From contig JBHLMP010000052.1 of the NCBI GenBank assembly GCA_048938025.1, positions 1-24,489 on the forward strand: a stretch of 24,489 bases of DNA, in the 5' to 3' direction. Below the pieces are notes generated by a model. It did no database searches. It was not told where the DNA came from and saw only the letters and a list, made by a program, of their open reading frames with translations. A program made the position numbers and the translations under genes. This document shows, piece by piece, positions 1 through 24,489 of the stretch. This DNA comes from Promethearchaeota archaeon. GTDB taxonomy: Archaea > Asgardarchaeota > Lokiarchaeia > Sigyniarchaeales > SOKP01. Numbering within the stretch: the stretch's first letter is position 1; every line of letters starts with the position of its first letter.

Positions 1-1707
1 GCTTTTCCTTTTAGAGACAAAGAAGAAGTCGTGATAGAATTAAAAGGTGAGCACTTGGAAATTCGAAAGATCTATAACCTAAGTGACCTAACAAAAGTCT
101 ATGATATTCAAGATGCTACACTGCCAAAAATGATTGAAAGTAAAGCACTAATTAATAAAGACAAGCCATTCATTTATTTTCATGATGAGGTTTATACGTA
201 TGAAGATGTAAATATAATTTCAAATCAGATAGCTAATGGACTTATAAAACAAATTAAAAAATTACAATTGAAAAATCCTAATATTTCCTTGATATTTCCA
301 AATAATCCAGAGGCTCTATTTTGTTGGTTCGCTATAGCAAAAACCGGTAGCGTGTTTGTACCAATAAGTTACCTATTAAAAAAGGATTTACTGGAATTTA
401 TATTGAGAAACAGCAATTCTGAGATTTTAATTATTGATTATATATATCTTGCGAATGTTAAGGAGATTTACGAAAATTTACCCAATATTAAGAAAATATT
501 TATTCGAAACGCACCAAATGATTATGAATATGATGAGAAATATGCTAGTTTTGCAGAAATCTTTTCTGAAAATTTAGAGAATCCTAATATTCATATGAAT
601 AGTTTTCATCCTCTTGAAATATCGTATACATCAGGGACTACAGGAATACCAAAAGGAGTGTTATATAGAAATTATTATACATTGTCAGGAATTAGTGTAG
701 GAAGGCAGTTGGAAGATTTAGGATTTGGTAGTAACTTTGATAAATTTTATTGTCCCTTGCCATTATTTCAAGGATTAGAACGATATTTCTTGATAATTCC
801 AATAATTTATTATAATGGATCGATAATAATCGCAGAAAAATTTGATGTTTCAACTTTTTGGAGTGATATTGAAAAATTTAAACCTGATGGTTTTTGTTAT
901 TATGGAGCACACTTAACAATGTTAGTAAATCAACCACCATCAAAAAGTGATCGAAATCATTCAATTAAATATGCATTTGGTGCTGGTGCCTTAAAAAAGA
1001 TATGGGAAACCTTCGAAAGAAGGTTTGGGATTCAAATAATTGAAATGTGGTCTCTTGTTGAGGGCATTGGTTTTACTATAAATAATGTAGGTTCCAAAGG
1101 GGGAAAACTAGGATCTATCGGAAAATCAGCACGGGGTGTTGAAATTAAAATCGTTGATTCAGAAGGCAAAGTACTTCCCCCTGGACGAGATAATATCGGT
1201 GAAATCTGCGCTAGGACAAGACTTCCGTTTGAGCTTAAATACTATAATTTACAAGAAGAGACAATAACAAGAAAAGGAGAAGATCGATGGGTTTACACAG
1301 GGGATTTTGGATATGCAGACCATGAAGGTTTCATATATTACTTAGGAAGGAAATCAGATATGATTCGTAGAGAAAAGGAGATATTTTTTGCAGTAGATAT
1401 CGAAATAGTCGCAAATTCACATCCACTTATAGTTGAAAGCGCTGTTTTTGAAGTTTCTGATAGTAAATCCTCGGAAATACATTTGAAAATATGTGCTGTA
1501 ATTCAAAAAGGAGCTTCGATTACTCACAAAGAGTTTTATAAGTTTCTACAACAAAACTTGGCGTATTTTATGGTTCCAAGATACATAGAATTTAAAGAAG
1601 AATTACCAAAAAATGCAAATGAACTAATTCAGAAATTTATTCTTAGAAATGAATGGAAGTCAGGAAAATCATTAAAAAATACCTATGATGCGAAGAGTAC
1701 CATTTAA
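1..1707 (+). CDS. AMP-binding (CaiC-like acyl-CoA synthetase fold) protein, probably 5'-truncated by the window edge, with a putative N-terminal AbrB/MazE-like segment
   Basis: P-loop YTSGTTGIPKG plus TGDFG and GRKSD motifs. The frame is open from base 1 (AFPFRDKEEV before the GTG at 31), so the true start probably lies upstream. Confidence 0.85.
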   Translation, partial: AFPFRDKEEVVIELKGEHLEIRKIYNLSDLTKVYDIQDATLPKMIESKALINKDKPFIYFHDEVYTYEDVNIISNQIANGLIKQIKKLQLKNPNISLIFPNNPEALFCWFAIAKTGSVFVPISYLLKKDLLEFILRNSNSEILIIDYIYLANVKEIYENLPNIKKIFIRNAPNDYEYDEKYASFAEIFSENLENPNIHMNSFHPLEISYTSGTTGIPKGVLYRNYYTLSGISVGRQLEDLGFGSNFDKFYCPLPLFQGLERYFLIIPIIYYNGSIIIAEKFDVSTFWSDIEKFKPDGFCYYGAHLTMLVNQPPSKSDRNHSIKYAFGAGALKKIWETFERRFGIQIIEMWSLVEGIGFTINNVGSKGGKLGSIGKSARGVEIKIVDSEGKVLPPGRDNIGEICARTRLPFELKYYNLQEETITRKGEDRWVYTGDFGYADHEGFIYYLGRKSDMIRREKEIFFAVDIEIVANSHPLIVESAVFEVSDSKSSEIHLKICAVIQKGASITHKEFYKFLQQNLAYFMVPRYIEFKEELPKNANELIQKFILRNEWKSGKSLKNTYDAKSTI

Positions 1708-1712
1708 TTGTA

Positions 1713-1886
1713 TTAATATGGTGTGAATTTATCCTTAGCATATAATCCTCCTTCCACAAAACCTAGCGCATAAAAAGTCTGTATCCTCGCAATCATGAAA
1801 AAAAGAGTTATTCCAAATCCAGATAAAAATACTTGAACTATAATAATACTAATATCTAATTCATCATTCTTAACATGCCAATCCAT
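1713..1886 (-). CDS. Possible small membrane protein or gene remnant (57 aa)
   Basis: Hand-translated MDWHVKNDELDISIIIVQVFLSGFGITLFFMIARIQTFYALGFVEGGLYAKDKFTPY, with one hydrophobic stretch. No family recognised. Confidence 0.25.
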   Translation of the reverse strand: MDWHVKNDELDISIIIVQVFLSGFGITLFFMIARIQTFYALGFVEGGLYAKDKFTPY

Positions 1887-1890
1887 TACA

Positions 1891-2013
1891 TCAAAAAATC
1901 TTTAACATTATTATTATGATGTTTTTCAGCTTTTCATAGTCTATCTTAAGGTTATACTTCCTGAAGCCCTGGAAAATGCTGCTATTATCAATAAAAATTA
2001 TAATTCGTTCTAT
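1891..2013 (-). pseudogene. 5' fragment of a NYN (LabA/DUF88, PIN-like) domain gene
   Basis: Translates as IERIIIFIDNSSIFQGFRKYNLKIDYEKLKNII..., matching the NYN N-terminal pattern (IFIDxxN...IDYEKL). No ATG (ATA instead), and it stops after 40 codons. Confidence 0.6.
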
Positions 2014-2094
2014 TTTATGAACAAATACACTTCTAATAAAATGCTATAAAATAACAATTAAAGTTTTTTATATATAATCAATTTGTTAATTATT

Positions 2095-2613
2095 ATGTTA
2101 ACGAAGTTATTCGATCAACTTGAGAAAGATCAATTAAAAGAACTTCTTATTAAATGCTGGATGACTCACGATGGTTCATGGTTCTATAACTGTGCCCATG
2201 AATTAGGTATTGACGCTGCTAATAAATTAAATAAAGCTGCTATTAAAACTCTTTCAGTCATTGAAATGCAAAGAATAAAAAAGGCAATGCGATTGGAAAA
2301 AGAAAAAATAGAGACCTTTGAACAGTTAAAAGATTTTATTATTAATGCCTTTAGTGTATTAAAAGGGAATTTTATGGACTTTAATTATACCTTTACTGAA
2401 AATAATCGGATACATTGGGAAATAAATCGATGTTTTGCTTACGAAGGCATGAAAATGATTGGAGTTAACAAACAATATGAATGTGGTGTGATATACCGTA
2501 TTAGTTGCTGGTTAGATGCTTTGGGAATTAAACATATAATCGAGCCAGAAATCGATAAATGTCTACTAAATTCTCAAGAAAAATGTTCTGGACATATAAC
2601 TGTGAATTTTTAA
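2095..2613 (+). CDS. DUF6125-like (V4R/ATC-hydrolase-like fold) protein
   Basis: KCWMTHDGSWF motif and conserved Cys (CFAY, YECG, KCL...KC). ATG at 2095 preferred over TTG at 2083. Confidence 0.65.
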   Translation: MLTKLFDQLEKDQLKELLIKCWMTHDGSWFYNCAHELGIDAANKLNKAAIKTLSVIEMQRIKKAMRLEKEKIETFEQLKDFIINAFSVLKGNFMDFNYTFTENNRIHWEINRCFAYEGMKMIGVNKQYECGVIYRISCWLDALGIKHIIEPEIDKCLLNSQEKCSGHITVNF

Positions 2614-2688
2614 TTGAATTCATTAAAATCAGCTTTTAGTTTCTCATAATCAATTTTTAATGCTTTGTATTTATTTTTGTTATCTTCC

Positions 2689-2850
2689 TTATTCCTTGTC
2701 CTCTCCCATTATTTTAAAAATCCATCTTAATTTGCATTGACGGGAACAGAAAAATCGCTTTACTGGTTCTTGGCTTATATTAATATGGTAATATTCCTTA
2801 TTCCATTTATTATTCACGATGTTTTTTCCACAGTTTTCGCAATAAGGCAT
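2689..2850 (-). CDS. Small TRASH/MYM-type treble-clef zinc-finger protein (53 aa), paralog A; not in ORF track
   Basis: MPYCENCGKNIVNNKWNKEYYHINISQEPVKRFFCSRQCKLRWIFKIMGEDKE has CxxCG...FCSxxC and is clearly homologous to 8368-8520. Confidence 0.8.
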   Translation of the reverse strand: MPYCENCGKNIVNNKWNKEYYHINISQEPVKRFFCSRQCKLRWIFKIMGEDKE

Positions 2851-2913
2851 TATTCTTTTTCTCTCGTTGCTTAATCTCTTTAAATTATTCCATCATTAGT
2901 TGTATTGCGTTTA

Positions 2914-2935
2914 ATTACTCTAAGATGCTCATAGA
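2914..2935 (-). promoter_or_regulatory. Conserved 22-nt leader motif, copy A
   Basis: + strand ATTACTCTAAGATGCTCATAGA; same pattern and spacing at 8579-8600 and 23588-23609. Confidence 0.5.
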
Positions 2936-3002
2936 ATTATGATCTCAAATGGAGCTAATATGATTACTAATATCCTAACGATAATAACTTTTTTTATATA
3001 AT

Positions 3003-3079
3003 ATAAAAAATAGAAAATTAATTTGCCGCATCTGTCGAAGCTGTGCAGCGAGGTGTATCGGCTCAGTGAGAAATATGAA
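3003..3079 (+). pseudogene. rnhA fragment 1
   Basis: 67/77 nt identical to 10055-10131 of the intact rnhA. Encodes KK*KINLPHLSKLCSEVYRLSEKYE (TGG>TAG). Confidence 0.9.
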
Positions 3080-3279
3080 GAAATAATCTTATAATTAGAA
3101 AACTTAAAAATAATTTACCTATTACTAAAATTATTCTATTTCTCTTAACCATTGATTGACTGGAATTCCACAATATGAACATCTAGGCTAGAACAGAAAA
3201 AAGTTAGTGCATATTTATTATAAATAGATTAAAATTTGCATCAATAGTTAAATATTGAATTTGAGTAAATTTGGAATGA

Positions 3280-5100
3280 TTAACTAGTTTTTAATTTACT
3301 TTGACTCAAGTGCCAATCAAGACTTTGATGCTCAAAATATTGCTTATAAAGTAGAGCATATTTTCCACCTTTAGCAAGTAAAGCATCATGAGTTCCTTCT
3401 TCAATGATTTTTCCATGATCCATTACAATGATTCTATCCGCATTAACAACAGTTGATAACCTATGAGCAATTATTATTGATGTACGATTAGTTAATAATT
3501 CTTGAAGAGCTTCTTGAATTATTGTCTCAGTATAGGCATCTACACTTGAAGTTGCTTCATCAAGGATAAGAATTTTTGGATTACTCAAGATCGCTCGAGC
3601 AAAACTAATGATTTGCTTTTGCCCCGTAGATAATCCCTTTCCTCTTTCACCTACTCGTGTTTCTATACCTTCCGGTAAATATTTGATAAGCTCTTCAGCA
3701 TGAACCGTTCTAATCGCGTTCCATAGTTCTTCTTCAGAAGCGTCGCGTTTTCCATAACGAATATTTTTTTCTAATGTCCCTGAAAATAAAAATACTTCTT
3801 GTTGAACTATCCCAATATTTCTTCTAAATGAATCCAATGTCATATTTCTAATATCTATTCCATCGATTTTAATTGATCCTCCTTGAAATTCATAAAAACG
3901 TGCTAAAAGTGATACTAATGAGGTTTTTCCTGCTCCTGTGTGTCCAACAATCGCTAGTTTTTCTCCTTTTCCTACCCTAAGATTAAATTCTTTAAAAACC
4001 CATTCATCATCTCTGTAGTAAAAGCTAACATTTTCAAAAAAAATTTCTCCTTCCAATTCTCCTACTTCTATTGCTCCAATATTTTGTTTTACGTTTGGTT
4101 CAGAATCAAGTATTTCAAGAATACGTTCATAAGCAGCCATTCCAGAGCTAAGTTGAGGAAAAAATGTAGAGAGAACCATTATCGGCCTAAAAAATCGTTG
4201 GAGATAAAGTATAAATATAAAAATCATTCCAGTGGTTAAATTACCTTCTATAACAAGCTGTCCACCAAAATATAAAATCACTAATAAGGTAATTGCTGCA
4301 ATTATGTTTAATAAATGTCTCCATAGATGTGTTACTGCTGTCAATTTAAAAGTTGATTTGAAATAATCCTTGTTAATCTCGTTAAATTGATTTGATATTG
4401 TTGCTTCTTGACCATAACTTTTAGAGACATGAATACCTTCTATGGATTCTACCATTGCATTATTAACATTCTCTATTGCCTTTCGATAAGCTCTACTGAC
4501 TATTCTTGCTAGCTTTCTAAGAGAAATCATCAATAAAAATACGAATGGTACGGCAATTAAAGCTATAAGGGCAAGATATAAATTTATGAATGCTAAAATA
4601 GCAAATGTTAATATACTAATGAGAAAATTACCAGCAGTCTCAGATATTAAAGAGGTCGTATCTCCAAAATCTAAAGCATCATTTGCAACTCTCGTGTTTA
4701 AAGCGCCACTCTGATACTTGTCAAAAAAAGTCATGTCTTGCATTTGTAATTTATCATAAATATCCATTCGGAGATTTTCTAAGAAATGAGGGACAAAATT
4801 TCCGTATTCTCTTCTACGTAAAAAAAACATTAACCAATCAATAGCAGATAGAAAAACGTAAGTCAAGGCAAGAATTATTATTAATAAAAAGTTAATGTTT
4901 GTAGAAGATAATTCATCAACCCCAAATCCTACTATTAAGGGACTAATAATTTCTGCAATAGTAGAGATGAGAATATATAACGCAATTAAGAATATACTCC
5001 TTTTATACGGAACCAATCTTTTCGTGTATCGAACGAATAACTCTCGATCAGAATAATGGTGCTTTCTCTGCTCGTCCATCAAGCCAGAATAAAGTCCCAA
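3280..5100 (-). CDS. ABC exporter TMD-NBD subunit, TM288/TmrA-like half of a heterodimer
   Basis: N-terminal TM domain, Walker A GHTGAGKTS, non-canonical signature LSTGQ, Walker B ILDE, H-loop AHRL. TTG start behind a G-rich SD. Confidence 0.92.
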   Translation of the reverse strand: MGLYSGLMDEQRKHHYSDRELFVRYTKRLVPYKRSIFLIALYILISTIAEIISPLIVGFGVDELSSTNINFLLIIILALTYVFLSAIDWLMFFLRRREYGNFVPHFLENLRMDIYDKLQMQDMTFFDKYQSGALNTRVANDALDFGDTTSLISETAGNFLISILTFAILAFINLYLALIALIAVPFVFLLMISLRKLARIVSRAYRKAIENVNNAMVESIEGIHVSKSYGQEATISNQFNEINKDYFKSTFKLTAVTHLWRHLLNIIAAITLLVILYFGGQLVIEGNLTTGMIFIFILYLQRFFRPIMVLSTFFPQLSSGMAAYERILEILDSEPNVKQNIGAIEVGELEGEIFFENVSFYYRDDEWVFKEFNLRVGKGEKLAIVGHTGAGKTSLVSLLARFYEFQGGSIKIDGIDIRNMTLDSFRRNIGIVQQEVFLFSGTLEKNIRYGKRDASEEELWNAIRTVHAEELIKYLPEGIETRVGERGKGLSTGQKQIISFARAILSNPKILILDEATSSVDAYTETIIQEALQELLTNRTSIIIAHRLSTVVNADRIIVMDHGKIIEEGTHDALLAKGGKYALLYKQYFEHQSLDWHLSQSKLKTS

Positions 5101-5115
5101 AGTAATACCCCCTTA

Positions 5116-6891
5116 CTAATCCTCAACTTTAATTTCTGGTAATTCAAGATATTTCCCATATATTCGCCTATAATCTTCTGATCTCTGTAGTAACTCTTGA
5201 TGGTTACCTTCTGCTGTGATTGTTCCATCTTTAAGGACTAAAATATTGTCAGAGGCCCTAATGGTATTTAAACGATGAGTTATTATAATTGTAGTTCTAT
5301 TTCTTAAGACATTTTCAATAGCACGTCCAATTTTTTCTTCTGTTTCACTATCTACTGCTGAAACTGAATCATCAAGAATTACAATATCTGGGTCTGTTAA
5401 AAGAGCACGAGCTATAGCAATTCTTTGTCTTTCTCCTCCAGATAATCGCGTGCCTCTTTCACCAACTATGGTTTCATAACCGTTAGGAAAGTTTTGTACA
5501 AACTCATCCACTTGTGCTAATTTAGCAACTTTAATAATATCTGGTTCTGCTGCATCAGGTTTACCAAATGCAATATTTTCTTTAATAGATCGTGGAAAAA
5601 GATAAATATCTTGTTCAATATAACCTACATGTTTCCTTAATACTTCAAGAGGATAATCTTGTATGTCTACATTATCCAAGAGAATTTTACCTTCTTTTGG
5701 TTTATATAGAGATAAAATTAATTTAGCAAGAGTAGTTTTTCCGCATCCTGTCGGTCCGACTAAAGCAATTGTTTGTTGCGGTTCAATTGAGAAATTGAGC
5801 TTTTTAAAAATGGGTTTACTTATTTTTCCTTTATCTTCATAAGAGAAAGACACATCTTTAAATTCTATTTTCCCTTTAAAATTCTTAGGCCAAGTCTTAA
5901 CTAAATTATTACTTTTCTCACTTTCGCCTTTGGATAGTGCTTTAAACAATCGTGAACATGCAGCAAAACCACTCATCATATCATTAGTTGCCCAGAAGAT
6001 TAAATTCGTTGGCTCAACAAGAGTCGTTAAAAGTAAATTCGCAGCAACTAATTCACCGATTGTCAGCATATCAAAATAGACAAAATTACAACTTATAAGA
6101 AAAAGTATACTTATGGCAATATAAAGAGTTAAAAGTGGGTAATACTTGGACTGAACTTCATTTTCTCCAATCCAATTATCTCTAAAAGCACGTACTGCTG
6201 AAAGAAATTTTTTCCTTTCTGATTTTTCAGTTGTAAAGGTCTTTATCACTGCATTACCACTTATATTATCTTGAAGTACAATCGCGATTTTTGAATGTTT
6301 TTCCATGCGTGCAGCAACAAAAGGGGCAAGTTTCTTTCGATAATAAAGAATAAAATAAACGTAAAAAATGAGGAATGGAATAAAAAATAAAGCTAGCCTC
6401 AAATCAAGAACGACAAATAATATATAAGCCATTATCGCCACCTGAATGAATGGATAAATAAAGAAAGCACCGTGAGAGACCATAGTGTTTATAATTCGTA
6501 GATCATTAGTAGCAAGTGCTTGTAAATCACCTGTTCTAGCACTATCATGGTATTTTAAAGGCTTTGATTGGATTACATCAAAAAATTCTGTTCGCATATT
6601 TTGTTCTGTCTTCAAGCCTAAAAAATGTCCTGCCATCATAGAGCCATAATCCAATACTATATTGGTGATATAGAGAAAAAGCGCTGTGAGAATTAACGGG
6701 ATTATTTCTTTAATATTGCTAATCATAATAGTTTTATCAACAATGTCTCCTAGAATAAGAGGAATTAAAGTTCTTGTTAATGTAACGAGAGTAATCCCTA
6801 AAATCAAGAATATCATTAAAAATTTCTGTTTAAGTAGATGATGTAAGAGCCAAGTTAGATAGCTCTTATAGGTCTTTTGTTTTGAGTTCAT
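5116..6891 (-). CDS. ABC exporter TMD-NBD subunit, TM287/TmrB-like half of a heterodimer
   Basis: Walker A GPTGCGKTT, canonical LSGGERQR, Walker B ILDD (catalytic Glu replaced by Asp). 15 bp from its partner gene. Confidence 0.92.
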   Translation of the reverse strand: MNSKQKTYKSYLTWLLHHLLKQKFLMIFLILGITLVTLTRTLIPLILGDIVDKTIMISNIKEIIPLILTALFLYITNIVLDYGSMMAGHFLGLKTEQNMRTEFFDVIQSKPLKYHDSARTGDLQALATNDLRIINTMVSHGAFFIYPFIQVAIMAYILFVVLDLRLALFFIPFLIFYVYFILYYRKKLAPFVAARMEKHSKIAIVLQDNISGNAVIKTFTTEKSERKKFLSAVRAFRDNWIGENEVQSKYYPLLTLYIAISILFLISCNFVYFDMLTIGELVAANLLLTTLVEPTNLIFWATNDMMSGFAACSRLFKALSKGESEKSNNLVKTWPKNFKGKIEFKDVSFSYEDKGKISKPIFKKLNFSIEPQQTIALVGPTGCGKTTLAKLILSLYKPKEGKILLDNVDIQDYPLEVLRKHVGYIEQDIYLFPRSIKENIAFGKPDAAEPDIIKVAKLAQVDEFVQNFPNGYETIVGERGTRLSGGERQRIAIARALLTDPDIVILDDSVSAVDSETEEKIGRAIENVLRNRTTIIITHRLNTIRASDNILVLKDGTITAEGNHQELLQRSEDYRRIYGKYLELPEIKVED

Positions 6892-6916
6892 ATAAGCAAA
6901 TTGTTAATGATTCGTT

Positions 6917-6940
6917 TGATATTAAGAATTTCTTAAATCA
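6917..6940. promoter_or_regulatory. Inverted repeat upstream of the ABC operon (candidate operator)
   Basis: TGAT(A)TTAAGAA-T-TTCTTAA-ATCA, 25-50 nt upstream of the ATG at 6891. AT-rich, so it could be chance. Confidence 0.3.
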
Positions 6941-7129
6941 TAAAAAATTAGTGGAAAAAGTTAATGCAGAAATTAGAAAAAATCTGGACTTTTAAATATG
7001 ATATATCTTTGACAGCAAATTGATATTTATGTTAAAGAATCAGCATTTATAATATCTAAAAAAAATTATTGATTAATTTGAGTAATGAATTGGAATCAAG
7101 AATGAATTTTACTGATTAATATCATATGA

Positions 7130-8125
7130 TTATCTCTTTAAAGCAGAATTGATAATGTAACCTAAAATTCTTCCTTTTATTGAAAAAAAATCATTAAAAA
7201 GTTTGAAAAGTTCTGAATCAAAGGAGGGATTGGCATTTAAATCAAGTAAGAAAAAATTGGAATCTTGGTCAAGTAACCAGTCATATCTTACATAGTCTTT
7301 ACAATTTGTAATTAATTTTAAATCAATTAGTTTATCCTCAATATTCTTTAATAAATGCGAATTTTCAATATCGCATCTTTTATAGAATTGGTCTACAGGA
7401 AGAAGGCTATAATTCTTTTGTTCAAAGTCATAAAACTTTTTTGGAGTTACTTGGATGGTGAATGCTTTAACATCATTACACTCATCATTACCAATAATTA
7501 ATGTTGTATATTCTCTTGCGTCTTCAATAAACTCTTGAATAAGAATTATCTCTTTCTGGCCTAAAATATTCTCTATATATTCAATTCTCTCCATGACTTC
7601 TTTAAACGAATTACAAATACTATTTTCATCAAGGAGTAAAGAATCTCCTGAAATCCCCATTTTTACAATAACTGGCGATCTTAATACTTTAACCTTTTCT
7701 TCTAAAAACCTCAAATCAATCCCTTGATAATATTTCACCGTATTTGGATGATTTATTCCTAAATATTCAAATAAATATAACATGAGATCTTTCCGTTCGA
7801 AAAATTCAACATAATTAGCTTGTCGACCTGTATATTTTATCCCTAAGAAATTAAATAATTCAATGAAAAAAGCATTTTTTGAAAAATCATTTTCATATCC
7901 ATTATCCGCTAAATTAACAACTAAGTCGATCTGGTCCTTATTTTGTAAAAAGTAATCGATACTCTTATTATGGGCATCTAACATTAAAATATCGTATTTA
8001 TCTTTTAATAGATCTAATTCATTTTGAAAATCCTCAAAATCAGTATAACCCTCTATAGGCAATTCAAAATCATAAATTTTTATATTGTTTATCTTATCAT
8101 AAAAAAGAACTACAATATTTTTCAT
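7130..8125 (-). CDS. ATP-grasp protein, D-Ala-D-Ala ligase-like
   Basis: LGIKYTG, PVIVK, LIQEFI...EYT, YVRYDW and LDLNANPS motifs of the Ddl-type ATP-grasp fold. Substrate unknown. Confidence 0.75.
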   Translation of the reverse strand: MKNIVVLFYDKINNIKIYDFELPIEGYTDFEDFQNELDLLKDKYDILMLDAHNKSIDYFLQNKDQIDLVVNLADNGYENDFSKNAFFIELFNFLGIKYTGRQANYVEFFERKDLMLYLFEYLGINHPNTVKYYQGIDLRFLEEKVKVLRSPVIVKMGISGDSLLLDENSICNSFKEVMERIEYIENILGQKEIILIQEFIEDAREYTTLIIGNDECNDVKAFTIQVTPKKFYDFEQKNYSLLPVDQFYKRCDIENSHLLKNIEDKLIDLKLITNCKDYVRYDWLLDQDSNFFLLDLNANPSFDSELFKLFNDFFSIKGRILGYIINSALKR

Positions 8126-8367
8126 TTGCTTTTTTCAATTCTCCAATCTTAGCAGAATAAATTTTCCTTTTATTCATTTTAAAATTCTTATTTGAATTAA
8201 GTAATTATGAATAATAAACCTTAATTTATTTGGACCAAATTCAATCCAGTGGGAAATCTCATTAATTGATATAGACTCTGATTTAATTATTCACAGAGAT
8301 TTAAAACAAGATATTTAGAAATATACTATAAAAAGAAATCTATTGAGCCATTATCAAAATAGTAAAA

Positions 8368-8520
8368 TCAATCTTCCATTACTCTAAAAATCCAGCTCAA
8401 CTTACATTTATCGGAACAAAATACTCTTTTTTCTGGTTGCTGACATATATTGATATGCTGATGTACCCTTCCCCATTTATTATTCCCGATGAATTTACCA
8501 CAGAATTCGCAAACCGTCAT
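8368..8520 (-). CDS. Small TRASH/MYM-type treble-clef zinc-finger protein (50 aa), paralog B; not in ORF track
   Basis: MTVCEFCGKFIGNNKWGRVHQHINICQQPEKRVFCSDKCKLSWIFRVMED; shares CExCGK, NNKW, HINI and FCSxxCKLxWIF with paralog A. Confidence 0.8.
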   Translation of the reverse strand: MTVCEFCGKFIGNNKWGRVHQHINICQQPEKRVFCSDKCKLSWIFRVMED

Positions 8521-8578
8521 TACTTCTCTTCTTGTCTATCCTCTTTAAATTCTTCTTTCTTTTACAGATTTAAGTTTA

Positions 8579-8600
8579 ATTACTCTATGTTGCTCATAGA
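8579..8600 (-). promoter_or_regulatory. Conserved 22-nt leader motif, copy B
   Basis: + strand ATTACTCTATGTTGCTCATAGA; coding-strand hairpin TCTATG-AGCAA-CATAGA. Confidence 0.5.
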
Positions 8601-8761
8601 ATAATGATTTATTTATACGTATTTTGTAGGCTTTTGAGTCCTTATATGTCCCCTTCTTAAAAATCCTGTTTATATTGAGAAAGATACAGGTCAAAATATT
8701 ACTCCATAAGTTAGAAAATAAGTTTTTGATTGCAACCAAAACTCAGAAAAAATAGACTTAC

Positions 8762-8908
8762 TTATCTTCTATGCTTTTTATAACATTCTCGACAATAAAC
8801 AGGCCTACCTTCCTTAGGCTGAAATGGAACCTCGCACTCATTCCCACAATCGGCACATGTGGCTTTGTACATTGTTCTATTGCCATAACTTCTCTTTTTA
8901 TACGACAT
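8762..8908 (-). CDS. CxxC-x17-CxxC domain zinc-ribbon protein (48 aa); not in ORF track
   Basis: MSYKKRSYGNRTMYKATCADCGNECEVPFQPKEGRPVYCRECYKKHRR carries the family hallmark VPFxP..GRPVYC; GGTGA SD upstream. Confidence 0.9.
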   Translation of the reverse strand: MSYKKRSYGNRTMYKATCADCGNECEVPFQPKEGRPVYCRECYKKHRR

Positions 8909-9251
8909 GCTTTCACCAAATTTTAATTCTTTTTTTATTTTATACTTGAAACTTTGGAATTTCTCTGCTCAAGTATGTAAGATATGTTTCTAAATTTAAT
9001 AAACGTTCTCATTATGAAAAAAATACAAATAGATTTCCTCTCTAATATATGAAATCTTCGACTCAGTATAATTAATTTTCATTCAAGAAATTCATAATTT
9101 TGATAAACAATAATAATGGGATATGTTTATGGGAATCTAGTTGATGAGGGTGAATATAATGATATAACAACTAAGAAAGAAGAAAGAACCTACTTATTTT
9201 TATACTTTCTAAAATAATTGAAAATAGTGAGAAGATATTTAAAAAATTAGC

Positions 9252-9752
9252 TTGAGGTGGATTAAAATATCCAAAGAAATATTGCTAATCGAAAAAATTA
9301 CAAATGAAATTGCTGAAATTTGTGGAAAAATTAGTGCGAGAGAACATGGAATAATAGAACATCTTAAAGATCTCGAAACGTGGAAAAGCGAATCCTTGGT
9401 AATAGAATCAAATCAATTGAAAAAATTAAATAAACTCCTTGATAAAGCTAAGATAAATCTCTCAAAATTAGCCAATCAATATCCTGAACGTTTCAAATCC
9501 TTGGAAGCTGAATTTACGGAATATAGTAAAAAATGGGAGGAGAAGAATAAGGATTTCTTATATAAAAAGTTAATAGATCTAGAGGAAATTAGATTTTCTT
9601 TAGAAAATAAGCTTAAAGAATTAATAGAGAGACTTCAGGAAGGAGTAATTTCCGATTCTGAATATAATAATCAGGAAAAAGAGATTAAAAATGAATTAAT
9701 TGATAAATCCTCAAAAATTACTTATTTGCGAGCATTTATTCATAAATTATAA
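9252..9752 (+). CDS. Hypothetical coiled-coil protein with a SHOCT-like C-terminal motif
   Basis: Helical and E/K/L-rich; LQEGVISDSEY resembles SHOCT (G.I...EY). Start uncertain: the SD-like GAGGTGG overlaps the TTG. Confidence 0.6.
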   Translation: MRWIKISKEILLIEKITNEIAEICGKISAREHGIIEHLKDLETWKSESLVIESNQLKKLNKLLDKAKINLSKLANQYPERFKSLEAEFTEYSKKWEEKNKDFLYKKLIDLEEIRFSLENKLKELIERLQEGVISDSEYNNQEKEIKNELIDKSSKITYLRAFIHKL

Positions 9753-9789
9753 ATTTGCGATAAATCAAATACATATCTATAAGAAAAAC

Positions 9790-10224
9790 ATGAGTAAAAA
9801 TCCAATTAAAAAAGGGGATATCCTAAAAATTTATACCGACGGCGCTGCTCGTGGTAATCCCGGTCTGGCTGCCTGTGCTTTCTTATTTGTTCATAACGAT
9901 GAGGTTATCCATGAAGGCTGCAATTACATTGGAAGTGCGACAAACAACACCGCTGAATACCAAGCGATTATCAACGCGCTAAAGACGGCTGAAAGGTTCC
10001 ATAGAGGGCACTTACAAGTATACTCCGACAGCAACCTAGCCGTACAGCAAATTAATAAAAAATGGAAAATCAATAAGCCCCACCTGTCGAAGCTGTGTAG
10101 CGAGGTGTATCGACTCCGCGAGAAATATGAAAAGGTGGAGTTTTTCCATGTGGGAAGGGATAACCCCTACATCCAGAAGTGCGATACACTATGTAATGAG
10201 CGATTAGATGCGAAAGTCCCTTAA
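9790..10224 (+). CDS. rnhA: Ribonuclease HI (archaeal/actinobacterial type)
   Basis: YTDGAARGNPG, TNNTAEY, YSDSNL and CDTLCN contain the acidic catalytic residues. ATG at 9790 preferred (the 9700 start overlaps the upstream gene). About 46% GC over 9841-10200 (166/360 counted). Confidence 0.92.
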   Translation: MSKNPIKKGDILKIYTDGAARGNPGLAACAFLFVHNDEVIHEGCNYIGSATNNTAEYQAIINALKTAERFHRGHLQVYSDSNLAVQQINKKWKINKPHLSKLCSEVYRLREKYEKVEFFHVGRDNPYIQKCDTLCNERLDAKVP

Positions 10225-10410
10225 ATAATAAAATTTCCTAACAATTTAGTTCAGATTTCTTTCTGTAATAAAATCTAGAATAATAATATATAAGGGAGTT
10301 ATAAAATTTCAGAGTAAGTTTTTTAAAAACATTTGGTTTTATAACTATCTGAAGAAGAGTCAAAATTGAATATTTTATTTTTAAACTATCAATTGGAGGT
10401 TCTGTAAAAA

Positions 10411-10629
10411 ATGGTAAATATAAAAAAATGGGACGATAATGAACATTGGGTTGAAATTGATTTAGATCTATGTGTTGGAGCAGAAGAATGCATAAATGTA
10501 TGCCCTGTAGACGTATATGAACTTATAGATGGTAAAGTTGTGGCAGAAAATATCGGTGAGTGCACCGATTGCATGGCATGCCAAGATGTGTGTCCTACTA
10601 ACGCAATCTTAGATCACTCTGCGTGGTAA
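10411..10629 (+). CDS. Dicluster ferredoxin
   Basis: CVGAEECINVCP and CTDCMACQDVCP; GGAGGT SD upstream. Confidence 0.9.
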   Translation: MVNIKKWDDNEHWVEIDLDLCVGAEECINVCPVDVYELIDGKVVAENIGECTDCMACQDVCPTNAILDHSAW

Positions 10630-11002
10630 ACAATATACGCTTTGTTTAGTTTATAAAAGGTAGCTTAAGCATTTGCAAATATCCTCAATTTATGTTCTAT
10701 AATCAATTTAATTATTATTCAGATTTCTTTTTACTTTAAATATGGAAAAATTGTCTAAAGAAGGACTTTTAAGAAAATCGAAAATTCCAGGATTTAATGC
10801 TATTAAAATGTATTAAAGGAAAGATTCAGGATAAAGGATAATTTTATTTATTATATTTTTTTCATACGCAAGAGAGATGAATTCAATTATTGATATTAAC
10901 ATTCTAATATTATTGAACATGTTCGAATTTATCTATATAAAAATAGCTTCATTATTTGTTTTAATAAATTAAATATAATTTTTGAAAAGGTGGAAAAAAT
11001 TT

Positions 11003-11539
11003 ATGATGCCAATTGGTCCATTAATGAAAGAACATAGACTTATTGAAAAAATGATTCAACTCATGGAAAAAGAAATTGAAAAAATGAAGAAATTTGCAAA
11101 AGCAAATCCTCTATTTATTGATATTGCTGTTGACTTTATTAGAATGTACGCTGATAGAACTCATCATGGTAAGGAAGAAGATATTCTTTTTAGAGACTTA
11201 GAAAAGAAAGAACTCTCTCCTAATCATAATAAGATAATGGAAGAACTAATAGAAGAACATATATGGGCAAGAAATACGGTAGGAAAGTTGGTTGATGCTA
11301 AAAATCAATACGAAAAAGGTAATATAAAAGTACTAAATGATATTGTAAAATATCTAAGTGAATTAACGGATTTTTACCCAAAGCATATTGAAAAGGAGGA
11401 TAAACATTTTTTCATCCCTGTAATGAAATATTTTACCAAAGAAGAACAAGATAAAATGCTCCAAGAATTTTGGGATTTTGACAAAACGTTAATACATGAA
11501 AAATACAAAAAAGTTATTGAAAACCTTCAAAATAAATAA
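11003..11539 (+). CDS. Hemerythrin/HHE cation-binding domain protein
   Basis: LMKEHRLI, HHGKEEDILF, EEH and HIEKED motifs. ATG at 11003 follows the SD AGGTGG. Confidence 0.9.
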   Translation: MMPIGPLMKEHRLIEKMIQLMEKEIEKMKKFAKANPLFIDIAVDFIRMYADRTHHGKEEDILFRDLEKKELSPNHNKIMEELIEEHIWARNTVGKLVDAKNQYEKGNIKVLNDIVKYLSELTDFYPKHIEKEDKHFFIPVMKYFTKEEQDKMLQEFWDFDKTLIHEKYKKVIENLQNK

Positions 11540-11559
11540 AAATTTCTACCATTTTTATT

Positions 11560-12123
11560 TCAATTCTTCTCTTTTTCCATATTACTTATATCAATTCCAA
11601 GTTGATACGCTTCTTCTAATTGATCTTGGCACATATTAATTGGAATATCTTTTTTTTCATCTTTGTTATAGGTACAGCATGTAATTATGAATAATTTGAT
11701 GTCAAAAAATGGCGCTATCCGTTCAAAAAATGCAACTGTTGATTCACAGTGATGACGATAAGTAATTATGACTACAAATGTTTTATTTCCAAAATCTTCC
11801 CAAGCAAGAGCTTCCATTCTATCGAACACTGTTTTTAATTGAGCCGTCATATATCCCCAATACATAGGAGTGGCAAAAACTATTGTGTTTGCTTTTTTAT
11901 ATGCAGAATAAATTTCTTCCATATCATCTTTTATAGCACAGCTATGATTTACTGAAGTTGCGCATGTTAGACATCCTTGACATGGTTTAATATTTAATTC
12001 GTTGGTATAAAAATGTTTTACTTCCTTATCTCCATTATAATTCAATCCTCTTATGAAATAATCAACTAAAGTATCTGAGTTTTGATTCTTTCTAGGGCTA
12101 CCATGGAATATTATAGTTTTCAT
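11560..12123 (-). CDS. Flavodoxin family / iron-sulfur flavoprotein (FMN reductase fold)
   Basis: GSPRKNQNS, CQGCLTC...C and ATPMYWGYMTAQLKTVFDR motifs. Confidence 0.9.
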   Translation of the reverse strand: MKTIIFHGSPRKNQNSDTLVDYFIRGLNYNGDKEVKHFYTNELNIKPCQGCLTCATSVNHSCAIKDDMEEIYSAYKKANTIVFATPMYWGYMTAQLKTVFDRMEALAWEDFGNKTFVVIITYRHHCESTVAFFERIAPFFDIKLFIITCCTYNKDEKKDIPINMCQDQLEEAYQLGIDISNMEKEKN

Positions 12124-12258
12124 AACAATAAACTCTCTTTCTAAAAATATTTTTATTATCCATTAAATTTTCTTGAACCATTAATTATTATTACATCATT
12201 ATTTAAGATTACATAATACTTAACTGAAATTAATTTAAGCTCAAAGGGTGAATTAATA

Positions 12259-12597
12259 ATGATTTTAGTACAATGGTCGTGTGAAATTCCACAAGAAAAG
12301 CTTGAAAGCTTCATAAATTTTGCAAAAAATAAGCTAAAGCCTTTTTATGAATCCTATAGGTGTATGAGATATGAACTTCTTTTCCCTATGATTACAGAAA
12401 AAAAATATTTTCCTTATCAAGAAACTGAAATTAAAAATAGATACACGGAGCAGTTAGTATTTAAAAACATTAAAGCTTTTAACGATTTTCATAACAATAT
12501 TGAAAAAAATCAAGAGGCCCAAGATATAGTTGGAATGTACGTGAAAGAATTCGGAATTTCTAATTGTACTTTCAAAATATTTACACATCATATTTAG
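12259..12597 (+). CDS. Hypothetical protein, probable dimeric alpha-beta barrel (ABM/NIPSNAP-like)
   Basis: 112 aa with a GGGTGA SD; beta-alpha-beta pattern, fold inferred only. Confidence 0.55.
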   Translation: MILVQWSCEIPQEKLESFINFAKNKLKPFYESYRCMRYELLFPMITEKKYFPYQETEIKNRYTEQLVFKNIKAFNDFHNNIEKNQEAQDIVGMYVKEFGISNCTFKIFTHHI

Positions 12598-12666
12598 GAT
12601 TATATAAAAAGAAAGAAGTAGTATCAGAAAAGGAATTCAAAAATAATCTAGAGAGTGTAAGAAGAA

Positions 12667-12819
12667 ATGCATAAAGGATTAAGCTTTGGTACCATAACAA
12701 TCCAGCGATTACCATGGTAGGAAGAAGTCAAGCGCTGGAAAAGTATTGAAGCTTTAAAATTTGATAGCAATTGGTTCGCTGATCATTTTTTAGATCCTTA
12801 TAACCCACTTGATAATTGG
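12667..12819 (+). pseudogene. 5' fragment of an LLM-class (luciferase-like) flavin-dependent oxidoreductase gene
   Basis: MHKGLSFGTITIQRLPW*EEVKRWKSIEALKFDSNWFADHFLDPY matches the LLM N-terminus (FG...E.L.FDS.W.ADH). Internal TAG at 12718; truncated where rnhA fragment 2 begins. Confidence 0.8.
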
Positions 12820-12823
12820 TGTA

Positions 12824-12889
12824 GTGTACCAGCTTCGCGAGAAATATGAAAAAGTGGAGTTTTTCCATGTCGGCAGGAGCAATCCTTAG
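12824..12889 (+). pseudogene. rnhA fragment 2
   Basis: VYQLREKYEKVEFFHVGRSNP*, aligning to 10105-10170 at 53/66 nt; 7 of 10 changed codons are synonymous. Confidence 0.9.
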
Positions 12890-12906
12890 ACCAATTTTTT
12901 TTTAAA

Positions 12907-12986
12907 AATAAATAAAGAAGTCTCAATTATGAAATCCATTAAGCTTGAAGGTTTTAACCTTATATCAAAAACCACTTATTATCAAA
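12907..12986 (+). repeat. 80-bp direct repeat, left copy
   Basis: 66/80 identical to 14639-14717; contains the palindrome AAGGTT-TT-AACCTT. Confidence 0.8.
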
Positions 12987-13025
12987 TATAAATAAAAAAA
13001 AAAATGAATTTATGTTTTAAGTTCC

Positions 13026-14576
13026 TTACATTTTGCATCCGAAAAAGTAAACTTTATATCCAATCGCCATTGCAAATCCAAATCTAGTAATTAGTATTCT
13101 TATTGAACCTAAATCATTTAAACCAGTAAAGATTTCATATCCCCTATAAGAATAATGATCAATTATATCCCATGAAAAGCGTTTATCCTTAATTTTAAAA
13201 TCTATTAAATTCCCATTGATAAAAATCGTTGTTTTCCCTATATACCACCTATATCCAATTTTAATACTACCACATCCTTCCAACATACTATGACTAATAA
13301 GCCATTCATAGGTCGGTTGACTTACTTCCTCTTTAGAATATTCACCTGAATAAACATCTAAATGACCATATCCCCATAAATAGTGTCCTGTAAAATCAGG
13401 ATTAGCAATCCAATGTATGAAAGGCCCCCAATAGGCGAGCCCAAATAATTCACTTGTAAAACCAAGCAATGGAACGTCTATTTCATGATAATGATCATCA
13501 AAATCATATGTAACATATGGACAGTTGTCCCAATCACTTATAGCTTCACTTTCAAGACCTAATCTAATAGGCCAATACCTATCAAATGTAGCATCAATGT
13601 GAAGCATGACCCTAGCATCTCCCTTACCGCCATAGATATTACTAACAACACCAGGTCCCCATGCATAGTATATCGCAAATGCTGCCCATTCTAGGATATT
13701 TGTCCAAGGCAATCCAGTATAAGGATTAATTACAGGTTCGAGAGGATCTCCTGTATAGGGATTGATTGCAGGTGCATCAGGATATTGATCAGCATATTTC
13801 AATATGAAAATTCCTCCCGGAGAACTCCCCACCTCCCAGTACCAATTACCTGTTGCTATCATCCCAGCTATCATTGCTGGTAAATTAGTTGAATTAGTAA
13901 CAAGACTTGGGTATTTTGCTCCAGTTCCACCATCTCTTAATAATATACCTTTTAAATCTTCTTGCCAATATCGCGAGGCATAATTCATCGCAGCACTACC
14001 TCCAAAACTATCACCCGCGATAAAGAGCTTTCTGACTCCAGAGACTTCTTTCGCGAGTTCTACAGCTTTCTTTATATCACCTATCCAGGCATCCCAACCC
14101 CATTCTGCCATAAATGAAAGTTGATCTGGATTGAAATAAATTGGCACAAAATGAGTTCTATAATCTATGGCATAAACATCGAAACCTCTATTTGCTAAAA
14201 ACAGTGCAAAAGAATGGTCCTCGTCTGCGGTCCACTCATCATCGGGGGGATTTGAACATAATTGTTCACCAGTACTCCATGTTCCTGGCAGAATAAACAC
14301 AACTCCTAGTGGGTTAATGCCTTCTTTTACTACTCTATGCAACCCTATTCGATCATAAGGACCGTAGGGTGGTCTCTCAGTTTCCCAAACATATTCTCTT
14401 AATTCCGGGTAAGCTTTTACATCTCTTCCATCATGGACTAAAGTCCAGTCATCTATTTCCCTTTCGCATTTATTTAAAGGAATAGAAACAGCGGGAGTCA
14501 TAAAAATACAAATTACTAAGACTAGAACTATAGAAAATGAAATTACTTGCACTTTGTTAAGTTTCATAAATTTCAC
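13026..14576 (-). CDS. Secreted alpha/beta hydrolase (esterase/lipase-like)
   Basis: N-terminal signal/TM segment, GFDVYAIDYR, nucleophile elbow GDSFGG, GYGHLD with the putative catalytic His. Confidence 0.85.
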   Translation of the reverse strand: MKFMKLNKVQVISFSIVLVLVICIFMTPAVSIPLNKCEREIDDWTLVHDGRDVKAYPELREYVWETERPPYGPYDRIGLHRVVKEGINPLGVVFILPGTWSTGEQLCSNPPDDEWTADEDHSFALFLANRGFDVYAIDYRTHFVPIYFNPDQLSFMAEWGWDAWIGDIKKAVELAKEVSGVRKLFIAGDSFGGSAAMNYASRYWQEDLKGILLRDGGTGAKYPSLVTNSTNLPAMIAGMIATGNWYWEVGSSPGGIFILKYADQYPDAPAINPYTGDPLEPVINPYTGLPWTNILEWAAFAIYYAWGPGVVSNIYGGKGDARVMLHIDATFDRYWPIRLGLESEAISDWDNCPYVTYDFDDHYHEIDVPLLGFTSELFGLAYWGPFIHWIANPDFTGHYLWGYGHLDVYSGEYSKEEVSQPTYEWLISHSMLEGCGSIKIGYRWYIGKTTIFINGNLIDFKIKDKRFSWDIIDHYSYRGYEIFTGLNDLGSIRILITRFGFAMAIGYKVYFFGCKM

Positions 14577-14638
14577 CTATTTTTGTTAAAATGTGTTCGT
14601 GCAATAGATTAAACAAACTAGTATATAAAAATTATGGA

Positions 14639-14717
14639 AATAAACAAAGAAATTTCATTTATAAAATACTTAAAACTTGAGGGTTCTAACCTTATTCAAA
14701 AACCGCTGATTATCAAA
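14639..14717 (+). repeat. 80-bp direct repeat, right copy (runs into rnhA fragment 3)
   Basis: Matches 12907-12986; its 3' end ACCGCTGATTATCAA corresponds to rnhA ACCGCTGAATACCAA. Confidence 0.8.
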
Positions 14718-14895
14718 CAACTATCGACGCGCTCAAGATGACTCAAAGGTTCCATAAGGGGCACCTATAAGTGTACTCCGACAACAACCTAGCCGTACAG
14801 CAAATCAATAAAAAATGAAAAATCAATTCCCCACACCTGTCGAAGCTGTTAGCGAAGTGTACCAACATCGCGAGAAATATGAAAAAGTGGAGTTT
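14702..14895 (+). pseudogene. rnhA fragment 3
   Basis: Colinear with 9949-10143 (TADYQTTIDALKMTQRFHKGHL*VYSDNNLAVQQINKK*KINSPHLSKL...EKYEKVEF); two stops and a 1-nt deletion. Confidence 0.92.
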
Positions 14896-15017
14896 CCCCC
14901 AAGAAAATTGAAAGATTTGAATTTTCTGAATAACGAGTTTTAGTTGATTTTTTATAAACAAAAATGTTATAAACTCCTATATAATTTAGATCTCAATCAT
15001 AAACAAGGTGTTAAAAA

Positions 15018-15653
15018 ATGTTTAAGAAATTTATGGATGCTTTAGGAATTACAAGCAATAAGATTAATGATTTAATTAAAGGAAGTAATCAATATATTAA
15101 TGCCGTAGAAAATGTCACGAAGGAAATTAAAAATACTGTTGCCACATTAAAAGGTTATGCTGAAACGGAGACTCCTTCCTTAGGGCAAGCAATAGGGTCA
15201 TTAGCTTCTACATTTGAAATTATTGACAAAGAAAGTACGGAAAAAGTCAAAAGACTCCGGGAAGAATATATTGTGCCGCTAAATGATCTTTTAATTAACC
15301 TAAAAAAACTCGAAACTGAACAGAATGAAGCTCAAAAGGCCTCGAAAGGATTAGAAAAAGCTGAAAAACATCTAAGTAAAGTCAAAAGCAAACCAAAAGA
15401 AAAATTAAAACCAAATGAAATACAAATAGCTGAAACAGAATTAACAACTGCGAAAGAAAAAGCTACTAAAGAAGAAAGCGATGTAAAAGTGGCAACCGAG
15501 GAATTTAATAAAGTAAAATTAGAAACTATGCAAAAAGTCCTTAAAAATATGGTAGATATAGAAACTATTTTTCATAAAAAGATTCTTGATTCCGTAGCAA
15601 CTGTAAAAGTAAAAGCTGAAGCTATTAAGATTGACGAAGAATCAAAAATTTAA
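15018..15653 (+). CDS. BAR-domain protein, FAM92/CIBAR-like (eukaryotic signature protein)
   Basis: All-helical 211 aa. YAETETPSL, RLREEYIVPL, IAETEL, EEFNKVKL and IETIFHKKIL match FAM92-family BAR motifs in order (recalled from memory, not searched). Confidence 0.75.
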   Translation: MFKKFMDALGITSNKINDLIKGSNQYINAVENVTKEIKNTVATLKGYAETETPSLGQAIGSLASTFEIIDKESTEKVKRLREEYIVPLNDLLINLKKLETEQNEAQKASKGLEKAEKHLSKVKSKPKEKLKPNEIQIAETELTTAKEKATKEESDVKVATEEFNKVKLETMQKVLKNMVDIETIFHKKILDSVATVKVKAEAIKIDEESKI

Positions 15654-15735
15654 ACTTAGTTTTTTTATTTTCGTTCTTTTTTCCTCTTTTTAATTAAATA
15701 ATAAAAATAAAAAATCGAATCGTATTAGTTAAATA

Positions 15736-16311
15736 ATGATGAAAGCGTTATTATTGAATGGATTTTCAGGTAATGATTCTGATGTTGAAATAATTCAACT
15801 CATAGTCGAAGAACTTAAAAAAAATGGATTTGAGGTAGAACAAATCGTATTAAGAGATGTTAATGTTGCAGCTTGTCAAGGTTGTTTTGATTGTTGGGTA
15901 ATAAGTCCTGGAGAATGTAGAACAGATGACTATGGTCGGGAAGTTGCCAAAAAAATGGTTCAAAGTAGTCTCATCATTCATTTCACGCCAATCACATTTG
16001 GAGGATATTCCTCTGATCTAAAAAAAGTAATAGATAGATTTATACCGACAATATTACCATTCTTTACAAAAAGACATGGAGAAACTCATCATGCCTATCG
16101 CTATGAAAATAGGGGCTCGATTATTGCTATAGGCATTTTAGACAAACCAGATGAAGAAAAAGAATCGATATTTAAAGAATTAGTTTACCGTAATTCACTT
16201 AATATGGGGGCACCTGTTCATGAAGCAATTATATATATAAAAAATCAAAGTAAAACCGATTTTATAAATGAATTTGCTACAATTTTAAAGAAAGTGGAGG
16301 GAAAAACATGA
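15736..16311 (+). CDS. Flavodoxin family protein (Fe-S flavoprotein-like)
   Basis: CQGCFDCWVISPGEC and TPITFGGYSSDLKKVIDR motifs. Confidence 0.85.
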   Translation: MMKALLLNGFSGNDSDVEIIQLIVEELKKNGFEVEQIVLRDVNVAACQGCFDCWVISPGECRTDDYGREVAKKMVQSSLIIHFTPITFGGYSSDLKKVIDRFIPTILPFFTKRHGETHHAYRYENRGSIIAIGILDKPDEEKESIFKELVYRNSLNMGAPVHEAIIYIKNQSKTDFINEFATILKKVEGKT

Positions 16312-16988
16312 TGAATAATAAAAAAGCACTTCTTTTAATCGGTAGCCCAAGAGTCGAAAAAAGTACCTCATTATCTCTTGGAAATTATTTGATCTCAAAA
16401 TTAGAGGAATCTGGGATGACATCTGAAAGAGGATTTATCCACCAAATGGTAAATCGAGAAGAAAAAATAAAAGAACTCTTTGAAATGATTGATAATGCAG
16501 ATTTAATAATTCTCTCATTCCCTTTATATGTAGATAGCTTGCCAGCTCCCGTGATTAAAGCAATGGAATTAATCAAAAAAGAAAGAGACAAATCAGAAAA
16601 GAAAAAAACTCAAGATTTTATTGCGATATGCAATAATGGTTTCCCTGAAGCGTCTCAAAATATGATAGCACTTCAGATTTGTAAAATTTTCTCCAAAGAT
16701 TGTGGTTTTGTATGGAAAGGTGGAATTGCCATCGGTGGAGGTGGTGCAATTAACGGAATTCCCTTAAAAGAAAGAGGAGGTATGGTAAGACACATCATCA
16801 ATGGATTAGATATAGCAGCTAACGCATTGAAGGATGGTAAAGAAGTCCCTCAAGATGTTATTGACCTAATATCAAAACAGTTTATACCATCTGGTCTCTA
16901 TAGAACTGTTGGGAATTTTGGGTGGAGACGCCAAACTCGAAAATATGGTGCAAGAAAGAAAATAAAAGACAAACCTTATTCTAATTGA
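16308..16988 (+). CDS. NAD(P)H-dependent FMN-reductase/flavodoxin-fold protein, translationally coupled to the upstream gene
   Basis: GSPR...STS, FPLYVDSLP and NNGFPE motifs; ATGA overlap with the previous gene. Confidence 0.85.
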   Translation: MMNNKKALLLIGSPRVEKSTSLSLGNYLISKLEESGMTSERGFIHQMVNREEKIKELFEMIDNADLIILSFPLYVDSLPAPVIKAMELIKKERDKSEKKKTQDFIAICNNGFPEASQNMIALQICKIFSKDCGFVWKGGIAIGGGGAINGIPLKERGGMVRHIINGLDIAANALKDGKEVPQDVIDLISKQFIPSGLYRTVGNFGWRRQTRKYGARKKIKDKPYSN

Positions 16989-17054
16989 TCTAGATTTTTC
17001 ATAATTTTGCAGAATTAATCTTTATTGAAGAATACGTTCAAAAATGGTGAACTT

Positions 17055-20000
17055 CTATATCTTTCGCTCTCTGGAAGGTATTAATATCCGTTTCTCAATA
17101 AGATTTTCAAGAGCATCTATTATTATATCTTGATTTTTTTCATAAACGTTTCTTATAGCATTTTCTAAATAAAATTCTTCTTGTTCGCTTGTCTTAGTTA
17201 TAGAGATAATTACATTGAGAAGTCGTAATTCCATTTTAGATAACTGTTTTTCTTTTTTAAGGTCATTAATATTTTTATTTCTGTTTAATTTAAATGGATC
17301 TCTATAATATGATTCAAAATATTGATCTAAAAGAGGAGGCATAAGTTTATTAAATCTTTTTAACTCACCATTCCAATTTTCATATTTGTCAGAAAAAGAT
17401 GAATCAATTTCCATTAGTAGTTTTACTGTTTGATCTTTAAATCTCTCAGATGCTTTTTCTTTTAAAATGAAAATTAATCGTATCGCCTTATAATCACTAA
17501 TCATGAAATTGAAATGTTTGAAGTCTAATTCGATAATTTGTTCAATACCTTCTGGAGATTTTGATTTAATCGAAATTCTATTTGATTCTTCTTTATCTAC
17601 AATCTGGGTACCCATCATTATAATTGCTTGAGAAAAACTTGAGAGTAAATCATCTTCATATTCTTGTAAGAAATTATAATCTTTTGAATAAAAATTTATT
17701 CCACTAAATCGATTTGAAAGAATTATTGCTTCTATATTCATAATATCTTTATAACGCTGAGTTTTTGCAAATAGAGCAGATTCCTTTTTCCTTTTTGATG
17801 GTAGAATTACATAGCTCCTTAACGTTAAAATTCCTAATATACTCATACCAATCAAACCTGCTGATATAACAAACCAAATTACATAATTCGGTCGCTCTCT
17901 CGCTTTAATTGAAATAATAAAAGAAAATTCTTTTGGTTCATAAATTGAACCTTCTTTTGAAATAAGTAACGTCATTATATGACTTCCTGGGATGGTTCCA
18001 GATAATTTTAGCTCTAATTCATAGGTTCCATTACCAATGTAATCAAAATATCCTTTTCCAAATTCCCAAGTGTAGAATATAGATGCATTTTCAATATAGA
18101 GTTCAGTTCCATTTTCTGTTAAATTAATCTTTATCATGATCGTGTCTCCAACAAAAGCACCTATAGAATCGTCAAAATCGATTGTATTAACCTTAATCTT
18201 AATACGACTAATTGTTATTATTATACTTTTGTAAGCTGTTTCAAATCCTGGTTTCTCTAATTTAATTATTGGTGTATAAGTCTCTATAGAAAGATTAACA
18301 GTATCAAGGTGTACAACAAACCCTTGACTATCAGACATTATATTGTATACACTCGGCCAATCAACACTACAATTAGCTCCAAGAATCAAAAATTCTGAAC
18401 CCTCCTCAGTATAATTAACTTTAACATCGACTGATTCACCCAAATTAACGACAAAAATTGACTGATTCACCCCTATACTTGTTTGTATCGGGTGAACGGT
18501 TAAAGTTATAAAGCAAGTAGTATTTCCATAAAAAATTTTGCTTGCGAAAACTGTAACGGTATAAGTCTCAATAATCCCCTGAGCTGGAAGTTCCCACGTT
18601 GAAAAGTTAAGTGTGAACGTACCATTATAATGATCTATAACTGTATAATTTTGCCAATCAGTACTCAAATTTGCAGGCCAAATTGGAATATCGGATATAG
18701 CTCCTGTAAGATTCACTTGAAATATAGCATAATTATTACCCATTGCATTAATAACTGTATTAGGTCCTTCTAATTTTAAGGGTTCGCTGAGAATTTTCAA
18801 ATGAATTAGATTAATTTTTGTTTGATTTTGATAAAATGTTTTAGTAGCATTAAATGAAAAATAATAATCCCCTAACTCTAAAGAACTAGTGTCCATATCA
18901 ATAAAATAAATTCCACCCCCAAGGTAAACCATAGTTCCAGATTGCCCAAATGTTGAATTATAAGTAATCGTGGCAATTTCAATTGAAGAATTGAAATCTA
19001 AATCTGTAAATTTTACTTTAATTAAAGCAGGTTCTCCTGAAATTTTTTCTAGATGTGAATCTACTGCACTCAGATTCGTGTGGTGCCATACCATAAAATT
19101 GAGTTCATCATACCCCACTTTATCTCTCATTAAATAATTCTCGTTATTTGTCCATATTATTATGATTTTATAAATTCCCACCGACATATTATAACCAACT
19201 GTAAAGGTGCCGAAATTTACATCATGAGCAGTAGGCTCTTTACTTTCATGATAGAGTATTGAATTGTCAGGGTAATATATAGTAAAATTTATTTTAGTGT
19301 TGCTTAGAGAAAGTGAGTTATTAAGAGTAACATTCACTTTATAAATATCGCTAAATGTTAATTTTGTATCTTCTATAAATTGCGAATTGTTCCAAATAAG
19401 AAAATTAGTTTTACAAATACAATTTTGACTTATAGCTTTAAGTTTCCATAGCCCAAATCCGAAGATATTAGATGGAATTATCAAACTTTCAGAACCAAAT
19501 CCCGCTCCTGTGCAATTTGCAACATGATTAATATCATATAGATCTGTGACCTCCTGTATTATCCAATCTGCAGGTTTTTTTATTAATCCCCAACTATTAA
19601 AATATCCAAAAGGAATAGACACTATAAATTCAGAATTCCAAGTTATGTTTAAACCCATGGAATAAGAACATCCTTCTAAATGAAATATTGTTGAATTGTA
19701 TAATTTTACCACATCTGATTCAATAGTAATGTTATTAATAGCAGAATCGAGAGCTCCTGTTACATTGTTATAAATTGTAAAGACTACATCTTGAGTGAGA
19801 TTACGCGACCTGTCAATTTGTATGAACGAATACCCCGATCCATATGATGTATTCGTATAAGTATAATTAGCTGGAAATTCAACATCATAGGCGTAAACTA
19901 AATTTTTAGCATTAGGCATGGTCCAGAGATCCAATTTAATATTATCAAACGATATATAAGCAGGCTGTCCTGTAATAAGAAAAGTGGTATCTGTATAAAG

Positions 20001-20765
20001 TCCAACCCTAACAGTCATAATTCCCGGCGAGATTTGTCCATATGCTTTCGGATCATAAATCATATTAAGTGACTGCCACGAATCCTGTGCGATATAGCTA
20101 TCATCATAGGTTATGTTCTTTTCAATATCGCCAATGATCACTGCTAAATAAACATTGACCCCCGTAGGCAGGTATCCCGTATAATAATAATTTGTTGATA
20201 ATACAGTAGTTCTTCCAGAAGCCAATTCATCATTTAAGGTTATATTTTGTTCGTAATATCCAAAATCACCTTCAAAACTTGTTACTCCAGAAGTTAGTTT
20301 CATCTTTACATCTCCAGGAGGATTTCCTTCAGCTGATTGCCATCCATTGTTTACATATTTAGTAGGAACATTGCTCTTATAAGTCCACCCGTCAGCATTT
20401 GAAAGAAAATCACCATTGGAAATACTCTGATTCTTTATTGAGACCCCTTCATATCTAATCGTCACATTTTTCGAGATCCAATCCTTATAAAGAGGGAAAC
20501 TGACATTAGTAGGTAAAGTTTTATCCAAAAAACTATTAGAAGCTTTAGAAATGTGTTCAATTAATAATGGTTTACCATTTGGTTCATTTGAACTTAATTT
20601 AGGTTTACATAATTCATTACATTCATTAAATTGGTCAATTTCACTCTTTTTTTTAACGTCTGAGTTATCATTAAAAATTGGATTGAGATTAAAAGATAAA
20701 ATTTGATTTAAGAAAATTAAGAATAATAAAAGAACTACTTTTTGTTTTTTATTTTTTCTGATAAT
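17055..20765 (-). CDS. Large single-pass surface protein (~1236 aa) with a putative cytoplasmic longin-like domain
   Basis: The frame is open 79 codons upstream of the TTG at 20528, to ATT/ATC at 20765/20762, giving a signal peptide IIRKNKKQKVVLLLFLIFLNQILSF. Ectodomain is beta-rich with many N-x-S/T sequons. TM helix YVIWFVISAGLIGMSILGILTL precedes a ~245-aa cytoplasmic tail. Confidence 0.8.
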   Translation of the reverse strand: MIRKNKKQKVVLLLFLIFLNQILSFNLNPIFNDNSDVKKKSEIDQFNECNELCKPKLSSNEPNGKPLLIEHISKASNSFLDKTLPTNVSFPLYKDWISKNVTIRYEGVSIKNQSISNGDFLSNADGWTYKSNVPTKYVNNGWQSAEGNPPGDVKMKLTSGVTSFEGDFGYYEQNITLNDELASGRTTVLSTNYYYTGYLPTGVNVYLAVIIGDIEKNITYDDSYIAQDSWQSLNMIYDPKAYGQISPGIMTVRVGLYTDTTFLITGQPAYISFDNIKLDLWTMPNAKNLVYAYDVEFPANYTYTNTSYGSGYSFIQIDRSRNLTQDVVFTIYNNVTGALDSAINNITIESDVVKLYNSTIFHLEGCSYSMGLNITWNSEFIVSIPFGYFNSWGLIKKPADWIIQEVTDLYDINHVANCTGAGFGSESLIIPSNIFGFGLWKLKAISQNCICKTNFLIWNNSQFIEDTKLTFSDIYKVNVTLNNSLSLSNTKINFTIYYPDNSILYHESKEPTAHDVNFGTFTVGYNMSVGIYKIIIIWTNNENYLMRDKVGYDELNFMVWHHTNLSAVDSHLEKISGEPALIKVKFTDLDFNSSIEIATITYNSTFGQSGTMVYLGGGIYFIDMDTSSLELGDYYFSFNATKTFYQNQTKINLIHLKILSEPLKLEGPNTVINAMGNNYAIFQVNLTGAISDIPIWPANLSTDWQNYTVIDHYNGTFTLNFSTWELPAQGIIETYTVTVFASKIFYGNTTCFITLTVHPIQTSIGVNQSIFVVNLGESVDVKVNYTEEGSEFLILGANCSVDWPSVYNIMSDSQGFVVHLDTVNLSIETYTPIIKLEKPGFETAYKSIIITISRIKIKVNTIDFDDSIGAFVGDTIMIKINLTENGTELYIENASIFYTWEFGKGYFDYIGNGTYELELKLSGTIPGSHIMTLLISKEGSIYEPKEFSFIISIKARERPNYVIWFVISAGLIGMSILGILTLRSYVILPSKRKKESALFAKTQRYKDIMNIEAIILSNRFSGINFYSKDYNFLQEYEDDLLSSFSQAIIMMGTQIVDKEESNRISIKSKSPEGIEQIIELDFKHFNFMISDYKAIRLIFILKEKASERFKDQTVKLLMEIDSSFSDKYENWNGELKRFNKLMPPLLDQYFESYYRDPFKLNRNKNINDLKKEKQLSKMELRLLNVIISITKTSEQEEFYLENAIRNVYEKNQDIIIDALENLIEKRILIPSRERKI

Positions 20766-21036
20766 TTAACACACCATCTCTATTTTAGTCAAGTAAATCC
20801 TTAGCAACTGTGAGAAAAGACTTTCTGACAATGAAATATTTTAGAAATGAACCACTATATTACCCTTAACATGTCCAATTCGAGATAAATACTCCTATCC
20901 TTTTATTGTCAATTTAAATATTTAATGAAAAAACGGATTTTTAAATGTATAGGTTTAAGGAAAGTTATCCCCACCTATAATATTAACTTCAAATCGTTAG
21001 TAATCGATTTTTATTGATGAGATAATTTTACTTAAA

Positions 21037-21816
21037 CTATAAAGTGTTTTGTATAAGTTTGTGTAAAAAATAACCTATACCTAAATAACTAATTTCTATT
21101 GATTTTTCCTTTTTATCATCAGGATTAGGATAAAGGTTAACCGCAGAAATTTTTTCTAATTTTTGAATGAATCCATTTATAGCACCCCGCGATATAGTAG
21201 AATTTCGTCTTGTTTCCAATGCTTCTTTGATATCTTCTAAAGAACCATACTTTTTCCGATTGGTTAATAATGGATTCTCATTGAAAGATAAATTTGATTG
21301 AAAAAATTTGGTATAGACTTGATAATCACCAAAAAAAAGCTCTAAAAATTCAAATTGCTTCTCTGTTAAAGATGGAAATGGAACGGTGATTAATTCTATG
21401 TTAGAGTATATCCCCACTTCTTCATTCTTCTCATAAATAAAATCTCCATGAATGATACGAGTATTCGTAATGGAACATGCACTATAAAACCAAATATCCA
21501 TATACCGTAATCCTCCCGAGATATTTACTATGATATTATCAAATCCGTTGAGTTTTTGTTGGTAAATAAGATGAATTAATTCTGCAATGGGTTTTGTTTG
21601 GATGTGAAAATCGAATTTCGCATTCTCAACCTCAACCCGCCGTTCTTTATAATACCTATTTAACTCATCCAATACTTTTATAGCTTCAAGTGTTCCTGGA
21701 AGTGGTTGTCGCTCAGTTATGAAAATCACTTTATGAACGACTTCTTTATCAATGGAAAATATCAATTTTGAAGATGTATGCCCCACTAAAATAAGTTGAC
21801 AATACTTTTCAATCAT
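21037..21816 (-). CDS. CARF-domain + winged-helix protein (Csa3/DUF6293-like transcriptional regulator)
   Basis: N-terminal strand LILVGHT, CARF motif IIVNISGGLRYM, linker PFPSLTEKQ, C-terminal ISRGAINGFIQKLEK...IEISYLG wHTH-like segment. Confidence 0.75.
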   Translation of the reverse strand: MIEKYCQLILVGHTSSKLIFSIDKEVVHKVIFITERQPLPGTLEAIKVLDELNRYYKERRVEVENAKFDFHIQTKPIAELIHLIYQQKLNGFDNIIVNISGGLRYMDIWFYSACSITNTRIIHGDFIYEKNEEVGIYSNIELITVPFPSLTEKQFEFLELFFGDYQVYTKFFQSNLSFNENPLLTNRKKYGSLEDIKEALETRRNSTISRGAINGFIQKLEKISAVNLYPNPDDKKEKSIEISYLGIGYFLHKLIQNTL

Positions 21817-21916
21817 TTCGAATCTTCCTATATTACTAATTACATTACAAATTAATAAATTAGTTCTTTGTTTATAGTCAAAATTACTTCTCTATAAATA
21901 TATATATTATTTAGAA

Positions 21917-21967
21917 TACATGATCACAAAAAGATATATAAATGAAGACAGTTATTATGATCATGTA
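21917..21967. promoter_or_regulatory. BRE/TATA-like element flanked by a 10-bp inverted repeat (candidate operator)
   Basis: TACATGATCA (21917-26) and TGATCATGTA (21958-67) enclose AAAAAGA-TATATAAA (TATA at 21935-42). Confidence 0.55.
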
Positions 21968-21987
21968 ATTTTTAATTTTTCATATGG

Positions 21988-22157
21988 GGAAGAGAAAAAA
22001 ATAGGGTGAAAACCATGACCTCTCACTACCAAAAGGCAACCTTACTTTAGAAGGGGTATCCCTAATTGTGGGAGACTCCTTTTTCACCCTAGGGGGAGGG
22101 AGTTAGAGACTCATGGCTGATCTCAAGCCTATGCTTGCCCTATTTTCATTTCTTTCC
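21988..22157. ncRNA. Candidate structured ncRNA or cis-regulatory RNA (strand unresolved)
   Basis: About 45% GC (76/170) in AT-rich intergenic DNA, with nested helices plus an alternative perfect 11-bp helix (22002-12/22081-91). Confidence 0.55.
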
Positions 22158-22272
22158 TAATAACATCTACAAAAATATGGTGATAAAAAAAATGGGGAGC
22201 GCATTTGGTATAGTAGCAATAATTTTTGGTTCGATTAGAATGGAATTGATTAAAAAAGAAAGAGACAAATTA

Positions 22273-22782
22273 TCACTTATGAGGAATTATAACAAAATAA
22301 GAACCGCTTTCAACATTCTTACGGAGTTTCATTAAACTAATACCTAATCCATAACAAAAAAGTTTCTCATTAGGAATAATTTTTATAAAAACTGCTTCTT
22401 CTTCCTTATTACTTACTTGTTTTAAATTCATTTTTAGAATCTTAAGGCCAGTTTTAAATGATTCTTGAGCCTCTTTATCATTAAAAGGTACGATTTGTGC
22501 GATGCCTTGGAATTGAACACAAGATGCAGGAGCAAACCTTAAAATATGATGAGGAAAAGGTATTACAAATGAAACAGAATTGTTAACTTCTATATTTTTA
22601 ACCTTCTTATAATTTCTATCTGTTAGGATATATAAAGTAAATTCTAAATTAGAAGGAGCTACTCCATATACAATTCCAGTGGAATGAGAATGACCGTTTT
22701 GATCAATTGTGCTAATTATTCCAAATGATTTCTTTCTAATTTCCCTCTCAACAAAATCAAATGTTAAATCTCTTTTAACCAT
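22273..22782 (-). CDS. Pyridoxamine 5'-phosphate oxidase-like (split-barrel flavin-binding) protein
   Basis: FGIISTIDQNGHSHS, YILTDRNYKKVKNIEVNNSVSF and VQFQGIAQIV patterns. Confidence 0.85.
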   Translation of the reverse strand: MVKRDLTFDFVEREIRKKSFGIISTIDQNGHSHSTGIVYGVAPSNLEFTLYILTDRNYKKVKNIEVNNSVSFVIPFPHHILRFAPASCVQFQGIAQIVPFNDKEAQESFKTGLKILKMNLKQVSNKEEEAVFIKIIPNEKLFCYGLGISLMKLRKNVESGSYFVIIPHK

Positions 22783-22960
22783 AATATTTACCTATTTTTA
22801 TTCTACTAATAATAAATTAAAGTAATATTTAAAGTACTATCCAGTACAAATATTTCTATTCATATTTAGAAAAGTAATGAGTAATCTTATACAGAAAGAA
22901 AAAACATTCAAATAGCTATTGAAAAAATAGAAACTATTGATTAGCACAAGTACAAACGAT

Positions 22961-22997
22961 GCCCCTTAACCCTTTCTAATTAAGGAGCAATTGCTCC
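22961..22997 (-). terminator. Hairpin/palindrome in the 3' UTR of the Rab-like gene
   Basis: Minus-strand GCTCCTTAA/TTAAGGGGC stem (one G-U pair) overlaps the perfect 14-bp palindrome GGAGCAATTGCTCC (22984-97), ~10 nt after the stop. Confidence 0.35.
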
Positions 22998-23006
22998 CCT
23001 CAATTT

Positions 23007-23549
23007 TTACCTAACAAGAACTTCAGTTTTCTTGATTCCATTTCCATTTAACATTATCCTTGTTAATAGATCAAAGGATTTTGAAACATTCTCACCAGTT
23101 TTGCTGGAACATTCAAAAAATTCGTTCAGATCCATCATTTTAGCAACTCTCTGTCCTTCTCTGTAGGTGATTTCTCTATACTCATCTAAATCAGATTTAG
23201 CACCAAGTAAAATAATTGGAAATTTTTGGGTCGTTCCATTTATTACTGATAACCAATCACTAATATGAGAAAAAGAACTGTAATCTGTTATATCATACAT
23301 TAAAACCCCACCCATAGCACCATAAATATACTGAGGAAATATGAAACGAAATCGTTCCTCACCCGCAAAGTCCCAGATCATTAACTTTATTACCAGACCA
23401 TCCATTTTTAAAACTTTAGTATCAAAATCCACCCCAATTGTCTTACTCGAATCTGAGATAAATATATTTGTCATGAATCTCTTTCTTAATGTGGTCTTAC
23501 CACAACCAGCATCTCCGAAAATAACTACTTTGAAAAGTACATCATACAT
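23007..23549 (-). CDS. Rab-like small GTPase (Ras superfamily, Asgard type)
   Basis: G1 GDAGCGKT, G2 TIGVDF, G3 WDFAGEE, G4 GAKSD, G5 SSK; no C-terminal Cys for prenylation. Confidence 0.92.
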   Translation of the reverse strand: MYDVLFKVVIFGDAGCGKTTLRKRFMTNIFISDSSKTIGVDFDTKVLKMDGLVIKLMIWDFAGEERFRFIFPQYIYGAMGGVLMYDITDYSSFSHISDWLSVINGTTQKFPIILLGAKSDLDEYREITYREGQRVAKMMDLNEFFECSSKTGENVSKSFDLLTRIMLNGNGIKKTEVLVR

Positions 23550-23587
23550 GGCAATCCTACCTAATCTATTTATTACTTCTTAGTCTC

Positions 23588-23609
23588 ATTACTCTATAGG
23601 GACTATAGA
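23588..23609 (-). promoter_or_regulatory. Conserved 22-nt leader motif, copy C
   Basis: + strand ATTACTCTATAGGGACTATAGA; coding-strand hairpin TCTATAG-TCC-CTATAGA. Confidence 0.45.
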
Positions 23610-23944
23610 TACTAAAGGTGTAATATTTCTATTACACACCAACCCACAACCCGTCTCCTAACTATTGTATAAAAATGCACTTCTTATTTTATACAAATGC
23701 AATGATAAACATATTAAAACTATTATTTAAATCTTTCTTGGTGTGTTAGCCAGTATTAGACTTTTTTCCCAAAAATTAATGGAAAATTGCGCTATCGCAA
23801 GAATCTTCACTGTTTTTCCTTTTTGTCGCATGAATTAAGGGAAAATGATTTACGAGATCCTTCATTTCCAAACTTGTATATTTCAACACATACTAGTAAT
23901 TTGAGAATTAAGCTAATTTCATCACTCATTAATAAAGGAATCTA

Positions 23945-24069
23945 TAAACTATAAATTGTTTTGTATAAGTTTATGTAGAAAATATCCAATACCTAAATAA
24001 CTTATTTTGATTGATTTTTCTTTTTTATCATCAAGATTAGGATAAAGGTTAATCGCAGAAATTTTTTCT
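23945..24069 (-). pseudogene. 3'-terminal fragment of a second CARF-wHTH gene copy
   Basis: Ungapped match to 21033-21157 with 11 differences (7 synonymous); EKISAINLYPNLDDKKEKSIKISYLGIGYFLHKLIQNNL*. Confidence 0.9.
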
Positions 24070-24163
24070 CTAGAAACCAAAGAATATAATATGATGAACA
24101 TTATTATACCAAGTAGTAAGAAACAGTTATTCGATAAAAAAATTCACATTTTGAGTTGTTATT

Positions 24164-24489
24164 ATGGAGTTTGAGAACGAACATAAAGATCAACTGGAAA
24201 AGGAAAAGTTAGAAAAAGAAGCACTTGAAAATGAAAGACTAGAAAGAGAAAGAATCGAAAAAGAAAGAATTGAAAAGCAGAAAATGGAAAATAAATTATA
24301 TCCCAATTACTCGCTTTTCATGATCCCTAGCTGGAGTGATTTATTAGGTTATCCCACGTTAGGAACCTATGTTCATCATCCTGTCTCAAATATAGAAACA
24401 GATGCCGTTATTTTTTTTAGTAGTTATGATTATTCAATTGAAACCACAAAAGGAACACTTCATTACTTATTTGGCTTAGGATATTATTT
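24164..24489 (+). CDS. Hypothetical protein, 3'-truncated by the window edge, with N-terminal charged pentapeptide repeats
   Basis: MEFENEHKDQ-LEKEK-LEKEA-LENER-LERER-IEKER-IEKQK-MENKLYPNYSLFMIPSWSDLLGYP...; open to the window end. Confidence 0.75.
   Translation, partial: MEFENEHKDQLEKEKLEKEALENERLERERIEKERIEKQKMENKLYPNYSLFMIPSWSDLLGYPTLGTYVHHPVSNIETDAVIFFSSYDYSIETTKGTLHYLFGLGYY

Follow-up and report, generated by a model that had tools for sequence, protein, structure and literature searches.

Arrays in which displaced gene ends lie downstream of a complete gene are already known from bacteria. In the Rhs "C-terminal displacement" arrays of Enterobacteriaceae, a complete gene is followed by co-oriented, 5'-truncated remnants with other genes interspersed, and Jackson et al. 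(2009, PMC2935791) attribute these arrays to laterally acquired DNA that recombined homologously through the conserved part of the gene, with circular intermediates. There the displaced tips are toxin ends that vary and come with immunity genes, and their retention has a clear selective reason. The effector-immunity arrays of the Vibrio cholerae type VI secretion system (T6SS) are explained by sequential displacement through homology-facilitated illegitimate recombination (Kirchberger et al. 2017, PMC5361080); old genes, and once the 3' end of an old effector, were moved downstream, and no integrase enters into the explanation given there. That system too is one of toxins and immunity, in which selection keeps the immunity genes. 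Integrative elements that target the 3' ends of genes (with pieces of the gene left as attR) and the cassette arrays of integrons likewise have inserts flanked by direct repeats of the 3' part of a gene, and form arrays with newer insertions nearer the complete gene.

We found this pattern of scars in an Asgard archaeon. The window, the whole stretch of 24,489 nucleotides that we analyzed, is on contig C70 of the genome labeled G000. The anchor here, unlike that of Rhs arrays, is the small gene of an RNase HI (rnhA), which is complete and has homologous 3' ends, and the cargo consists of unrelated metabolic, transport and secreted-protein genes. The selective logic of the T6SS arrays was not seen at rnhA. 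Another difference from those arrays is that several unrelated genes show the pattern, at their 5' as well as their 3' sides. The features of the window are as follows.

2689-2850, minus strand: zinc-ribbon gene (DUF7576), 53 aa, preceding relic 1
3003-3079, plus strand: relic 1, rnhA nt 266-342, 87% identical
3216-7107, minus strand: ABC-transporter module of two genes (Pfam ABC_membrane, ABC_tran)
8368-8520, minus strand: zinc-ribbon paralogue (repeat 2702-2943 / 8372-8608, 73% identical)
9790-10224, plus strand: intact rnhA (RNase HI), 144 aa, the present complete copy of the anchor gene
11547-12171, minus strand: FMN-reductase cargo module (gene 11560-12123), in contexts that differ among species
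12165-12820, plus strand: module of ORF112 and the start of a luciferase-like monooxygenase (LLM) gene; 7 nt that it shares with the FMN-reductase module (AAATTTT) form the joint between the two
12667-12822, plus strand: 5' stump of the LLM gene, fused to relic 2 (boundary from an alignment with four relatives)
12823-12889, plus strand: relic 2, rnhA nt ~311/315-386, 87% identical, in-frame TAG at its end
12906-12986, plus strand: 81-nt direct repeat, left copy, including a 16-nt start that is rnhA nt 158-173
13026-14576, minus strand: alpha/beta-hydrolase cargo gene (Pfam Hydrolase_4, 2.9e-07), with relics 2 and 3 on either side
14638-14717, plus strand: 81-nt direct repeat, right copy, running into relic 3
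14699-14895, plus strand: relic 3, rnhA nt 157-355, 85% identical, one indel; a decayed pseudogene
14898-15653, plus strand: flank 3' of relic 3 with a FAM92/BAR-like gene (15018-15653; Pfam FAM92, 5.6e-08)

The relics appear to be remains of other rnhA alleles. The initial annotation had described the intact gene and three plus-strand fragments that all overlap 10105-10131, and a repeat finder, BLAST and nhmmer each recovered them. The product of the intact gene matches Pfam RVT_3 (1.2e-15) and RNase_H (7.9e-14). The suggestion that the fragments came from other alleles, and not from recent local copies, is supported because their identity to the intact gene (85-87%) is about that of the intact genes of sister species (87-89% for the DNA of the intact G012 and G043 copies). 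Relic 1 has five synonymous and three non-synonymous codon changes, including one in-frame stop. Relic 2 differs mainly at synonymous sites, as had been claimed, with seven synonymous and four non-synonymous changes (one a stop), although the changed codons total 11 and not 10. Relic 3 has eight synonymous and 15 non-synonymous changes, with two stops and a frameshift. We also confirmed that relics 2 and 3, which are 95% identical over 40 nt, have the TAC-CA and GAA-AAA variants in common. The 27-nt core common to the three relics was considered as a possible att site and rejected. Random placement of three fragments of the same lengths gave at least 27 shared nucleotides in 12.4% of 200,000 trials, so the core is not significant in itself, and comparison with relatives shows at least two of its defining endpoints to be secondary deletions.

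Each relic has a counterpart junction in other species. Relic 1 belongs to an old junction lineage, a zinc-ribbon module followed by rnhA from nt ~266; its upstream junction essentially recurs in G012_C18, G018_C5, G024_C24, G051_C37 and G062_C53 and is decayed in G014_C91. (The zinc-ribbon gene scores 7.2e-06 against Pfam DUF7576, slightly under the curated cut-off.) Relic 2 is what a deletion left of a lineage with an LLM gene followed by rnhA from nt ~246. In G012_C18, G018_C89 and G001_C81, a full LLM gene with its stop codon (in G012_C18, an ORF of 299 aa at 3262-4161) precedes an rnhA piece that starts at nt 244-256; compared with the G012 contigs, the left end of relic 2 is a deletion joining the truncated LLM gene to rnhA nt 311. 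The reading frame of the LLM gene, a name read from the translated sequence, breaks at 12820-12822 in the window and carries on in four aligned relatives, consistent with the earlier report that relic 2 abuts a truncated gene. Relic 3 belongs to the lineage of hydrolase gene, 81-nt repeat and rnhA from nt 158 that is common to G043_C20, where the block 12978-14838 is 88% identical and also lies between rnhA relics. The 81-nt repeat, whose two copies in the window are 83% identical to each other, is present there once. That relics 2 and 3 bracket the hydrolase gene was likewise verified. The right end of relic 3 is a deletion between two TTTTTCC stretches, again by comparison with the G012 contigs: the sequence from 14898 onwards is joined directly to relic 3, and in G012_C68 it is preceded by a relic that reaches the stop codon plus ~45 nt. 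The flank 14898-15653 is 92% identical to G012_C68 7326-7556, directly after that 3'-complete relic, and is probably the old resident neighbor of rnhA.

The relics are not an artefact of assembly, because their junctions are spanned by public contigs. G000 was assembled from a metagenome, its contamination is estimated at 5%, and the contigs of relatives are broken by repeats; all of the genomes compared are metagenome assemblies, with arrays split across short contigs. Nevertheless, Logan contigs from run X1, possibly the source sample, span each of the three relic junctions (0-1 differences), and those from run X4, which comes from another study, bridge the rnhA 3' end and the junction of relic 2 with the hydrolase block. 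The junctions also recur in assemblies of other species of the genus, and the copies are 13-15% diverged and so are not collapsed repeats. An artefact, which had been named as a way in which the pattern might arise, is thus barely credible.

Arrays of rnhA pieces occur across the genus. rnhA is an accessory RNase HI gene in a chromosomal region that is hypervariable in this Promethearchaeota (Loki-type Asgard) genus; 25 of 54 genomes carry it, and the rnhA query had no match in two single-contig genomes. BLAST of the whole G000 genome placed the rnhA-related pieces on the window's contig only, but in the genus two or more copies or pieces were found on 11 contigs (G000:C70, G012:C68, G012:C18, G018:C5, G018:C89, G043:C20, G051:C84, G001:C378, G002:C23, G042:C45 and G045:C20), and were co-oriented on all 11 and mixed on none. 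There are four rnhA members in G000 and up to nine matches in G018, and rnhA has more relics than any other gene. As had been proposed, the fragments sit at discontinuities: the gene content of close species differs exactly at the rnhA pieces, and the modules between pieces are shuffled. The order in G012_C68 is intact rnhA, FMN reductase, relic (nt 94-426), solute-binding protein, relic (nt 293-432) and a flank of the 14898 type; in G012_C18 it is zinc-ribbon gene, relic, ORF112 and LLM, relic; and in G043_C20 it is relic, hydrolase, relic, ABC transporter, intact rnhA and zinc-ribbon gene. Matches to the window are spread over at least five contigs in relatives, in contrast to two 20-kb control regions that are collinear on one or two contigs where present.

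At least one cargo module is found at different genes in different species. In G012_C68 and G043_C6, a copy of the FMN-reductase module that is 97.6-97.8% identical directly follows intact rnhA. The G018_C5 copy, 95% identical, instead comes after a gene for a GTPase, with a duplication of 60 nt of the GTPase 3' end flanking it, and G018 matches G000 at only 66-80% outside the module, which is evidence for movement of cargo between species. The module of ORF112 and the LLM start is 93% identical in G012_C18 (between two rnhA relics) and 89% identical in G014_C143, and the ABC-transporter module is 96.5% identical over 3.9 kb in G043_C20, between a relic (nt 158-298) and intact rnhA. Module identity alone is no proof of transfer, because identities of 95-96% in G012 and G043 are also found for a control block of 6.5 kb. 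The cargo genes that we scanned encode metabolic or secreted proteins and use both strands, and many cargo units are single genes.

The boundaries of the rnhA pieces do not point to a site-specific system. Of 28 partial copies on the contigs that we fetched, 25 lack the 5' end, 12 reach the stop codon and three retain the start. Their 5' start points fall at 11 or more positions across the genus (nt 7, 94, 119, 158, 232, 244-256, 261, 266-269, 293-294, 318 and 338), and each has its own upstream sequence, as expected from separate illegitimate joins and not from a single att site. Similarity between copies stops at the rnhA stop codon or within ~50 nt of it, the repeat unit being the gene alone. 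A system using rnhA as the att site of integrative elements or integron-like cassettes, with a recombinase encoded elsewhere or of unknown type, would agree with the co-oriented direct repeats around inserted DNA, the 3'-complete copies (like attR remnants), the insertions close to the stop codon and the many single-gene cargo units, and the near absence of known recombinase families from G000 leaves room for it. However, unlike integrative elements and integrons, the locus has no constant core, no attC-like or other common end motif and no fixed repeat length (60-573 nt depending on the event, the longest being a 573 bp repeat around a 6.1-kb insert in G051), and its cargo lies on both strands. 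Fourteen cargo segments had no shared end motif and no terminal inverted repeat >8 nt, the FMN-reductase module is at two unrelated targets, each of them duplicated, and the same architecture is found on either side of other genes (below). We found no integrase beside any array examined. In agreement with the initial annotation, a Pfam scan of 19 window ORFs of at least 60 aa plus the 53-aa zinc-ribbon ORF revealed no integrase, transposase or reverse transcriptase (RT). None of the four recombinase/RT families searched was on the contigs that carry rnhA in G000, G012 and G043 or linked to rnhA in G018 and G051. Searches of G000 for serine recombinases and TnpB were negative, and its one tyrosine recombinase, on another contig, reads as a putative Xer-like protein; each of five genomes searched has one strong copy. 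A site-specific system is therefore improbable. Of the two roles first proposed for rnhA, att site and homology anchor, we retain the second.

The rnhA gene itself is also a poor candidate for the mobile unit. The pieces could be dead copies of a small RNase-H-carrying element, as had been suggested, or retro-copies of mRNA. Patchy presence in the genus, two to three near-full copies in each of several genomes (G043, G051, G045 and G053), copy boundaries close to the gene and closest outside relatives that are bacterial (32-43% identity) are all compatible with such a unit, and the loss of 5' ends from copies with a common 3' end is reminiscent of target-primed reverse transcription. But searches for RT in G000 and G051, both with multiple rnhA copies, found none, and the only RT near a distant RNase H paralogue (G012:C16) adjoins radA, the paralogue being broken. 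The viral contigs searched held no rnhA relatives. We read the A-rich stretch after the rnhA stop as that codon followed by AT-rich DNA. Unlike dispersed insertions, the copies are clustered and strictly co-oriented, and in G000 they are on a single contig. We consider this explanation very unlikely.

The displaced-relic process is general in G000 and is not specific to rnhA. We identified 24 pairs in this genome in which a gene has a non-coding fragment close by, and all 24 were direct repeats. In eight, the fragment is a 3' end located downstream, and in seven it is a 5' end located upstream; one pair of each kind has the opposite layout, and seven fragments are internal, three of these from rnhA. 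At two loci we observed empty and filled sites. G000:C66 has a gene, 2.4 kb of cargo and a 208-nt relic, and is filled in G012 too, whereas G043 and G056 have a single copy without cargo. G000:C72 has a gene, 1.2 kb of cargo and a 110-nt relic, and is empty in G043, G012 and G056. The empty sites indicate that the cargo is added DNA and not a copy of its neighbor. The C66 relic is 89.5-91.4% identical to the single copy in G043, compared to 84-87% for the 3' end of the intact copy, which is what a displaced resident end should show.

These loci bear on whether incoming DNA is needed at all. Duplication within the genome, by unequal crossing-over, replication slippage or template switching, followed by decay and differential deletions, could also leave relics. 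Short same-contig repeats in G000 are strongly biased (176 direct versus five inverted, many of them tandem paralogues), and template switching, which may include a switch to a distant template within one cell, also yields inserts with target duplications of arbitrary length and microhomology at the joints. A phylogeny built on 167 columns (nt 266-432), whose signal is weak, places all G000, G012 and G043 copies in one clade and groups the LLM-lineage relics by genome and not by junction. This pattern would fit gene conversion between copies, but purely internal duplication as well. On the other hand, only rnhA is repeated, and the cargo between copies is unduplicated. The added cargo at C66 and C72, the closer match of a pseudogene relic than of an intact 3' end to the empty site, and the FMN-reductase module in G018 also argue against a purely internal origin, which we regard as possible but rather unlikely.

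Based on these comparisons, we conclude that the relics are recombination scars and not a functional or dedicated docking site, and we favor, with a probability of roughly 0.55, homology-anchored additive recombination that pushes out the resident 3' end at each gain. DNA from related lineages would bring an rnhA allele with different downstream genes and recombine with the resident gene, rnhA serving as the stretch of homology. A circular piece could integrate by a single (Campbell-type) crossover, or a linear piece could use homology on one side and an illegitimate join on the other, as in homology-facilitated illegitimate recombination; the joining would presumably be done by the general recombination machinery of the host. 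Either route would give a complete rnhA followed by new cargo, with the old 3' part and its downstream flank displaced further downstream. Repeated rounds would line up 5'-truncated relics in one orientation, separated by cargo modules, and the relics would later be trimmed by short-homology deletions and the modules reshuffled by recombination between copies.

Several observations fit displacement less well. No donor lineage was identified for the rnhA events, which counts against it, and the mechanism alone does not account for the excess of relics at rnhA. The pieces found upstream of an intact rnhA, namely relic 1 and two of the relics in G043_C20, need extra steps, and displacement gives no reason for the 81-nt repeat to have a second copy next to the hydrolase gene. 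The microhomologies at the junctions (AAATTTT and TTTTTCC) carry little weight, because they are A/T-rich in a genome of 29% G+C.

Contig depth in the bin of the FMN-reductase module was 5-8x that of its neighbors in run X1, and was raised in runs X4 and X6 too, which also favors movement of this cargo between species.

The displaced partial copies of rnhA (relics) in the window were real features of the genome. The window, which is the whole of the 24,489-bp contig G000:C70 (30% G+C versus 29% across G000, the 3.5-Mb metagenome-assembled source genome), contained an intact gene and three relics:

9790-10224, + strand: intact rnhA, encoding a 144-aa RNase HI (Pfam)
3003-3079, + strand: relic 1, rnhA nt 266-342, 87% identical
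12823-12889, + strand: relic 2, rnhA nt ~311/315-386, 87% identical, ending in TAG
14699-14895, + strand: relic 3, rnhA nt 157-355, 85% identical, with one indel

Every relic junction was bridged by contigs from public metagenome runs, one of them from a second study, indicating that the pieces are not assembly errors. These were assembled contigs, which in contrast to reads do not reveal circles, excision, or rare variants, and joints with short side lengths were left out. In one contig from run X6, relic-3-like sequence continued into the 3' end of rnhA, and we read this contig as a relative's longer version of relic 3. The details described in the initial annotation were confirmed: relics 2 and 3 share variants (by our alignment, 95% identity across 40 nt), relic 2 has mostly synonymous changes (by our count, 7 synonymous versus 4 non-synonymous), a truncated gene for a luciferase-like monooxygenase (LLM) adjoins relic 2, and the hydrolase gene is bracketed by relics 2 and 3.

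Partial copies of rnhA were found in other genomes of the genus, most of them lacking the 5' end of the gene. Using a protein query, we found that RNase HI was accessory: it was present in 25 of 54 genus genomes, several genomes held pieces only, and two single-contig genomes had none. There were six matches in G012, nine in G018, and seven in G043 (all related Promethearchaeota genomes), and near-full copies numbered three in G043 and two in G051. The nearest relatives of the protein outside the group were bacterial (32-43% identity). On contigs with at least two copies or pieces, the copies were always co-oriented (11/11), a count of contigs that are not independent because some junctions were inherited. 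Searching the fetched contigs with nhmmer yielded 49 rnhA copies, 28 of them partial; the 5' end was missing in 25 of the 28, the stop codon was reached in 12, and the start was kept in 3. The 5' start points fell at nt 7, 94, 119, 158, 232, 244-256, 261, 266-269, 293-294, 318, and 338. Each group of start points had its own upstream sequence, indicating that the groups are separate, heritable junctions. Similarity between copies was that of the gene only, ending at the stop codon or no more than ~50 nt beyond it and reaching at most 134 nt upstream.

The 27-nt core common to the three relics did not behave as an att site. The initial annotation had proposed that rnhA might be a repeatedly used att or homology anchor. 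When three such fragments were placed at random, they overlapped by at least 27 nt in 12% of cases (P = 0.12), and two of the endpoints in the window are secondary deletions. The first is the left end of relic 2. In contigs of three related genomes (G012_C18, G018_C89, and G001_C81), an rnhA piece starting at nt 244-256 lies behind a full LLM gene with its stop codon. In the window, the LLM frame is interrupted at 12820-12822, and rnhA follows immediately from nt 311. The left end of relic 2 is a deletion that joined LLM to rnhA nt 311. The second is the right end of relic 3, which stops at nt 355. On G012_C68, the counterpart of the window from 14898 onward is preceded by a relic that reaches the stop codon and continues for ~45 nt, and TTTTTCC is present on both sides of the missing stretch, so that this end is a second deletion. 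The start points were scattered, with at least 11 distinct 5' start points among the partial copies. On all three grounds, we rejected a constant short att core with fixed endpoints. Direct repeats did flank the inserted DNA, as at att-type insertions.

The rnhA pieces coincided with differences in gene content. Modules between the pieces varied among close species and recurred in new combinations, consistent with the link to gene swapping that had been suggested for the window. The orders of genes on three contigs illustrate this (ORF112 is the ORF preceding the start of LLM):

G012_C68: intact rnhA, FMN reductase, relic (nt 94-426), solute-binding protein, relic (nt 293-432), flank corresponding to window 14898
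G012_C18: zinc-ribbon gene, relic (nt 267-427), ORF112 and LLM, relic (nt 246-432)
G043_C20: relic (nt 338-432), hydrolase, relic (nt 158-298), ABC transporter, intact rnhA, zinc-ribbon gene

The ABC transporter on G043_C20 was 96.5% identical to window 3216-7107, and the FMN-reductase and ORF112 modules meet in the window at a common 7-nt AAATTTT. Matches to the first 20 kb of the window were scattered over at least five contigs in each of G012, G043, and G018, whereas two 20-kb control regions were collinear on one or two contigs where present (one of them was largely missing from G012 and G018). Breakpoints also occurred away from rnhA pieces, for example at 11547, 15688, 16986, 21032, and 23004. 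Variation extends over the whole contig, and rnhA is its most repeated landmark.

The FMN-reductase module provides evidence that cargo crosses species. The module was 95% identical in G018, in contrast to other G018 matches (66-80%), and contig depth over it was several-fold higher in three of four metagenome runs. Identity by itself is no proof of transfer, because a conserved 6.5-kb control block was likewise 95-96% identical in G012 and G043. On G018_C5, the module is located behind a GTPase gene, whose 3' end is repeated as a 60-nt duplication flanking the module. In run X1, the bin at 11340-12006, which overlaps the FMN-reductase gene (11560-12123), had a summed contig depth of ~500 versus roughly 50-170 in neighboring bins; depth was also raised in X4 (from another study) and X6, and variant contigs were numerous. 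Several co-occurring organisms seem to have this gene in common at 92% identity or more.

The same type of scar was present at other genes of the source genome. In a comparison of G000 with itself, short repeats on the same contig were direct in 176 cases and inverted in 5. We counted pairs in which one copy was inside an ORF of at least 100 aa and the other was outside, and all 24 such pairs were in direct orientation. In 8 of these, the 3' end of the gene was duplicated with the stump downstream, and in 7 the 5' end was duplicated with the stump upstream; two had the opposite layouts (one of each), and the other 7 were internal, including the three rnhA relics. On contig C66, a 150-aa gene is followed by 2.4 kb of cargo (encoding a 701-aa protein on the other strand) and then by a stump comprising 208 nt of the gene's 3' end. 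This site was filled in G012, and G043 and G056 had a single copy without cargo. Compared with the single copy in G043, the stump was 89.5-91.4% identical and the 3' end of the intact copy was 84-87% identical, and the stump was contiguous with the old downstream flank. On C72, a 383-aa gene, 1.2 kb of cargo, and a 110-nt stump were arranged in the same series, and the site was empty in G043, G012, and G056. Filled and empty sites were thus found at both C66 and C72. For rnhA itself, we saw module differences between species and no clean empty site.

Two further repeats were observed. The largest example of the scar was on C87 of G000 (42849-55393), where a 493-aa gene and a 179-nt stump of its 3' end (90.5% identical) enclose 11 kb of cargo with about ten genes. 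In the window, a 125-nt direct repeat (21033-21157 and 23945-24069, 91% identical) has one copy at the 3' end of a gene at 21037-21816 (- strand; weak HFX_2341_N/Csa3_N matches) and a non-coding copy upstream of that gene, with a PNPOx gene and a Ras-family GTPase gene between them. On G043_C6, both flanks are joined through this repeat.

These arrangements are most simply accounted for by additive recombination, with a shared gene as the anchor. In this account, incoming DNA would carry the gene, or its 3' part, together with different neighbors, and the incoming copy would pair with the resident gene. The product would be one complete gene beside new cargo, with the end of the resident gene left as a stump on the old flank. 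This could occur through a circular intermediate and a single crossover, or through a linear fragment joined by homology at one end and illegitimately at the other, and the assemblies fit both routes. Stretches of ~5-7 nt were shared at three joints, two of which are later deletions; the stretches are A/T-rich in a genome of 29% G+C, and such microhomologies are weak evidence for that reason. Two observations do not fit additive recombination readily: relic 1 and two relics in G043 lie upstream of an intact copy, and the second copy of an 81-nt repeat beside the hydrolase gene falls outside this account.

Duplication within a genome would also place the copies in one clade, and the copies from G000, G012, and G043 did form a single clade in a tree of 167 columns. 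We treat the tree as no more than a weak indication, because it is short and support values were left aside. No donor was identified for any rnhA event. In the same tree, relics of the LLM lineage grouped by genome rather than by junction, a weak signal that may reflect continued interaction between copies. More stumps were collected by rnhA than by any other gene, perhaps simply because it is a shared gene within a region that tolerates insertions.

No recombinase linked to the rnhA copies was found in a search of five genomes for four families (tyrosine recombinase, serine recombinase, TnpB, and reverse transcriptase [RT]). The initial annotation had reported no integrase, transposase, or RT in the window, and a Pfam scan of 20 window ORFs agreed with this; likewise, no integrase was detected in 10 ORFs of related arrays or in 10 further ORFs. 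The check proposed in the initial annotation, for a recombinase linked to intact copies, gave no match to the four families on the rnhA-bearing contigs of G000, G012, or G043. Genome-wide, each of the five genomes had one strong PF00589 copy; the single match in G000 was on C33 and is taken as a putative Xer-like recombinase. No tyrosine recombinase was found on any rnhA contig of G000, G012, G018, G001, or G014, and on the same contigs there was no IntI (a tyrosine recombinase), arguing against an integron. Serine recombinases (PF00239) were absent from all five genomes, TnpB was absent from G000, and RT (PF00078) was absent from G000 and G051. Based on the lack of PF00078 in these two genomes and the clustering and co-orientation of the copies, we consider retro-copying or a non-LTR-like element very unlikely. 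No RNase HI relatives were found in viral contigs, and there were no matches to tRNA genes or Rfam families in the window.

TnpB matches did occur in related genomes: on G018:C89 at 22900, between two relics ~28 kb apart; on G051:C37 at 48147, ~9 kb from a relic; and on G051:C84 at 8843 and 49927, with the copies over 20 kb away. By eye, a 506-aa ORF on G018:C5 (65602-67122, - strand), ~1.3 kb from the FMN-reductase module, has a TnpB-like N-terminus; it was absent from the PF07282 matches. Within G012:C16:17000-31000 (positions 5944-9490 of that stretch, - strand), a 382-aa RT gene immediately precedes radA (Rad51 family, 4.6e-70), followed by a metallophosphoesterase gene and a broken RNase H paralogue, which is ~2 kb from the RT and 54% identical to the window's protein. 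We do not read this RT as part of an rnhA-carrying retroelement because radA and the phosphoesterase gene are in between.

The ends of the cargo did not resemble those of cassettes. The cargo genes that we scanned encode metabolic, transport, or secreted proteins and lie on both strands. Among 14 cargo segments, exact-match and by-eye checks revealed no common end motif, and the best terminal inverted repeats were 5-8 nt, which we judged unremarkable in such AT-rich DNA. These findings argue against attC-type ends, and the lack of a constant core and of an integrase within or beside the inserted DNA argues against an integrase att site. We think it very improbable that the arrays are an active integrase-free cassette platform, in which small circular modules circulating among Promethearchaeota species preferentially enter at the 3' end of the accessory RNase HI gene (or of a few others), with entry by an unrecognized recombinase or promoted by RNase HI at its own locus, and with relics serving as reusable recombination sites for module swaps. 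Such a platform, if it existed, would be an archaeal analogue of the integron built on gene homology instead of attC.

The arrays were most similar to the displacement arrays of Rhs, CDI, and T6SS genes. Like those arrays, they combine a complete gene with co-oriented, 5'-truncated remnants that keep a homologous stretch (25/28 partial copies; 11/11 contigs). In contrast to those arrays, which have variable toxic C-terminal tips and immunity genes, the rnhA relics have 3' ends homologous to the intact gene, and the cargo is not of the toxin-immunity type (FMN reductase, hydrolase, ABC transporter, solute-binding protein, and similar). For Rhs arrays, the proposed model involves a circular intermediate and one crossover (PMC2935791); for Vibrio T6SS arrays, it involves a linear fragment that is homologous at one end and joined illegitimately at the other (PMC5361080). 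Aloposons, described as tRNA-targeting elements with giant genes (PMC8813620), and the Atabeyarchaeia elements, which have tyrosine integrases and an 11-nt motif (PMC11529989), are unrelated to the rnhA relics. A preprint on Asgard Tn7 names nrdD and tRNA sites, and the terms "RNase H" and "rnhA" are absent from its main text (10.1101/2025.07.27.667033). We found no published description of rnhA relics or of such scars in Asgard archaea; supplementary locus tables could hold some.

Interest in Asgard archaea stems from their position as the closest prokaryotic relatives of eukaryotes, and, to our knowledge, gene gain in their genomes is poorly understood. The clear outcome here is a marker, usable again elsewhere, of gene gain without an integrase in an Asgard genus, with no sign of a new molecular machine. 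Accessory genes in this genus would be added beside a shared gene through ordinary recombination, with neither an integrase nor a transposase detected, and gene gain of this type is seen again at several loci, where sister species have filled or empty sites. The relics would then be dated, readable scars of single gene gains, and directly oriented gene stumps (3' or 5') could serve as a practical marker of gene flow in uncultured archaea. Relic arrays would also explain why metagenome assemblies break in such regions.

Several other features were noted in and around the arrays. Eight dispersed repeats of 60-75 nt in G000 (C23:1079-1139, C35:1486-1551, C51:46609-46683, C52:108326-108399, C71:71-140, C71:1596-1654, C71:4474-4529, and C76:30728-30792) form one family and could represent remnants of tRNA ends or of att sites, or else a small repeat element. 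A conserved 330-nt module (window 8694-9021) contains a small ORF (8762-8908, - strand) for a 48-aa CxxC...CxxC zinc ribbon; it follows the zinc-ribbon/relic junction on G051_C37, G062_C53, G024_C24, and G001_C378 and is also present on G043_C20. The latter contig encodes, at 621-1925 of the fetched stretch, a 597-aa ORF of no clear family with a tandem repeat (period ~165 nt, 72-75% identity). Finally, the 211-aa protein encoded at window 15018-15653 matched Pfam FAM92 over nearly its whole length (5.6e-08, above the cut-off), a eukaryotic BAR-domain family that is unusual in an archaeon.

Follow-up and report, generated by a model that had tools for sequence, protein, structure and literature searches.

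Genes and signals at the locus

The window, that is, the whole stretch of DNA analysed here, comprises 24,489 nucleotides of contig JBHLMP010000052.1 (assembly GCA_048938025.1) of a Promethearchaeota archaeon. Within it, a G+C-rich element lies between a regulator gene on the minus strand and a truncated membrane-protein gene on the plus strand. The genes and candidate control signals are as follows.

21037..21816, minus strand: Csa3-like CARF regulator gene, 259 aa, with a CARF N-terminal domain and a probable C-terminal winged helix
21920..21927, plus strand: palindrome-like box 1, ATGATCAC, a candidate operator half that directly precedes the BRE/TATA-like motif
21928..21943, plus strand: A-rich BRE-like run and TATA-like box, AAAAAGATATATAAAT; putative plus-strand promoter
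21957..21964, plus strand: palindrome box 2, ATGATCAT, a candidate operator lying after the TATA-like box and before the presumed start
22179-22184, plus strand: Shine-Dalgarno sequence GGTGAT, preceding the truncated small membrane-protein ORF
within 22179..22335, plus strand: truncated ORF of 47 aa (ATG at 22192) with homology to a small membrane protein

The presence of a CARF gene, claimed in an earlier note on this DNA, is borne out by a match to the PADLOC model CARF3--CARF over residues 5-159 (E 4.1e-19). Further PADLOC matches are CasR (3.7e-7) and Csa3 (1.5e-5), and the Pfam families HFX_2341_N (4.4e-5) and Csa3_N (4.2e-4) are matched below their curated cut-offs. The C-terminal part has a weak MarR match (residues 207-237, E 0.018), also below the curated cut-off. 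Homologues of the regulator occur in 21 of the 154 genomes of the order. The Cas10 models (Csm1 or Cmr2; TIGR02578, TIGR02577) gave no match each in the genome of the window (G000, 96.7% complete); in control genomes they registered in 6 and 5 of 14, respectively.

The downstream ORF is homologous to an intact membrane gene of 104 aa, and this homology stops near 22237. A 32-nt repeat at 22239-22270 matches 16562-16593 at 94%. Intact genes of 101-104 aa are present in G030, G063 and G004. The membrane-protein family is found in 47 of 135 genomes, and none of the five other loci of the family that we tested has the element beside it. A neighbouring protein of 1157 aa is matched by no Pfam or PADLOC model, and its gene does not adjoin the element in G030, G004, G063 or G018; the CARF gene is the sole gene conserved together with the RNA.

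Composition, copy number and distribution of the element

The G+C content reaches 0.47-0.49 at 22000-22149 vs 0.17-0.20 at 21800-21999 (wider background 0.17-0.30), so the tract earlier described as about 45% GC is indeed an island. Of the 135 genomes of its family (Promethearchaeia), 6 contain the element, and all six belong to one genus; together with copies on metagenome contigs, there are eight distinct sequences. The Csa3-like CARF gene lies about 170 nt away in every case. Around the six genome copies the neighbourhoods differ, and the start of the CARF gene stays constant at this distance. The 3.52-Mb genome has one copy, and each of the five others has one strong copy. The element has terminal inverted repeats, yet it is not a MITE, because it is single-copy. 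Two weaker matches of a covariance model of the element, at E 0.015 per genome in G071 and 0.05 in G090, were rejected as having chance-like alignments; a search of G071 for the CARF gene found none. Viral contigs searched with a 23-base conserved pattern yielded no match.

The earlier description of the RNA as undescribed agrees with the database searches. Against Rfam 15, the whole window gave no match at gathering thresholds, and at permissive thresholds the best six matches were at chance level (E 0.51-7; 14-22 bits vs cut-offs of 37-50). No C/D, H/ACA, SRP or RNase P match was found with Rfam, and ARAGORN reported no tRNA or tmRNA. With regard to retrons and guide RNAs, no reverse transcriptase or RNA-guided nuclease both adjoins the RNA and is conserved with it. 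Our literature search found no paper on the element.

The conserved fold

The helices and conserved blocks of the element, all on the plus strand, are listed below.

21988..21994: 5' strand of P1a, GGAAGAG, pairing with 22150-22156 (7 pairs)
21998..22006: 5' strand of P1b, AAAATAGGG, pairing with 22138-22146 (9 pairs)
22013..22018: 5' strand of P2, CCATGA, pairing with TCATGG at 22111-22116; contains the start codon of a micro-ORF
22027..22039: near-invariant block TACCAAAAGGCAA, one position G/A, mostly unpaired in the folds
22051..22081: P3 hairpin (AAGGGG-TATCCC ... GGGAGA-CTCCTT), the strongest-supported hairpin
22091..22100: conserved G-rich block, AGGGGGAGGG here; group 2 and class B have AAGGGTGGGG
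22117..22123: conserved junction CTGATCT (consensus NTGATCT); columns 134-139 nearly invariant
22124..22137: P5 hairpin CAAGC-CTAT-GCTTG (5 pairs)
22138..22156: 3' strands of P1b and P1a (CCCTATTTT CAT TTCTTTC), U-rich

The minimum free energy (MFE) fold of the window supplies the P2 and P5 pairings. Much of the fold first proposed for the window is recovered: its terminal helix is seen as a 20-nt inverted repeat (21987-22006 / 22138-22157, 80% complementary), and both the CCATGA/TCATGG pairing and the CAAGC-CTAT-GCTTG hairpin occur in the MFE fold. The AAAAGG/CCTTTT helix, supposed to close two hairpins, is absent from the MFE fold and from all eight homologues; in these, AAGGG(G) at 22051-22056 is the partner of CUCCUU/CCCUU, which gives a single long hairpin spanning 22051-22081.

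The conserved helices are P1, P3 and P5, with compensatory changes in P3 and P5. In P1a, 96.4% of cells are paired across the eight sequences, with 14 G·U and no A·C; in P1b the figure is 93.1%, and seven pairs are invariant. P3 forms at the same place in all eight variants (-11.0 to -20.1 kcal/mol). In its upper stem both sides have changed, for example A-U/C-G, U-A/A-U/G-C and C-G/U-A, with 8 G·U and no A·C; since its register differs from variant to variant owing to a bulge, P3 was tabulated sequence by sequence rather than in a single-register alignment for pair counting. In P5, 97.5% of cells are paired, and the closing pair is C-G in four variants and U-A in the other four. P2 is less regular: 79.2% of its cells are paired, it is formed and invariant in the four group-1 variants, and the same register is broken in the four of group 2, where MFE folds offer UGUYNC with GGGGCA as an alternative. 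The junction reads TAATCT in G063.

Taken over the alignment, 89.6% of 288 cells are paired vs 41-58% with the partners slid. Cells changed on both sides number 15 vs 6.6±2.0 in shuffles, and none of 500 shuffles reaches 15; since the eight sequences fall in two tight groups and are not independent, most of this covariation rests on one deep split. The fold also scores better than chance on both strands, with z-scores in the window of -2.95 on plus (1 of 200 shuffles as good) and -2.64 on minus (0 of 200), and ranges over the eight variants of -1.9 to -5.0 and -1.2 to -3.7, respectively. Element identity is 0.67-0.71 between the two groups vs 0.45-0.52 at CARF third codon positions, and 0.88 vs 0.57 inside group 2. 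The idea of a structured element is upheld by helices kept across eight variants and by folding better than chance in the window; the conserved fold, with covariation in P3 and P5 and a P2 whose register varies, is defined by eight sequences in two groups.

Known motifs were also considered and set aside. Inspection by eye led us to reject GGGTGAAAA together with CTGATCT as a K-turn or C/D-like motif: the key G is variable (G, C or A), as is the C of CTGA. The motifs of a hammerhead-like core (CUGAUGA/GAAA) do not occur and Rfam has no such match, and the conserved ACA of H/ACA RNAs is missing after the terminal helix.

Probable strand, putative promoter and candidate operators

Which strand carries the RNA is suggested by three features: the G·U pairs, the upstream BRE/TATA-like motif and the co-oriented downstream gene, all of which favour plus. 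Taken together, P1a, P1b, P3 and P5 contain 23 G·U vs 0 A·C on this strand. RNAalifold energies are equal between strands (-45.6 vs -45.0), and the group-2 z-scores on minus equal or better those on plus.

A BRE/TATA-like motif stands 100-133 nt upstream of the CARF ATG in 14 of 17 CARF loci. It is followed by an ATG-initiated ORF that begins 51-72 nt downstream in ten loci and 111 nt downstream in G095. By general archaeal promoter geometry, the plus-strand transcript would start near 21965; the direction of the promoter can only be inferred, because the TATA-like box is nearly symmetric. The first box, ATGATCAC, is found in the class-A or class-B-type upstream regions of G000, G018, G148, G004, G030 and G121a, and as ATGACCAT in that of G063. 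The second, ATGATCAT, is unchanged in five of six aligned class-A sequences and is GTGATCAT in G063. Paralogous cassettes have ATCAC-N3-GTGAT-type palindromes at the matching position. The suggestion that the CARF regulator controls the element fits these palindromes, with binding as a prediction; since the palindrome-flanked promoter diverges from the regulator gene, the regulator most likely controls the RNA.

A proposed leader RNA in the cargo transcript

What can be stated as observed is the conservation, structure and single copy of the element, its linkage to the CARF gene, and the homology of its 5' half to the start of a decayed signal-peptide gene in sister cassettes. The explanation that we prefer, and that we consider an even call, is a lineage-restricted, conserved and structured plus-strand RNA domain under the control of the regulator, most likely a cis leader in the cargo transcript; strand, promoter, regulator control and the cis role of the RNA are the interpreted parts of it. 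Transcription would begin at the BRE/TATA-like promoter (21928-21943) and point away from the Csa3-like CARF/winged-helix gene, whose product may bind the ATGATCA-type palindromes around the promoter and so control the transcript. The RNA domain would be closed by P1, a two-part helix of 16 bp, inside which would lie the long hairpin P3, the short hairpin P5, the less certain P2 and near-invariant unpaired joints. The cargo transcript would have this RNA as its 5' part and, in intact cassettes, would extend into the small membrane-protein gene of about 104 aa. The leader may act in cis on stability, on 3'-end formation at the U-rich strand or on read-through into the membrane gene. The U-rich 3' strand of P1, which includes a T6 run in group 2, is a possible archaeal termination signal.

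Evidence against a leader dedicated to the membrane gene is that the element persists without an intact membrane gene (absent in G018, truncated in the window) and that the family is widespread without the element. Nor does the ribosome-binding site of the membrane gene appear to be hidden in structure: its mean unpaired probability is 0.36-0.67. We also tried to pair the 3' strand of P1b with the sequence in front of the Shine-Dalgarno site and rejected this, since the duplex energies are no better than those of shuffles in all seven variants (fraction of shuffles at least as good, 0.09-0.87). We detected no expression platform of the riboswitch kind, in which a conserved alternative pairing would conceal a ribosome-binding site or create a terminator.

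Alternative explanations

The strongest competitor is a stand-alone sRNA controlled by the regulator, about 190 nt long and with its end at its own U-rich 3' strand. Such an sRNA would either work in trans or bind a protein, and the real cargo of the cassette would be the RNA and not the membrane protein. Retention of the RNA where the membrane gene is missing or truncated speaks for it, as do the near-invariant unpaired blocks between variable helices, the 3'-terminal T6 run of group 2 and the absence of any hint of an expression platform. However, no target was found: genomic sites complementary to the most conserved block show no excess, with 11 vs 23 for a reversed-pattern control. In addition, a co-oriented transmembrane gene starts within about 35 nt downstream in seven of eight variants. 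We regard this sRNA as possible but doubtful.

A bolder proposal, which we rate as unlikely, is that an orphan Asgard CARF cassette has the RNA as its effector; induced by the regulator, the RNA would sense or transmit a nucleotide signal or arrest growth. In this effector proposal, and at the same low level of confidence, the 5' UTR and signal-peptide codons of a protein gene would have turned into the G+C-rich folded domain.

Descent from a protein gene is also the basis of a simpler explanation, that the element is a functionless remnant, namely the 5' end of a signal-peptide protein gene that once stood behind the divergent promoter of the regulator. The 5' half can be aligned with decayed ORFs that occupy the same position in the sister cassettes G134, G121a and G005b; the common motifs are GATAGGGCGAAA, AAAAGRCAA (the part of the TACCAAAAGGCAA block shared with class-B sequences) and TAAAGGGTGGGGCA; and the only other notable matches of the covariance model are two sister cassettes (E 5.1e-4 and 9.2e-4 per genome). 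A mere remnant is nevertheless very improbable in view of conservation far above third-codon-position identity, the compensatory changes in P3 and P5, and a G+C content of 0.47-0.49 where class-B sequences are A+T-rich.

The earlier note proposed a two-state switch, in which the terminal helix alternates with a second helix that masks or exposes a ribosome-binding site.

22081..22091, plus strand: 3' arm of the second helix (fold 2), TTTTCACCCTA, complementary to 22002-22012

The 11-bp helix is present and perfect in the window (22002-22012 / 22081-22091), and in M020 a G-C to A-U double change keeps it, with fold 2 only 1.7 kcal/mol above fold 1. Two mutually exclusive folds are therefore possible for the window sequence, but they are not a conserved property. 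The helix is well formed only in three of eight variants, which are close relatives; it is lost in G018 by deletion of CCCT, has only 4-5 bp in the four group-2 variants and an uncompensated C·C in G063, and shows gaps in 19 of 88 cells. The pair-counting tool scores no pair of this helix as changed on both sides, and its observed score is reached by 306 of 500 shuffles. When forced, fold 2 is worse by 7.1 to 14.7 kcal/mol in seven of eight variants. The Shine-Dalgarno-like GGTGA to be masked is itself altered to GGTCA, GGTAA or GGCGA in six of eight. We do not think that the RNA works as a switch, and give the idea little chance.

Equally remote, in our view, is a structured RNA or attenuator on the minus strand that runs in the direction of the CARF gene and stops upstream of it at the U7 tract. 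The A7/T7 tract can be read directly in the window, the T7 run immediately follows the structure on minus, that strand also folds well, and the orientation is that of the CARF gene. On the other hand, the 23 G·U pairs would turn into A·C mismatches, and the promoter motif and the downstream gene favour plus. The hairpin of fold 2 is good in only three of eight variants, and the U run is down to T5 in M020 and G004. The stretch 22160-22200, which is upstream on minus, has not been retained in G018, and a conserved minus-strand promoter is therefore lacking there. The A-run is accounted for by its pairing with the U-rich 3' strand of P1. Archaeal termination, for its part, needs no hairpin.

Two micro-ORFs pointed out earlier are likewise readable in the window.

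22015..22050, plus strand: micro-ORF MTSHYQKATLL*, probably vestigial

The second has a start codon in only four of eight variants (group 1), and its G063 copy stops after six codons. A type I toxin mRNA does not agree with this, or with a first ORF that is not hydrophobic, has a variable stop and lacks periodicity. That the first encodes a true peptide product (M-T/S-x-H-Y-Q-K-A...) is the least credible possibility: its ATG is kept in all eight variants, at the point where sister cassettes start genes, and the first eight codons are alike, but the stop moves (11, 17, 24, 24, 24, 25, 31 and 33 codons), variable columns show no codon periodicity (10/8/9 of 17 each at positions 1/2/3), non-synonymous exceed synonymous codon differences in six of six group-2 pairs, and TAC CAA AAG is invariant at third positions as well, which points to constraint at the nucleotide level.

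Comparison with known systems

Csa3 proteins are described as factors that combine CARF and winged-helix domains and are thought to be controlled by cyclic oligoadenylates (PMC8699464, PMC8844856). For HFX_2341, repression of cas and other genes is reported, and species that lack CRISPR-Cas also have homologues (PMC11434293). The neighbour of the element is like such regulators in its CARF-type N-terminal domain and in the palindromes around a divergent promoter. It is unlike them in that the apparent target is a structured RNA and a small membrane protein rather than cas genes, and it differs from the Csa3 context in that Cas10 was not found in the genome, with ligand and DNA binding being predictions here.

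The element resembles structured 5' leaders and riboswitches in its compensated helices, near-invariant unpaired blocks and position upstream of a co-oriented gene. Unlike the known ones, it has no Rfam match and no detected expression platform, and unlike typical leaders it is tied to one cassette lineage and not to the membrane-protein family at large.

CreT-type small RNA toxins belong to CRISPR-regulated toxin-antitoxin pairs, and are controlled by Cascade with a crRNA-like antitoxin. The element is similar in having a ribosome-binding-like site, a start codon and then a stable hairpin in a CRISPR-related regulatory context. It differs in that it lacks tandem rare codons and a cas operon, and CRISPR-like repeats are missing from the window; its control would lie with the CARF regulator.

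G+C-rich islands mark non-coding RNAs in A+T-rich archaeal genomes. The present island stands out from its background in the same way, but, unlike the usual RNAs of such islands, it matches no tRNA, C/D, H/ACA, SRP or RNase P. To our knowledge, very few Asgard non-coding RNAs besides the universal ones have been described.

Significance for Asgard archaea

The restriction to one genus limits the present weight of the finding. If the element is expressed, a CARF-type regulator would here be linked to a lineage-specific structured RNA, in a genome without detected Cas10, and this would offer a way into what orphan CARF regulators control outside CRISPR systems. If the effector proposal were true, the RNA would be the first family of functional non-coding RNAs restricted to Asgard archaea and a case of a coding 5' end that has become an RNA gene. 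The apparent descent of the 5' half from the start of a protein gene makes the element a good case for the origin of structured RNAs.

A structured element beside the CARF regulator

The window is one of the 88 contigs (C70) of a 3.52-Mb genome. Its features discussed here are the following.

Features of the window
2702-3079, 8372-8608, 9946-10169, 12824-12970 and 14638-14921: direct repeats
15018-15653, plus strand: FAM92/BAR-like protein, weak match (E 5.6e-8)
16308-16988: flavodoxin-like ORF
17055-20528, minus strand: 1157-aa ORF adjoining the CARF gene, with no Pfam or PADLOC match; elsewhere not beside the element
21037-21816, minus strand: Csa3-like CARF regulator gene
21988-22160: the element
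22192-22335: small membrane-protein gene, broken
23007-23549, minus strand: Ras-family small GTPase (E 1.1e-45)
23945-24069: second copy of the CARF gene 3' end (91% DNA identity to 21033-21157); 23949-24101, minus strand, has 85% protein identity to CARF residues 219-259

The Ras-family GTPase and the FAM92/BAR-like protein are of the eukaryote-like kind known from Asgard archaea, the GTPase being expected there. The direct-repeat families (65-160 nt, 63-87% identical, e.g., GTGTATCGACTCCGCGAGAAATATGAAAAGGTGGAG...) lie between genes and may represent either a gene start present several times or a small mobile element. The CARF 3' copy seems to be the remnant of a further CARF cassette, at a distance of 2.9 kb.

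The element is a G+C island, with a G+C content of 0.47 (22000-22099) and 0.49 (22050-22149) vs 0.17-0.20 in 21800-21999. Its plus strand folds at -59.3 kcal/mol (z -2.95; matched by 1 of 200 shuffles), and the minus strand is almost equal (z -2.64). The terminal inverted repeat described in the earlier note was recovered by a repeat tool (21987-22006/22138-22157, 20 nt, 80% complementary), and the plus-strand minimum-free-energy (MFE) fold contains this terminal helix, CCATGA/TCATGG and the hairpin CAAGC-CTAT-GCTTG. The proposed AAAAGG/CCTTTT helix closing two hairpins is absent from that fold, which has a single long central hairpin at 22051-22081 instead.

Distribution and novelty

No Rfam family matched the window at gathering thresholds, a permissive search gave chance-level matches only (E 0.51-7), and ARAGORN found no tRNA or tmRNA. 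A literature search found nothing on this RNA among the papers listed. The element is single-copy in its own 3.52-Mb genome, so a MITE is ruled out.

A DNA search of 61 related genomes gave matches in 10 at E <= 0.01, the window's own included; only three others were full length (G018, G005 and G030, at 81%, 71% and 70% identity), the remainder being 22-32-nt stretches. Within the genus, a covariance model detected the element in 6 of 54 genomes, and a refined model run on 135 genomes of the family returned the same six strong matches (E <= 1.8e-34), all from one genus, and four weak ones. An exact-pattern scan added six metagenome and five genome-contig stretches, with none among viral contigs. 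Element-bearing contigs belong to Promethearchaeota or Promethearchaeia MAGs. Removal of duplicates left eight distinct sequences in two groups: group 1 (G000, the window's own genome, with G063, M020 and G018) and group 2 (G030, G005, G004 and M024), M020 and M024 being metagenome variants.

Identity between groups is 0.67-0.71 for the element, compared with 0.45-0.52 for the neighbouring CARF gene at third codon positions; a pair from within group 2, G004 and G030, gives 0.88 and 0.57. This excess argues that the element is under purifying selection and excludes a freely decaying remnant.

Structure across the eight variants

All eight variants beat dinucleotide shuffles in folding (z -1.9 to -5.0 on the plus strand, -1.2 to -3.7 on the minus strand). 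They were aligned to a model with the proposed helices P1a, P1b, P2, P3 and P5 (36 pairs). Standard pairs occupy 89.6% of the 288 cells vs 41-58% after a shift of the 3' partners by 1-3 columns; changes on both sides occur in 15 cells vs 6.6±2.0 in shuffles (0 of 500 as high), and the covariation score is 0.171 vs 0.110 (reached by 0 of 500), all counts from related sequences in an alignment fitted to the structure.

P1a and P1b are 96% and 93% paired and vary little. The closing pair of P5 is C-G in four variants and U-A in the other four. The P3 hairpin stands at the same place in all eight (-11.0 to -20.1 kcal/mol), with both-side changes at several positions of its upper stem (A-U/C-G, U-A/A-U/G-C, C-G/U-A); the counting tool understates it, as variants differ in register on account of a bulge. 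All group-1 variants share an unchanged P2 (CCATGA/TCATGG). In group 2 the P2 pairing is disrupted in this register; a 9-nt deletion lies there, and UGUYNC can pair with GGGGCA instead. Between the helices lie the near-invariant unpaired blocks GAAAAC, TACCAAAAGRCAA and NTGATCT. We regard the element as a genuine structured RNA, conserved and narrowly distributed, that had not been described before.

The proposed switch and micro-ORFs

The earlier note had envisaged two mutually exclusive folds. The 11-bp helix of the second was recovered by the repeat tool (22002-22012/22081-22091) and is perfect in the window; a double change from G-C to A-U preserves it in M020. The helix carries an uncompensated C·C in G063, has lost CCCT in G018 and retains 4-5 bp in the four group-2 variants. 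The counting tool scores none of its pairs as changed on both sides; 306 of 500 shuffles reach its observed score, with gaps in 19 of 88 cells. When fold 2 is forced, it lies 7.1-14.7 kcal/mol above fold 1 in seven variants and 1.7 above it in M020. By these measures fold 2 is not a conserved second state, though in one sub-branch it might serve as a folding intermediate.

Neither of the two micro-ORFs behaves like coding sequence in the comparison. The first has its ATG in all eight variants and stops after 11, 17, 24, 24, 24, 25, 31 or 33 codons; its variable columns fall at codon positions 1/2/3 as 10/8/9, non-synonymous exceed synonymous codon differences in all six group-2 pairs, TAC CAA AAG is invariant including third positions, and the Shine-Dalgarno-like GGTGA is altered in 6/8 variants. 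The second has an ATG in group 1 only (4/8) and stops after six codons in G063.

Candidate promoter and operator, and strand

A search of 154 genomes from the order found CARF protein homologues in 21, and all CARF-gene homologues with enough flank (17 loci) were compared. A motif, AAAAAAGTAT[AT]TAAA, is common to 14 of them, lying 100-133 nt upstream of where the CARF gene starts. In sister cassettes a divergent protein gene starts 51-57 nt past the motif; in element-bearing cassettes a conserved ATG lies 65-72 nt past it. Read away from the CARF gene, the motif resembles a BRE, rich in A, and next to it a TATA box, so that transcription would begin near 21965; we only infer this direction, because the TATA-like box is nearly symmetric. 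ATGATCA-type palindromes on both sides of the box (21920-27 and 21957-64) are the probable operator of the CARF regulator. At four loci (L039 in G065, L040 in G073, L045 in G070 and L043 in G095), further sister regulators stand head-to-head with unrelated protein genes, which lie behind this promoter motif together with an ATCAC-N3-GTGAT palindrome; by eye, the G070 cargo resembles an HD-nuclease start.

Three lines (base pairs, promoter and downstream gene) favour the plus strand as most likely, and count against the minus-strand attenuator suggested earlier. The four helices contain 23 G·U pairs, which would be mismatches on the minus strand, and no A·C mismatches, a count in which the P3 share comes from MFE folds, where A·C is impossible, and P1a's 14 G·U are fixed alignment columns. 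The two strands have equal consensus-fold energies (-45.6 and -45.0), which counts against a clear call.

Origin of the element

In three sister cassettes (L035 in G134, L037 in G121 and L018 on a second contig of G005), a decayed small ORF for a signal-peptide protein occupies the element's position past the shared promoter. It reads MKYYSKKAIFFYIGLILILGTIFILPKGWG... in G005 and has lost its start codon in G134 and G121, the downstream frame in G134 (…ADKDTYVDAANAMSNHGGVNNLMTG…) still being open. Three blocks, GATAGGGCGAAA, AAAAGRCAA and TAAAGGGTGGGGCA, recur in the element with corresponding spacing, and two of these ORFs are the covariance model's best non-member matches (E 5.1e-4 and 9.2e-4 per genome). 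The 5' half of the element thus appears to derive from a protein gene, namely from its 5' untranslated region and the codons for its signal peptide, the hydrophobic core of which would have been replaced by the G+C-rich hairpin P3, presumably in that direction.

The CARF regulator, the membrane gene and function

As the earlier note supposed, the neighbour is a CARF gene, and no other gene is linked to the element in every case. Its product matches PADLOC CARF3--CARF (E 4.1e-19) and, weakly and below Pfam cut-offs, Csa3_N, HFX_2341_N and MarR. The Haloferax namesake HFX_2341 is reported to be a repressor of cas and other genes (PMC11434293). Two NCBIfam models found no Cas10 in the present genome, so the regulator looks orphan here.

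A co-oriented small membrane-protein gene lies downstream of the element in 7/8 variants, intact (101-104 aa) in G030, G063 and G004. In the window it is broken after ~15 codons, homology ending near 22237; the break adjoins a 32-nt repeat (94%) of 16562-16593, inside the flavodoxin-like ORF, which suggests rearrangement. A search for an expression platform found none: the ribosome-binding site of the gene is not masked (mean unpaired probability 0.36-0.67), and its alternative pairing with the P1b 3' strand is no better than in shuffles. The membrane-protein family often occurs where the element does not (family in 47/135 genomes; element at 0/5 other loci tested), and the element persists without the gene (G018) or with a truncated one (window).

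The main rival, a stand-alone small RNA, seems rather unlikely; the P1 3' strand, which is U-rich and holds a T6 run in group-2 variants, could provide an RNA 3' end. As to function, we infer from these comparisons that the element is most likely on the plus strand and under control of the CARF regulator, and there is about an even chance that it serves as a structured leader of the transcript for the cassette's cargo, controlled by the regulator.
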